Below are positions 1-64,000 of a stretch of DNA of 64,000 nt, in pieces. The DNA comes from an uncultured Acidobacteriota bacterium. GTDB taxonomy: Bacteria; Acidobacteriota; Terriglobia; UBA7540. Below the pieces are notes generated by a model. It made no database searches. It was given only the letters and a program-made list of their open reading frames with translations, and had not been told where the DNA came from. The stretch is from the NCBI GenBank assembly GCA_963804995.1, contig CAWDSK010000002.1, positions 576,001-640,000 of the forward strand, given 5' to 3'. The position numbers were made by a program, and so were the translations under genes. Within the stretch, counting starts at the first letter, position 1. Each line of letters starts with the position of its first letter.

Positions 1-1
1 C

Positions 2-541
2 ATTGATGAGACCGGTCCCCTCTGCTCATGCGGCAACCGCGGCTGCTTGGAAGTTTACGCATCCGCCGCGGCGATCATTGATAACGTGCGCAAGGGTCTC
101 GAACAGGGAGTGGCCTCGAGTCTCGCCGCCCTGCCGGAAGGCGAACGTCAACAGGTATCGCTGGAAGCCATCGCGGCCGCGGCGGAATCCCACGACCGGC
201 TGTGCGAGACGGTTCTGGCCGAAGCCGGGACGCATCTGGGAACGGCGCTTGCGAGCATTGTGAACTTTTTGAATCCCGGCCGGATCATTCTGGGAGGCAC
301 TTTGCCCCGTGTCACGAAGAACCTGCTAACGGACCAGTTGGAGCGATCCTTACGCGCCCGCGCTTTCCAGCATTCGGTTAGCCGGTTGGAGGTCATGGTT
401 TCCCAGCAAGGTGAGGATGCGGCGGCCGTGGGTGCGTGTCTCCTGACCGCGGAAGCGATCCTCGAGCAATTGTGTAGTGCCGAGGACAATGGTAAAGAAA
501 TCGCCCCCTCGAACTCGCTTACCCATTCCTTTACCCCCTAG
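2..541 (+). CDS. ROK family protein (regulator or sugar kinase), C-terminal part; 5' end outside window
   Basis: Frame from nt 2 reads IDETGPLCSCGNRGCLEVYAS (ROK CxCGxxGCLE zinc motif), then NPGRIILGG and AAAVGA. Confidence 0.85.
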   Translation: MDETGPLCSCGNRGCLEVYASAAAIIDNVRKGLEQGVASSLAALPEGERQQVSLEAIAAAAESHDRLCETVLAEAGTHLGTALASIVNFLNPGRIILGGTLPRVTKNLLTDQLERSLRARAFQHSVSRLEVMVSQQGEDAAAVGACLLTAEAILEQLCSAEDNGKEIAPSNSLTHSFTP

Positions 542-608
542 TTTGAGGTTACCTCAAGCCGGGCGCCTCTCCACGAGCGCGGTCTCGATTCCCGTTTCAG
601 TGGGCGCA

Positions 609-770
609 GCCGAGTCTCCCCGCTGGCTCAAGGAGCTGGATAACCTCAACGCGGATATTATCCTGGTAGGCCATACTCACCATCCGGCCGTACGCACCAT
701 CGGATCGCGCGTGGTGGTCAATCCGGGGAGTCTCGGGCAACCGAAGAACGGGCGGCCTGGTGTATACTGG
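609..770 (+). pseudogene. Metallophosphoesterase (YfcE-like) C-terminal fragment
   Basis: ADIILVGHTH...VVVNPGSLGQP motifs, without the N-terminal DxH/GD/GNHD motifs. Confidence 0.6.
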
Positions 771-829
771 CACCGGCCCGAAGCCCCCAATGGGAACCCC
801 AAACTATTCGTGAAGCAAGGAGGAAAGGC

Positions 830-2105
830 ATGATGACGAGACGGAAGCTTTTGCAGACGTTCAGGACCCGCGCTGGTCGGCGCGATGGCACTGCCGGCGC
901 TTGCGGAGGCCATTCAGACCTCGAGCCGGACCTACCAGCGGCCGAAACTGAAGATCACTGACGTCCGGACGGCCATGGTGCTTGTGCACGGCCCCCAGGC
1001 GCATATCCGGATTTACACCGATCAAGGTCTGGTCGGGCTAGGCGAATCCACGGATGCGGCCGAAGGTACTCCGGCGTTGATCCACAGCTTCAGGGACGCC
1101 CTCATCGGTAAAGACCCGCTAAACGTTGAGGCGATCTGGGAGGAACTGCGAAGGAATGTCTTCTCCGGCGCGCAGGGCGGACAGTACATGACGGCGCTCA
1201 GCGGGCTTGAGATCGCGCTGTGGGACCTGGCGGGAAAGGCGCTCGGCATGCCGGTATACCAACTTCTGGGCGGCAAGTTCCGGGATAAGGTCCGGATATA
1301 CTTGGACACCGACATGGAGGACAACATGGGTGCGGAGGCCGAACGGAAGTTGGCCTTCGCTAAAGAGAACGGATTCTCGGCGGCCAAGATCGATATCGAC
1401 CAAGAGCAGGATCCGAACCGCTTCGACCACTTTAACCGGACGGCCAACAACGCTGAGATGGATCGCATGCTGAGAGAGGTCCAGCACGTCCGGGAAAGAC
1501 TCGATGCGAAAATCGAACTCGGCGTGGACATGCACGCGTTCTACGATGCGCCGACCGGCAAACGCGTCGCCAAGGAACTGGAACCTCTCCGTTTACTGTG
1601 GCTGGAAGAACCTGTGCCAGCGGAAAACATCGAAGCCATGGCGGAGATTAAGCGCTCGACGAATACGCCCATTGCGTGCGGCGAGAACCTGTATATGCGC
1701 TGGGGCTACCAGGAGCTGATGGAGAAGCGGGCGGTGGACATCATCCAACCCGACTTTCAGAAGGCGGGCGGTTTGGCGGAAGCGAAAAAGATTGCGAACC
1801 TGGCAGAGACCTATTACATCCCGGTCGCGCCGCATTGTGTCGTCTCCCCGGTGGGATTAATGGCTTCGGTGCACGTCTGTGCGACCTTTCCGAATTTTCT
1901 GGCTCTCGAATGGCACTGGGTGAATTATCCGGATCTCTGGAAGAATTGGGTCAAGGAAGGGGAGATTATCGAAAAAGGATTCGTTACGGTTCCGGACCGG
2001 CCCGGCCTGGGGGTTGAGATGAACGACGAAGTGGCGAAGAAGGCGCAAATGCCGGGCACGTCGTGGTTCGAGCCCCATGGCGCGGAATCATGGGGTGCAA
2101 GCTAG
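830..2105 (+). CDS. Mandelate racemase/muconate lactonizing enzyme family (sugar-acid dehydratase-like) with Tat signal; probable 1-nt indel near 860
   Basis: AGGAGG RBS, then ATG 830 MMTRRKLLQT, shifting frame into GPALVGAMALPALAEA; enolase motifs GLEIALWDLAGKALGMPVYQLLGG, KxD, WLEEP, GEN, DIIQPD, PDRPGLG. Confidence 0.85.
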
Positions 2106-2161
2106 CCAATGTCCATAACGCCGGCGGATCGGCCGGCACTTTACCATCGAGGGAGAATATC

Positions 2162-3040
2162 ATGACCATGCCGAAATCTGCGGTTGTTGTATTGGCGAGC
2201 CTGGCCGTGCTGGTGCCGGCGCGCGCCCAGGTGTTCAAATTGACGCGGGACCAGATGATCCAGTACACCGCGAACAATCCTTTCGACCGTTTTCCGGACG
2301 GGCGCCCGAAAGTTCCGGACTCGATTCTGGAGCGAGTGAAAGGTATGTCGGCTGAAGAAGTATTCGGGATTGAGGAGCAGGGCTACCCCAGCCAGTTCGA
2401 CGGCAATTGGAAAATCGTGAAGCCCGACAAGATGTTGGTGGGACGCGCGGTCACCCTCCTGCTCATGCCCTTGCGGCCGGAGGTAGCCTCCGTGGATTCA
2501 ACCGGCTTGCCCTCCAACGCTCCCCCCGAGCGCCAGATCACGCATCAGACAGCCCTCAACCTATTGCAGCCGGGTGATGTGATTGTCATGGATGCGCGTG
2601 CCATTTCGGGCGGAATTATCGGTGACAACCTGGCGACCTACATTCACGACAAGGGCGCGGGGTTCGTCATCGACGGTGATATCCGGGACCTGGACGGGAT
2701 TATGGAAATCGACATGACCGGATATTATCGCCGCGCCGTTCCGTCGTACCTTAACAACTGCATGGTGGCCGGCATCAACATCCCGGTGACCATCGGTAAG
2801 GTAACGGTCATGCCCGGCGACGTGGTGTTGGGAGATCGCGAGGGTGTCTATTTTATTCCCCCGCAATTGGCGAAAAAGGTCGTGGAAGAGGCCGATGAAA
2901 CGCACATCCACGACGCGTGGACCAAGATGAAGTTCGGTGAGGGGAAATATAAGTCAACGGATATTTATCCCAGCCCCACCGACCCAGCGCTCATCAAGGA
3001 ATACCAGGAGTATCTGAAGAAACATCTGAAGAAGCATTAG
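2162..3040 (+). CDS. RraA/HMG-aldolase family protein with signal peptide
   Basis: GGIIGDNLA, VIDGDIRD, VMPGDVVLGDREGVYFIP motifs; hydrophobic N-terminus ending ARA. Confidence 0.8.
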   Translation: MTMPKSAVVVLASLAVLVPARAQVFKLTRDQMIQYTANNPFDRFPDGRPKVPDSILERVKGMSAEEVFGIEEQGYPSQFDGNWKIVKPDKMLVGRAVTLLLMPLRPEVASVDSTGLPSNAPPERQITHQTALNLLQPGDVIVMDARAISGGIIGDNLATYIHDKGAGFVIDGDIRDLDGIMEIDMTGYYRRAVPSYLNNCMVAGINIPVTIGKVTVMPGDVVLGDREGVYFIPPQLAKKVVEEADETHIHDAWTKMKFGEGKYKSTDIYPSPTDPALIKEYQEYLKKHLKKH

Positions 3041-3096
3041 TGCCAGCCCGGGGCTGCCCCAATTAGCGAATACTCTCACCGTGCCCTTGCGGTAAG

Positions 3097-3212
3097 TTTC
3101 GGAGTGCGGGAGCTTGCTCCCGCTTTTTCCACGGCTGACTCGTCAGCGGTGGAGGCATCGCCGCATCGAGTTGCGGCGAGAGAAAGCGGCGACGAGTCGC
3201 CGCACTCCGAAA
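3097..3212. repeat. REP doublet, GGAGTGCG...CGCACTCC family
   Basis: Inverted ends tttcggagtgcgg / ccgcactccgaaa with internal hairpins; related copy at 29331-29441. Confidence 0.65.
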
Positions 3213-3239
3213 CACGAACCTGCACCCGCCGATTTTTAA

Positions 3240-4112
3240 TCAAAGCCGTCCGAACACGCGCACCGCTTCCTCGATGGATTTATGTTGCTCGATGACGGGG
3301 TACATGGAATGCTCTTTGAAGTCCATCTGCTGAGCCAGGGCCAGCACCTGCGTCAACTGGTCTTGCGGAACCACCACCACGCCATCACTGTCCGCCACCA
3401 CCAGATCGTGGGGGTTAACCGGAACGCCATCACAGGTAATCGGAATGTTGGCGCCGGCGAAGCGGTAATGATTCGCGGAAGTAGAGGGCACGGGGCCGAG
3501 CGCGTAAACGGGAAACTGGATCTTCCTCAGGTAAGCGGTATCACGCACTCCACCATCGATGACGGCCCCGGCAAAATCGCGTGCGGACATGGCGGTTCCC
3601 ATCAGCCCACCCATGCCGGCGATGTCGGCTCCGTCTTCGACGGACATGACGTAAACTGAGTTGGGAGCGCCTTGGTCAATCGCGGTGAGCATGCCGTTGA
3701 GCGCCTGCGATCCCTGTCCTTCTTGTTTCTTCAAAGCCACGGTGACGGCGTAGCCGGCAAATTTGGCCGTAAAAATGGGCTGCATCCGATGCGTCATGTA
3801 CATTCGGCGTCCAGTGATTTGTTCCAAAGCGTCGGAAACCGAGGCCACTTCCACGTGACGGTATGCCTCCAACAGGGCTTCAGCGGACGCGCCGGGGCCG
3901 GGATTGGCGGCGAGCGGCGGGATAGTCACAAGCCGGGCTCCCCGGTGCTGGGCAGGCGAAACAAGCCCGGCAGTTTCAGAAGTCATAGTGGATCGGGTTG
4001 GTTGCAGTTGCGCGAATAAGAGCCATCCTTTTACGAGCAGCCCTCCCGCCAGGCAAGCCGTGGCCAGGAAAGCACAACGCTTCAGGTTGAGGTGCGAAAG
4101 CGGTAGTTTCAC
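3240..4112 (-). CDS. RraA/HMG-aldolase family protein with N-terminal signal or anchor
   Basis: ASVSDAL, GYAVTV, GGLMGTA, GAVIDGGVRD, DLVVADSDGVVVVP motifs. Confidence 0.8.
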   Translation of the reverse strand: MKLPLSHLNLKRCAFLATACLAGGLLVKGWLLFAQLQPTRSTMTSETAGLVSPAQHRGARLVTIPPLAANPGPGASAEALLEAYRHVEVASVSDALEQITGRRMYMTHRMQPIFTAKFAGYAVTVALKKQEGQGSQALNGMLTAIDQGAPNSVYVMSVEDGADIAGMGGLMGTAMSARDFAGAVIDGGVRDTAYLRKIQFPVYALGPVPSTSANHYRFAGANIPITCDGVPVNPHDLVVADSDGVVVVPQDQLTQVLALAQQMDFKEHSMYPVIEQHKSIEEAVRVFGRL

Positions 4113-4382
4113 GGGGTCCTCCAGATATCAGTGGTTTCACTCGATACAATGGCAAAGGTTAGCGATTATAGCCCACAGGCGCAACGGGGTTCGGAAGATT
4201 TGTGAAGTGATTAATCGTGGTTTCGGTCTTCCTGCTAAAGGGTGAGGGGTCAGTTTTGTAGCGCGGTCCCCCGTTTTTGGGGTCCGCGGCTCTTCATCTG
4301 AAAACTCTAAACCCGGCCGTGGTTTCTTCACATTCGTTCAAATGGCGCGCGAAGAACCGCAGACCTCAACGGCGGAGGTCTG

Positions 4383-6295
4383 GTGCGCCGGGATAAACCG
4401 GCAGAAAGCAGAGAATGAAAATTTCTCACGAGGAAGGAGCAGCGATCCACTCGGCCCCGAGTTTTGCGCTGGGCGTCGTGAGGCGCACGGTGAAGCGTAA
4501 ACAGGGGAATAGGTGGGCTGGGTATTGAGCTTCGAAAATGTCCAATCAGGACGCCGACGTTTTCAGACTAAACGGAAGGCAACATGAGGCCGGGACGCCA
4601 ACGCGAGTTCCGGCACAGTCCTGCGTAGTCGTAGACCCCAGACACGCCTAGACACTTTCTGCACGAGAACCGGGAGACCTCGGAGGCGCCGGCCGCCGTA
4701 GATCGTGGCCGGACGGCGGGAAAAGGCGATGGCCGTACAGCCCGCCTGCACGCTTTCGAGGAGTCGGACAGCGGAACAGTACCGATGAATCATTTGAACA
4801 AAGACGGGAAGCCGTTGGCGGAGAATGAGGAGGGAAGGCCGCTGATCAAGGAGAACACCCGTTGGCCTAACACGCACCCGACACAGAGCGGGGCACGCGT
4901 GTCCCAGGGACTCGCGGGTGTGCGGAAAGCCGCGAAGGAACACAGGGAGATGAAGTTCACGGCCTTGCTCCACCACTTAACGGTCGATCTGCTGCGGGAA
5001 AGCTTTTACGCCTTGAAGCGAAAAGCTGCACCGGGAGTAGACGGCATGACGTGGCAGGAGTATGAAAGCGGGCTGGAAGGTCGACTCGTCGATCTGCACA
5101 GCCGGGTCCACCGCGGAGCATTCCGAGCGAAGCCCTCGCGAAGGGCGTATATCCCGAAAGGCGACGGGCGGCAACGTCCGTTGGGGGTTGCGGCACTGGA
5201 GGACAAGATCGTCCAACAGGCCGTGGTCACCATCCTCAAGGCGATTTACGAGGAAGACTTTCTGGGCTTCTCGTATGGCTTTCGACCGGGACGCAGCCAG
5301 CATCAAGCGCTGGACGCGCTCTCGTACGCGCTCACGGTGAAGCACGTGAACTACGTTCTTGACGCGGACATTCGTGGATTTTTCGATTCGATATCCCACG
5401 AATGGATGCTCAAGTTCGTGCAGCATCGCGTCGCCGACCCCCGGATTCTCCGGCTCATCCAGAAATGGCTGAAAGCCGGGGTGAGGGAGGAAGGCGAATG
5501 GTCGGAGACGGAGATGGGTACGCCACAAGGGGCGGTGGTCTCGCCCCTGCTGGCGAATATCTATCTGCACTACGTCTTTGACCTGTGGGTGCAGGCGTGG
5601 CGCAAGAAGCACGCCCGGGGAGACGTGGTCGTGGTGCGGTATGCCGACGATACGGTCCTTGGATTCCAATCGCAGACGGAAGCCGACCGCTTTCTGGAGG
5701 ATTTCCGGGAGCGGGTGGGGAAGTTTGGATTGGAACTGCATCCTGACAAAACGCGCCGGATCGAGTTCGGGCCGTTTGCCGAACTTTACCGGAAACGGAG
5801 AGGAGAAGGTAAGCCGGAGACGTTCGACTTTCTGGGCTTCACGCATATCAGCGGGAAGAACCGGAGGGGGCAATTTACCGTGAAGCGGAAGACGATCAGC
5901 AAGCGCCTGCGGGGGAAGTTGCAGGAACTCAAGCAACAACTCCGGCAGCGTCGGCACGATCCCATCGCGGATACGGGTAAATGGCTCCGGTCGGTCGTGC
6001 AAGGCTACTTCAACTATCACGCGGTACCGGGAAACCTCGACCGCCTGCGAATCTTTCGGGAACGGTTGACCCGACTGTGGCGAACACAACTGCGTCAACG
6101 CAGTCAACGCCACCGCCTCAACTGGGACCGACTGGGGAAGCTTGCGGCCTGCTGGTTGCCTGCTCCGCACGTTGTGCATCCTTGGCCATCCCAACGGTTC
6201 GCCGCCACACATCCGAGATAAGAGCCGTATGCGCTAACCAGCGCACGTACGGATCCGTGCGGGGGGTACCGGGTAACCGGTATCCCTACCGCAAC
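4383..6295 (+). mobile_element. Group II intron, full length and RT-encoding
   Basis: 5' GTGCG at 4383; domain V GAGCCGTATGCG...CACGTACGGATC at 6222-6255; domain VI with bulged A ending ...CCGCAAC; removing it restores the repeat GGAGGTCTG|CGCTAC. Confidence 0.93.
4785..6221 (+). CDS. ltrA: Group II intron reverse transcriptase/maturase, no C-terminal endonuclease domain
   Basis: AAPGVDG, YIPKGDGRQRPLG, GFRPGRS, DADIRGFFD, GTPQGAVVSPLLANIYL, RYADD, FDFLGF and domain X. Confidence 0.95.
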   Translation: MNHLNKDGKPLAENEEGRPLIKENTRWPNTHPTQSGARVSQGLAGVRKAAKEHREMKFTALLHHLTVDLLRESFYALKRKAAPGVDGMTWQEYESGLEGRLVDLHSRVHRGAFRAKPSRRAYIPKGDGRQRPLGVAALEDKIVQQAVVTILKAIYEEDFLGFSYGFRPGRSQHQALDALSYALTVKHVNYVLDADIRGFFDSISHEWMLKFVQHRVADPRILRLIQKWLKAGVREEGEWSETEMGTPQGAVVSPLLANIYLHYVFDLWVQAWRKKHARGDVVVVRYADDTVLGFQSQTEADRFLEDFRERVGKFGLELHPDKTRRIEFGPFAELYRKRRGEGKPETFDFLGFTHISGKNRRGQFTVKRKTISKRLRGKLQELKQQLRQRRHDPIADTGKWLRSVVQGYFNYHAVPGNLDRLRIFRERLTRLWRTQLRQRSQRHRLNWDRLGKLAACWLPAPHVVHPWPSQRFAATHPR

Positions 6296-6969
6296 CGCTA
6301 CACCCCTTGGCCATCCAGGGAGGAACGGTCAGCAAACCACTGAGCGTGGCTACCCGCTGCTCCGTAGCGCGGTCCCCCGTTTTTGGGGTCCGCGGCACTT
6401 CATTTGAAAACTCTAAACCCGGCCCTGGCTTCTTCACATTTGTTCCAATGGCGCACGAAGAACCGCAGACATCAACGGCGGAGGTCTGCGCTACACCCCT
6501 TGGCCATCCAGGGAGGAACGGTCAGCAAACCACTGAGCGTGGCTACCCGCTGCTCCGTAGCGCGGTCCCCCGTTTTTGGGGTCCGCGGCTCTTCCTTTGA
6601 AAACTCGAAAATCCTAAACCTGGGTGACGGTTTCTCCGCCACGCTACATTTGGTGAAATGACACACGAAGAACCGCAGACCTCAACAGCGGAGGTCTGCG
6701 CTACACCCCTTGGCCATCCAGGGAGGAACGGTCAGCAAACCACTGAGCGTGGCTACCCGCTGCTCCGTAGCGCGGTCCCCCGTTTTTGGGGTCCGCGGCA
6801 CTTCATTTGAAAACTCGAAAATCCCAAACCCGGGCGGCGGTTTCTTCGCCTCAATACATTTGTTTCAATGGCGCCCGAAGAACCGCAGACCTCAACGGCG
6901 GAGGTCTGCGCTACACCCGCAACCCGCCTGAAAACGAGACAACCTTTGGGTGGGAGAACAATGGTTCGC

Positions 6970-8175
6970 TCAGAGAAGGCCGAAGCGAAGGAGCAGGAGC
7001 CCCAGGCAAAAGGCGGCCAGCATCCCGCCTCCAAAAATCATCAACTGCGACCGCATCTGCATCATGATGTTGACGCCCGGCCGGGTCAGGGCGGAAATGA
7101 GGTAGGTGGGTTCATTTGCCCCCTTGTGAATCAGATTGCGGTCACTCAAATCCTTGGCCGCGGGATTCTGGGCGCACGTACCGCTGATATCGTAGTCATG
7201 GTCAGGCAGGATGCAACACTCGGTGAGGCGATACCGGCCGGAAGCGAGCGGGTGGTCGGGCGAGAATGGGGGGTCGGCAGCCGGCAGTGGATCGACAGCG
7301 GGCGGACTGGCAACCGGGGCTGCCCCATCGCTCCTCGGCGGGTCCGGCTGAGGCAGGGCAACACGACTGACCAGGCCCAGCTTTCTATTCCGGTCTTGCA
7401 TTTGGACGATGCGTTGTCTCAGCTCATCGTATTTGGGATCCCAGAAAGGATACTTATTGAGTTCGATCAGGGCGAGTCGGACTTCCTCTCGGCGGGGATC
7501 GGACAATGGCCCTTCGGCCTCCAGCCCTTGTTGCATCTTCGCCCGCATCTGCACCACCTGGGGCCCGAGCAACCCCTGGAACAGCTCTTCCTGGGTGCTT
7601 TGATGCTTCATATACTTGGCTATGGCGTCATGCGCCCCTACCATTCCGAGAGGGTGATGGAGTCCCTGTATCTTGGGGGTCATACCCACGCGCGCCACGT
7701 AGGCGAGTAAATCCCGGTCGGAAACGCCGCCGACGGCGAGGCTCGAAGCCGTCGTGCTCGAGACCTCACGCCTCCCTATCATCTCCAGCTCGTACTCTGC
7801 GCCGCGCGGATTCACCATCACGCGCCCCGTGGCGTCTTCGAGGTAGAACCAGTCGCCGTCAGCCGCCGCCCCATAATGCGACCATATTCCGCTGTCCTCC
7901 CCTCCCTCACTATCCTTCCTTTTCTCCCATTTCTCGATCTCGACCGTATAGAAACAGCAGGGAGTGTGACTGACGGGGCTGCTCGCGAGCCGGTCGCTCT
8001 TGGCCTTGCCGTGAATTCGCACGAAGCCCATGGCGAGGCTGCGGATGGGCGTCCCCGGCGTGTCCTGAAGCAGGCGAGACTCACGGTAGATACGGAACCC
8101 CCGGAAAAACGTTCCCATCCCGCCGAAAAACCCCACCACCAGCCCGATATCGAGATTATTGATATGCGCCGCCAT
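6970..8175 (-). CDS. Membrane protein with GIDE-like domain between terminal TM helices
   Basis: N- and C-terminal hydrophobic segments; TPIRSLAMGFVRIHG...SPVSHTPCCFY...FYLEDATGRVMVNPRGAE. Confidence 0.55.
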   Translation of the reverse strand: MAAHINNLDIGLVVGFFGGMGTFFRGFRIYRESRLLQDTPGTPIRSLAMGFVRIHGKAKSDRLASSPVSHTPCCFYTVEIEKWEKRKDSEGGEDSGIWSHYGAAADGDWFYLEDATGRVMVNPRGAEYELEMIGRREVSSTTASSLAVGGVSDRDLLAYVARVGMTPKIQGLHHPLGMVGAHDAIAKYMKHQSTQEELFQGLLGPQVVQMRAKMQQGLEAEGPLSDPRREEVRLALIELNKYPFWDPKYDELRQRIVQMQDRNRKLGLVSRVALPQPDPPRSDGAAPVASPPAVDPLPAADPPFSPDHPLASGRYRLTECCILPDHDYDISGTCAQNPAAKDLSDRNLIHKGANEPTYLISALTRPGVNIMMQMRSQLMIFGGGMLAAFCLGLLLLRFGLL

Positions 8176-8310
8176 GACAGGTTCCTTTTAGGGATAAGCC
8201 CAGGATTGGTTCGAAGGGAAGATCACATTATGGATGTCTCGGGGGGCATATACAAGGGTTTGTCGGCAAGGTCCGTAGCGCGGCGGAGCCGGAACCAAAT
8301 GAGAATCATA

Positions 8311-8381
8311 GCCCTCTCCGAGGGGAGAGGGTGGACCGCGGTCCCGATGCACTTGATCGGGACGCGGGACGGGTGAGGGGT
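8311..8381. repeat. CCCTCTCC-type palindromic repeat (inverted relative of 24647-24716 and 26603-26672)
   Basis: gccctctccgaggggagagggtggaccgc...gcgggacgggtgagggg. Confidence 0.7.
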
Positions 8382-8546
8382 CACTTTCGGGAAGTAGCAC
8401 AATATTCTTGCTAAAAAAACAAATTACAGTATTGCATTGCAGAGTGTATGCCTTTTTGACGCTTGACGGGGTAACCCGGATTCGCTGGAGGTTATAAGTG
8501 GTGATCAGTAGTGGCACTCAACGAGCGAACAACCGCAGACCGGTCC

Positions 8547-8694
8547 GTAGCGCGGTCCCCCGTTTTTGGGGTCCGCGGCTCTTCATTTGGAAGTTCGATA
8601 ATCCTAAACCTGGGTGACGGTTTCTCCGCCACGCTACATTTGGTGAAATGACACACGAAGAACCGCAGACCTCAACAGCGGAGGTCTGCGCTAC
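8547..8694. repeat. REPIN copy 5 (same family as the array)
   Basis: Same termini; 3' two-thirds identical to array unit 3. Confidence 0.9.
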
Positions 8695-8802
8695 ACTTGC
8701 TTTCCATGCCGACGCCGGTGCCTGAATTCCGCCACAAGCTCGTCTTCGTTAACGTCAGCCAACGCCTTGGCAAGCCGATCCGCGGCCGCCTCCAGTTCAG
8801 CG

Positions 8803-8927
8803 GGTAGCCACGGTCAGCGTTTTTCTGACCGTGGGCTTTTCTGCTGCATTATCCGAAGGGTTTGCCTTAGCCATCTAGGGAAGAACCCACGGTCAGAAAA
8901 CGTCGCTGCGGCGACACCGTGGCTACC
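8803..8927. repeat. GGTAGCCACGG-family REP doublet
   Basis: ggtagccacggtcagc..ctgaccgtggg ... cccacggtcag..ccgtggctacc; the same hairpin type occurs in the 62-bp array linker and at 24577-24603. Confidence 0.6.
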
Positions 8928-9038
8928 AGCGCCACCCGCGCCATCCCCCAATCGAGAGAGGGCAGACGGAACAAAGCTGTTTGGATTGTAAATCCTCATC
9001 CAAAATGTTATATTAAAGTATAATCGAGAGGAAGGGCT

Positions 9039-9296
9039 ATGCACAGAACCCATCTGCGTAAGGTCGGCGGCTCGGTCATGCTGGCGGTACCGCGCGCCGT
9101 GCTCGACCTCCTGCGCTTGCGGCCGGGAGTACAGGTCGGCCTTGCAATCGATCGCGGCCGGCTGGTGGTGGAACGGCAAAAACGCCCCCGCTACACCCTG
9201 ACCGAACTGCTCGCCCAATGCGACTCCAAGGCCCGGCGCACTAAGGAAGAACGGGAATGGCTCCGTAACAAGCCTGTGGGTCGGGAGCTGATCTGA
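9039..9296 (+). CDS. mazE: MazE/PemI (AbrB-fold) antitoxin
   Basis: LRKVGGSVMLAVP, RPRYTLTELLAQCD, PVGRELI; stop overlaps the toxin start. Confidence 0.9.
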   Translation: MHRTHLRKVGGSVMLAVPRAVLDLLRLRPGVQVGLAIDRGRLVVERQKRPRYTLTELLAQCDSKARRTKEEREWLRNKPVGRELI

Positions 9297-9628
9297 TGAG
9301 ACGTGGTGATATCTGGTTGGTGGGGCTTGATCCAGCCGAAGGGCACGAGCAAAAGGGTCGACGCCCTGTCCTGATCATCTCGCCCGATGCTTTTAACCGG
9401 GTCACCAAGGTGCCCGTGGTTCTCCCCATCACCAGCGGGGGAAGTTTCGCGCGGACCGCCGGATTTGCGGTATCTCTGACCGGCGCCGGCACCAAAACCA
9501 CCGGCGTTATCCGCTGCGACCAGCCCCGCGCGCTGGATCTCGCCGCGCGCCACGGCCGAAAGTTGGAAAACGTACCCGATGCGATCCTGGACGAGGTTTT
9601 GGCGAAGGTAGCAACAATTCTTGAGTAG
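9296..9628 (+). CDS. mazF: MazF/PemK endoribonuclease toxin
   Basis: RGDIWLVGLDPAEGHEQKGRRPVLIIS...FN...VLPITS...CDQPRALD. Confidence 0.93.
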   Translation: MRRGDIWLVGLDPAEGHEQKGRRPVLIISPDAFNRVTKVPVVLPITSGGSFARTAGFAVSLTGAGTKTTGVIRCDQPRALDLAARHGRKLENVPDAILDEVLAKVATILE

Positions 9629-9773
9629 CGCGGTCCCCCGTTTTTGTGGGTCCGCGGCTCTTCATTTGAAAACCCGGGAATCCTAAGTCTGGGCGATGGT
9701 TTCCCTGCCACCCTGCATTTATTCAAATCGGGCACGAAGAACCGCAGACCTCAAGGGCGGAGGTCTGCGCTAC
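9625..9773. repeat. REPIN copy 6; its GTAG contains the mazF TAG stop
   Basis: GTAGCGCGGTCCCCCG...GAGGTCTGCGCTAC. Confidence 0.9.
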
Positions 9774-9835
9774 GCCGCTTCTGTGGACTCGTCGGTGAGG
9801 AGTTTGCAGTGACAACACCTTTAACAGGAGTTTCC

Positions 9836-10056
9836 CAGATTGATGAATCCAAGGGAGGAATGGGGTATATTCCCGCGAGCGATCCCAGGATTCACATCTG
9901 CCTGGGTAAGCGAACGAAGCTTGACTCCCTGGAGATTACCTGGCCGGTGGACACGTCGATCGCTTGGCCAATGTGCCGATCCATCAGATCATCGCCGTCA
10001 AAGAGGGGGCAGGGATCGTGCCGCGAACTTTTCCCGGGATTGCAAGCACGAAGTGA
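9836..10056 (+). pseudogene. ASPIC/UnbV (CRTAC1-family) C-terminal fragment, frameshifted
   Basis: QIDESKGGMGYIPASDPRIHICLGKRTKLDSLEITWP, then GHVDRLANVPIHQIIAVKEG in another frame. Confidence 0.6.
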
Positions 10057-10121
10057 GAAGAGATTCTTGCTTCGAAATGCCGGGTTGTTCTCAATTCTTA
10101 GCGTCAATTCCAGGGGAACAA

Positions 10122-11133
10122 ATGTCAAACAAAGTATCTCGCCGTAGTTTCCTGGCCACGTCCTGCCTTACAGCGACTGCTATTGCCAGGTCAGCGTCAA
10201 CAACGCAGCTCTCTACGAACCGTGCCGGGGAGACGGGTGCGAAGCTTGGCCGTTTCAATGGCACGGTGGCGATCTTTTACATCGCCCACTTCCAAGCCGT
10301 AAGCCGCGACTGGGACAGCATCGAGGAATACAAGGGCCCCTACCATCCGCTTCTCGGGTACTACCGCTACAAGACAAAGGATGACCGGCTCAAGCATTTG
10401 AAGTGGTTGCGGCGAGCCGGAGTGGACGCCATCGTCTATGACGTTCTATGGATTTGCCGAGTGGACGCCCATGGATATTGAAAAAGACCGGGTGCTCGCG
10501 TGGCTCCTCGAAGCCCTTGAGGACCAGGAGAAAGAGGCACGCAAGCTCCAACTGATTATTTGGGTCGAGCGGTATGATTCAAATCCAACTCTTGCGGAAT
10601 ACCATCACGCACTCAAGTACGTCCGGGAGCACGTGGCCCCCAAGCCGTACTACTTCCGGTTGAAGAACAAGCCCTTGGTGCTGACCTACATCAATGGCCC
10701 CGGGAACCCCGATCTGGACCAGTTAGAAAAGGAGACGGATGATTTTGCGCTGCGACGCGTGCGTGCCTATGACGGCACGGCGAACTGGTCATACTGCAAC
10801 GAATCGCCGCAGCCGGCGAATCACGAATGGATGCCTGTCTCACCCGGCATCGATCCGTTCCTGGAGAATGCGTATCTCGGAAAAAAGAAAGGTGAGCCGT
10901 TAGACGTTTCAACGTGGAAAAGGTTTGACCGCCAGGATGGCGAGTATTTCAAAAATCAGCTCCTCACCGCCCGCAAGGTTGATCCAGAGTTCATTTTCAT
11001 TTCGGGATGGAATGACTGGCAATATGGCCTCGAGATCGAACCGGCGGTCGAATATAGGTTTAAGTATGTAGACGAAGCTGCGCAATTACTCGGGCGCGAG
11101 GAAGAGACCAAGCCTTACCGGGACGAGGATTGA
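10122..11133 (+). CDS. Tat-exported GH99/GH71-like glycoside hydrolase; probable 1-nt indel near 10442
   Basis: SRRSFL Tat motif; HPLLGYY, AGVDAIVYD, PVSPG, FISGWNDW...IEP; two ORFs join by a single frameshift. Confidence 0.6.
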
Positions 11134-11146
11134 TCGAGCTTCCGGG

Positions 11147-11300
11147 TTGGCTAAACGCCCTTTGAATAGGCAATTCGCCTTGGACTCGCTAGGTCAGGAG
11201 TGCGTGAGCGATGCAACACAGCTCGTCATAATCGGATATTCATTACCGGGCACCGATGCCTCGTCGGTTTCAGTGCATAGAAACTTTGCGCCCGCCCTCC
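11147..11300 (+). pseudogene. SIR2-like domain C-terminal fragment
   Basis: ATQLVIIGYSLPGTD resembles the SIR2-like IGYSLPxxD motif. Confidence 0.45.
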
Positions 11301-11342
11301 TGAATCAGGACGGAAGTTGTCACAGAACTCCCCTCCTCAGAT

Positions 11343-11441
11343 GAGGCCGTCTCAGAACTGGCAAAAGCACAGTTTTTAGAACGAATAATCAATAACTTAC
11401 GCTGTGCAAAAGTATGAAATGCCTAGTTTTGAGACGGCCTC
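11343..11441. mobile_element. 99-bp MITE inserted in the loop of a CCCCTCCTC-hairpin repeat
   Basis: TIRs gaggccgtctcagaact / agttttgagacggcctc with AGAT duplicated on both sides; homolog at 59183-59281. Confidence 0.8.
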
Positions 11442-11901
11442 AGATGAGGAGGGGTGGCGCGCCGAGCGCCGGGGTGGTGCTGACAAGGTAAAGGCGTGGT
11501 GCTGATCGTGGCGTCAACCCACCGGAAATAGCTTGCGACTTGCGTACGACGCGGGAGTTGAGCGCCTTGGCTCTAACCTATGGCACTTTTCGCAGGTTGT
11601 CACCGATGACAGATTCTGCAATCCTGCACGGGCATGGGGCACTTCAAAGGGTAGGGCGTTTTACGGCCACATGGGTTGTTTTTGGTCTGCCCCCGTACTC
11701 CGGTTGGCCTAACTCCGCCTGTTTCGCTTTCGAAACTCTTTACAGGCACGTCAGAGAGCCGCTTGAAAGCTTTTGGTCTGATGTTTCATAATTGACTGAG
11801 GGCAGCGTTCACCCGTGCGGCATCACGTGGGGTCTGCACATATCCTCTTGCGAGGGCCGTGTGACTAGCCGACATATTGGCGGCGCGCGCCAGAGGATAG
11901 G

Positions 11902-13551
11902 ATGAAAATCGGACGAAACCAACCTTGTCCATGCGGTAGCGGCAAAAAGCATAAGTTTTGCTGCGGGCGACCTCTAACCCGCGTAGAGTCGGCGGCACCG
12001 TCGCCAAGTCACCCGGACATCCCAAAAATGATTGACCGGCATCGAGCCCAAGAACAGATTCGCGAGGCCCAGCAGGGTCTCGGTCGACCGATCGTAGCGT
12101 TTAAGAGGGACGATCAGCAGCATGTCGCAGTCGCAAATCGGGTTTTTTGGTCAAAAAAGTGGAAAACTTTTCCCGACTTTCTGTGCGATTACATTAAACA
12201 GATATTAGACCCAAAATGGGGCAATGCGGAAATTGCGAAGCCGCTGTGCGAACGCCACCCTATCCTGCAGTGGTACGATGCATTTTGTCGCTACCAGAAT
12301 GAAACGATCACAACGCCGGGCGTTGTACATTCAGCGCGGGTCACAGGAATCGTCGCATGTTATCTCGGGCTTGCATATAATCTCTATCTCCTGGACCATA
12401 ACGTCGAATTGCAAGCCCGCCTTCTTAAGCGATTGAAGGACCCAGGTAATTTTCAGGGCGCCTACTACGAACTGATGGTTGCGAACGTATTGGTCCGCGC
12501 AGGTTTCGCGCTTACGTTAGAAGACGAGACGGACCGTGCGTCTAAACATTGCGAATTTGCTGCCGTTTCGAAGGCATCCGGTAAGAGGTATTGGGTTGAA
12601 GCTAAGATGAAAGCCGTAAGCGGGTTCTTCGGAAAGACAGATAAGGACGGCACCAGCGATCCAAACCCCATATCGCACATGTTTCACCACTTGAACGCAG
12701 CACTGGCGAAACCCGCTATGGACGAGCGGCTCATATTCATTGACCTGAATTCTGATGATGGCCTTAGCAGCGATGTAAAGCCGGCCTGGATCGACCGCGC
12801 GGTCGCGCGGCTGGAGCTGTATGAATCTAAAGAGCTTTCCAAAGGAACTCAGGCCTACGTGTTCATTACCAACATGTCATATCATCGAAAGCTGAAAGAT
12901 GACATCCTGACCGCGGCTGTGCCATTCGGATTAGGTATTCCAGATTTCAATAGGCCCGGTTTCATGCGTCTCTCAGAAGTTTGGCGACGCAAACAGAAAC
13001 ATATCGACATGTTTAATATCAGTGCCGCCCTACGAAAGTACCCGCACTTGCCCGCCACCTTCGACGGCAGCTTGCCGTCAGAGTCCCTGCACGGGGAGCT
13101 CCCTCGGGTGATGATCGGGGAAACCTATTTTTTTGAAGGAGTCGGCGATGCCGGACTCCTCGGTACAGTCACGAGTGCTAGCGTTATTGAATCTCAAAGC
13201 GAGGTCCTTATCGGAGTGACCGAGCAGAACGGTGTTGGCCAGATCTTGCGCCAGCCCATTTCGCCGGCACAACTCGCCGATTACAAGGCTCACCCGGACG
13301 CTTACTTTGGGGTCGTCCGCCCCGCTCCCCGGAATGTGAAGGATAAGTTCGAACTATTCGAGTGGCTAATGGAGGTGCATAAGGGGTTGTCGAAAGAAGC
13401 GCTACTGGATCGCCTATCAAAACATCTAAGCATGGACACCTTGCAAATCAAAAGTCAATCCGATCTCCTCATCGACTATTGTGAGATACTGGCGGGGTCA
13501 GTCGAGGTTGATCGCCCCGGGGTCGGTCGGGATGCAACGATACCAGCCTAG
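11902..13551 (+). CDS. SEC-C zinc-motif protein with putative PD-(D/E)xK-like nuclease domain
   Basis: GRNQPCPCGSGKKHKFCC; YELMVA...HCEF...YWVEAK. Confidence 0.65.
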   Translation: MKIGRNQPCPCGSGKKHKFCCGRPLTRVESAAPSPSHPDIPKMIDRHRAQEQIREAQQGLGRPIVAFKRDDQQHVAVANRVFWSKKWKTFPDFLCDYIKQILDPKWGNAEIAKPLCERHPILQWYDAFCRYQNETITTPGVVHSARVTGIVACYLGLAYNLYLLDHNVELQARLLKRLKDPGNFQGAYYELMVANVLVRAGFALTLEDETDRASKHCEFAAVSKASGKRYWVEAKMKAVSGFFGKTDKDGTSDPNPISHMFHHLNAALAKPAMDERLIFIDLNSDDGLSSDVKPAWIDRAVARLELYESKELSKGTQAYVFITNMSYHRKLKDDILTAAVPFGLGIPDFNRPGFMRLSEVWRRKQKHIDMFNISAALRKYPHLPATFDGSLPSESLHGELPRVMIGETYFFEGVGDAGLLGTVTSASVIESQSEVLIGVTEQNGVGQILRQPISPAQLADYKAHPDAYFGVVRPAPRNVKDKFELFEWLMEVHKGLSKEALLDRLSKHLSMDTLQIKSQSDLLIDYCEILAGSVEVDRPGVGRDATIPA

Positions 13552-13892
13552 GTACTCTTCTGTCGTTTTTTGGGTTTGCCCTACTTCTCTGCTCGTGTTT
13601 GGTTATGTGCTGCCCGGTGGGAAGGACGCGGCAGCGCAGGGAAGAGAACCGTTCCGACAAAACCCTCCGCCGCAGCCGTGACATGCCCGCCGATTGTACT
13701 TCGCGACCGCGATGGCGGAACGAGAGGCCGATTTTCCTGGGAGAATAATTTAGGTCCGTTCACCGCGGCCCTGTAAGTAGTGGTTGCGGCCACATCGACA
13801 TTCTTTGTGGCCGATTGCTTTGACCGGTTTGGTTGCGGCCTAGCCGCGCTGCGTTGCCCGCGAGCACGAGTGGTCCCCCCCTGTCACACTGG

Positions 13893-14639
13893 CTAGCGGG
13901 CCGACTTTTCGAGCGGCGACAACACGAAGCGAGCAAATCCTTTCCCGATATCCGTCGCGCGCCCGATGAATTCCACGTGTTGCTGCTTGCGTTGGTACAT
14001 GTCCTGTGGCCCTCTCGCGACAAGATGTTGCGGCATCGCGATGAGGCCGCGGTCCATCAGATCCTTGACAACCTGATGGAACATTGGAAAATCTGGATCG
14101 AACGGAAGATCAAACATGTCTGTGCGACGCGGGTTAACGAATAGCTCCAGCACCCTCAAATGCGAGGGGGTGAACATATCGATTAAATTCAGGTAGAAGC
14201 TTTGAATCTCTTCGTTCGGTTCCTTGCGGGTAGCCACATTCATCAGCGAGTTCCGCAGTGCCTCTAGCTTTTCCTTCTGATGACTGCGCATGGCGATTTG
14301 CGTAGCATATTGAACTGCTGAGATAAACGACGGGTTATCTTGCAGCGATTCAACGGAAAGGCCTTTAACGCACCTCTGAAGCTCTTGAATGGCAGCGCAC
14401 ACATTCTCCATCCACTCATCCATCCTCTTAGCAAGCGGGGGTCGTAAAAGAGCGGCGAAGACCTCCGCCGCAGGTCCGCCCAGTACGGGAATGCCACTGA
14501 TTCCAGCCTTAGCAATCGTATGAAGCGCATCCCCCAATGCTGGTGTGGGGCGCGCGAGGTCACCCTGGACGCCGGGGGCCCCTCGATTCCCCCCGCGCCT
14601 CAGCTCAGTATCCCGGTTTTTTGCCAAAGTCCGTTCCAT
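13893..14639 (-). CDS. Hypothetical protein, Abi-alpha-like helical pattern; true start probably further downstream
   Basis: ISGIPVLGGPAAE...QKEKLEALRNSL...FYLNLIDMFTPSHLRVL. Confidence 0.55.
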   Translation of the reverse strand: MERTLAKNRDTELRRGGNRGAPGVQGDLARPTPALGDALHTIAKAGISGIPVLGGPAAEVFAALLRPPLAKRMDEWMENVCAAIQELQRCVKGLSVESLQDNPSFISAVQYATQIAMRSHQKEKLEALRNSLMNVATRKEPNEEIQSFYLNLIDMFTPSHLRVLELFVNPRRTDMFDLPFDPDFPMFHQVVKDLMDRGLIAMPQHLVARGPQDMYQRKQQHVEFIGRATDIGKGFARFVLSPLEKSAR

Positions 14640-14827
14640 GGCTCACCCCTCGGCGGAAAGTGGATGCCTGCTGTGCCACCGCCTCAAAGGGCAACTGAGG
14701 CCATGGCACGTTCCGGCTGTTGAAGGCCGGGGATGGCGCAGATATGCTTCCCAACGTCTGTCGTTTCCCTAGTTACCGGAAAATTCCCGCTGACTTCGGC
14801 CCTCACCGAGAGTATACTCCCGCTGCC

Positions 14828-14905
14828 ATGCCCTTTTACCACTGCACTTGCAGTCCCTGTCAATTACAATTCATCACCGCAAGCACGTTCCGGCGCCCGC
14901 GGCCA
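14828..14905 (+). pseudogene. Possible N-terminal remnant of a REP-associated tyrosine transposase (RAYT)
   Basis: MPFYHCTCSPCQLQFITASTFRRP resembles the RAYT/Y1 N-terminal xFITxxTxxR strand; preceded by a degenerate GCGCAGA..TCTG hairpin. Confidence 0.35.
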
Positions 14906-15075
14906 TCCACCCGATTCCGAGGATCGACCGTCTTTTGCTGCCCGCCGACGAGCGCACACGCATATGACGAAAAGCCGCAGAGTCTCTGGGCAGTGGGACT
15001 CTACTACCCTCTGTCCCGATCGATCGGGGATGTTTTCAGGCAACAGGAAGAGTTCGACCGTAGCGGCCGTTTGGA

Positions 15076-16113
15076 TCACTCGACCGCCAACTTCCGCCGG
15101 GCACGGAGGCCAGGATCGTCAGCAAGCATTTTCAGCGGCAGCGAGAAATCCTGCTTCGAGGAAACAATCCACCGACTCGCATAGAGCATCTGCAACGAGT
15201 TCACGCGAGTCACAACCTGAGGATGATGGGCGGAGGCGGTGCCGGCCTCCATCGGTTCGATTTCCTGGTTCACGCGATCCCGATTTTCTTTCATCTCCTC
15301 TAGAAAAGTTGCCGCACCTGCCGGCAAGCCTCCCGAAGCCATCCTGTTTTCAAACTCCTCGTAACCGGCTCTAACTCTTCGCGCGCCCTCGAACAATTCC
15401 TCCATCAAGGCCGGATCAGTCATCGCAAGACAGAGCGTAGAACTCAGAGGGAGATAGATCGTCACACCCGGCGACGCGAGGCCCAAGGAGCCGCTGCCTC
15501 TAATCAAATCGTTATCCACTACGATGGGATGATCCCCGACGTGAAACGGATCATCGGACGTACTTCCAATGAGGTGCCAGTATTTCGAAAGAAAATGAGG
15601 CCCATATTTCCGCGGCGCTTCGGCCAGCATACTCATCGAGAACGCCTTGATCTCCTCGTCGGAAAGCATCTTGAAATTCGAGACTTCGGAAGGGTCGATA
15701 GCGCGTTCACGAAGGGCCTCAGCGACGCCTTCGTTCAAGTCTTTGATGCGATCGCGAAATCCCTGCGTTCGAAGCATCTGCACAGCGCAGAAGCTCGCAA
15801 TGGTGAAACGCTCCTCCTTTGTGAGAGCGGACAATTTCTGGTCGCGGACCAGCCGAACGAGTATCGGACTTAGGATGCCCTCGAGCTCCGAGAGCGGTTC
15901 TTCGAGGCTTAGCGTCTGGCCGTTGACTTCGATTTCGTAGAATCGCGTGCCCGACAACACGCCCCTGATATTCGCGGGAAAAACTTTGCCGGTCTGCTTG
16001 TCGAAGCACCAGACTTGTTGGCTTCCCTTTCTTGCCGATGGGTCGTTGGCGTGCAGCCGCAACAGCACCTGAGGCACGTAATGTTGTACCTCCGCTTTTC
16101 CGTCTGTCCTCAT
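15076..16113 (-). CDS. DUF4238 domain protein
   Basis: QHYVPQVLLR N-terminus, FY...SLE, AVQMLRT, GDHPIV, IYLPLSSTLCL. Confidence 0.8.
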   Translation of the reverse strand: MRTDGKAEVQHYVPQVLLRLHANDPSARKGSQQVWCFDKQTGKVFPANIRGVLSGTRFYEIEVNGQTLSLEEPLSELEGILSPILVRLVRDQKLSALTKEERFTIASFCAVQMLRTQGFRDRIKDLNEGVAEALRERAIDPSEVSNFKMLSDEEIKAFSMSMLAEAPRKYGPHFLSKYWHLIGSTSDDPFHVGDHPIVVDNDLIRGSGSLGLASPGVTIYLPLSSTLCLAMTDPALMEELFEGARRVRAGYEEFENRMASGGLPAGAATFLEEMKENRDRVNQEIEPMEAGTASAHHPQVVTRVNSLQMLYASRWIVSSKQDFSLPLKMLADDPGLRARRKLAVE

Positions 16114-16721
16114 TTCAAAGCACGGCCTTCCAGGGGCTACACCGACGCCACAATGGATCCGCTACCTGCCGATTGTCTATGATCGTCTCGCAGTTGGGTC
16201 CGAACGCGCTTCTGATCCTGTCCATTAATGTAAGCTACACGCAGTTCTGGCCGGAATTTCCATTATGGTTGCGGACCGACCGACACGGTACTATTAGGCA
16301 GCCATAATTGCAATGACCAGCCCGCGTGAGGCGCATTCATTGGAGTTTATGTCTGCGACCCGAGCCTCCCGCTACGACCCATGGAAATCCTTCAGGCATA
16401 AGAAGCATTGTTTGCGCCTCCCAGGCTTTGGTTGAGTCCCCCGCAAGTCTTGTCACCTTGACGGGTTATCGCCTAACCGGAGATCTAAGCTTCACGATCC
16501 CGAGAGGCCGTGAGCAGAAATAGCTGCTCTGTAGTCGCCCTGTGTTTGCCGATGAGTCCGTAGGGTCAATCCGAGGGTCTGTATGAACAACGGGGCATCT
16601 GGAACAATCGTATAACGCCCCGAGGCGGGTCAAGTTAGCGCTTCCGCCCCAACAAGGTCCGACCCTGAAAGGGTCGATTCCGTGTAGTGGCGCGTCACCC
16701 TTGTGCCTCGCGGGGAGAAGG

Positions 16722-17986
16722 CTACTTTCTCCCCTCTCCGGTGGCGAAGCCATGCAGCTTCACTTCCACTTTCTCTTCCAGGCCGTCGTAGTACTCCTTC
16801 AGAATGGCGATAACTTCAGGTTTGGAGAATTCCGCTGGAACCGGCTTCCCTTCGCTCATCAATTTGCGAAGTAATGTTCCCGAGAGCAGCAGGCGCGCTC
16901 CGCCCTTATAGTTGCCATTCTCATCGATCACGGCCTTGGTATCGTGGGGGCAGGTCTTCATCGACGCCATGCTTCCACATTCGTAACAATAAAAAGTCCA
17001 ATCCATGCACAGAGGGCGCAGCAGTAAGGCGTCGGCAGGAATCTCCGCGAAGATTTTCTGGGCGTCAAAGGGACCGTAGTAGTCGCCCACGCCGGCGTGG
17101 TCGCGTCCCACAATCAGGTGGGTGCAACCATAATTCTGGCGGAACACGGCGTGCAGCAGAGCTTCGCGCGGTCCGGCGTAGCGCATCTCCATCGGGTAGC
17201 CGCCCTGGATGACGCGGTCCTTGCGGAAATACTTGTTCACCAGCGCGTCGATGGCCTTCACGCGCACTTCCGCCGGGATGTCGCCGGGCTTGAGTTTGCC
17301 CACCAGTTGGTGAACGTACACACCATCGCAAACCTCGATGGCGATCCAGGCAAGGTAGGCATGGGAATTGTGCATGGGGTTGCGGGTTTGCATGGCGGCC
17401 ACCGTGTTCCACCCGCGCTCCGCAAACAGCTTGCGGGCGTCGGCGGGACGCTGGTAAATGCCCTTGAACATTTCCGGGTAATAGGATTCCGATAGGACTT
17501 TCACGGGTCCGGCGAGATTTACGGGTCCCTGCTCCATAACTTTTTGCACGCCGGGGTGCGCGGAATCCGTGGTGCGGAAAACCTGCCGGCACTCATGCGC
17601 TTTGTCGATGGCGTACTTCTCCGTGACCTTCAGCGTGCCCATGATGGAATCGGTTTCCGTGTCCCAGAGCGCCACCTCCTCGCCGATCGCAATCGAATCT
17701 GCCAGGTCCTGACTGGCCGAAAGGGTAATCGGGATGGGCCAGAAGAGACCTTTGTGGCTCGGCAGGCTGTAAGTGTCACAGCAACCTTGCCAGTCGTCCT
17801 TGCCCATGAAGCCCTCGAGGGCGTGAACGCTCCGATTCCCAGCATGATGAGATCGCTGGTTTCCCGGGTGGTCATGGGAACCTTTTTCAGACTTTGCGCT
17901 TTCTTGTTTTCCTCTTCGAGCCGCCGGCCTTCGAGAAGCAGGGGCTTGAGCTCACGACTACCGTGAGGAAAAATCAGACTGCTCAT
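16722..17986 (-). CDS. sat: Sulfate adenylyltransferase (ATP sulfurylase); probable 1-nt indel near 17820
   Basis: PHG N-terminus, [52 protein letters not shown], CxxC..CPH; AAGGAGG RBS. Confidence 0.93.
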
Positions 17987-18160
17987 TCATACCTCCTTAC
18001 CCACTTTGGCGAGCGCCAGCACGTCCTCCGGGATCAGGCGGTCGTAGACAATCACGTCGGCAGCCGCGAGAAGTCCGGCGGCTTTCAGGGTGAGCAGTTC
18101 CGGATGGCCGGGACCCGCGCCCACCAAATAGACTTTCCCGGGTTGGATCAAGACGGTCGC
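17987..18160 (-). pseudogene. cobA: Truncated uroporphyrinogen-III C-methyltransferase (CobA/CysG), N-terminus only
   Basis: [20 protein letters not shown]...ADVIVYDRL, ending at the sat RBS. Confidence 0.8.
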
Positions 18161-18587
18161 TCTCCCCACGCTGCCCATTGCATCCGGGCGGATGCTTAAC
18201 CATCATATCACGGCGAACGCAGGCACAGCCGTGCGGCTGGTGCGCCGGCGCTGCCTGCTGCCGGTTGCCTTCCGGCGAGAGTTGGGATAAGAGCCTGGGG
18301 TGGGAAAATCTGCACGTTCAGCTCGAACGAGGGGCGAAGAGGGCGGGTTCGGCGTCGCGCGCTTCCCTCCTCGGCTCTTGCAGGCCCACGACTTTTTGTC
18401 AATGTGGGACATGTCCCATTAGTTGCTCTTAGCGGGGCGTAGCGAGCGAGGTCCCACTTAATTCCCCAACTTCATGCGTTTTGCGCAAGGACTTTTCACT
18501 TGCGATTCCGTCATGCGGCACGGCCGGATTTTGGGAGACTGCTTGCTCCATGGCGCGCGGCAGGTGAGCGTAAGTCTGCGCGCTCGG

Positions 18588-19988
18588 CTAATTTTTGGCG
18601 GGGGGCGCAGCTTGGTTGATGGCGTCGATCAGGTCATCGCCGCCACCCGCAGCGCGGATCTCTTTCCAGTCGTCCGGCGTCGGGGAAAACTTGATGCCGC
18701 GTGCCTTCACTAATTCGGCCACTCGCGCGCTGGGCACCTCACCTTGTAACAAGCTGACGATTTCAGCTTTGCCCAACGCCTTCGAGTTATTGGATTCGAC
18801 GGGCTGTGCTTTGGGTGCTGCGGGCGTGAGGTGAGCAACGAATTCCACTTTGGATTGGCCATGAGCACTATTGACGGCACTCACTTCAAAACGGTTTTCG
18901 CCGGGCTGAAGAGTGAGAGGGTCGGACGTGAATTGGGCTGCCTGCGCGCTGGTGGGGCGCATCGTCACGGACCTCCCGTTGACGGTGACGACGGGAATGC
19001 CGGAGGCGTCCATAACCACGCCGCGGATGATGAGGGGAGAACTCGTGACCTCCACGGTCTGCCCCACACCGGCTGCGGAGGGTTCAATCAGAACAATCGT
19101 GGGCACGGATGCGGGCGGTTGGGTCACGGTTACGAGAACGCTGGCCGCCTTCGTTCCCGCTGGACCGGTAGCGGTCAGCGTGTAATTCGTGGAGTCCTGC
19201 GGCACCACCGTCATACCCCCCGATGCTGCCACTCGGCCGACGCCGGGTTCAAGGTCGAGGCTGGTGGCGTTGCTGGAAGCCCAGACCAGCGTCACAGCGT
19301 GCCCCTTTTCCACTGTGGAGGGTTCGGCGTGAAAGCTTACATCCAAGGAGGCAGGGGCCGGCGGCTTCACCTCCGCCAGGACGCTATCAAAATTCTGCAT
19401 GGCCCGTTGGATTGCCATCGTTCCTGCGAGGTTCCTCAGGGAAAACTCCGCGAAGCTGCGGGGCTTTCCCGCCACCACCCCCCAGAAGTCTTGCGGCAGG
19501 TAGATGAGCAGTGGCCCTCGATTGGCAAAGGTGATTTGCAGAAGACTCTTCACGAGTCTGATGTCTTGGATTTCACTTAAACTGACTTCAAACCCCTCGC
19601 TTCCTGCGGTGCTTTCCTGAGCAACTAGATAATCAACGCCTCCCGGCACGAACTTCGAACGGGGCGACGGCTTGGCTTTCCCTCCCGACTCAACCACCGT
19701 GTATCTAACACCAGTCCGGGTCACATCGAGCCAACCGCAAGAAATGGAAGAGCTCTCATTCACCGAGACTGGATACCGCAAGGTTGGGTTGGAATCGGCA
19801 TTCAACAATTGGGGCTTGGGCGCCTCGCCGGCTTCTGGAGAAACGGCCGGAGACACAGCACCTTTTTTGGCCTTGGCCGACCCAATCCTGCCCATTCCGA
19901 CTTGGATGGCCTCGACATTTAGAAAAGGAAGGAGAACTAAGATGACTAATAGCAAACAAGTCCGGCGGAAGCGTAAGCTGCGAGGCAT
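18588..19988 (-). CDS. Secreted hypothetical protein with Ig-like domains
   Basis: Signal peptide ending VEA; Ig-like repeats (VTLVWASSNATSL..YTLTATG; LTLQPGENRFEVSA). Confidence 0.7.
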   Translation of the reverse strand: MPRSLRFRRTCLLLVILVLLPFLNVEAIQVGMGRIGSAKAKKGAVSPAVSPEAGEAPKPQLLNADSNPTLRYPVSVNESSSISCGWLDVTRTGVRYTVVESGGKAKPSPRSKFVPGGVDYLVAQESTAGSEGFEVSLSEIQDIRLVKSLLQITFANRGPLLIYLPQDFWGVVAGKPRSFAEFSLRNLAGTMAIQRAMQNFDSVLAEVKPPAPASLDVSFHAEPSTVEKGHAVTLVWASSNATSLDLEPGVGRVAASGGMTVVPQDSTNYTLTATGPAGTKAASVLVTVTQPPASVPTIVLIEPSAAGVGQTVEVTSSPLIIRGVVMDASGIPVVTVNGRSVTMRPTSAQAAQFTSDPLTLQPGENRFEVSAVNSAHGQSKVEFVAHLTPAAPKAQPVESNNSKALGKAEIVSLLQGEVPSARVAELVKARGIKFSPTPDDWKEIRAAGGGDDLIDAINQAAPPAKN

Positions 19989-20226
19989 AAAGGGACCCCT
20001 CCATGCGAGGGAGGCGGGCCGATTATAGCGTACCCGGCTTGGCGATAGCAATTGCGCTGGACCATGCGCCAAATGAGACTCGGGGCGAATTGTGAACTGA
20101 ACAATGGCCTTGAAAGGCCTTGGATAATTCACCCAACTGCTGAACACGAACATTATTCATCCATGGAGCATGTGGTGGTTTGCGGGGTGTCGGTACGCGC
20201 CACTGCCCATCAGGCGCCAGGCAGGT

Positions 20227-20823
20227 TCACTTTTGGGAGGGTTGGGCTTTGCGGAGGAATTGTTCAAAGGCCCGGCGGGAAGCGAGTTGCCGCAGGAGTT
20301 GCTGACGTCGCGCGGCTGGCATGGTTACCCGTTGTAACTCTTCGCGCCGGCGGCTGAGGTAGTCGAGCCACGACCCGTACTCAGGACCGAAGCAAGACTC
20401 CAGTTCTTTTCGCAGGCGTGAGGCAAGCTCTGGACTCGCGCCTCCCGTCGAAATGGCGATCTGCAACTTTCCCCGTCTCAGAACCGCAGGGTAATAGAAA
20501 TCGCAGTTGCGGGGATCGTCCACGGCGTTGCACAGGACGCCGCGCCGACGGGCTTCCTTGAAGATGACAGCATTTGTTTCGTGTGAGGATGTGGCGGCCA
20601 CCACCAGGACCATCCCGTCAAGGTCACGCGCGGCGAATTTCCTCTTGCGCCAAATGATTTCGCCCGATTTCGCGAGTCGCTCAACGCCCGCTGTCGCCTT
20701 CGGCGAAACCACCATGACTCGCGCTCCCGCACGCAGAAGGCTCTGGAGCTTGCCTTCTCCCACGCGCCCTGCGCCGACTAGCAAACACGGTCGTCCTTCG
20801 AGCTTGAGAAAGAGTGGAAACAT
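20227..20823 (-). CDS. Precorrin-2 dehydrogenase/sirohydrochlorin ferrochelatase (SirC/Met8p, CysG N-terminal type)
   Basis: FPLFLKLEGRPCLLVGAGRVG, NAVDDPRNCDFYYPA, IAISTGGASP. Confidence 0.9.
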   Translation of the reverse strand: MFPLFLKLEGRPCLLVGAGRVGEGKLQSLLRAGARVMVVSPKATAGVERLAKSGEIIWRKRKFAARDLDGMVLVVAATSSHETNAVIFKEARRRGVLCNAVDDPRNCDFYYPAVLRRGKLQIAISTGGASPELASRLRKELESCFGPEYGSWLDYLSRRREELQRVTMPAARRQQLLRQLASRRAFEQFLRKAQPSQK

Positions 20824-21016
20824 ATCCGGCCTCTCGGCGATAGTACCATGGGCGCGACGGTCCCTGAACCTTGGGATTGACAAGCGTTCATTACCCTTCA
20901 TAACCCCTTATAAAATGATATAAGGTGTTGATTTCATGGAAGATGAAGAAGATGCCATGATTCCCGAAGTCCTATGTGACTGGATTCTCCCGATCGTTAT
21001 GAATAAAGAGGAGAGA

Positions 21017-21093
21017 TGGTCGGGGCGCCCAGATTTGAACTGGGGACCTCTTGGTCCCGAACCAAGCGCGCTACCAGGCTACGCTACGCCCCG
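21017..21093 (-). tRNA. tRNA-Pro(CGG)
   Basis: CGGGGCGTAGCGTAGCCTGGTAGCGCG-CTTGG TTCGGGA CCAAG...GTTCAAATC...CCA. Confidence 0.96.
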
Positions 21094-21176
21094 ACTTAGG
21101 GAACAGGGGACAGTTTAGAGGAAAAAACCGAAGTAACCTTAGTCTTTCCTGTAACCTGTTCCCTATTACCTTAACA

Positions 21177-21253
21177 TGGTCGGGACGGCCAGATTTGAAC
21201 TGGCGACCCCTTGCACCCCAAGCAAGTGCGCTACCAGGCTGCGCTACGTCCCG
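21177..21253 (-). tRNA. tRNA-Pro(GGG)
   Basis: CGGGACGTAGCGCAGCCTGGTAGCGCA-CTTGC TTGGGGT GCAAG...GTTCAAATC...CCA. Confidence 0.96.
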
Positions 21254-21311
21254 TCACAACCATCTGCGCCGCCCACAAGAACCTTTCCGTGGTCACGCGC
21301 AATTCTTCACG

Positions 21312-21722
21312 CTAGCACTTCCGCGAAAGCATTGTCAATAAGGTCTGCAACTCTTGCCGGATGGCTTTAAGTTGCGCCACATCGAGAGGCGATTGGAATA
21401 GATGGGTCTGCGCCGCGGGATTCTTATCATTGCTCGCCAGATGCTTGCGCGCCCCTTCGATGGTAAACCCCTTTTCATAGAGGAGCCGGCGAAGTTCGAA
21501 TATCAGCTCCACATCTTTGCGGCGGTAAAGCCGGTGCCCTGACTTGCTCTTGACCGGCCGCAGTGAGGGGAATTCCGTCTCCCAGTAACGCAACACGTAG
21601 GCCTTCGTCTGGGTCAGCTCACTGACCTCTCCGATCCGGAAATAGAGCTTGTCCGGAATTGCCACATCGGCTGTGGGATTCGGGATCAAGCGTGCGGCGC
21701 GCGTGGCGCGGCCTCGGGCCAT
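21312..21722 (-). CDS. MerR family transcriptional regulator
   Basis: [41 protein letters not shown]; usual position upstream of tRNA-Pro. Confidence 0.9.
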
Positions 21723-21803
21723 GGTGAGCCTCAACCTGCGGTTCTACTGCCGTCCAGCCATCTTAGAGAACCGGCCGATGCACGTCAAGCGTGCCCCATT
21801 TTT

Positions 21804-21913
21804 GGTAGTGGTTCAGTTTGATGTAGAGGTGGCGGCATTCATCCCGACCTGATCGGGACGCAGCCAATTGGCGAAGGAAACTCGCCGCTACAAGATCAAA
21901 CTGTACCACTACC
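21804..21913. mobile_element. MITE with GGTAGTGGTTCAGTTTGA-type TIRs carrying a GTAGAGG..CTCGCCGCTAC REP
   Basis: TIR pair; flanks ccattttt/ccatttcc; relatives at 38612, 45380 and 61663. Confidence 0.65.
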
Positions 21914-22076
21914 CCATTTCCCGCCTTCTGCCAGGAGGTGGGAGCGGCTGCCCTCCAAGACTGACCGAAGTTTTACGAGTTGTTACCTGAAAACTGGACC
22001 ATGCGCTATACTCTCCCGGTTCAAGAACCCGCGCGGAGTGTGCTTCTGCGCTATCGCTGTACTTGAAAGGTCAACT

Positions 22077-23274
22077 ATGGGAGCCCGACCCTCCAAATTA
22101 CTCTGGGTATTCTTTCTTGCCTATTTCACCTTCGGGATGATGTACGTGCTGGGCGCGCTCACCCCCGACGTTATCGCGGAGTACAGTCTCAGCCGTTTCG
22201 CGGCGGGACTCCTCGGGTCGGCCTTCTATTTTGCCTACACACTTTGCGCGATTCCCACCGGTCTGCTCATGGACCGGCTGGGCGGCCGCCTCTTAATTCT
22301 TTCCGGCGTTTTTTTGATGGGCCTGGGTTGCCTGGTGGTGTCACGTGCCCACAGTTACCCGCTGATTCTGGCTATGGTCTTCGCCGTGGGCGTGGGCGTG
22401 ACGATGCTCCAGACCAGCGGCAACCCTCTCATCAAACAACTCAACATACCGGCGAACTACGACCGCAACCTGACGATCACCATCGGATTTGCGGGGTTCG
22501 GGCCGTTCTTCGCGCCGTTCGTGCTTGCCTACATTCGCAGCACGGGGCGCCCCTGGCAGGCACTCTATCTGTTCTTCGCCTTCTTCTGCCTGGGAGTATT
22601 GATCCTGCTGGCAGTTTCCAAGTTCCCGCCCCGCGTCCAGAGCAGTGACCGCATGCAATTGGGAAAGGTCGGGCAGTTGCTCCGTAATCCGCTCATCATC
22701 GCTTACATGTTCGGCATCTTTTTTTACGTGGCGGCAGAGGTCGGGACGGCGTTCTGGATTCCCAAATTCTTTGAGGACGTGCACGGCGTGCCCGCGGCGG
22801 TAACCGCCAGCAACGCCGCCAGTTTATTTGCCAGGGCCTTCCCCAGTCTGCCGGCGTTCATCTTCGCGCTCTTCTGGGGACTGCAAGGCACCGGGCAGGC
22901 TGGTGAGCGGCGCCGTGTTAAAGAAATTCGGAAGCCGGAATATTCTCCGCGTTTTTTCGGTCATGGCGCTCGTCTGCCTGCTGGTTGCGACCTTCGGGTC
23001 GAAGACCCTGACCGCGGTGGGATTTGTCGCCTGTGGTTTCTTCACTTCGGTGTTGTTCACCCTGATCTTCAGCGGTACGATCAACAGTTTTGCGGAGAAT
23101 CACGGCACCATCTCCGGGCTGCTGTGCACGGCGGTCTTGGGAGGCGCGCTGATTCCTCCGCTCGAAGGCTTAGTGGGCGATCATCTTGGCATGCGCATGG
23201 CCATGCTGGTCCCCGCGCTGTGTTTTGCCTACGTGGCGGGCCTGGCCTTTTGGGGCCGCGCTAAATACCAATAG
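22077..23274 (+). CDS. MFS sugar transporter (FucP-like); probable 1-nt indel near 22890
   Basis: About 12 TM segments, GLLMDRLGGR, GIFFYVAAEVG, SGLLCTAVLGGALIP. Confidence 0.85.
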
Positions 23275-23492
23275 CGGTTTTGGGGGCAGTGGCGCCATCA
23301 GATGATGTGGAGGCGGCTTTAGGCTGACATTTGGCGAGGTAAACTCGCCGCTACGCCTTTTGGGGCCGCGCTAAATACCAATAGCAGTTTTGGGGGCAGT
23401 GGCGCCATCAGATGTAGAGGCGGCTTTAGGCTGACATTTGGCGAGGTAAACTCGCCGCTACACCTTTTGGGGCCGCACTAAATACGAATAGC
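23245..23492. repeat. About 110-bp tandem repeat (2.3 copies) made of the MFS 3' end plus a REP
   Basis: ccttttggggccgc(g/a)ctaaatac.aatagc at 23246, 23356 and 23463, alternating with ggcgaggtaaactcgccgctac. Confidence 0.85.
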
Positions 23493-23518
23493 GTTATGGG
23501 GAAGGGAGTCGACTGGTT

Positions 23519-24511
23519 ATGGGGAAGTTAATCATCGGCATCGACGTGGGCGGAACGAAAGTGGCGGGGGGGCTGGTCACGCTGAAGGGGCGGCTGGTGG
23601 AATCTCAGATTGTCCCCACATACGCCGAGAAGGGGTTTAGCAAAAGTTACGCCCAGATCGTCCACCTGATTGAGCGTCTGGTTCGCGCCGCGGGGGGAAA
23701 GCACAACCTGCGGGGGATTGGCATCTGCGCGCCCGGACCGCTCAATCCCAAGACGGGTGTGGTGATTAATCCGCCTAATCTCTCCGGCTGGCGGAATGTG
23801 GAATTGGCGAAGATGGTTGAGAAGCGATTCGGCCTGCCCGCCAAGGTGGAAAACGATGCCAACGCCGCGGGACTCGCGGAAGTTCTGTTCGGCGCCGCCG
23901 TGGGTTTCAAGGATGTCTTCTATGTGACGGTGAGTACCGGTATCGGAACCGGAATTATCATTAACGGAAAGATCTATCACGGCAAGAACGGTGTGGCCGG
24001 TGAAGGCGGCCATGTCTCCATCGATTGCCACAGCCCTTACCGCTGCGGCTGCGGGACACTGGGCTGCATTGAAGCGTTGGCGGCGGGCCCCGCCATGGCC
24101 CGGCGGGCGCGCGTGATGCTCGAGCAGGAACACAACCTGCCCAGCGCTCTGCGCGATATTACTGCAGGCCACCTGGAACAGATTACTCCGCTCATGATTG
24201 AGGAGGCGGCGCGCCGTGGAGACGCAGTGGCGAAAGCCGTCTTGAGCGACACGGGTTTCTACCTGGGGGTGTGGCTGGCCGGCATGATCACGCTTTTCGA
24301 TCCCGAAGCCATCGTGATGGGGGGCGGTGTTTCCAGAATCGGCAAGCCCCTATTTGATAAGATCAAAGAGACTATACCGCAGTATTCCATCAACCGCCTT
24401 TTCGCCGTCAAGACCCCCCTACTGCCCGCCAAACTCCAGAAGAATGTCGGCGTTTATGGCGCGGCCGCAGTCTTCCTGCCGTCCGGGGAAGAAGCTGAGA
24501 CAGGGGCTTGA
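23519..24511 (+). CDS. ROK family sugar kinase (glucokinase-like)
   Basis: IGIDVGGTK, ENDANAAGLAE, STGIGTG, GEGGH, CGCGTLGCIEA. Confidence 0.9.
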   Translation: MGKLIIGIDVGGTKVAGGLVTLKGRLVESQIVPTYAEKGFSKSYAQIVHLIERLVRAAGGKHNLRGIGICAPGPLNPKTGVVINPPNLSGWRNVELAKMVEKRFGLPAKVENDANAAGLAEVLFGAAVGFKDVFYVTVSTGIGTGIIINGKIYHGKNGVAGEGGHVSIDCHSPYRCGCGTLGCIEALAAGPAMARRARVMLEQEHNLPSALRDITAGHLEQITPLMIEEAARRGDAVAKAVLSDTGFYLGVWLAGMITLFDPEAIVMGGGVSRIGKPLFDKIKETIPQYSINRLFAVKTPLLPAKLQKNVGVYGAAAVFLPSGEEAETGA

Positions 24512-24646
24512 CGCAACTGTGTGACAACTAAATGCGGAAGATGATCGGCCTAGAGGGGATTTCTGACCACGAGCCTGGTAGCCGCGGCGACACCGTGGCT
24601 ACCTGCTAATGGTTTTTGAATTCCTGGAATTCTCAAACACCCACGT

Positions 24647-24716
24647 GACCCCTCACCCGTCCCGCCCCGGCTGATGAAAACGCCGGCGGCGGTCCACCCT
24701 CTCCCCTCGGAGAGGG
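24647..24716. repeat. 70-bp palindromic repeat, identical to 26603-26672
   Basis: gacccctcacccgtcccgccccggctgatgaaaacgccggcggcggtccaccctctcccctcggagaggg. Confidence 0.9.
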
Positions 24717-24812
24717 CTAGGCATCGTAAGTCCCAGCCTTCTCCCAGGGGAGAAGGTGTGCTACTCCGCGCGAAATCGCGGATCAATTTGCGAGTTTCGA
24801 ATTATCGTTTCT

Positions 24813-25232
24813 TTAGCCTTTGAGCAGTTCCACACCGGAAGCCCTGGCCGCGGCACGCAAGTTCTTATCCAAGGTTGCGATAGCCACTCCCTCAACCTGA
24901 GCGAGATCCAGGTAGGCAGCGTCATAGGAGGAAAGCTGGTGCTGGCGTGCGAGGCGGGCAATGGACGAGTAGCTGCGTCCGATCCCGTCCAGGTCAACCG
25001 CAATGGGGAGGTCTTTGAGGTCGGCAATAAACGTGTCTAGTTGCGCAAGTGTGATGGCCTTTTGGCGTGCCGCCACCACCAGGCTATTAACCATCTCGAA
25101 CGGCCAGAGGGCCGGCGCCAGCGCCTCATCTCCGCCGGCTAGACGGTCGAAGACGGCTTCGGTATACGCCGTCTTTTGGCTCGGGAAATACCAGCACAGC
25201 GCGACTGACGCATCCACGACAAAACGTGTCAA
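24813..25232 (-). CDS. vapC: VapC/PIN-domain toxin
   Basis: FVVDASVAL, P.LWPFEMVNSL, LSSYDAAYLDLA, ATLDKNL. Confidence 0.9.
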   Translation of the reverse strand: MTRFVVDASVALCWYFPSQKTAYTEAVFDRLAGGDEALAPALWPFEMVNSLVVAARQKAITLAQLDTFIADLKDLPIAVDLDGIGRSYSSIARLARQHQLSSYDAAYLDLAQVEGVAIATLDKNLRAAARASGVELLKG

Positions 25233-25474
25233 AACCGCCGCCCCTCCTCAATCAAGCGCCGCAGAGTGTAACCCTTGGGCAGGTGGGCATCCTTACGCGT
25301 CTGCCGAATGTGCTCGATCACCTCTCGCGGGGCGCGTCGCGAACGCCGGCTGACGGGCACCAGCATGGCGACTTCCTTACCGCGCCGCGTGATCATGAAC
25401 TCCTCGCCCTTCGATGCTCTTTCCACGAGCTCGGAAAGGCCGTTCTTCGCCTGAAATAATCCTACACTGTGCAT
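25229..25474 (-). CDS. Phd/YefM family antitoxin
   Basis: VGLFQAKNGLSELVERASKGEEFMITRRGKEVAMLVP; overlaps vapC start. Confidence 0.9.
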   Translation of the reverse strand: MHSVGLFQAKNGLSELVERASKGEEFMITRRGKEVAMLVPVSRRSRRAPREVIEHIRQTRKDAHLPKGYTLRRLIEEGRRF

Positions 25475-25624
25475 ACACCCGATCCTCTTTCGAATAATCT
25501 AGCTAACAGTCTAGCTGAAAAGACTTCTTACGGTCAAATCTGCTTTGGGTCGAAGTGGGTAGCACTTCTTCAGATGCGCCCCCGCCCGCCGAAATAATGT
25601 TACAGCACATGCTTTTCATATTAA

Positions 25625-26533
25625 GAGCTTATCCGTAAATACTTATTGAAGTCTGCTGCAATTTGATGCATGATTATGACCCAAGATGCCGCAGATAAAA
25701 TCTTGGGAAGTATCCGACGAGTTTTGGGTGAAAGTCGAACCGCTGATTCCGGTTCGACAGCGGTCGAAAGGCCGAAAGTATAGGCGGAAGCCGGGGGGTG
25801 GGAGGAAGCCAATGCCGGCGCGCCGGATCTTCTCGGCCATTGTGTATGTGCTGCGCACGGGATGTCAGTGGAAGGCCTTGCCCAAGGAATTCGGCAGCGC
25901 CAGCGCGGTCCACAAGCATTTTCAACAGTGGCACCGGGCGGGTTTCTTTCTGGCGCTCTGGCGGTCGGGGCTGGCCGAGTACGATGAGCTGGAGGGCATT
26001 GCCTGGGACTGGCAAAGCATCGACGGAGCGATGGTGAAAGCCCCGCTGGCCTTGACTTGCGTGGGACCCAATCCCACCGATCGGGGAAAAAAATGGGCGC
26101 AAGCGAAGTTTGTTAGTCGACGGGCGTGGCGTCCCACTATCGCTCGCCGTCAGCGGAGCCAACCTGCATGATGTGAAGCTGCTGGCCACCACCCTCGACC
26201 AGGTGGTGAGAGCGCGACCGGCACCGCGACCGAGAAAGCCCCAGCACCTTTGCGCCGATGCCGGTTACAAGGGATCCCGCGCTCGGCAAGCGGCCACGAA
26301 CCGCCACTACCGGCCGCATATCAAGCAACAGCGAGAAGAGATGGAAGCAAAACGTATCGTCCCCGGTTACAAGGCTCGCCGATGGGTGGTCGAGCGGACC
26401 CATTCCTGGCTCAACCGATACCGCAAGGTGTTGGTGAGCTTTGAAAAGACCGAGGAAAGCTACGTCGCCCTACTAACCTTAGCCGCGGCCATGATCTGCT
26501 GGCGACAGACAATTATTATTTACGGATAAGCTC
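25625..26533 (+). mobile_element. IS5-family insertion sequence (909 bp)
   Basis: Perfect 17-bp TIR gagcttatccgtaaata / tatttacggataagctc; TAA duplicated at 25622-25624 and 26534-26536. Confidence 0.92.
25686..26529 (+). CDS. IS5-family transposase in two frames joined at an A7 run (26087-26093)
   Basis: YVLRTGCQWKALP, SIDG, NPTDRGK, LVDGRGVPL, ADAGY, RWVVERTHSWLNRYR. Confidence 0.9.
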
Positions 26534-26602
26534 TAAGAGCCGCAGAGTGTGAAAGGACCACACTCTGCGCTACCCTGGCAAAGTCTCAATGGGTTCCAGG
26601 GC

Positions 26603-26672
26603 GACCCCTCACCCGTCCCGCCCCGGCTGATGAAAACGCCGGCGGCGGTCCACCCTCTCCCCTCGGAGAGGG
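26603..26672. repeat. 70-bp palindromic repeat, identical to 24647-24716
   Basis: Direct identical copy. Confidence 0.9.
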
Positions 26673-27012
26673 TGGTTTGATTTCCAACCTTCTCCCAGGG
26701 GTCGCAGATCCGCCGTGGCGGGAGAAGGTGCTGAGGTACGAAGCGGATGAGGGGTCTCGAAGTCGCGCCTTTCAGCACTCGTCCCAAAATGTTTGCTAAA
26801 AAAACAAGGGTTTACGGTATTGCAATGCAGATTCTCGTGCTCTCCGAGGCTCTGCGGCTCTTCTTCAGATACGCCCCCGCTCGCTGAAATGATGTTACAG
26901 CGCATGCTTCTCATCTTAAGAGCCGCAGAGTGTGAAAGGCATACACTCTGCGCTACCACGCTACCACGCTTGGGGAGGAATCCCAGCTAGTGATGCTGGT
27001 CAACGTTTCGAG

Positions 27013-29262
27013 TCAGGAAGCCTGCAGCCAGGATTCGATGGTCCTGGCTTTTTCCACCTCCGGGCAGACCTTGAACTGAAGCCCTTCACTCGCCCCCGAC
27101 TGTTTGAAAATCCCCAGAGCGTGTTCGTAAAGCGAAGCTAGTTGTGATTCCGGCAGGGGTTCGCCTCTGGCGTCGGTTGCGTTCAGGAGCCAGCAGCGAC
27201 GCGGGGCCAGGCAACCAGCGAGGTCCGGCAAATCGAAGTGCTTCAAAACCCCGTACAGGAACCAGGAAACGTGCAGATAGTTCGCGCGGGACTCGACGAT
27301 GGAGCGATACGTGGCGATGGGGCTATCGAGCAAAACCGAGTGCAGTCGATCGTCCATCACGCCTGCCAGCAGGACCGCGAGCGCCGCGCCGCCTTGGCCA
27401 AGCCCGTAGATGCGAGTGCGGTCCACGTCCGGTCTCGACTGGAGATAATCGAGGCCACGGAGGAAATCCCACACGCGCTGGCCCAGGAGGGGTTTACCCA
27501 AACAGAAACAGGTCCAAGGGTAGAACTCCTGGAGATTTTGGGAGCGATAGAAATAGGGGGGCGCCGCCGGATATCGTGGGATGCAGTCCCCGAGGTTACG
27601 TAAATCCACGGCGCATAGAGCGAACCCCTTTTCCACCAGCGCCGCGATTTCCGACCTCTCGTCGAGGACCTGATTCCGGTCTCCCTCTGAAACGTAAAGG
27701 ATGGTGGGAAATGGCTTGCTGCCGTGGGCGGGCTTGAGGAGCCAACCGGGCACACGGATGTAAGGTTCGGAGTGAATCACGAATTCCTCGATGACCACAT
27801 CCTTCCGCGCACCCGAGGAAATAGTCCGGGGATCGAGAGCGGTTCGCTCCGTGGGAAGGGCGAGTAATTCCTCGAGCGTGCCGCGCGCCCGTTCCCGGAA
27901 AGCCTGGGCGTCGGCCACCGTACTGCCCAGGGGATTCGCCGGCGCCAAGGCGCGCAGGTGGTCAGTGTTCAGTTGGACGATGGAGCGCCCGCCGAGTGAG
28001 GTCAGCACTTGTCCGGTGGTCGTGCAGTTCAGGGCATCGGGCGCCGATTCGTCAAACGCAGTTTCTTCGGTTCCCCAATCTTCACGGCCCAGCCAACGGT
28101 TGAACCATTCGCACGCGGCCCGGCGGCTGAAGAAATCGTAATCGTGGGGCAGCGCCTTGGTGTAAAGACTCACCTTTTCGACGGCGCCCATCAACCGATA
28201 GGCCGTTTGCAATTCCGCGTAGACTTCCTTGTTCCCCTCGGTGAACGTGGGAGAGTAGGTCGTTCCAGCGTCGGAAGGGGTGTAGCAAATCAGCAGGGGT
28301 TTGGGCGCAAAAGCCAGTAGCAGATCGCCGCGGTCGATGCCTTCCGGGAGGCTGCCGGGAATGTTCTGCTCGGAGTCCGCTACGGCGCCAGGAGGGGCAT
28401 AGGACGGCCCCGCAAGATTCTCGGTGTTCCCGTCCACCACCACGGCAGCCTGGAGGCGCGGCTCGAGCCCGGCGAGGTACATGGTCATCGTTCCGCCACC
28501 CGATTGCCCCGTGCAGCCGATGCGCTCTGGATCGACTTCCGGACGCGAGAGAAGATAGTCCAGGGCGCGGATCCCGTCCCAGGTTCGATATTGGGCGAAC
28601 CCTGAGCCCAACAACAGCATTGGCCGCCCGGCCAGCCAGTGTTCACCGCCCGGCCCATCGTAGCGGAGCGGCCCGGGAGTCGAGCCGAGGAACTGCCACC
28701 GTTCACCCTGCCCAAAAGGATCGTAGGTCAACACCATATAACCCTTTCTTGCAAGGGTCTGATTCAGGTATTGATAAACTTTCCAAAGCTTGCCGTTGTC
28801 CGGATGGCCGAGCGGGGAGATGATTCCCGGAAAGGGTGGCTTGCGCCGCTGGGGAACGTAGAGATGGGCGGTAACGAAAACCTCCGGTTGGCTCTCGAAA
28901 ATCACCTTTTCAATTCGATAATCGCCGCGGTCGATCAGGCCCACAACTTGCGGCCGGAGGGGAGTCTTCTCAAACTGGCCGCCCAGCAGCCGCCAGACCG
29001 TGGAACGGATTTTCTCAATGCGCTTTTGGACGTCAGCCCCGCTCCGTAAGTTTTGAAGTTCAGAGAGACGCCGCGCCCGCGCTTCGTTCACGTGTGCTGT
29101 AAGGTAGGCGGGCCAATCGTTCCAATACTCGTTCGCAGCGGGTTCGTGTGGAATCGCAGCCTGACTTGAGGTGCGAGAGGGAGCGGCAAAGGCGCCGGCC
29201 CCTGTCGACGAAACCGCCAGCCCCGCCACATTCGTTTGCAGGAATTTTCGACGTGAGAGCAC
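27013..29262 (-). CDS. Tat-exported alpha/beta hydrolase (acetylxylan esterase-like, tandem domains)
   Basis: GGAGG RBS, GTG-LSRRKFL; IEKVIFES, DPFGQGER, RALDYL, GQSGGG nucleophile elbow. Confidence 0.85.
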   Translation of the reverse strand: MLSRRKFLQTNVAGLAVSSTGAGAFAAPSRTSSQAAIPHEPAANEYWNDWPAYLTAHVNEARARRLSELQNLRSGADVQKRIEKIRSTVWRLLGGQFEKTPLRPQVVGLIDRGDYRIEKVIFESQPEVFVTAHLYVPQRRKPPFPGIISPLGHPDNGKLWKVYQYLNQTLARKGYMVLTYDPFGQGERWQFLGSTPGPLRYDGPGGEHWLAGRPMLLLGSGFAQYRTWDGIRALDYLLSRPEVDPERIGCTGQSGGGTMTMYLAGLEPRLQAAVVVDGNTENLAGPSYAPPGAVADSEQNIPGSLPEGIDRGDLLLAFAPKPLLICYTPSDAGTTYSPTFTEGNKEVYAELQTAYRLMGAVEKVSLYTKALPHDYDFFSRRAACEWFNRWLGREDWGTEETAFDESAPDALNCTTTGQVLTSLGGRSIVQLNTDHLRALAPANPLGSTVADAQAFRERARGTLEELLALPTERTALDPRTISSGARKDVVIEEFVIHSEPYIRVPGWLLKPAHGSKPFPTILYVSEGDRNQVLDERSEIAALVEKGFALCAVDLRNLGDCIPRYPAAPPYFYRSQNLQEFYPWTCFCLGKPLLGQRVWDFLRGLDYLQSRPDVDRTRIYGLGQGGAALAVLLAGVMDDRLHSVLLDSPIATYRSIVESRANYLHVSWFLYGVLKHFDLPDLAGCLAPRRCWLLNATDARGEPLPESQLASLYEHALGIFKQSGASEGLQFKVCPEVEKARTIESWLQAS

Positions 29263-29330
29263 AGCGCACCTCCGGGGCTGTCCAAATCGTGAGTGACCCT
29301 GGCGGCTTCGCCGCATGAAAATGCGCGCAG

Positions 29331-29441
29331 CGCCTTGGACTGCGGTCGCAGCAGCTACCGCCTTCTGCTTGGAGTTCATACGGCAAGTGCGCAAAGGGTG
29401 GAGGAGAATGGCGGTAGCTGCTGCTCCCGCACTCCAAGGTG
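29331..29441. repeat. REP doublet, GGAGTGCG family
   Basis: cgccttggactgcgg ... ccgcactccaaggtg with internal gcagcagctaccgcc / ggcggtagctgctgc. Confidence 0.65.
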
Positions 29442-29494
29442 CCTTCCGCACAAATTTTCATGACAGCCCCCGCGAAAACGGAAATTCCCACCGT

Positions 29495-30571
29495 TTAAGG
29501 TCCAAAAACCAAGAGCGTAAACGAACCGGGCAGGGGCGCCGGGCGGGGGTGCGGATGGTCAGCCGAAGCGGGGGGGGGCGGTCCGAACTCCGCTGTCACT
29601 AGGAAGATATGATGCATCTTAGTATCCAGCGCCATGGTACGGGCGCCACGCTGAGTTGGAACGCTCGCGACCACCGTGAACTTATTGGGGGAGTCCTCAT
29701 GCACGACGGTCAACGTGCCCTCGCCGTTGGAGCTGAAGGCAAGCTGAGTTTCCGGGTCGAAGCCGTTAGCGTCCACGCCCTCGCCGATGGCCGGTGTGGC
29801 CACAACTTTGCCGGTCGAGGCATCCATGACCGCCATCATATGGTTGTCGCAGCCGCTGAAGAGCCGCTCATGATGAATGTTCATGGCCATGCCCGAGGGT
29901 CCTTCGCAGGGGGCGAGCGGCCAGCGCGCTGTGACCGTCAACTTCTGCGAGTCGATCCGGACAACTTCGCTCTTGTCTTCCAGGTTGTTGTAGATGTGAC
30001 CGTGACCGTCGGCGACGGCGAACTCCGGTTTCCCTCCCAGAGGAACGGTTCCCGCTACTTTTCCCGTAGCGGCGTCTATGGCCGTGGCATCGCCGCTGTG
30101 ACCGTTGAGGGTGAAGACGCGCTTTGAGGCGGGATCGTAAAGGATTGCGTCCGGCCCTGTGCCGACCGCCACGGTCCCCAGCGTCTTGAGCGTGCGAAGA
30201 TCGAAAATGGTGACGGTGTTTGAGCGGCCGTTGCTGGTGAAGCCACGGTTGAGCTCGGGAGCCAAGGCGATGCCGTGGACGCCATCCGTGCCGGGAATGT
30301 CTCCCACCACGGCGTAGCTATCCGCGTCGACCACCATCACGTGCGTGCCCCGCGAGATATAGACGCGCCGCGCCGCGCTGTCGCAGATGAGGTAGTCCCA
30401 ACCTCCTTCCCCGCCCAGCGCCACTTTCTTCAACAAATGGTAATTGGCCGCCGGGGCAGCGTTATCGTGACCGGGGATAGCGGCGATGACCAGCAACGCC
30501 AACAGGATGGCGAAACCTATCCTCACGACCGAAAGGTTTCTAACGGCTCGTCGAGCGATGCGTATCTGCAT
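29495..30571 (-). CDS. YncE/YVTN-type beta-propeller protein, secreted
   Basis: GGWDYL, GVHGIA, GFTSNG, GPDAILYD, TQRGARTMALD. Confidence 0.85.
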   Translation of the reverse strand: MQIRIARRAVRNLSVVRIGFAILLALLVIAAIPGHDNAAPAANYHLLKKVALGGEGGWDYLICDSAARRVYISRGTHVMVVDADSYAVVGDIPGTDGVHGIALAPELNRGFTSNGRSNTVTIFDLRTLKTLGTVAVGTGPDAILYDPASKRVFTLNGHSGDATAIDAATGKVAGTVPLGGKPEFAVADGHGHIYNNLEDKSEVVRIDSQKLTVTARWPLAPCEGPSGMAMNIHHERLFSGCDNHMMAVMDASTGKVVATPAIGEGVDANGFDPETQLAFSSNGEGTLTVVHEDSPNKFTVVASVPTQRGARTMALDTKMHHIFLVTAEFGPPPPASADHPHPRPAPLPGSFTLLVFGP

Positions 30572-30683
30572 AAATCCTCCTTGGGGGGAACGTCATCAAA
30601 CTAGCATGGCCCGACGTTAACAGCAAGCGGCGGAGTATGAAGTTTCCGTAAATTTCTCTCGTACGGGAAACTGCGCTTCACAC

Positions 30684-32153
30684 TCACAGTTCAACGCTCC
30701 CTGGCGCAGCCAATTTCGCCTCCGCGGCATCGATAACCAATACCCAATCGTTCGAATCGGGCGGCGTGAAGTCGTGGCCCCCTACATTCGCATAAGTCCC
30801 GATCAGTGCTGTTGAGCCGTCACGGGGGTTGAACCACCAGCAATTCGCTTGACGGCTGACGCTCGTGATCTTGCTCATGTCCACACTCAAGGTTGTACTA
30901 TTCCCGTTCGGGATATACGAGATGATGGTCTGACCGTCACCGGTTCGGGCGGTTGTAGTCAGCGTCGAGCCTGAACCGTAGCCCGCCGTGACCACCGTGT
31001 GCCCAAGGTCCGGCGCCAGCTTCCAGTGCTCACGCGACCGGAAAAGCTTCCCGAACCATGACTGCCCCACCGACCCCGGCGAACCCAACTGGCTTTGCCA
31101 CGTACTCCCATTCTGGCAAGGCACCGCGGAAGCCGGGTTGGTCTCGTTGAAGCACCAGATTGGATTGTTGCCGAAAAAGCTTCCCAGATAGGCGCCGCTG
31201 AGAACACTCCAATATTGCCGCGTCCGCAGGCTGAGCGGAGTGCTCCCATGCTCACCCTCGTACTCATCTTCACCCTGGAAGAACGGCAGAAAATCGGGGC
31301 GCGTGAATTCCGAGTTGAGCTTGCTGACGCTCGCAGCGCCATACAAATCGCTGATATTGAGCCAGGGGTACCCCGACCACACATCCAGAGAGGATTGCTG
31401 GCCGGCGTTGTCGGCCGTCATCAGATGGATGGAATCGGCAGACTTGATCCCCGTCGCCACGGCGTCGAGCTTCCCCATAAGAGGAGGAAAGCAAGTGCGT
31501 GGATCAGCATCACAGCCCAGAACATAGATGATGTTCGGAAAAGCCTTGTATCGATTGCCAACATAGACGCCCCATGCCCTCATGACGGCATCGGAGGCAC
31601 TTGCCATGTCGGTCCCCCAACCTTCGTTTTTGATATTGCATTGGCCAGTTTCGTAACCCAGGTATGCAGGAAACAGAAACACCGTGATCCCGTGCGCGGC
31701 GGCGTGCCTTATTACATCATCGGCATGCGCGAAATAGGCTTCGTTGGGAGTGGAAAAAGTAGCTCCGATAAACGGCGCGTCCCCAGAGAAATCCGCCGGA
31801 GCGTGATCGGCGTACTGATGCTCGATCAAATTCACGATGATGGCGTTGAACCCTCGCGCGCTTCGATCCGCAAGATAGATTTCAACACCTGCATCGGAGG
31901 GTTGAGCGATCAAGGACCATGCCGCCTCCCCCGTGATGAATACTGGCTTGTTCGTAAGGGTGTTTATTAAGTGAGTTCTGTCCGGACTGAGTGCCATGAA
32001 CTGGCCCGGTCCCGTCCCCGGCGCGCTGCTCGGCTTCCTGTGGATCTTGGCATGAGCCAGACTCCAAGGGGCGAGCGCCAACCCGATCAGGCAAACCCCC
32101 ACTGCGACGGCAAACACCTTAAACTGGCCAAAAGTCGAAGCACGCTTAACCAT
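30684..32153 (-). CDS. DUF4038/GH140-like glycoside hydrolase with C-terminal putative collagen-binding domain
   Basis: KPVFITGEAAWSL, YLADRSARGFN, PNEAYFAHAD, WWFNPRDG...DWVLVID; signal peptide. Confidence 0.75.
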   Translation of the reverse strand: MVKRASTFGQFKVFAVAVGVCLIGLALAPWSLAHAKIHRKPSSAPGTGPGQFMALSPDRTHLINTLTNKPVFITGEAAWSLIAQPSDAGVEIYLADRSARGFNAIIVNLIEHQYADHAPADFSGDAPFIGATFSTPNEAYFAHADDVIRHAAAHGITVFLFPAYLGYETGQCNIKNEGWGTDMASASDAVMRAWGVYVGNRYKAFPNIIYVLGCDADPRTCFPPLMGKLDAVATGIKSADSIHLMTADNAGQQSSLDVWSGYPWLNISDLYGAASVSKLNSEFTRPDFLPFFQGEDEYEGEHGSTPLSLRTRQYWSVLSGAYLGSFFGNNPIWCFNETNPASAVPCQNGSTWQSQLGSPGSVGQSWFGKLFRSREHWKLAPDLGHTVVTAGYGSGSTLTTTARTGDGQTIISYIPNGNSTTLSVDMSKITSVSRQANCWWFNPRDGSTALIGTYANVGGHDFTPPDSNDWVLVIDAAEAKLAAPGSVEL

Positions 32154-32195
32154 CTGAGCTCCCCTTGAATCCTGCGACCGGCCATCGCCCATGTG

Positions 32196-32354
32196 GAAAC
32201 CCTCTCCATCCATTGTTGGGTTCCGGGCCCTCTGATTCATCCACTCTTCCTCGGGATAAGGTGTCATTTCCGCCAGACACACCCGGCTAGTCGCCAGATG
32301 AATGAAAAAGAGCACGGAATAAGTAACCCAGCCTTTGACCGAAAGGACTGCCAC
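32196..32354 (-). pseudogene. Integrase-core (rve) transposase fragment
   Basis: VKGWVTYSVLFFIHLATSRVCLAEMTPYPEEEWMNQRARN matches the rve-type pattern YVLFFIHLxSRRV...WMxQxARN. Confidence 0.55.
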
Positions 32355-32445
32355 CTCCCAGTCCCCGCGGAATCATGGAATAGCGATTGTAGGTTCTATG
32401 GGAGTTTTGGAGAAGGCACGGGAGAAATATTGATGACCGACGTTG

Positions 32446-32532
32446 TGGTGCCGAAGAGAGGACTCGAACCTCCACTCCCTGACGGGAACTACACCCTGAA
32501 TGTAGCGCGTCTGCCAATTCCGCCACTTCGGC
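32446..32532 (-). tRNA. tRNA-Leu(CAG)
   Basis: GCCGAAGTGGCGGAATTGGCAGACGCG-CTACA TTCAGGG TGTAG, long variable arm, GGTTCGAGTCC...CCA. Confidence 0.96.
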
Positions 32533-32907
32533 ACGTGCGATTTCAGTCTACAGCAACCGGCCGGAGGCTTACAGAGTTCAGGGGCACGCCAGCCGCGACT
32601 TTTCATCTTGCCATTCGCACCCCCGCCTGTCAAGGACGGGCAGAAACAGGTGCTCTCCTAATTTCAAACGTAGCGCCGGCTTCCAGCCGGCATTGAGCCC
32701 CGATGAATCGGGGCGCTACGTTCAAATTAGTCGGTCACCCAAAAACAGAGGCGGCGGCTTTCATCCCGAACTGATCAGGACGCCGGCATATGGCGAGGTA
32801 AACTCGCCGCTACGTCATCCCGCGATTTCTTCCCTGGGAACTGAGTTCTGAGACGGCCTCCCTCGGAGAAGGCTAGGAATTCAAATCCCCGTGGTGAGGA
32901 GACCGGC

Positions 32908-33930
32908 TTACGCGACCGCCACGGGCAAACCCGTCTGCGCGGATTGTTCCGCCGCGGCCAGCACCCGGGCTGCGGCGAGGCCGTCCTCTCCGGTTACCAT
33001 AGGAGCCTGGTCGTTCACGACGCAATCCACAAAATGCTGGATGGCTGCCACTGCGAATCCCACCGGTTTGCCATAAAGGTCCGCCGCCGCGGAAACGTCA
33101 GGGAACTCCACGCCCTTGTCGCTGTAAACCTCGGCCATGCGGTGATGGCTGGCGTTGACGTATGCCGTCCCCTTGCTGCACACGATTTCACTTTGAAAAT
33201 CGAAAACGCTGGGGCCGTGCTCATCAAGTATCCAGCAATTTTCCACCACCGCCGTCGCGCCCGTGGAGAGTTCCAGGATGGACTGGTAAAAGTCCGGCGT
33301 GTCGACCCCCATACCCTTCAGCACTACCGACCGGCTCACCGAATAGACGCGGTTGATGGTGGCCCCCGAAAGGAAGCGGATGAGGTCAACCACATGACAC
33401 CCCAGGAAGTGCAGGGGTGACGACTTGGCGGCCCAGCTCAACATTTGCGTGGGAACAAACCGCGTGTCGTTCAGCCGGATGTTCATCATCATCAGGGAGC
33501 CGAGTTGCCCCGCCGCAAGCGCCCGGCGGAGATTGACGAACGGCAGGCTCCAACGGTTGTGAAAATCCACCATCAGCTTGACGCCCTGCTGCTTCTGGGC
33601 CGCCAGGATTTCTTCGCACTCCCCGACCGTGGTGGCGAGCGGCTTTTCCACCAGGACGTGCTTCCCGGCCCGAATGGCCGCGAGCGCAATCTCTCCGTGG
33701 GCAAAATCCGGCGTGGCAATGCCCACCGCCTGAATATCCGGGTGGGCAATGAGCGCGCGCCAGTCCGCTAAGTGGTTACTGATTCCAAATTCCCCAGCGA
33801 GCGCCGCCGCCCGGCCCGCGTCCTGGTCACAGACCGCCACTAAACGCGCCGCCGTCGAAGCCGTGTAGGCGCGAGCATGAATGCGCCCCCAGTTGCCACA
33901 ACCGATCAAACCAAAACCAACCTTGCTCAT
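32908..33930 (-). CDS. Gfo/Idh/MocA family oxidoreductase
   Basis: GLIGCGNWG, ATPDFAH, GKHVLVEKPLA, HVVDL. Confidence 0.9.
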   Translation of the reverse strand: MSKVGFGLIGCGNWGRIHARAYTASTAARLVAVCDQDAGRAAALAGEFGISNHLADWRALIAHPDIQAVGIATPDFAHGEIALAAIRAGKHVLVEKPLATTVGECEEILAAQKQQGVKLMVDFHNRWSLPFVNLRRALAAGQLGSLMMMNIRLNDTRFVPTQMLSWAAKSSPLHFLGCHVVDLIRFLSGATINRVYSVSRSVVLKGMGVDTPDFYQSILELSTGATAVVENCWILDEHGPSVFDFQSEIVCSKGTAYVNASHHRMAEVYSDKGVEFPDVSAAADLYGKPVGFAVAAIQHFVDCVVNDQAPMVTGEDGLAAARVLAAAEQSAQTGLPVAVA

Positions 33931-33959
33931 AAGTGCTCCTCCCCTGGAATCCAAAGTGA

Positions 33960-36005
33960 CTATTTTATGAATTCGTCGAAGTAAATCTTTTCCAGTTCCT
34001 CCTTATAGGCTGGGGCGCTGCCGAAGATGGCATAGCGATACTCAAAGGGCGCACCGAGCGGCACGACCTCATCCATCCAATCCGTGGGGTCAACCCACAT
34101 GAGCGGCCGGCTTCCCAGTGCCTTGATCAAATCCTCAGTATCCCAATGCAGCACAAAGCCCGGAATCACGGCACTGAATAGATCAGTGTCCATGGGCCTT
34201 TCGAGAGCGGCCCGCAAGCTGTGCGGGGTTCGGTCCAGCCAGATCTTGCTGATGCGGTTATCCACCGCAGCCGCCAGAAGAAGCCAGAAGCCCTTTACGC
34301 CCTTGGCCGCGGCGCGAATCGATGCGGGGTTGACATCACTCCGCGCCACAAGGACATCCACTCCGCGCAGAATGTCGTGGGCGCGCATGGCGGCCAGGCT
34401 GCGCCCGATCTGGTCAGCCCGCCAATTGGTGTACCAATTCCCAATGTACACGCGGTTGGCATCAAACTCTCGCGGTGAGTCGCGGGGCGCCAGTTCCAGC
34501 ACGACCCTTCCTTCCTTCGCGAGCTTTTGTGCGAGCAACGAGGTTGAGTCATCCGCCACCAGAAGGACCGCCGGCTTCTTCCCGGGTGAATGGGGAATGT
34601 ACAACGTTCCGCCAATTTCGACCCCCGGCTCGCTTTCGAACTGGATGCGCTGGCGATGGCCCTCCGGCGCCTCCGCGTCGTCCAACACTTTCACTTCCGG
34701 AGCGGGACCTTCCGTGGGGATTTCCAGTCTCCGCAGCTCCGCCAACATTTCGGGCACGGTTCCGGGCCGCCTCCGGGCATGATAATCGTCCAAGATCAGT
34801 TGATACACCTTGCGGCTGCCCGGCAGGTCTTCCACACGGCCCGTGCGCGTCACTCGCAGATCAAAGTTGGTGTAAACATGAATCGGTTGCTCATGGAAAT
34901 CGCCCTGGCCGTTTTTCAGCCAGCGGATCATCCACTTGTAGACGGCTTCCCGGTTTTCCAATGGAGTCCCATGCGGGCCGTGGCCCACGAAAAGGTCTAC
35001 CTTATCCTCAGCGCCGTAGAGCGCGAACCAACGCCGGGCCTCGTCGAACACCAGCTTTGCCCCCGCCGCCGGGAAATAATCACCATCGGTCTCCATGATG
35101 AGCCAGGGTGTGGGGGCGGACATCTCCATGAAATCGGCGGTGTCCAGACCACTCGCTATCGATTGCGGGAAACTCATTTCCGCGTCAGGGCCGCCATGCA
35201 CCACATACAGCAATCGGTAGGAACTGGGAAAGCAGGCGGGAATAGCCGCTTTGATTCGCGGGTCCATGCCCCCGATAAACGTCGTCAAAGCACCGCCACC
35301 TGAGCAGCCCATCGCCCCAATACGCGTGGGATCAACGTCCGCCCGAGTGTCCAGGTAGTCGAGCGCCCGCATCGCGTCCCAAATGAAGTATCGAGCCAAA
35401 GCCTCACCAACCAGAATGCTCTGGGCGCCCGTGTGGGAGTGCTCATTCACGGACCAGCCCGCCGCCGGCCGGCTGGTGAGCCGGTCATACGTCTGCTCCC
35501 GCTCCCCTTGACCAATGGGATCGAAGGCCAGCGCGACGAATCCTTTCAAAGCCAGGTTGGCGGCAATTTTCTCTTCCGCAGGCTTGCCCTCCTGCACGTG
35601 GCCCGCCTGCAAAAGCACCGCGGGATATCGGCCCGGCTGGTTCGGGCGGTAAAGATTGGCGGTGACGTAGAAGTGCGGCAGGCTTTCAAAAATTATCTTC
35701 TCGATGACGTAGCTATCCGCCTGGATTTGACCGGTGACCTTGGCGTTCAACGGACCTTTGTAGGTTGGCAATCCGCCCAGAAGCTGGAGGAGTTTCTCGC
35801 GAACCTCTTTCTTGCGGCGCTCCGCGTCGGCCACAGTTTTGATTGCCGCAATCTTGTCCTCCCTCTCCTGAAGTTGCCGCTGCGCGGTCTGGTCCATCCA
35901 CTGCAGAAGGGAATCTTGAGTGCGCTGTTGGGCGGCAAGCCAGGAAGGCATGAGAAGCGTGGCGCCTAGCAGGACAAGCAGGAGCGTTCTAGCTTTCAGT
36001 TTCAT
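33960..36005 (-). CDS. Secreted alpha/beta hydrolase (acetylxylan esterase-like), paralog of 27013-29262
   Basis: Signal peptide; IEKIIFES, DPIGQGER, RALDYL, GCSGGG. Confidence 0.85.
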   Translation of the reverse strand: MKLKARTLLLVLLGATLLMPSWLAAQQRTQDSLLQWMDQTAQRQLQEREDKIAAIKTVADAERRKKEVREKLLQLLGGLPTYKGPLNAKVTGQIQADSYVIEKIIFESLPHFYVTANLYRPNQPGRYPAVLLQAGHVQEGKPAEEKIAANLALKGFVALAFDPIGQGEREQTYDRLTSRPAAGWSVNEHSHTGAQSILVGEALARYFIWDAMRALDYLDTRADVDPTRIGAMGCSGGGALTTFIGGMDPRIKAAIPACFPSSYRLLYVVHGGPDAEMSFPQSIASGLDTADFMEMSAPTPWLIMETDGDYFPAAGAKLVFDEARRWFALYGAEDKVDLFVGHGPHGTPLENREAVYKWMIRWLKNGQGDFHEQPIHVYTNFDLRVTRTGRVEDLPGSRKVYQLILDDYHARRRPGTVPEMLAELRRLEIPTEGPAPEVKVLDDAEAPEGHRQRIQFESEPGVEIGGTLYIPHSPGKKPAVLLVADDSTSLLAQKLAKEGRVVLELAPRDSPREFDANRVYIGNWYTNWRADQIGRSLAAMRAHDILRGVDVLVARSDVNPASIRAAAKGVKGFWLLLAAAVDNRISKIWLDRTPHSLRAALERPMDTDLFSAVIPGFVLHWDTEDLIKALGSRPLMWVDPTDWMDEVVPLGAPFEYRYAIFGSAPAYKEELEKIYFDEFIK

Positions 36006-36400
36006 GGTATTACCCATCGCAGGGAGCTTCGATTTTCTGAAAACCTCGTCCCACCAACGCGTGGGGAAGTGGGACCTGGAGCGCTATGCCCCGCGGAAGC
36101 GCAACAAGTGGGACACGCAGCGGCATTTTGGCCGTCACCTTCTCAGGGTCTTGGCGGAGGCTCATTTCCGACCTTTCGGCCGGCACGACTATACACCTTC
36201 TTGTGCTTACCTGAACTAGGTGCGTGCAGTTTTTCACGCAGGGAAGGTTTCCGTAGCCCTGGCCGGCTCGGCTGGAAATTGCGAAGATTTGGAGTGGCCA
36301 TGCGTCGAATGGCAGAAAGGATTTCGATGCAGACTTTGCACGCGCCCCTTTTCGATCCAGGGCGCAACACTTGGAAAGTGGATTGAAGTTCTCGAACCTC

Positions 36401-36982
36401 TCAGGAATCTTCTGACCCCGCTTGCCATTTTTCGAAGGCGGTTTGCATTTCAGGTTCGGGATCGATGCCGAGCGCGTCAGCGATGCGATTGATGTAATTG
36501 AAATAGGCGATGACTTCAACCGCGTCGAGGATATCGCGGTCGCTCAAACCGTGGAGGCGCAGGGTCTCGAGATGACGATCGGTGAGAGCCGCGGGAGCGC
36601 GCGTCGCCATCTCCGCAAATTTGCACAGAGCCTTCTGGCGTGGCGTAAGCTGGGCGCGACGATAGTCGTGCTTGACGTGCTCCGCCAGAACCTGGTCATT
36701 CGATTCGGCACGGAGATCCTCTCCGTGGGCTTCGATTCAATAGAAGCAGTGATTGGCCCAGGAAACCACGGTGCCCAGCATTTCGCGTTCGGTGCGCGAG
36801 AGGCCCGAAGGCGCAAGCATGGTGGCGCGATACATTTGCATAGACGCCCGCAACACGCCCGGATTCAGACTCTGCACCTTGAGGATGTTGAAGACCTTGC
36901 CGGCCCGCTTGAGGGCGGCGTCATATTCCTGCTTCAACTCGCCGGTGGCATCTGCGGGTTCGACCACTTTGATCCAAGGCAT
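36401..36982 (-). CDS. AhpD/CMD-like peroxidase-related selenoprotein (C-F-Y-U; in-frame TGA at 36737-36739)
   Basis: One frame reads ...LSRTEREMLGTVVSWANHCFY-TGA-IEAHGEDLR...DILDAVEVIAYFNYINRIADALG; TGA sits at the second Cys of the CxxCxxxH motif. Confidence 0.85.
36709..36727 (-). promoter_or_regulatory. Candidate bacterial SECIS hairpin
   Basis: CACGGAG-AGGAT-CTCCGTG stem-loop beginning 10 nt after the UGA. Confidence 0.6.
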
Positions 36983-37014
36983 AGCGTTATCGCCTCAACA
37001 TGGTCTTGACCGTT

Positions 37015-37101
37015 GTAGCGCCGCCCTTTAGGGCGGCACATGTAGAAACTCCAGGCGCCGCCCTTTAGGGCGGCAAGTACCGGGCTAAAGCCCGGCGTTA
37101 C
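37015..37101. repeat. GTAG-type REP cluster
   Basis: gcgccgccctttagggcggca twice plus ccgggctaaagcccgg. Confidence 0.65.
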
Positions 37102-37115
37102 CACTGTTGCTGCAC

Positions 37116-38507
37116 TCACGACTCAGTGAAATCAATCACGACCGGCTTCTCGCGGAACCAGTTCGTCTTAAAGCCCAGGTAGATGAGTCCGATTGTGAAC
37201 CAGACTCCGCCCACGATTTTTGCCACGATATTCAGGTTGAGCCAGATCCAGCCGCAAAACACAAAGCCGAAGAGCGGAAGAATGATATCTCCGAGGGGGC
37301 TGATTTTGCGGCCGGTGGCGCGCTTGACGCCGAACTGCCAGAAGGTGGCAAAATTAACTCCCATGAAGGCGATGAAAGCGCCGAAGTTCAGTAACTCCGC
37401 GGCGTTCTCATAGCCATGTCCGTTCATGGAAATGCCGATTCCGCCGGCGAGAGCGAGGATGGAAACGATCCAGATATTGTAATTGGGCGTGTTGCGTTTC
37501 GGATGGAGGTGCCCGAAGATTTTCCGGGGCAGAACATTGTCGCGCCCCATGCCGAAAAGCAAGCGCGCGGCCCCCAAGCCTCCGGTAAGCGCGCTGCCTG
37601 TCCCAGCGAGAATCGTCACCGCAGTCATGCTGAGAAACAGCCAGCGCCCCCCGACTCGCATGCAGACATCCATAAACGCGCCGGTAATGTTTTCAAAATG
37701 ATAGCCCGGCCACACCCGTTGCCCCAAGTAGACCTCAACGCTGCTGAAAATACCGGTAAACAAGCAGACCAGAACCGTGGCCAGGAGCACATTCCGCTTG
37801 GGATTCACCACATCCTCGGCCAGGGTCGTGACGCCGTCAAATCCGATGTAGGTGAGCGCGGCCAGCGGCACGGCGGCGCGGATGATCCGGTAGTCAAAGG
37901 TTTGGGGATCGTAAAAGGGCAGCGTGGAAAAAAGGCCATCCCAACCATCCAGGTGGAAAAGGTAGCGGATGGCCAGGAGCACAAATGCCGCGATGACCAC
38001 CGACATGAAGAGAAGAAGCAACTTGTTGGCCAGGGCGCTGGCGCGGATTCCGCGCAAATTCAGTATGGTCACAATCCCTATAAACAGCAGCATCATCGCG
38101 TAGGTTGGAATCCAGTGCACCCAGCCGTGGATGGTTTCCGCCACCCACACGGCGTTGAGCAGGGGTTGCAGCAGATAATCAAGAATCATCGCCCACCCGA
38201 CCAGGAATCCCAGGTGGAGATTGATGCCGCGACCCACATAGGTGTATGCCGATCCGGCCGAGGGATACAGAGCCGCCATGCGCCCGTAACTGAACGCGGT
38301 GATCATCATGGCGAACATCGCAATCAGGATGGTGTCTACAATGTAGCCGTGGGATTTTTCCTGGACAACGCCGAAGAGCGGAACGGGCGCGATCGGCTGG
38401 ATCAGGATGATGCCGTAGAAAATCAGATCCCACAGAGTCAGTACGCGGCGCAAGCGCGGCGCTGCCGCCGATCCATTCGCCTGCCCGGAAGGTTTTGCGT
38501 CGCCCAT
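37116..38507 (-). CDS. APC family amino acid/polyamine permease (PuuP-like)
   Basis: LRRVLTLWDL, PSAGSAYTY, YIGFDGVTTLAED, ARLLFGMGRDNVLP. Confidence 0.88.
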   Translation of the reverse strand: MGDAKPSGQANGSAAAPRLRRVLTLWDLIFYGIILIQPIAPVPLFGVVQEKSHGYIVDTILIAMFAMMITAFSYGRMAALYPSAGSAYTYVGRGINLHLGFLVGWAMILDYLLQPLLNAVWVAETIHGWVHWIPTYAMMLLFIGIVTILNLRGIRASALANKLLLLFMSVVIAAFVLLAIRYLFHLDGWDGLFSTLPFYDPQTFDYRIIRAAVPLAALTYIGFDGVTTLAEDVVNPKRNVLLATVLVCLFTGIFSSVEVYLGQRVWPGYHFENITGAFMDVCMRVGGRWLFLSMTAVTILAGTGSALTGGLGAARLLFGMGRDNVLPRKIFGHLHPKRNTPNYNIWIVSILALAGGIGISMNGHGYENAAELLNFGAFIAFMGVNFATFWQFGVKRATGRKISPLGDIILPLFGFVFCGWIWLNLNIVAKIVGGVWFTIGLIYLGFKTNWFREKPVVIDFTES

Positions 38508-38611
38508 AATGATAGTTGTCCTCTCGTTCGCCCCGAGCCAGCCGGAAGCTTCTCTGAAAAGCCAGCCAGTATCTCACGAGTGGGTTGGATGGTAAACGCG
38601 AATCTCCGTTC

Positions 38612-38721
38612 GGTAACGGTTCAGTTTGATGTAGAGGCGGCGGCATTCATCCCGATCTTATCGGGACGCCGCCATATGGCGAGGTGAACTCGCCGCTACA
38701 AGATCAAACTGAACCACTACC
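38612..38721. mobile_element. MITE carrying a REP, with perfect 8-bp target duplication
   Basis: ggtaacggttcagtttga / tcaaactgaaccactacc, flanked by CTCCGTTC at 38604-38611 and 38722-38729. Confidence 0.75.
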
Positions 38722-39530
38722 CTCCGTTCGGGAGTAGATCCATTCGGGAAACCAGAGCCGTGGGAGGATGGTTTCGGAGTGCGCCGTCGCTCGCCCATAG
38801 CTTCGGATTGCCCCTAAGGCAAAGCCCATAAACAAAAGGCGACAAGGCGGAGCAATTTCCCAGAACCCCGTTTGGACTCTCCCGCTGTCCGACCGCTTTC
38901 TCGTCGGCGCGCTTCCGATACAGCACTAACGTTTCGAGAGATGTGAACGGGACGGGCCATTTTTCCGGTTTGGCGACTATACATCCAAGTGACGAGAACG
39001 ATTTTGATTTTTCCCACTGTCATGGCAGAGCGTTTTTCGCTCCCAATCCTGTGAACTACCCACTCGGCAAAGTTTTCGGGCCCACCGGACACAATCGCCG
39101 AAGGTGACTGGATAAACTATATGTACAGTTTGCCAACCACCCAGCCAATTCGTCCACGCGATTGACGTTGCGCCGGCTCCTTACCTCTATGGTCCCGGAA
39201 CATCCCGGCGCGTCCCGCTCTAGTCCTCGGTTACGGCGGCTCGAACCGGGCAAAATGAGTGCCTCGGAGGCAGGATGGCTTCGTTAACAGCGCGGTACCC
39301 ACTCCGAGTAAAATCCCGCATGGTTGATCAGGGAAAAGCCCCATTGCGCACAACTTGGAGGATACATAGGTTCGGAACAAGCTGCTCTCCCTTACAGGGA
39401 CCCGACGGATTGTCTGGTCAGGGAAAGGGAAATGTATAAACCATCAACACAGGGCGCTAATTGTGACCCGGACCGGGCGGCTTTCCGCACAGAGACCGCC
39501 GCTCTCGATGCCCATTGGGGCGTATGCTCT

Positions 39531-39546
39531 TGGCACGTCGTGTGCA
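39531..39546 (+). promoter_or_regulatory. Candidate sigma54 -24/-12 promoter
   Basis: TGGCACGTCGTGTGCA fits TGGCACG-N4-(T)TGCW with GG-N10-GC spacing. Confidence 0.5.
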
Positions 39547-39782
39547 GTTTCACCATAGCGGTTGCTGAATTATGCAACTCCTCAGAGAGCGTGAGCCTCA
39601 TGTGGGAGTACGTTCATCGCGTTGCAGCCAGACTTGCTGTCCCCTCGACGGAAATCTCACAAAGAAAAACGCGACGTTTAGAAGCTTGCGGAACCTCAGA
39701 GGTGTTACTCCACGAAGCGACGGGAAGAGGGCGGATAAAACCCACCCCGGTGCCTATTCGCGGCCTCACTAAGGAGCGCACC

Positions 39783-42700
39783 ATGCGTTCGCCACGCTTA
39801 GCGTTCATCGCGATTCTTGCTTTCGCATTCATATGCCCCCCATCGTTATGGGCGAAGGAGAAATCCGGATATGGGATTGGCTCCTTTGCGAAGTACGTGC
39901 AGATTGCAGGCGCCACGCGGGTAGGTTCTGATACGTGTGTGCGGTGTCATGACCACGTGGCCAATGATTTCAGGCACGCGTTCCACGCCCAGCAAGGGGT
40001 GGAATGCGAGGACTGCCACGGCCCCGGAAGCCTGCACGTGGACGGCAATGGGGACGTGGCCAAGATCATCGAATTTCGTTCCCGGCCAGTCAAGGATGCC
40101 AATGGCGTTTGCCTAAGCTGCCACATCCAGAATGCGGGGGTCCGACACTGGGTGGCTGGCCCCCACGAGGCGAACAGCGTTCGATGCACGGATTGTCACC
40201 AAGTCCACGCCGCAGCCGCGCCGGGCCCGACGCCGCCCCGAATGAATTTTGACACAGCTTCCCCGGGCCACACCACGTTCGTTGAGAAATTCGTGCCGGA
40301 AAGTGGTGTGATGATGGAACGGCGGTCCGCGATAAACGATGCCTGCCTGAAGTGCCATCAGGCACAACGCGCCCAAATGCAACTTCCTTACCACCACCCG
40401 CTGCGCGAGGGAAAGCTCGACTGCGTAGATTGCCACGACCCGCATGGTGGCCCGGCGGGTAACAACCTGCGGATGGCCAATGCCAATCAACTCTGCCTGA
40501 GCTGCCACGCGCAGTACCGCGGCCCGTTCATGTACCAGCATCCTCCCGTGAATGAGAACTGCATGAATTGCCACACCCCGCACGGCTCGGCCAACACGAA
40601 TCTTCTGACCTTGAGCGAACCGGCGTTGTGTTTGCAGTGCCACATCGGCCACCACGATGGGGCCGGGTTACCCCTGGTGGACCGATGCACAGATTGTCAC
40701 AACACGATCCATGGCTCCGACGTGCCCACCGCCACCGGCGGCAGCAGATTCCTTGACAAAGGCGGAAATGGGGTGCCCAGCCTTCCTCCGCAACCGGCGA
40801 TGGCTCAGGGGTTGAACTCGCAGCGTGTCAGGGCCGCTCTGGCGCCGGTCGCCGCTCACAATCCGATGATGCTTCGAACCCGAATTCCGCAACTTCTGGC
40901 CGCCCCTCCGCCGGCTGGAACCTTCTCGGCAGGGCACCTGTCTCCCGTACCATCTCATTCTCCGGTTATGAACCTGGCGGGGATGGCATTTCCCGGGGCG
41001 CTCGCTGCCTCGCTAGGAACCTTCCCGGGCGGGATGTCGGCGATGATGGGCGGGCTCCCGGATTCCGCCCAGGCTCCCAACAGCTACTGGGGCCTGTATT
41101 TCACTCCCGGTGCTTATCGGTTCAAAAATGTGACGGGATACGGCGGCCGGGTGGGAGAGTACGACAGCCTTCAGTCTTCGGAAGGCGGTGACTTCGAAGG
41201 GGATTACGTTTCCTTGCCTCACCACCTGAGCCTGCTCACGCGCGGCACGGTTCTGACCGGTTCAGATTTTGACTTCAAATCGCGACTGACGATGGGCGAC
41301 AGCCTGGAAGTCGGAGCTGACCTGCGGAGCTTTGTGGAGCAACAGGATGATTATCCGTTCCTCTCCTCGACCATCTCTCCGGACATCACGGTCTCTGACG
41401 GCATCACCCCGGGAACCGTCTTCGGGGTGAAGAGGAGAATGGGCAACGCTTACGCCCGCGTGAAGGTACCGAAGTGGCCTGTGCATTTGTTTGTCAAGGG
41501 AAGCTGGCAGGCCAGGGTCGGCGAATGCCAGCTCAGGTATTTGGATGAGAACATCAATACCTCTTGCGGTATGACCTGCCACTATAATTCGCAGTTTCAG
41601 CGGCTGAACTACACCACGCGCGACCTGGGCGGCGGGGTGGAAGTGAACGCGCACGGGTTGGCCCTGACCTACGAGCATGATTACAGCAGCTTCAATGACC
41701 GGCTGCCGTTCCCGGTTGGCCAGTATGGCCCCATGCTGAACAAGGACGAGCCCGGTCCGGTTTTTGTGCCGGACACCCCCGCCGGCAACTATTATCTCTC
41801 CATCCCCTCTCCCAGCCGCTACTCAGCGGATCTGCTGAGCGTGAACTGGACAGCTTCACCCAAGCTGATTTTCAACGGCCAGGCCACCTACCGCCGCACA
41901 CGCGACATATTCACCAACAACCCTCAGAATGGGTTCGATGCGGATACAACCCTGAGCTGGCACCCCCACGACCGTTTACGCATCACCGGTGATTACCGCC
42001 AGCAGAACCTCGTGAATGGCTTCGTTCCTTACTACGCATTATTCGGCAACATGTCCTACCATCAGTACTGGGCAGGCCTAAAAGGCGATTATGAGTTATG
42101 GGGCCATCTTAACCTGGAGACCGAATATCATCACGCTGGCATCACGCGCTCCAACGCCTTCCTGTGGCCTCAAATCTACTCCTTTGATAACACGGACAAG
42201 CTACCGGTCGTCGCCTCCTCATCCAGCAACAAGACGGGTGTGGCATTGCACTACCACTCGAGTGGCCACTTGAATGGGCGTGCGGGCTACGAATGGACTG
42301 GTACCCACAACCCTGGCTACTTGATCGTTCCCCTGAATAACAACCGAATTTTTGGGGACGTTACCCTCACGCCGGCGCGCTGGCTGGCCTTTACCAACGA
42401 TACCAGCCTCAACGTGCAGAACGGCTTCCAGTTGATTCAACGCCGTGATCGTTTCTATGCCGAGACGGCAAGCGCGACCCTAACCCCCGTGCCCTTTTGG
42501 ACGCTGGCTCTCGGATATTCGTACCAGCAGGACAATCTTGCCACGTACATGGGCTTCCAACACGACACTGTAGCCGGCTATGTTATAGACGAACCCTTCG
42601 TCCCCTTCCGCCAGCTCAGCCAAACCTATTGGGTTCAATCTGGGTACAAATTAAAGGATCGCTTCGGACTGAACCTGTCGCTCGCGCACAGCTCGGCACA

Positions 42701-43007
42701 TAGCGGAATGCGGCCGGACGTAAACCCAAACGACTACTTGCTGTTAGGCAACGGGCCACTTGTGCAGGACGGCACTTTCCTCCCGGACGTTTTCCAGCAG
42801 GCCCTGACGCAAGGGCTCGCCTACGGAGCACAGGCAACGCAGGTCGACGTGCCCCAGTTCATTGGTCAAGGCAAAGTCTACTATTTACTGCCACACGGAC
42901 TTGACGCGGGCGTCCTCCTCTATTACGGCAGCTATCGGGATTACACCAATCCGAGCCTGAATGGAATCCTCCGGTCGTACAGTATCTACTTCGGCCGCTC
43001 CTGGTAA
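39783..43007 (+). CDS. Decaheme cytochrome c (MtrA/DmsE/PioA-type) fused to an MtrB/PioB-like outer-membrane beta-barrel (1074 aa)
   Basis: AAGGAG RBS and signal peptide; ten CxxCH motifs (39936-40700) with HHPLREG..C..CH.PHG and GPF.YQHPPV.ENC..CH.PHGS; linker; beta-strand domain ending YFGRSW. Confidence 0.85.
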   Translation: MRSPRLAFIAILAFAFICPPSLWAKEKSGYGIGSFAKYVQIAGATRVGSDTCVRCHDHVANDFRHAFHAQQGVECEDCHGPGSLHVDGNGDVAKIIEFRSRPVKDANGVCLSCHIQNAGVRHWVAGPHEANSVRCTDCHQVHAAAAPGPTPPRMNFDTASPGHTTFVEKFVPESGVMMERRSAINDACLKCHQAQRAQMQLPYHHPLREGKLDCVDCHDPHGGPAGNNLRMANANQLCLSCHAQYRGPFMYQHPPVNENCMNCHTPHGSANTNLLTLSEPALCLQCHIGHHDGAGLPLVDRCTDCHNTIHGSDVPTATGGSRFLDKGGNGVPSLPPQPAMAQGLNSQRVRAALAPVAAHNPMMLRTRIPQLLAAPPPAGTFSAGHLSPVPSHSPVMNLAGMAFPGALAASLGTFPGGMSAMMGGLPDSAQAPNSYWGLYFTPGAYRFKNVTGYGGRVGEYDSLQSSEGGDFEGDYVSLPHHLSLLTRGTVLTGSDFDFKSRLTMGDSLEVGADLRSFVEQQDDYPFLSSTISPDITVSDGITPGTVFGVKRRMGNAYARVKVPKWPVHLFVKGSWQARVGECQLRYLDENINTSCGMTCHYNSQFQRLNYTTRDLGGGVEVNAHGLALTYEHDYSSFNDRLPFPVGQYGPMLNKDEPGPVFVPDTPAGNYYLSIPSPSRYSADLLSVNWTASPKLIFNGQATYRRTRDIFTNNPQNGFDADTTLSWHPHDRLRITGDYRQQNLVNGFVPYYALFGNMSYHQYWAGLKGDYELWGHLNLETEYHHAGITRSNAFLWPQIYSFDNTDKLPVVASSSSNKTGVALHYHSSGHLNGRAGYEWTGTHNPGYLIVPLNNNRIFGDVTLTPARWLAFTNDTSLNVQNGFQLIQRRDRFYAETASATLTPVPFWTLALGYSYQQDNLATYMGFQHDTVAGYVIDEPFVPFRQLSQTYWVQSGYKLKDRFGLNLSLAHSSAHSGMRPDVNPNDYLLLGNGPLVQDGTFLPDVFQQALTQGLAYGAQATQVDVPQFIGQGKVYYLLPHGLDAGVLLYYGSYRDYTNPSLNGILRSYSIYFGRSW

Positions 43008-43419
43008 ATCCGCTCCTTTTTCCGCAGGGCGAAGGGAGCAAGGTAGGGGGCATCATTTAGTTCGGCGCTGGCAGGGGATTTGGCCTGGAAGTCGCCTTCG
43101 AGGAAGCTTGGGGTGGCACTGCACTCGCTGGGATAGACCGCGCACGTCGTAGGGTGAAGCAAAGTCGCTCAACTCCTGCATCTTCGCCAAATCAGAAGTG
43201 ATCGAAGATTCGCCTTTCAAATTGGCCCTCCGCCCCAGGCCGAGACGCTGTGAAGAATCCTGCTGTAGCGTCCCGATTTATCGGGACAACGCCGGTCCCA
43301 GCCCCGCACGCACGGGATTCAACTATTCCAAGGGCTCACGTTTTTTTTCATCAAGGCACGAATCCACGGTAGAGCCCTGGGAGAAAAAACCAACTGTGAC
43401 CTCCTAAAATGAGGGTGGG

Positions 43420-43628
43420 TTTGAGGTGGCACGGCCCACCTGCCCCGATCCATCGGGGTCTTGGCCGTGACTGGGCGCGGGCGGGAGAAGGTGTGAAAAA
43501 ATCGTCTAGAACCTTCTTACCGCAGAGGCGCTGAGGCGCAGAGGAATGAAAATAAAGGTCCTTTTCTCTGCGCCTCCGCGGTAAGAATACTATTTCTTCA
43601 CACCTTCGGCTGCCCGTGGCACCTCAAA
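43420..43628. repeat. Three-level nested inverted-repeat element
   Basis: Outer tttgaggtggcacgg / ccgtggcacctcaaa; middle gaaggtgtgaa (43487) / ttcacaccttc (43607); inner ttcttaccgc.gaggcgc (43514) / gcgcctc.gcggtaagaa (43587). Confidence 0.7.
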
Positions 43629-43747
43629 ATAAGTCGCGGCCTGAGGTTGCGGGGGTGGATTTCTAGGAGCACGACACCTTATTATGGAGAGCCCAGCGTC
43701 ACGAGGCATCGCTGGATTCTCCTCTTTTTTCATGGGAGGCCCTCCGG

Positions 43748-45262
43748 TTGTCGAACCCACGCTTGCACTTCATCTTGACGGCCCACACTTGGATACGGCT
43801 GGCGAGGACTTTCCAGACCCTGACCGCTTTTCGAAAGATCATTCGTGCCGCGGCACGTGTCTTGATGCTCGCCGGGACAGCCCACCTGTGGTGCGTGCTA
43901 TCCTTGGCGCAGGACGATGCTCTTTCGCGGCCCGTCTATCAGAACCTGCGACAGAACGAGGATTGGTCGGTATTGGCGAACCCCGGAGGAGTTCAGGGTC
44001 ACGACTTCTTCGATCCCATTAAATACATTCCCCTGACCGACGATGGCTCGATTTGGCTGAGCCTGGGAGGCCAGGTTCGCGAACGGGTGGAGAACTGGAA
44101 CGAGTTCAATTTTGGAGCCCCGATTACGGCTGTCCATGACGACACGTTTCTTTATTCACGGCTGATGTGGCACGCGGATCTGCACCTGGGGTCAGTCGTC
44201 CGCATCTTCCTGCAAGAACGGAGCGCCTTTTCGACTCATCGGTCGCTCACCGGCGGCGTCAAAGGAAATGTGGACGAACTGGATTTCGAAAACGCTTTTA
44301 TTGATGTGAAAGTTCCGGTCTCCGAAAGTGCCCGGCTCACGCTGCGCGCCGGAGAGCAGGAAATTGCCTTTGGGAGGGAGAGGTTTGTCGGTGCGTCGGA
44401 TTGGACGAATACCCGGCGGACGTGGTACGGCTTTTCAGGAATCCTGGATTCGGGAAAATCCAACCTTACGTTTTTCTGGGGGCGTCCCGTTCGAATAACA
44501 GAATATCATTTCAATCCTCCTGATTCCGGAACGCAGCTCTATGGGCTGGATTTCAATCGCAAGCTGCCCGCGCCCTGGGGAAACTTGGAGTTGTATTGGT
44601 ACGGGTTGAATAACCGGTCCGCGACTTACGACGGGACAACCGGCCCGGAGAACCGGCACACCTTTGGCGGGCGCAATCTGAACCAGATTGGCAACTCGGG
44701 CTTCGATTATGACTTGGAGGGAAACGTCCAAGTCGGCTCATTGGGAATGCGCAGCATCCGAGCGGGCTCAATCGCGCCCCAGTTGGGCTATACCGTGCGC
44801 AAGATCCGGGGTACTCCCCGCTTCTATTTCGGTAGCGACTATGCGAGCGGCGGCCATCCAGGCACAGGTAGTGTGGGATCCTTCAACGTGCTGTTCCCGA
44901 CTTCGCATGACACTCTGGGCTACGCCGACATCGTGGGCCGGGAGAACGTGATCGATTTGAACGGAGGCGTGGGCGTTAACCCGGCCCGTAAGTGGAAGGT
45001 TCGCCTCAACACCTACTCCTATTGGCGCGCTTCGACAAGCGATGCCTTTTATGATAAGCGTGGCGCGGTCATCCGGGCGGCCAGCCTTGGCACCGCGAGA
45101 AAAACGGGAGCGGAAGCGGACTTGACAGTCCGATACCAGCATGACGTTCATACCGTCATCCAACTTGGGTACAGCCACTTCTTCCCCGGACCGTTTGTGC
45201 TGCAGTCAGGCCCTCACGAGCCCGTGGATTTCCTCTATACCTTTCTTCAGTTCACATTTTGA
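43748..45262 (+). CDS. Alginate export (AlgE-like) outer-membrane beta-barrel; start codon uncertain
   Basis: LRQNEDWS..DPIKYIPL..WLSLGGQVRERVE, RAGEQEIAFG.ERFVG, C-terminal Phe. Confidence 0.8.
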   Translation: MSNPRLHFILTAHTWIRLARTFQTLTAFRKIIRAAARVLMLAGTAHLWCVLSLAQDDALSRPVYQNLRQNEDWSVLANPGGVQGHDFFDPIKYIPLTDDGSIWLSLGGQVRERVENWNEFNFGAPITAVHDDTFLYSRLMWHADLHLGSVVRIFLQERSAFSTHRSLTGGVKGNVDELDFENAFIDVKVPVSESARLTLRAGEQEIAFGRERFVGASDWTNTRRTWYGFSGILDSGKSNLTFFWGRPVRITEYHFNPPDSGTQLYGLDFNRKLPAPWGNLELYWYGLNNRSATYDGTTGPENRHTFGGRNLNQIGNSGFDYDLEGNVQVGSLGMRSIRAGSIAPQLGYTVRKIRGTPRFYFGSDYASGGHPGTGSVGSFNVLFPTSHDTLGYADIVGRENVIDLNGGVGVNPARKWKVRLNTYSYWRASTSDAFYDKRGAVIRAASLGTARKTGAEADLTVRYQHDVHTVIQLGYSHFFPGPFVLQSGPHEPVDFLYTFLQFTF

Positions 45263-45379
45263 TAAGAGTAAGACGCGATCCGCTTCAACATTGATAACCT
45301 GCCCGGATGTGGCCCAGCGCCCCTGCGGAGAACCACGTTGAGGTCTGTCCGCCTTGAGCTGACCCACTACCGTCGGTCT

Positions 45380-45467
45380 GGTAGTGTCGCAGTTTGATGT
45401 AGAGGCGGCTTTACGCCGCCATATGGCGAGGTAAACTCGCCGCTACATCATCAAACTGAGACACCCC
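45380..45467. mobile_element. MITE carrying a REP, with 8-bp duplication GTCGGTCT
   Basis: ggtagtgtcgcagtttga / tcaaactgagacacccc; flanks 45372-45379 and 45468-45475. Confidence 0.7.
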
Positions 45468-45596
45468 GTCGGTCTACCCGGCTTCTCGTTTCCGCGCCAG
45501 CTATGTTACGATGCATGATTAGCGAAATTTCGCCGAAACGCTAATCGACGAGGCCCCGGCGGGTCTCGGAAGGCCTCCAGGGGAATATCGAAATCA

Positions 45597-46751
45597 GTGA
45601 GCTCAACCACTCCTCTACGTCCACGCATTTTGAGCGGCATGCGCCCCACGGGCAAGCTGCATCTCGGGAATCTCGTGGGCGCTCTACAGAATTGGGTGAA
45701 GCTTCAGGACGAGTATGACAGCTTTCACTTCGTCGCCGACTGGCACATGCTGACCACCGGATACGAAAATACACGCGACCTGCGGCAGGACACCTGGGAA
45801 ATGGTCGCCGACTGGCTGGCCTGCGGGCTGGATCCCACGAAAGCCACTTTCTTTGTCCAGTCGCGCTTGCCGGAGCACGCGGAGTTGCACCTGCTCTTCT
45901 CCATGGTGACGCCGCTGGGGTGGCTTGAGCGCGTGCCCACTTACAAGGAGCAACTCGAAAACATTCGAGACCGCGACATCAACACGTATGGCTTCCTCGG
46001 TTATCCGCTGCTGCAGGCCGCGGACATCCTGATGTATAAGGCCAACGCGGTGCCCGTGGGTGAAGACCAGGTACCGCACGTGGAGTTGACGCGCGAAGTG
46101 GCGCGACGGTTTAACCTGATTTTTGGCGAACTCCGGGCAGTAAACGCTGTGGGAACTAGTGCCGGTCGTCCGCTGAGTGGGGGCCGGGGTTCGGAGGCGA
46201 ATGCTTCCGGCGATTTCTCGAAGGCATCCCTCGACCAGAAAGCGGAGTTCTTGAACAAGGGGCTGGCTGAGCTTCGCCCGATCTTCCCGGAGCCGGAGGC
46301 TCTGCTGACTTCCGCTCCCCGCCTTCCGGGCACCGACGGTCGCAAGATGTCGAAGAGTTACGCCAACGCCATATTCCTCACCGACGCGCCGGCAGCAGTC
46401 TCAAAGAAGCTGGCCGGCTACATGACGGATCCGGCACGCAAGCGACGCACCGACCCCGGCGATCCTGACGTTTGTCCGGTGTTCGACCTGCACAAGATAT
46501 TTTCGCCTTCCGAGGTTATTGAGCGTGTCAACCGTGAGTGCCGCACCGCGGAGATCGGCTGCGTGGATTGCAAAAAGCTGGCGGCCGGTCATCTGAACAA
46601 TTTTCTTGGCCCGATTCAGGAACGGCGAAAACCCTACGAGCAGAATCCTCAAAAGGTGTGGGATGTCCTCGAGGAAGGAACCGCGAAAGCCCGCAAGGTT
46701 GCGCAGGAGACGATGGCGGAGGTCCGCAAGGCCGTGAATCTTATGCCATGA
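45597..46751 (+). CDS. trpS: Tryptophan--tRNA ligase
   Basis: SGMRPTGKLHLGN (HIGH), YPLLQAADIL, VPVGEDQ, KMSKS. Confidence 0.97.
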   Translation: MSSTTPLRPRILSGMRPTGKLHLGNLVGALQNWVKLQDEYDSFHFVADWHMLTTGYENTRDLRQDTWEMVADWLACGLDPTKATFFVQSRLPEHAELHLLFSMVTPLGWLERVPTYKEQLENIRDRDINTYGFLGYPLLQAADILMYKANAVPVGEDQVPHVELTREVARRFNLIFGELRAVNAVGTSAGRPLSGGRGSEANASGDFSKASLDQKAEFLNKGLAELRPIFPEPEALLTSAPRLPGTDGRKMSKSYANAIFLTDAPAAVSKKLAGYMTDPARKRRTDPGDPDVCPVFDLHKIFSPSEVIERVNRECRTAEIGCVDCKKLAAGHLNNFLGPIQERRKPYEQNPQKVWDVLEEGTAKARKVAQETMAEVRKAVNLMP

Positions 46752-46893
46752 AAGGGAGTAATCAGCCCTCAGCCGTCAGTTAGCGTCCCCTTCCTCAGCC
46801 CTTCTTCCTTGGAGAGGGTAGCAGAGGACAAAGGCCGGGTGAGGGGTTTCGAAAGCTGAAAGCTGAGAGCTGATAGCTGAAGGCTTTTTTCGT

Positions 46894-47774
46894 ATGATCG
46901 ACGAGCCTCGTGAGCCAAACCCGGAGACGCCCGAAGCGGGAGGCCCTGCGGAAGCAGCGCTTCCAGCCGCCAAGCGCGTTTCTCACGGCACGGCGCCGCC
47001 TCCGCCCATCAAGCTGGCGGCTTACGAAGGCCCCCTTGACCTGTTGCTCGACCTGATCCGCAAGCAGCAGGTTAATATCTATGACATCCCCATCGCCAGG
47101 ATCACGCAACAATATCTCAACTATCTCCACATGATGGAGGAGTTGAACATCGACGTGGCCGGTGAATTTATTTTCATGGCGGCCACGCTTATCTACATCA
47201 AATCGCGGATGCTGTTGCCCGTCGACCCCACGGCTCCCCCGAGGAGCAGGAAGATCCGCGTGCCGAACTCGTCCACCGGCTGCTTGAGCACGAGCAGTTC
47301 AAGAATGCTGCGGAAATGCTGAACTCCAAGCGCATGGTGGAAGACGCCATGTGGTCGCAGGCCGGCATCGGCGAATTTGCGGAGGCGGAAGACGAGCCGG
47401 GGATCGCGGTGTCAGTATTTGATCTGATTTCCGTGTTCCGGGAAATTCTGGAACGCGCCAAGAAACGGACCCAGATTCAGATCAAGCGGGAAGAAGTCAG
47501 TGTGGCGCAGATGGTCGAGCACGTGAAGCAAGTGCTACGCCGCAGCTCCGGGCCCGTTCCCATTGAGGACCTGATTGGTGATTTCCTCTGGCGGCAGGCA
47601 CTGATTGCTCTGTTCCTGGCGCTGCTCGAACTGGTGCGGCTGCGTGCCGTATTGCTCCGGCAGAAGGACCTCTTCACACCCATCACCGTGGCGAAGAGCC
47701 GTAGGTTTGATGAAATCCTCACGGCCACAACCGCGCAGGAATTGGCGGCAGGTTTGGATGAAAGTTTTAGCTAG
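46894..47774 (+). CDS. scpA: Segregation and condensation protein A; probable 1-nt indel near 47240
   Basis: [46 protein letters not shown]. Confidence 0.9.
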
Positions 47775-47873
47775 TTGGCTGTCACTTTTGGCCGTCGAAA
47801 AATGAAACTCGCACCGATTTTTGGTTTTCGAGTTTCGACGTGATTGCCACGAACCACAAACATCTTATGCTAA

Positions 47874-48734
47874 GTGACGAACATTCTGAAGGCCCTCATC
47901 GAGGGCATCATCTATGTGGCGCCGGAGCCGGTCCCGCTGGACGTGATCTTGAAAACCCTGGAAGGCGAGGAGCGCGAGCGGATAAAAGCCAAGCTCGAAG
48001 AGTTGGTCGCCGATTACGAGCAGAACCAGCACGGCATTCAGATCAGGCAGGTGGCGAGCGGTTACAAGTTCTCAACCAAGGCTGAGCACCACGAAGTATT
48101 GCGGAAATATGTGAAGAGCTTGAAGCCACCGGTACGACTTTCGAAGCCGGCGCTCGAAACGCTGGCGGTCATCGCCTACCGGCAGCCCGTGACGCTCCCG
48201 GAAATCGAGGAGATTCGCGGCGTGGACACAGGCGGCGTCATCCACACGCTGATGGAAAAGAAGTTGGTGGTGACGGCGGGGCGGAAGAGCGTGGTAGGGC
48301 GGCCAATTCTCTACCGCACTTCGCGCGACTTCCTGGTGCACTTCGGATTGAAGGATGTGGGGGAGCTTCCCAGCCTGAAGGAATTCGAGGAGCTGGCCAA
48401 GCGCGCGCTGGGCTCCGAGTGGGCTGCGGAAGCACAAGCCGCCGGCCTCGAACCCGCGCCGGCTGCAATTGCGGAGCCTTCTGACTCAACGGCTGGAGAA
48501 GCTTCAGCGCCGACGGTCACGGAACCCGCGACTTCAACCGGAACGGAGACCGCTCCCGAACCAAGCGAGAAAGCGGTAGCACCGGCGAGCGAATCCACCG
48601 CTGCAGAGCCGGCCGCACCCAGTGAAGAAAATGCTTTACCACCTGCAGAACCCGCCCCTTCCTCCGCAGAGGGAGCCGCGTCCGGGGAGAATCAGGAAGG
48701 AACAGCTCCGGCAAGCGAATCGACTGAGAACTGA
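47874..48734 (+). CDS. scpB: SMC-Scp complex subunit ScpB with low-complexity C-terminal tail
   Basis: LSKPALETLAVIAYRQPVT..IEEIRGV, GRPILYRT..FLVHFGL..LP. Confidence 0.93.
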   Translation: MTNILKALIEGIIYVAPEPVPLDVILKTLEGEERERIKAKLEELVADYEQNQHGIQIRQVASGYKFSTKAEHHEVLRKYVKSLKPPVRLSKPALETLAVIAYRQPVTLPEIEEIRGVDTGGVIHTLMEKKLVVTAGRKSVVGRPILYRTSRDFLVHFGLKDVGELPSLKEFEELAKRALGSEWAAEAQAAGLEPAPAAIAEPSDSTAGEASAPTVTEPATSTGTETAPEPSEKAVAPASESTAAEPAAPSEENALPPAEPAPSSAEGAASGENQEGTAPASESTEN

Positions 48735-48756
48735 AATCAGACTTCGGACCCTATCT

Positions 48757-49480
48757 ATGCAACAGCGCCTTCAGAAGATCATTGCTGACGCCGGGCTTAC
48801 TTCGCGCCGCAAGGCCGAACAGATAATTCTGGAAGGCCGTGTCAGCGTCAACGGTGAAGTGGTCAGCAAGCTTGGATCAAAGGCCGATCCCGACCGCGAC
48901 AAAATCCGCGTGGACGGCCGCCTCATGAAGCCGGTCACCCAGCACGTCTATCTGCTGCTCAACAAACCCGTGGGTTACGTCTCTACGGTCAGCGACCCGG
49001 AGCATCGGCCCACGGTGATGACTCTGGTGCGCGGAATCAAGGAGCGGGTCTATCCGGTGGGAAGACTGGACTATCACTCCTCGGGCTTGATGATTCTGAC
49101 CAACGACGGCGAGCTGGCGAATTTTCTGATGTCGGCCGCTTCGGCTATCCCCAGAACCTATCAGGTGAAACTGCCGGGTTCCCCGCAGGCCTGCCGAGCT
49201 TGCCAAACTGCAAAGCGGCATGGTCCTCAACGGACGCCGGACAGCGCCCTGCCAGATCCGCCCCCTTGCTCAAAGCGACAGACCCTGGTATGAAATCACG
49301 CTTGTCGAGGGCCGCTACCACCAGGTTCGGCGCATGTTCGAGCGCATCGGACAACCGGTGGTAAAGTTAAAGCGGGTGGGGATCGCGTTCCTCACTGACC
49401 ATGGCCTTGGGCCGGGCCGGTTTCGCCACCTGACACGAGCTGAAGTTGAGCGGTTGAAAAGCTGGAAGGGGACAAAGTAG
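48757..49480 (+). CDS. rluB: rRNA pseudouridine synthase (RluB/RsuA family); probable 1-nt indel near 49185
   Basis: RLQKIIADAGLTSRRKAE (S4 domain), LNKPVGY, PVGRLD, LTNDGELA, EGRYHQVRRMF. Confidence 0.88.
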
Positions 49481-49685
49481 GGAAAGTCCAAGTCCCTTCT
49501 TGTGTAGGGTCCACACCTCCCCCAGACTCCACGCCGCGATCTTCCATTCACGACTTCCTTCCGCCCTGGTCTTCGTGCTGCCCTCCCCGGTGAGGCTTGG
49601 CATGCGTTGAAGGAAACTTCCGACCTCGCTAAACTATGAGGTCACCCAACCATTGGCTTCAAGACAGCTGTCGAGGGTGGTGTTA

Positions 49686-50096
49686 ATGGTTGACTCAATC
49701 AAGGAAATCCTCGAGCACGGCAAGACGCTGGCGGTGGTGGGTCTTTCGTCGAAAGTCATGCGCCCAAGCCACGGCGTAGCGGAATATATGCAGAGCCACG
49801 GATATCGGATCATTCCCGTGAACCCGCATGAGGAATCAGTTTTGGGTGAGAAGGGATATGCCTCACTCGACGAAGTCCCGGAGACTGTCGACATCGTGGT
49901 GATTTTCCGTCGTCCGGAGTTCGTGCCGGAAGTTGTGGAAGCCGCAATTCGCAAGGGCGCGAAGGTGGTGTGGATGCAAGAAGGTGTGATCCACGAGGGA
50001 GCTGCGGAGACCGCTCGCCGAGCGGGTCTCGATGTCGTCATGGACCGCTGCATTCTGAAAGAACACGCCAAACGATTTGTAACCGAAGGGATTTAA
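49686..50096 (+). CDS. CoA-binding protein (YccU-like)
   Basis: AVVGLS...GYRIIPVNP...VDIVVIFR...VWMQEG...VVMDRC. Confidence 0.9.
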   Translation: MVDSIKEILEHGKTLAVVGLSSKVMRPSHGVAEYMQSHGYRIIPVNPHEESVLGEKGYASLDEVPETVDIVVIFRRPEFVPEVVEAAIRKGAKVVWMQEGVIHEGAAETARRAGLDVVMDRCILKEHAKRFVTEGI

Positions 50097-50120
50097 GAGA
50101 AACCCGCCCGCCATCCGCCT

Positions 50121-52160
50121 TCAGGAAAGCTCTGCCGCCCGCCTTTGAAAGATTTCAATAAAGCAATTGACCAGTGAAACGGCCGCGGGCGTTATGCCGG
50201 GGATGCGTGAGGCTTGGCCGAGGGTGAGTGGGCGAACTTTGGTGAGCTTCTCCACGACCTCGCGTGAAAGGCCGGAAACCTTGCGGTAGTCGAACCAATC
50301 CGGAATGCGCCGTGCTTCCGCGCGCTTCATCCGTTCCATTTGTTTTTCCTGCTGCTGCAAGTAGCCTGCATATTTGAAGTCTGTCTCCACGCGGCGCGCT
50401 TCCTCGCGGGAAAGGACTGACGGTTCATGAATTGTCCCGGCCAACAAATCTTCGCCCCTCGTAGGGCCGGTTCGAGCATCGCCCCTACTACCCAATTCTT
50501 CCAGTCCCTTGCTGACCCAGGCTATTAAATCGTCAATGGATACGTCCGACCGTTTCAAGAGCTGTGCGCCAGTCAAGGGAGACGGGCCGGTAAAACGCTC
50601 GCCCTCCATCAACCCCAGCCGTGTGTAGACCTCGCGGCCCACGCGCGAGTCGGGAGCCAAGCGAGTTTCCAGCAGGAACTTCGTCGCGGCGGAAATGCGC
50701 AGTTTCTTCGCGAGAAACGCCTCGTAGTCTTTTTGCTTGACCGTCCCCACCTGGTATCCCAGCGGCGTCAGGCGCTCGTCAGCATTATCGATGCGCAGGT
50801 GCAGGCGGAATTCCGCGCGCGAGGTAAACATGCGGTAGGGCTCGTCCACACCCTTCGAGATCAGATCATCGATCAGGATTCCCACATACCCCTGGTCGCG
50901 GCCGATCGTCACGGGGTCTTTCCCTTCGACGCGCCGCGCCGCATTGATTCCCGCCATCAGGCCCTGGCAACCGGCTTCCTCGTAACCCGTCGTGCCGTTG
51001 ATCTGTCCAGCCAGAAAAAGGTTCCGAATCTTCTTCGTTTCGAGCCACGGATAGAGCTCTGTGGGCTGCACCATGTCGTACTCGATGGCGTATCCGGGCC
51101 GAATCATGTCTGCGCTCTCCAGGCCTGGAATCGACTTCACCATGGCCATCTGCACGTCGATGGGCATGGAGGTGGACATGCCGTTGAGATAAATCTCGTT
51201 GGTGTCCAGTCCTTCGGGTTCGAGGAAGAGCTGATGCTGCGTCTTATCAGGAAACTTCACGATCTTATCTTCGATGGAGGGACAGTAGCGCGGCCCGATG
51301 CCTTTAATCTGGCCGGAGTACAGAGGCGCGCGATGCACGTTCTCACGAATCGTTCGGTGCGTCTCGGCATTCGTATACGTGATCCAGCAGACCGTCTGTG
51401 GCTGGGTGATTGACTTGGTGCGAAAGCTGAAGGGTGTGGGAACCGGATCGCCGGCTTGCATTTGAAACTTCGAGAAATCGATGGTGCGCGCGTCCAGCCG
51501 CGGCGGCGTGCCCGTCTTGAGCCTGCCCACTTCGAAGCCCTGCCGGCGCAGCGCTTCGCCCAACAGCACGGAGGGCGGCTCGCCCGAGCGTCCCGCGGAA
51601 TACGTATTCTCTCCGCAATGGATCAGACCGTTCAGAAAAGTACCGGTCGTGACGATTACCGCGCCCGCCTCAACCGTGCGCCCGTCGAGCAAGCGAATAC
51701 CCCGCACGTGTAGCGCTGGCCTCGTGCCAGCGGTGTCGTGCGCGGACGTGATGCCACTATCTTCCAAAACCAGGTCGACTACCTCCGCCTGCTTGATGCG
51801 CAGGTTGGGTTCCGACTCAAGCACCTGACGCATCCTGGCGCGATAGAGCTTCTTGTCGGCTTGCGCGCGTGGGGACCATACGGCGGGCCCGCGACTGGTG
51901 TTGAGCAAGCGGAACTGAATTCCCACGGCGTCGATGACCTCACCCATCACGCCCCCCAGCGCGTCGATCTCTCGCACCAGGTGACCCTTGGCGATGCCTC
52001 CCACAGCAGGATTGCAGGACATCTGCGCAATCAGATCAAGATTGATAGTGTAAAGCGCGGTGCGCAAGCCCATGCGAGCCGCAGCCATCGCCGCCTCGCA
52101 GCCCGCGTGCCCGGCGCCCACCACCACCACGTCGTATTTTTCCGTAAAGCTCGAAAGCAT
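50121..52160 (-). CDS. mnmG: tRNA uridine-5-carboxymethylaminomethyl modification enzyme
   Basis: [63 protein letters not shown]. Confidence 0.97.
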
Positions 52161-52350
52161 GTTTGGAAGTCCCGCCCCGTCCCGGAACAATCATTTTAAC
52201 AGTCCGGCTCCTGTTTGGCACGTGGCACCGATACAGACTCATCCAGAAACCATATTTGTGAAGGTGGATCATCTTAGGCAACCGATGAGATTACAATTTG
52301 CACTAACGGATTGACAAACTCGGGTGATTGCGAATAGTGTACGCCATCCT

Positions 52351-53688
52351 ATGAGAGTTTTAGTCCTCGGATCAGGTGGCCGCGAACACGCTCTCGCTTG
52401 GAAGCTGCATGAGAGCCAGCAGGTTGAGGAGCTGTATTGTGCCCCCGGCAATGCCGGTATCGCGCAAGAGGCGGAGTGTCTGCCGGTCGACCTCTCGCAG
52501 CCGAAGGCGATCGTGGAGGTCGCCAAACAAGTTCGCGCCGACCTGACTATCGTCGGGCCGGAAGCCCCGCTGGTGGCCGGGGTGGTCGATGAGTTCGAGA
52601 AAGAGGGCCTGGCGGTCATTGGCCCCAACAAAGCCGCTTCCCGCCTGGAAGGAAGCAAAATCTTTTCCAAGGAGTTCATGCAGCGACACGGCATTCCTTC
52701 CGCCCGATTCATGGTTGCCGATAACTTCGAATCTGCAATGCAGGGCCTGGCCCTCTTCCCACTTCCCGTGGTCATCAAAGCTGACGGGTTGGCCGCGGGC
52801 AAGGGCGTGGTCGTCGCACATAGCAAAGAGGAAGCAGAACAGGCGATCGACGACTTTATGCGGAAGAAGACGCTGGGTGACGCCGGCGACCGCGTGGTCA
52901 TCGAAGAATGCCTGACGGGCGAGGAGACGTCCTTTATCGTGCTCACCGACGGCCGCGGCATTCTCCCTCTCGTGCCGACGCAGGATCATAAAGCGCTGCT
53001 AGATGACGACCGCGGTCCCAATACGGGGGGCATGGGAGCTTTCAGCGATGACTCCATTCTCAGCGAGGAGTTGCGCGATGAAATCCTCCGCTCCATCGTC
53101 GCACCCACGCTGGCAGGCATGGAGATGGAGGGCACCCCTTATCGCGGCTTCCTGTATTGCGGGCTGATGCTGACGCCCGCAGGTCCCATGGTGCTCGAAT
53201 ATAATGTACGCATGGGTGACCCGGAGACCCAGCCCATCCTCATGCGGCTGCGCTCCGATCTCATGGAATTGCTATTGCCGTTGCGGGAAGGCCAGCTCGC
53301 AGCAGTGGATGCCCACTGGAGCCCGAGCCCTGCGGTTTGCGTTGTTCTCGCTTCCAAGGGTTACCCGGGAAGGCCTGAGATTGGCAAGGTCATTACGGGC
53401 TACGAAGGGGCGGAGGCCCTGGGAGGTGTTAAGATATTCCACGCCGGGACCCGGGTGGAGGATCACCAATTGCTCACCGCCGGCGGTCGCGTGCTGGGTG
53501 CTACGGCTATCGCGGAGGATTTGCCTGCCGCCATCCAACGGGCCTATGCGGCGGTCAGCAAGCTGCAGTTTGAAGGGATGCAATACCGCAAGGACATTGG
53601 TGCCAAAGGGCTGCGGGGGATTGCAACCCCGGCGGCGCCCAAGCGTTCACGGAACACGAAAAGTGAGCGTCTTTCGCCACGTAAGTAG
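52351..53688 (+). CDS. purD: Phosphoribosylamine--glycine ligase
   Basis: GSGGREHAL, VGPEAPL, KADGLAAGKGV, QDHK..GPNTGGMGA, EYNVRMGDPE. Confidence 0.97.
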   Translation: MRVLVLGSGGREHALAWKLHESQQVEELYCAPGNAGIAQEAECLPVDLSQPKAIVEVAKQVRADLTIVGPEAPLVAGVVDEFEKEGLAVIGPNKAASRLEGSKIFSKEFMQRHGIPSARFMVADNFESAMQGLALFPLPVVIKADGLAAGKGVVVAHSKEEAEQAIDDFMRKKTLGDAGDRVVIEECLTGEETSFIVLTDGRGILPLVPTQDHKALLDDDRGPNTGGMGAFSDDSILSEELRDEILRSIVAPTLAGMEMEGTPYRGFLYCGLMLTPAGPMVLEYNVRMGDPETQPILMRLRSDLMELLLPLREGQLAAVDAHWSPSPAVCVVLASKGYPGRPEIGKVITGYEGAEALGGVKIFHAGTRVEDHQLLTAGGRVLGATAIAEDLPAAIQRAYAAVSKLQFEGMQYRKDIGAKGLRGIATPAAPKRSRNTKSERLSPRK

Positions 53689-53744
53689 CACCGGCACATT
53701 CGGCCGGTGTCATTCAAACCGATCTGAAACGGAGGAGATAGACG

Positions 53745-54254
53745 ATGCCTGAGAAGCCATTGGTTGGCATCCTCATGGGTAGTGACACGGACCTGCCTGT
53801 GATGACAGAAACCGCGCAAACCCTGAAGAAATTCGGTGTTCCCTTTGAAATAGAAATCACTTCTGCCCACCGCTCACCGGCGCGCACGTCGGAGTACGCG
53901 CGCACAGCCGTCAAGCGCGGGTTGAAAGTGCTCATCGTGGGCGCCGGGGGAGCTTCGCACCTGGCGGGCGTGATCGCTGCAGAAACCATTCTACCCGTCA
54001 TCGGTGTGCCCATGGCCACTACCACACTGGCCGGACTTGACGCGCTGCTTTCTACCGTGCAGATGCCCGGCGGCGTGCCCGTGGCCTGCACGGCGATCGG
54101 CAAGCCGGGGGCAATCAACGCCGCTATCTTCGCAGCCCAGATCATCGCCACCTCCGACCCCGCAATCGCGCAGAAGCTATTTGAACATAAGGAACAATTG
54201 GCGCGCTCGGTTGCGGAAAAGTCGGAAAAGCTCAAGCGCGAGTTCCAAATCTAG
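53745..54254 (+). CDS. purE: N5-CAIR mutase
   Basis: GILMGSDTD, SAHRSP, GAGGASHL.G, LPVIGVP, VQMPGGVPVA. Confidence 0.97.
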   Translation: MPEKPLVGILMGSDTDLPVMTETAQTLKKFGVPFEIEITSAHRSPARTSEYARTAVKRGLKVLIVGAGGASHLAGVIAAETILPVIGVPMATTTLAGLDALLSTVQMPGGVPVACTAIGKPGAINAAIFAAQIIATSDPAIAQKLFEHKEQLARSVAEKSEKLKREFQI

Positions 54255-54378
54255 TTCAGGCCAGGTGCAGCGCGGTTCGGTGACTGTTTCGGATTCCCTC
54301 TGGCGCGGTACTCTGTTTCCTGTAGCGCCGGCCTCGATGACATCTTAGACCAAGCCGCCTGCTCCTCTGGAGGCCAGG

Positions 54379-55329
54379 GTGCTGAGAATTGATTTCCAGG
54401 GTGGCAACACATCCCCGGCTAGATCCTTGCGGTGGTCGGCGCTGGCCGCGTTGGTCTTCCTCTTGGGCACGGCTTCGACGATGGCGGTGCAGGGCGCGAC
54501 ACCTATAAATCGCACCCCCGTGGATGACGCTACGTTCGCGCAGATCGCCGATCTTTTTCAGTACGACCACAACCTGCCGCTCGAGTCCGCGACTATCGGG
54601 GCGTGGCCCTATCGTATCCCCTACGTGATCGAGAAAATCACTTACCGCAGCGCGCACCACGAGCGCGTGCCCGGGTATTTTGCTCATCCCGTTGCAGAGC
54701 AGGGCCGGCGCTTTCCCGCTGTCTTGCTAGTGCATGGCTCAAACGGTTTCTGGGGCAAGAATGAAGATTGGGTGCTGGACTGGCTCAACGTGCTGGTGCG
54801 TTCCGGCCGCGCGGTGCTCGTGATCGATAACTATGGGTTCGGAGAACGCATGTTGACCCCCGACATCGAGGAGGAAAGACTCCTACCTTATGCGATGCGC
54901 GACATGGTTGTGCAGAGTGTGATCGACCAGCGGCGCGGCCTCGACTACCTTGAGACGCGCCCGGAAGTCGACCCCAAGAAGCTCGGCCTCCTGGGGGGTA
55001 GCAGAGGCAGTTGGATTGGGGCAATGGTCGCCGGGCTCAACGGCCGGCTCTCCGCCGTTGTCCTGATTGTCACGCAGGAATCGAACGGTTCGACTGATGA
55101 CCTCGTCCGGCGCTATCGTCACACGCTCAACTTTGTACCTCGCATCACCGCTCCTGTGATGTTAGTGAACGCCACACAGGATAAACCCGTGCGCTCCGAG
55201 CTTGCCAAAGAGATGATGAAACTCCTGCGCGTACCCAAGCGCCAGGTCTGGTATGAGAGCGGGCATTACATCGCCCCGAAGACCGGCAACAAGGAAGCGT
55301 TGGAATGGTTTGACAACTATCTGAAATGA
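54379..55329 (+). CDS. Secreted alpha/beta hydrolase
   Basis: PAVLLVHG, RRGLDYL..RPEVD, GGSRG elbow, D and GH triad positions. Confidence 0.8.
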   Translation: MLRIDFQGGNTSPARSLRWSALAALVFLLGTASTMAVQGATPINRTPVDDATFAQIADLFQYDHNLPLESATIGAWPYRIPYVIEKITYRSAHHERVPGYFAHPVAEQGRRFPAVLLVHGSNGFWGKNEDWVLDWLNVLVRSGRAVLVIDNYGFGERMLTPDIEEERLLPYAMRDMVVQSVIDQRRGLDYLETRPEVDPKKLGLLGGSRGSWIGAMVAGLNGRLSAVVLIVTQESNGSTDDLVRRYRHTLNFVPRITAPVMLVNATQDKPVRSELAKEMMKLLRVPKRQVWYESGHYIAPKTGNKEALEWFDNYLK

Positions 55330-55455
55330 CCGGGCGCGCGGCGAGTTCCGGGTGACCGCTGCGAGCTCAGTCAATTCCTTTCCATTTAGACTCCCTTTGC
55401 TGATTCCTATATTCGTAGTAGGCTCAGAGAGCACCGTCAGCAAGGAGCGTTTTTG

Positions 55456-56130
55456 ATGTTCATCGGGCACTTTGGAGTCGCGCTGGCCGCGAAAAAAGTG
55501 ACGCCACGCACCTCGCTCGGCACGCTGGTGATGGCGGCGCAGTTCACCGACCTCCTCTGGCCGATCTTCCTTCTCCTGGGGGTCGAGAAAGTCGTAATTG
55601 CTCCGGGCAACACGGTGGTCACGCCGCTGGATTTTATTTCCTACCCCCTCTCACACAGCCTGCTCGCCGACCTTGGGTGGGCCAGCCTTTTTGCGGGTAT
55701 CTACAAACTAGTGAAACACGACTCGCGCGGGGCCCTCTGCCTGTGGTTTGTGCTGATGAGCCACTGGATACTTGATGCGCTCACCCATCGCCCTGACCTC
55801 CCACTCTATCCTGGTAGTTCAACATACGTCGGCCTGGGTCTTTGGAATTCGCGCCTGGGGACTATTCTCGTTGAGGGGGCGATTTTCACGCTCGGCGTGA
55901 TGCTTTACGCGAACACCACTCGGCCGCGCGACCGTATCGGCATTTACGCATTCAGGACATTTGTTGCGCTGCTGGTCTTGTTCTACGTTGCGAACCTCTT
56001 CGGCCCACCGCCGCCTAGCTCGAAGGCCGTCGCCCTCGGCAGCCTCAGCCTTTGGCTCTTCGTAGCTTGGGCTTACTGGTTTGATCGCCACCGGCAGCAA
56101 CCGCCCCTTCTAAATCCGGGTTGCGAATAA
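55456..56130 (+). CDS. Membrane-bound metal-dependent hydrolase (YdjM-like)
   Basis: MFIGHF, DLLWP, SHSL, SHWILDALTHRPDLPL. Confidence 0.75.
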   Translation: MFIGHFGVALAAKKVTPRTSLGTLVMAAQFTDLLWPIFLLLGVEKVVIAPGNTVVTPLDFISYPLSHSLLADLGWASLFAGIYKLVKHDSRGALCLWFVLMSHWILDALTHRPDLPLYPGSSTYVGLGLWNSRLGTILVEGAIFTLGVMLYANTTRPRDRIGIYAFRTFVALLVLFYVANLFGPPPPSSKAVALGSLSLWLFVAWAYWFDRHRQQPPLLNPGCE

Positions 56131-56292
56131 GCTTCAGTCCGAGCATGCTCCCGCCTCGGCAGCGTTCGGAGCGGTCTTTTGCAAATACGTAAACGCTGCT
56201 TGACTCCCACCACGCAGAACACTATCTTTCCTTCCATACCATTGCTGGGAACTTTCGCGAACCGTTGAAGACTCGCCGAAGGGGATTCCAAG

Positions 56293-57400
56293 ATGCCCAA
56301 GCCCTTATCTGCTGTCGATTGCATCAGCCCCGCGCTGGAGCGGACCAAGCGGCAACTCTTCGCGCCCTTTCGCTTCCGCCGTTGGGCGCGCCTCGCGATC
56401 GTTTGCCTGATCACGGGCGAATTCGCCGGTGGTGGCGGATATACAGGGGGCTTCAACTACCAGCCGACACGGTCCCGCGGCGGCCACACTGCCTTACTCC
56501 TCCGGCCCATCGATTGGCGAGTTCTTGAAAGCTTCTTGCCATGGATTATCCTCGGCGTTGGCCTGCTGCTCCTGCTCATCCTCCTCTGGATTTATGCCGC
56601 CGCAGTGTATCGCTTCGTCCTCTTCGACTCCGTCGTTTACGATCGCTGCGAGTTGAAAGGAAGCTGGAGCCGTTGGGAATCTGCGGGCCGAAGCTACTTC
56701 TTCTGGTGCCTCTCGCTGTTTTTCACTGTCTGGGCAGCGCTGCTCGTGCTGATTGGCGGGCCGGTCTTTCTTGCATGGCGCGCCGGGATTTTTCAACACC
56801 CTCGCGCACACCTGGCCCCCCTGATTCTGGGCGGTATCGCGCTCCTCTTCCTGGTGGTTGTGATTTTTGTGACCAGCGCGATCGTGGCGGTCTTTGCCAA
56901 GGATTTCTGCGTTGCCGCTCATGGCGATGGAAAACGTGGGTGTGCTTGACGCCTGGCGCCGCCTGCTCCCCATGCTGGCGGCTGAGAAGATGGCTTACAC
57001 CGGCTTCGTGCTGATGAAGATCATTCTGGCCATGGGGAGCGCCATCATCTTCGGCATCGCCACGCTGCTGGCCCTGATTATTGTGGCAATTCCGTTGGTC
57101 ATCGCCGGAGTGATCTTATTCTTTGTGGGCAAAGCTGCCGGCCTCGCGTGGGGCCCCGCAACCCTCATCATCTTGGTTATCGTGGGAGGCATCCTGCTAA
57201 CTGGCATTATCTATTTGATTGCGCTCATCAGCACGCCGCCCATGGTGTTCTTCCAATCTTACGTGCTTCACTTCTTCGGCGGCCGTTACCCGGCGCTCGG
57301 CGCCATTGTTTCTCCCCCTCCGCCTGAACCCCAGCCTGCTCCTTCCCTGGAAGGACCACCGGGATTTGAGCTGCCCCCGGCACCGGCACCCACAGCGTAA
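56293..57400 (+). CDS. Multi-pass membrane protein; probable 1-nt indel near 56910
   Basis: Two overlapping hydrophobic ORFs that join by a single frameshift. Confidence 0.7.
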
Positions 57401-57506
57401 AACGGCTTCTTGAATTGATCCGGATTGGATAAGGGAACCTCGCGGAAAGTTATTCTAGGCCGCAGGAGTTAAGGGTATCCCACCAGTGGACCCGGAAGGT
57501 CGCTGG

Positions 57507-58083
57507 CTACTTCTTTGTTCGGCTGCCGGGTTTTACGGCGGGGATACCGGCTTTGCACAGCGGACAGTCGGCAGGATTGTAGTTCTGAATCTGCAGTGTG
57601 ACGAGCGCGGCTTTGGGCAAACCCAGGTCCGCCGTGCCGCCGCTGCGGTCAATAAGCGCGCCCGTGCCCACCACCTTGGCGCCTGCCTGCTCGACGCACT
57701 GGATCGTCTCGCGCGTGGACAGGCCCGTGGTGATCACATCCTCAACCACCAGGGCGAGCTTCGCCGGGCGCCAGACTGAACCCGCGCCGCAGCGTCATGG
57801 CGCCTTCCTGCCGCTCCGTGAAAAGTGCGCGCACGCCCAGGGCTCGAGCCACCTCGTGGGCCACCAGGACTCCACCCAGCGCCGGCGCCGCCACCACCGC
57901 GGCTCCCAGGTGACGCAACTTTTCCGCTAATAAAGCGCCCAACTGTTCCGCCACGCGCGGATGTTGCAGCACCAGCGCGCACTGCACATAGCGATTACTG
58001 TGCAGGCCCGATGAAAGTATGAAGTGCCCTTCGAGAACAGCCGAATGTTTGCGAAAGATATCGAGAATCTCGTTTTCAGTCAT
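57507..58083 (-). CDS. pyrE: Orotate phosphoribosyltransferase; probable 1-nt indel near 57755
   Basis: LEGHFILSSGLHS..YVQCA; VEDVITTGLS PRPP loop; KPGSR. Confidence 0.93.
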
Positions 58084-58829
58084 GAGTGTTGAACCTGGGA
58101 TGCAGGGGATAGGAGTGCCTTTTCCATTTCCGCGGCGATGGCGCCCGCGGCTGCAGCGGGGTCTGACGCCCCAGTGATGGGCCGTCCGATGACCAGATAA
58201 TCTGCGCCGGCCCGGAGGGCGCTCTCAGGAGTTGCGATCCGGGCCTGATCGTCACTGGAGGCGGAGGCAGGCCTGATGCCGGGCGTAACAATCAGGAAGT
58301 CAGGCCCGCAAGCTTTGCGAATCGCGGAGATTTCCTGCGGCGAGGCCACGACGCCATCGACCCCGGCCGATTGCGCCAGCCGCGCCAACCGAACCACCAT
58401 CTCTTCCGGAGAGCCCTGGAAGCCCACTTCCGCCAGGTCCTCTGCGCCGAGGCTGGTAAGCACCGTGACCGCCAGCAGACGGGTGGGCGTTGCGGCCCGC
58501 GCACTCTGAGCTGAGCGAATCCCTTCGAGGGCCGCTTCCATCATCTTGCGTCCGCCGGAGGCGTGAACGTTCACCAGGCTCACGCCCAGCGTTGCCGCCT
58601 GCCGTGCTGCCGCACGCACGGTGTTCGGGATATCGTGGAACTTGAGATCGAGGAAAACCTTCTCGCCTGTGGCAATAAGGTAGCGCGCCAGCACGGGGCC
58701 CTCCGCCGTGAAGACCTCTGAGCCGACCTTAAACATCCCCACATGGCCGTGCAGCTTTTGCGCAATGTGCAGGGCGGCGTCCGCGCTCGGAACATCGAGC
58801 GCCACAATGATTTTTTCTCTGGCAGGCAT
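58080..58829 (-). CDS. pyrF: Orotidine-5'-phosphate decarboxylase
   Basis: IIVALD, FLDLKFHDIPNTV, AVTVLTS, VTPGIRP, VIGRPI. Confidence 0.97.
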   Translation of the reverse strand: MPAREKIIVALDVPSADAALHIAQKLHGHVGMFKVGSEVFTAEGPVLARYLIATGEKVFLDLKFHDIPNTVRAAARQAATLGVSLVNVHASGGRKMMEAALEGIRSAQSARAATPTRLLAVTVLTSLGAEDLAEVGFQGSPEEMVVRLARLAQSAGVDGVVASPQEISAIRKACGPDFLIVTPGIRPASASSDDQARIATPESALRAGADYLVIGRPITGASDPAAAAGAIAAEMEKALLSPASQVQHS

Positions 58830-59182
58830 GGACCCCATTTTAATGGAACTGTGTTGAAAGGGGAAATTGAAACTTCCCGGGCCGCAAATCCGGCACGTTT
58901 CGTAGGGGCACCACGTGTGGCAAGCTTGTCCAAATTATGCTCCGCGCGGCAAGGCATGACCTGCGGCGCTGGTCGCCACGGCGACAAAGGCTGCGGAACT
59001 CCCCTCCTGATTTAGGAGGGGTGGCGCCGTAGGCGACGGGGTGGTTACCCATCCGCCGGGCGGGTTGACACTACGATCAGCACGACGTCTTTATCTTGTC
59101 AGCACCACCCCGGCGCGCGGCCCCGATGATCAATTTGGAAAGAACGCGCTATCGGGGCTCGGCGCGCCACCCCTCCTCATCT

Positions 59183-59281
59183 GAGGCTGTCTCAAAACTA
59201 GGTATTTCTGACTGTTGCACAGCGTAAGTTATTGATTATTCGTCGTAAAAACCGTGAATTTGCCAGTTTTGAGACAGCCTC
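59183..59281. mobile_element. 99-bp MITE in a hairpin loop (inverted homolog of 11343-11441)
   Basis: gaggctgtctcaaaact / agttttgagacagcctc with ATCT on both sides. Confidence 0.8.
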
Positions 59282-59390
59282 ATCTGAGGAGGGGAGTTCT
59301 TTTTACGGTGAGGCCGCTCGGGTCACTCGCTAATTTGGACAGCCCTGCCCCTTGTGGGCGCCCCCCACAAGGGCCCCACGAGGGGTGCCC

Positions 59391-59981
59391 CTACAAGATG
59401 CGTTGGTCGTGGCCTCGCCGCGCTGTGTCACCCTCCGCGCCAAAGAGTTCACGGAACTCATCAGAGGATTTCCGCAACGCCAGCCAATCCTCGATCAGGT
59501 CTGGTGTTTCGAGCCAGACCTGAAACCAGCGTGCGATCTCCAACTTTTCGCGGCGCTTTTCAGCCTTAACGCGCGGGTTCCGAGACAGGCTCTGCGCGCG
59601 CAACTTCCCTTTCTTCACGAGCGCCAGTACCCACCTTGCCCCGTCATCATCCCCGGCGCCTTGATACTCGCGATGCATGGTATCAAGCTTTCGCAAGGAC
59701 CTTTCCGCGCTCGCGAGATCATGAAACTCCAGCACACCTTTCAGCCGGCTCGCGTAAGGCTCCGGCATCATAGGATCCGAATAACGGTCTTCGTATTGGA
59801 CCTTGTACTCCGCGTCTCGTAGAACCGCGGCAATGTAAGCGAGCGAGGTCCGGTCGTCAGGCCCCAGCCGGCGCCGGAGCTCGTCGCGGATGGCGCGCAG
59901 GTCAGAAGCCTCGACGGTTTGCAGGTTTTGCGCCGCACAAAAATCAAGAATGATCCGCTTTTTGCTGATCTCGGGAGACAT
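59391..59981 (-). CDS. Conserved-looking hypothetical protein in an operon with mltG
   Basis: Overlaps the mltG 3' end; KLEIARWFQVWLETP...WLALRK.S.EF. Confidence 0.7.
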   Translation of the reverse strand: MSPEISKKRIILDFCAAQNLQTVEASDLRAIRDELRRRLGPDDRTSLAYIAAVLRDAEYKVQYEDRYSDPMMPEPYASRLKGVLEFHDLASAERSLRKLDTMHREYQGAGDDDGARWVLALVKKGKLRAQSLSRNPRVKAEKRREKLEIARWFQVWLETPDLIEDWLALRKSSDEFRELFGAEGDTARRGHDQRIL

Positions 59982-61077
59982 CTTTTTTTGCCCCGCCAAT
60001 CTTCCGGGAGTCGCCCTTCCGCTGGGTCGTGGAAGATTTGCCGGGAGAATCGGGTTTTTGCGATGCCGCGCGCCGCAGGGCTGCAACTTCGCGCCGGTAA
60101 TGCGCCACATTGCGCTGGTGTTCAGCAAGGTTTGCAGCAAATATGTGGCCCCCGTGATTGTTGCTCACGAAGTAAAGCGTATCGCCATCATCCGGGTGGA
60201 ATGCCGCGCGTATCGAGGCCTCACCGGGACTGGCAATGGGCCCAGGAGGCAAACCTGCGTGTCGATACGTATTGAACGGTGAGTCAAAGTTCAGGTCTTT
60301 CGTTGTGATGGCGCCGATGGCCCGGTGGGCGATGCGCGCGGCGTAGACCACGGTTGGGTCGCACTGCAAAGGCATGCCTTTTTCGAGCCGGCGGGTGAAC
60401 ACACCTGCCACCATCGGCCGCTCCGCGGGGTTGGGCGTCTCCTTTTCCACGAGGGAGGCCAACGATATCGCCGCATGAAGTTTCTCGAGCCCCGCAGCCA
60501 TTTCGTTATGAAAGCGCGTTTGGAGGACGTGCCGGAAGCGTGCCAGCATCGTGGCAACAACAGTCGCTGCTACTGTCCGCCGTGGGAATCGGTAGGTGTC
60601 CGGAAAAAGGTAACCTTCGAGTGAGGGCGCCTGGGGATCCAGGTCCTGGATCAGCGCCGTCTGCTCGGTGGTGCGCAGGAAAGCAGCAGGGTCGATACCC
60701 ATGCGCTCCTCGAAGACTCGCGCCATATCGAATCGGTCGGAGCCTTCGGGAATCACCACGGGATGGAGATAGACTTCCCCCAGAATCAATTTGCGGTAAA
60801 CATCGATAGGGCGCAGCGGCCGATCAAAAAAATATTCGCCTGCCTCTAGACGCTTATGGGCGCGTCCCAGGCCGTAGCGGATGAGAAAGGGAATCCGATG
60901 CGCGAGCACTCCCCGTTCGACGAGCAGGCCAGCGATGGCGCGCCCGTCCATGCCAGGTGCAATTTCGACCATTAGGTCGCCCGTGAAGCCGCGGTAAGGA
61001 CGATAGAGGTCGCGTGCCACCCAGGCTGCGCCCGCCAGGCCCAGAACCACGACCACCGCTGCGAGTTTACGCTTCAT
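59944..61077 (-). CDS. mltG: Endolytic transglycosylase MltG (YceG)
   Basis: N-terminal TM; IPEG, LEGYLFPDTY, LASLVEKE, LQCDPT, FNTY...GLPPGPIASPG. Confidence 0.95.
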   Translation of the reverse strand: MKRKLAAVVVVLGLAGAAWVARDLYRPYRGFTGDLMVEIAPGMDGRAIAGLLVERGVLAHRIPFLIRYGLGRAHKRLEAGEYFFDRPLRPIDVYRKLILGEVYLHPVVIPEGSDRFDMARVFEERMGIDPAAFLRTTEQTALIQDLDPQAPSLEGYLFPDTYRFPRRTVAATVVATMLARFRHVLQTRFHNEMAAGLEKLHAAISLASLVEKETPNPAERPMVAGVFTRRLEKGMPLQCDPTVVYAARIAHRAIGAITTKDLNFDSPFNTYRHAGLPPGPIASPGEASIRAAFHPDDGDTLYFVSNNHGGHIFAANLAEHQRNVAHYRREVAALRRAASQKPDSPGKSSTTQRKGDSRKIGGAKKDVSRDQQKADHS

Positions 61078-61523
61078 TCCTCGGTCCTGCCCTGCCGGTT
61101 GCGTTCGTTTTCGAGGTAGTCCAGATAACTTTGCAACAGCAAGACCGCCGCCACGCGGTCGACGGCGCGCTGGCGCTTGCCGAGGCTCATTCCGGATTCC
61201 CGCAACGCCCGGTTCGCCTCGACGCTGGTCAGGCGCTCGTCCCGCAATTCCACCTTGCACGGAAGATGCCGTCGAAGCTTTTCCGCAAATTCCGCGGCCC
61301 GTTGCGACATGTCTGTCGCGCCGCCTCCGTGGCCGATGGGGTTTCCCACCAGAACCTGCTCAACGGAGTATTCCTCCACAAGGGCACGCAGTCGCTCCAG
61401 ATCATGGGCCAAGCGCGTCCGCTCGAGCGTGGGCAAACCCTGCGCCGTGATGCCCAGGGCGTCAGACACAGCCAAGCCCATACGCCGGGTGCCAAAATCA
61501 ATCGCTAAGATGCGCGAACTCAT
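61074..61523 (-). CDS. ruvX: Holliday junction resolvase-like / pre-16S rRNA nuclease YqgF
   Basis: ILAIDFGTRRMGLAVSD, DERLTS, DRVAAVLLLQSYLD. Confidence 0.95.
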   Translation of the reverse strand: MSSRILAIDFGTRRMGLAVSDALGITAQGLPTLERTRLAHDLERLRALVEEYSVEQVLVGNPIGHGGGATDMSQRAAEFAEKLRRHLPCKVELRDERLTSVEANRALRESGMSLGKRQRAVDRVAAVLLLQSYLDYLENERNRQGRTEE

Positions 61524-61662
61524 AAGCATATTCCGGTGGCCCGAGAAGCTGTCAGCCTTTCCAGCAGCGGCCTGAATACGCCATCTTCGCCGCTGCATCC
61601 TGAGTTCGATGATACACCCATCCAGCAGAATCGCGAGCGCAGACGGCAATCGTTGCGACGGC

Positions 61663-61815
61663 GGATGGTGGATCAATTGGATGTAGAGGCGGCGGAATTT
61701 ATGCCGATCTTATCGGGACGCCGCCATTTGGCGAGGTAATGGCGAGGTAAACTCGCCCCTACGTTTCGAGGTGGCGGGGTAAACTCGCCGCTACGACATC
61801 AAATTAACCCACCCC
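61663..61815. repeat. Degenerate MITE/REP cluster
   Basis: Repeated ggcgaggtaaactcgcc units inside decayed TIRs; flanks gcgacggc/ccgacggc. Confidence 0.55.
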
Positions 61816-61962
61816 CCGACGGCGCCCCTCCTGGGATTCGCGCGTGGGGCGTGATACACAATTGTCGAAGCTTGCTTGAGTTCAGGGATAATCGTATAAC
61901 CAAGGAAACCGCTCGGGAGACGGGCATCAGCATACTGTGCGTGGACGGGACGGACGACAAAC

Positions 61963-63567
61963 ATGGCAGCTATAGAGAGCAAACAATCCGCACCGGTGGA
62001 GAGTTCCGAAGGCCATTCCGGTAATTTCCCCCGTCTTTGGCGGCGGACCATCCGTAATGAAATCGTGGGCAGCGCCATTTCAGTTTTGCCCGCCTGGTTC
62101 TTCTATAACGCGGCGTTCTCTTACACGGCGATACAGTTCAAAGCCCTGATGAAGCTTGCGCCCCTTCCGGTGATAGCTTTTCTGGCTGTGGATTTGAGTT
62201 TGAACTGGTGGTACCTCACGCCCTTTCGACGTCTGTCGAAGGATTCGCCAACTGCGGTGGAACTGAGCCGCGTCTACACGCGTCTGCACAATCTTCCGGT
62301 CTTCAGTTTTTTTCGCGTCTTCGGGCCACACGCGTTGACCGCCTGTGTCGCGGCTCAGTTCGGGGTCTTTTACGCCAACGCGCACTGGGACCTGGGAATG
62401 CCCCGCAGTGATTACTGGATCTACTGGTTGCTCAACCTCACGCTGGTTCCTGTCGGCCACGCTATTTATGAATATCATGCCAACGGCTGGGCCGCCCGCG
62501 AGGAGCTGGCTGAGCTCGCCGCAAAGTACCGGCTTCCCACCGAATCCCGCGACGTGTGGCGCGTAGGCCTGGCGGTGCGGCTTGCCATTTTTTACACTCT
62601 CCTGGCGCTCTCTCCGCTGGCGCTGCTTGCGGCCGCGTCGCAACTTCATCCCCTGCGTGCCACAACCGCGGGAATGGGTTCGGATGTGGTCAAGATTGTC
62701 GGCGGCGTGGTTGTTCTCAACCTGGTATTGCTGATTCTGTTTGCCTCCGACGTGAACCAGCAAACGCGCGTGCTGCTGACAGGCCTCGAAAAGGTGGAGC
62801 AGGGAGATTTTACCGGCCGGGTCGATATTTACACCCCCGACGAGTTCGGCACCATTACCGAGGGAATCAACAAGATGATCCACGGCCTAGCGGAGCGGCA
62901 GCGGATTCGCGACCTGTTTGGGGTTTATCTGAGCCCGGGAATCTCCCGGGCGATTCTGGAAGGGCGCGTGGCGCTGGAGGGTGAGGGGCGCCATGTTTCT
63001 ATCCTCTTTTGTGACATCCGTGATTTCACCCGCTTCAGCGCCGCGCGCGGCCCCCGCGAGGTCGTGGGCCGGCTCAACCGATTCTTCACGTGCATGGCGG
63101 GGGCCATCAGCGCCCAGGGTGGAACCATCAACAAGTTTCTGGGGGACGGCTTTCTGGCCGTCTTCGGTGCACCGGCCGATCAGCCGGACCACGCCCGGCG
63201 GGCCGTCGAAGCCGCCCTCGAAATGGAGCGCGAACTCGCGACACTCAACGCCGAACTGGCAGGGTTGAACGAACCGCCCCTGGAAATCGGGATTGGCATC
63301 GACAGCGGTGAGGTGATTGCCGGCAACGTGGGGTCCCGAGATCGCCTGGAATACACCGTCATCGGAGACCCGGTGAACCGCTCCTCGCGCATCGAGCAAC
63401 TCAACAAATCGCTTGAAACGCGCATCCTGATTTCGGAACGAACGCACCGCGAATCTCAGATGGAAGGCGGCCGGGCGCTTCCCCTCGTCAATGTGAAAGG
63501 GATTGATGAACCGTTGCAGGTCTACACGGTGGGTCTCAGGGCGCAGGGCAACCGCAAATCAGCTTGA
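61963..63567 (+). CDS. Membrane-anchored class III adenylate cyclase with HAMP domain
   Basis: TM helices; DEFG..TEGINKM (HAMP); ILFCDIRDFT, KFLGDG, YTVIGDPVNRSSRIE. Confidence 0.9.
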   Translation: MAAIESKQSAPVESSEGHSGNFPRLWRRTIRNEIVGSAISVLPAWFFYNAAFSYTAIQFKALMKLAPLPVIAFLAVDLSLNWWYLTPFRRLSKDSPTAVELSRVYTRLHNLPVFSFFRVFGPHALTACVAAQFGVFYANAHWDLGMPRSDYWIYWLLNLTLVPVGHAIYEYHANGWAAREELAELAAKYRLPTESRDVWRVGLAVRLAIFYTLLALSPLALLAAASQLHPLRATTAGMGSDVVKIVGGVVVLNLVLLILFASDVNQQTRVLLTGLEKVEQGDFTGRVDIYTPDEFGTITEGINKMIHGLAERQRIRDLFGVYLSPGISRAILEGRVALEGEGRHVSILFCDIRDFTRFSAARGPREVVGRLNRFFTCMAGAISAQGGTINKFLGDGFLAVFGAPADQPDHARRAVEAALEMERELATLNAELAGLNEPPLEIGIGIDSGEVIAGNVGSRDRLEYTVIGDPVNRSSRIEQLNKSLETRILISERTHRESQMEGGRALPLVNVKGIDEPLQVYTVGLRAQGNRKSA

Positions 63568-64000
63568 AACTCCAGCCGTTTCGGTCGTGGGATCTTCAAG
63601 CTGCCGGGTGGGACGGTCGGCCAGGTCCAGCGTTACGGCCTTCTCGTTGCAGCAGGAATAGCGTTCGCAGCGCAGGCAATCACGCCAGACCTTGGTGGGG
63701 AATCTTTCTCTGGGCACTTCACGAAATCCCAACTTTTCAAAAAACGTGGGAGCGACCGTCAAGGCGAAGACGGTCTTCAAGCCGAAGCCCTCGGCCTCAT
63801 CGAGGAGCTGCTCGGCAATCTCCCGGCCTATGCCCTTTGAGTGCAATTCCGCGTCAACGCACAAGGAGCGGATTTCTGCAATCTCCTGGCTATAGAGCTT
63901 AAGGGCGCCGCTGCCCACCAATTTGCCATCCTCTTCGGCTACGGTAAACTCCCACACGTTCTCGTAAAGGTCCGTAAGCGTGCGGGGCAGCATGATGCGC
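63559..64000 (-). CDS. GNAT N-acetyltransferase (short ArgA-like); 5' end outside window
   Basis: MLPRT..LYE, AEIRSLCV, GIGR, VFALT...FFEKLGF, KVWRDC.RC...CNE. Confidence 0.85.
   Translation of the reverse strand, partial: RIMLPRTLTDLYENVWEFTVAEEDGKLVGSGALKLYSQEIAEIRSLCVDAELHSKGIGREIAEQLLDEAEGFGLKTVFALTVAPTFFEKLGFREVPRERFPTKVWRDCLRCERYSCCNEKAVTLDLADRPTRQLEDPTTETAGVSS

Follow-up and report, generated by a model that had tools for sequence, protein, structure and literature searches.

A multi-copy class E group II intron located in the REP hairpins of an uncultured Acidobacteriota bacterium

The group II intron at positions 4383–6295 of the window (the whole 64 000-nucleotide stretch of Acidobacteriota DNA that was analysed; all features located below lie on its forward strand) belongs to a genomic family of 39 full copies, and each of the 37 copies with readable flanks sits at the same position within a REP hairpin. 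The preliminary description had proposed that the intron targets an abundant intergenic REP family, and this is upheld by the 37/37 scorable copies; 33 of these 37 occupied sites fall outside crude gene calls. In our view, it is very probable that this is a recently active class E intron which retrohomes into REPs by RNA–DNA pairing.

The intron is 1913 nt in length, opens with GTGCG at 4383 and closes with AAC at 6295, and displays the hallmarks of group II introns, namely a GUGYG start, an AY end and domains I, V and VI. The Rfam model group-II-D1D4-6 matches 4418–4638 with 170 bits, a segment that encloses the EBS1 loop. Domains V and VI occupy 6222–6295 (fold z of -6.4); within them, 6223–6225 is presumably the AGC triad and 6288 the bulged branch A. 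Domain IV houses the RT/maturase ORF (4785–6221, 478 amino acids), as is characteristic of group II introns, with a YADD motif and a TIGR04416 score of 347.6 bits (cut-off 300). RVT_1 is its sole Pfam domain; no endonuclease domain was found in the 478-residue RT by the Pfam scan, and the ORF stops at domain V. Contigs from four runs, three of DNA and one of RNA, contain pieces of the intron and its relatives. No joint spanning the whole intron occurs among the 15 of 32 contig joints listed, which has no bearing on splicing either way, and in the run search the RNA runs matched the intron with small shares only.

The RT is 58–59% identical, over 99–100% of its length, to class E introns on NZ_CP032692, NZ_CP032695, NC_010627 and NC_018696; for all four, Table_3 of PMC8919778 gives type E at coordinates that match. 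In a quick tree of 54 RTs, in which deep forks are weak and a class C reference is absent, the end branches of the E references measure 0.4–0.9 and those of the D, F and CL1A references 3.2–3.9. These plasmid matches and the tree answer the question of class, which the preliminary description had referred to RT phylogeny: from the RT match and distance, the lack of an endonuclease domain and the possession of EBS2, the intron is assigned to class E. Membership of class C is ruled out by the EBS2, the 6-nt EBS1 and the cut inside the stem.

The 5' part of the interrupted REPIN (4258–4382) consists of a left GTAG REP, a spacer and the right REP up to the cut. The target REP hairpin (4358–4382) has its 5' arm at 4358–4367, its loop at 4368–4374 and its 3' arm at 4375–4382, with IBS2 (4371–4374) in the loop and IBS1 (4377–4382) in the 3' arm. 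The 3' exon CGCTAC (6296–6301) supplies the last two stem bases, of which 6296 is IBS3, and the complement of the GTAG tag. On removal of the intron the flanks rejoin as GGAGGTCTG|CGCTAC (the bar marks the insertion point), the very split that had been described, and the other scorable copies rejoin likewise. The earlier placement of the cut at the hairpin base needs a small correction: the stem (CGCAGACCTC / GAGGTCTG|CG) is cut 2 bp from its end, and not below it. The folding energy of the target hairpin is about -11.5 kcal/mol in the window copy. As also noted previously, five further REPINs in the window are empty and retain the intact site: 6364–6494 (site at 6483), 6557–6704 (6693), 6767–6914 (6903), 8547–8694 (8683) and 9625–9773 (9762). 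Between REPINs at 9039–9628 lie two small overlapping ORFs, a pair which we take to resemble an antitoxin–toxin of the MazE/MazF type. Other repeat families occur in the window at 3096–3213, 6325–6359, 8798–8832, 11324–11471, 21801–23531 and 24647–26957, some of which match motifs beside other Y1 transposases of the genome.

The repeat has the high copy number, intergenic location, inverted doublets, tag and GC-rich hairpin of REPs and REPINs. Two target subfamilies with a common stem can be distinguished, one with a GTAG tag 2 nt off the stem and the other with the non-standard tag CTGG in its place; in total, the genome holds 280 target arms with a hairpin, along with 139 motifs of the left arm. 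There are 14 Y1_Tnp matches in the genome, and the two that were scanned score 111.9 and 117 bits against NF047646 (REP-associated tyrosine transposase; cut-off 80). One of these RAYTs (L012) lies amid GTAG REPINs and the other (L011) between CTGG REPs, and an intron copy adjoins each; the distance to a RAYT domain is 109 nt for one copy and 317 nt for another. Because two above-cut-off RAYTs are flanked by the repeat, we consider it to be RAYT-type, as had been claimed. Four other genomes of the genus were counted and each contains both stem variants, which indicates that the REP is older and more widespread than the intron burst.

The single assembly searched comprises 7.55 Mb in nine contigs. 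Its 39 full intron copies are 99.6–100% identical, and one partial copy ends at a contig end. The RT ORF is intact in 38/39 full copies and the EBS1 sequence is invariant in all 39. The common insertion position is RGTCYG|CGCYA with the hairpin upstream, and its identity in 37/37 copies means that the placement is not due to chance; the two remaining full copies abut contig ends and have no readable 5' flank, but their 3' flanks are consistent with it. The same intron haplotypes are found in differing REP subfamilies. We note that seven common variants are shuffled among the 39 copies, such that 20/21 site pairs fail the four-gamete test, which could reflect recombination, template switching or polishing. 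If polishing were the cause, the copy number might itself be questioned as an artefact of assembly or polishing, the more so as several contigs end in or next to the intron; however, the 37 differing flank pairs rejoin into intact REPs and the same junction occurs in other genomes and in metagenome contigs, and we regard an artefact as extremely improbable. Two pairs of copies lie in adjacent REPs at contig ends (C6:2170486 and 2172663, 264 nt apart; C7:1 and 1974, 69 nt apart).

Three guides are assigned in domain I. EBS1 (CAGACU, 4564–4569) lies in the hairpin 4558–4574, CGTTTTCAGACTAAACG, and pairs to exon positions -1 to -6; EBS2 (UGUC, 4539–4542) pairs to -9 to -12; and EBS3 (G, 4631) pairs to +1, a C. 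The EBS1–IBS1 and EBS3–IBS3 pairings expected of a group II intron are thus both present. Domain I was aligned for 72 distinct related introns and each intron column was scored against each exon position in a blind scan. The best four pairs were 4566/-3, 4567/-4, 4565/-2 and 4564/-1 (z of 9.9 to 6.8), with 4568/-5 next (4.9), which bears out the earlier reading of the CAGACU loop as EBS1; 4631/+1 pairs in 94% of 51 introns. The kinship of the 72 introns means that these z-values, like the guide scores below, overstate significance; the guides nonetheless take many differing sequences. For the 51/72 introns with parsed loops, EBS1 scores 5.36 versus 2.36 when shuffled. EBS2, taken as the four bases after CGAAAA pairing to -9..-12 (or -10..-13), scores 3.01 versus 1.81, a value reached in 0/1000 shuffles, and 3.0 versus 1.75 with one intron per guide type (28 types). 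A register control at -7/-12 also exceeds all shuffles, by less (2.06 versus 1.78), which weakens the EBS2 test slightly; the control at -13/-14 does not exceed all shuffles. Occupied target arms have a slightly higher EBS2 score than empty ones (3.08 versus 2.70). At 37/37 occupied sites the REP loop contains IBS2 and the stem contains IBS1 and IBS3; EBS1 CAGACU closely resembles CAGACC in the 5' arm of the REP itself.

Occupancy follows the guide match. GGTCTG sites are occupied in 32/144 cases and GGTCCG sites, with one EBS1 mismatch, in 4/117 (p = 7e-6); for AGTCYG the figure is 1/19. Among GGTCTG sites, 19/98 GTAG-tagged and 13/46 CTGG-tagged ones are filled. No insertions were found at 139 left-arm sites, at 81 and 142 sites of two related REP motifs or at 128 mirror-strand sites of the same hairpins. 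The mirror sites are avoided despite having the same IBS1, IBS3 and stem; their loop is complementary, with an EBS2 score of 0.94 against 3.08 at occupied sites, and they also differ at +3..+5, and either difference could decide. Position-by-position comparison of the 32 occupied and 112 empty GGTCTG REPs gave no discriminating base (smallest p of 0.07), and no clear rule emerged for orientation to neighbouring genes (22/34 on the upstream gene's strand). Since 144 of the 169 perfect 11-mers in the genome lie within REP hairpins, the REP family supplies most targets. An intron inserting at any short IBS match, with selection purging the copies outside REPs, could account for the emptiness of the 19/25 hairpin-less perfect 11-mers in called genes; it does not readily account for 269 intergenic hairpin-less GGTCTG|C sites and the 128 mirror sites in the same harmless REPs, all of them empty, and we think such purging very improbable.

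Replication direction was estimated from fourfold-site skew, which is weak and leaves single-site calls unsure. On this estimate, 25/64 GGTCTG sites are occupied on the leading-sense strand versus 7/80 on the other (p = 1.6e-5), the window copy being perhaps among the 7/32 copies on the opposite strand. Plain GC skew gives 24/54 versus 8/90, and contig C6 alone 15/20 versus 0/29. The bias fits what would be insertion into the lagging-strand template, the preference described for RmInt1 (PMC5894124); a moderate strand bias is given for class E introns in section 10 of PMC8919778. A history of one or a few insertions, after which RAYT activity, recombination or gene conversion multiplied the intron along with its REPIN, would agree with the two copies near RAYT domains and with the mosaic variation, but not with flanks that vary in loop, spacer and subfamily around a nearly identical intron, nor with a strand bias at occupied sites that the empty GGTCCG REPs lack (60 versus 53). 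As the source of the copies, such spread is already disfavoured and in our estimation highly improbable.

The most likely mechanism is class E retrohoming of the ordinary kind, directed to a target that is unusual and abundant. EBS1 reads -1..-6, EBS2 -9..-12 and EBS3 +1, as the covariation shows. By analogy with RmInt1 and from the strand bias, the intron would be transcribed by read-through and spliced out with its RT, would reverse splice into whichever REP strand is left open as template for lagging-strand synthesis and, as an intron without endonuclease, would be copied from a fork primer. Expansion to 39 copies would have been possible because the REP family provides most perfect targets and is mostly intergenic.

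The hairpin may contribute to homing. A refinement of the retrohoming explanation, which does not exclude it, is that EBS2 docks on the exposed REP loop as a toehold and EBS1 then displaces the 5' arm and opens the stem. This is possible, and we hold it tentatively, as somewhat unlikely. At 37/37 occupied sites -15..-9 is unpaired and -8..+2 paired (mean of -11.9 kcal/mol), and the unused mirror sites share everything in the stem and differ in the loop that EBS2 would read. The 190 sites that match IBS1, IBS2 and IBS3 but lack a hairpin are all unoccupied, and 43 of these are intergenic. Of intergenic hairpin-less perfect 11-mers, however, there are just six (none occupied, p = 0.34), and of intergenic hairpin-less sites that also have the A-15/A-14 context just three. 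The IS110 element ISPpu10, which uses an RNA-guided match, gains specificity from a target stem-loop (10.64898/2026.03.19.712850). Against a role for structure, a stem burying IBS1 should impede pairing, and relatives insert without a stable hairpin (one of three G043 sites; L154 and L156; the AAAGG-type L017, L018, L025 and L122). Relatives whose targets lack a hairpin keep EBS2 in the same -9 register, which suggests that the loop placement may be coincidence.

The closest relatives of the intron are almost all from Acidobacteriota. An intron in genome G005 (RT 92–93% identical, EBS1 CGGACU) occupies the same REP family at 6/6 sites, five of which have an EBS1 mismatch. One in genome G043 (88% DNA identity) has two of three copies in the REP hairpin, and genome G002 has one copy there. 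A metagenome search with the EBS1 loop alone returned 42 loci, 25 of which have a distinct flank of at least 30 nt; IBS1 lies inside a hairpin in 11/25, some boundaries being miscalled, compared with 1.3 (at most 4) in shuffles. A genus-wide junction search allowing one mismatch returned mostly chance matches (4/7 of those fetched are introns). A branch at 60–61% RT identity, with EBS1 CAGAGC, sits in a related CTGG-tagged REP. Other close relatives (80–88%) carry different guides and target an AAAGG-type motif or GGGTAGCCA, motifs that occur 70 and 52 times in the genome analysed here. A large 72–79% clade (L019–L022, L032–L035 and many of L044–L093) has differing guides and targets an imperfect palindrome, about 28 nt long, which it enters in either orientation; a Pfam scan covering 40 adjacent ORFs did not reveal what this palindrome is, and IS110 transposases adjoin 4/20 scanned loci. 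In the quick tree REP use appears at two places and AAAGG-targeting introns are interspersed with REP users. REP homing is therefore a trait of some branches and not of the whole lineage. The possibility raised earlier, that copies or relatives might sit in non-REP sites, does not apply to the intron's own copies but does apply to its more distant relatives, which use other guides.

Several relatives, many of them REP users, have a 5' end of GAAAGCG, GATAGCG or GTAAGCG, which exceeds GUGCG by two bases (L016, L026, L118, L148, L152, L154–L157, L159, L165 and several of L198–L239), and at locus L059 one intron follows another directly, head to tail, without an intervening exon. The present genome also contains five stubs (5' ends of 40–230 nt) of other related introns, at C2:652257, C6:842676, C5:460087, C1:441114 and C1:206552. 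Four of the five occupy motif kinds that full-length relatives use elsewhere, and we suggest that the stubs are traces of earlier intron waves. Other RT families (32–37% identity), several of them multi-copy, are located at C9:154739, C3:1126646, C1:97964, C1:289876, C6:296931 and elsewhere.

A broader reading, which we consider rather unlikely at present, is that some branches of the Acidobacteriota class E introns are repeat hunters, switching between intergenic repeat families by reprogramming EBS1 and EBS2, their REP-homing members entering the folded hairpin by an EBS2 loop toehold followed by EBS1 arm displacement. If true, this would be a fourth target rule, fed by RAYT-made REPs, beside the three specificities (homing sites, terminators and attC) listed in a 2015 review (PMC4424553). 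The intron widens the range of targets of group II introns and ties retroelements to REPIN/RAYT populations. Hundreds of graded target variants lie together in a single genome, a natural system in which class E homing rules, the role of EBS2, strand bias and site saturation (PMC3522654) are testable, and a REP-guided retroelement could carry DNA into many intergenic sites simultaneously.

Class E introns are described as having EBS1 plus EBS2, with α' in the DId3 stem-loop and a 5-nt DV loop, and the role of their EBS2 is given as an open question (PMC3753933). The present intron shares with them EBS1, EBS2 and the lack of an endonuclease domain, and differs in having 39 copies in one genome, all scorable ones in REPs; no REP target for class E introns was found described in the literature. 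RmInt1 of Sinorhizobium meliloti (class D) and IS-homing introns such as E.c.I4 likewise lack the endonuclease, use a harmless multi-copy target and show a lagging-strand bias (PMC5894124, PMC3522654), but their target is an IS transposase gene, whereas the present intron, whose RT is 33% identical to a class D reference, targets a non-coding REP of 30 nt that offers over 140 best-match sites. Class C (IIC) introns also use multi-copy intergenic hairpins, namely terminators and attC (PMC4424553, PMC12584367); they are described as lacking EBS2 and part of EBS1 (PMC3753933) and insert after the terminator hairpin, whereas the present intron cuts inside the stem and has a 6-nt EBS1 as well as EBS2. 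Literature searches, with most subscription papers outside their coverage, returned no published description of group II intron homing into REPs, and the association with REPs reported in PMC1525189 is 100% for several IS and 2/9 for a P. putida group II intron. REP targeting is common to our intron and to ISPpu9, ISPpu10, ISPa11 and ISPsy8, but the latter are DNA transposons; REPs are thus a familiar landing place for IS and an unusual one for group II introns.
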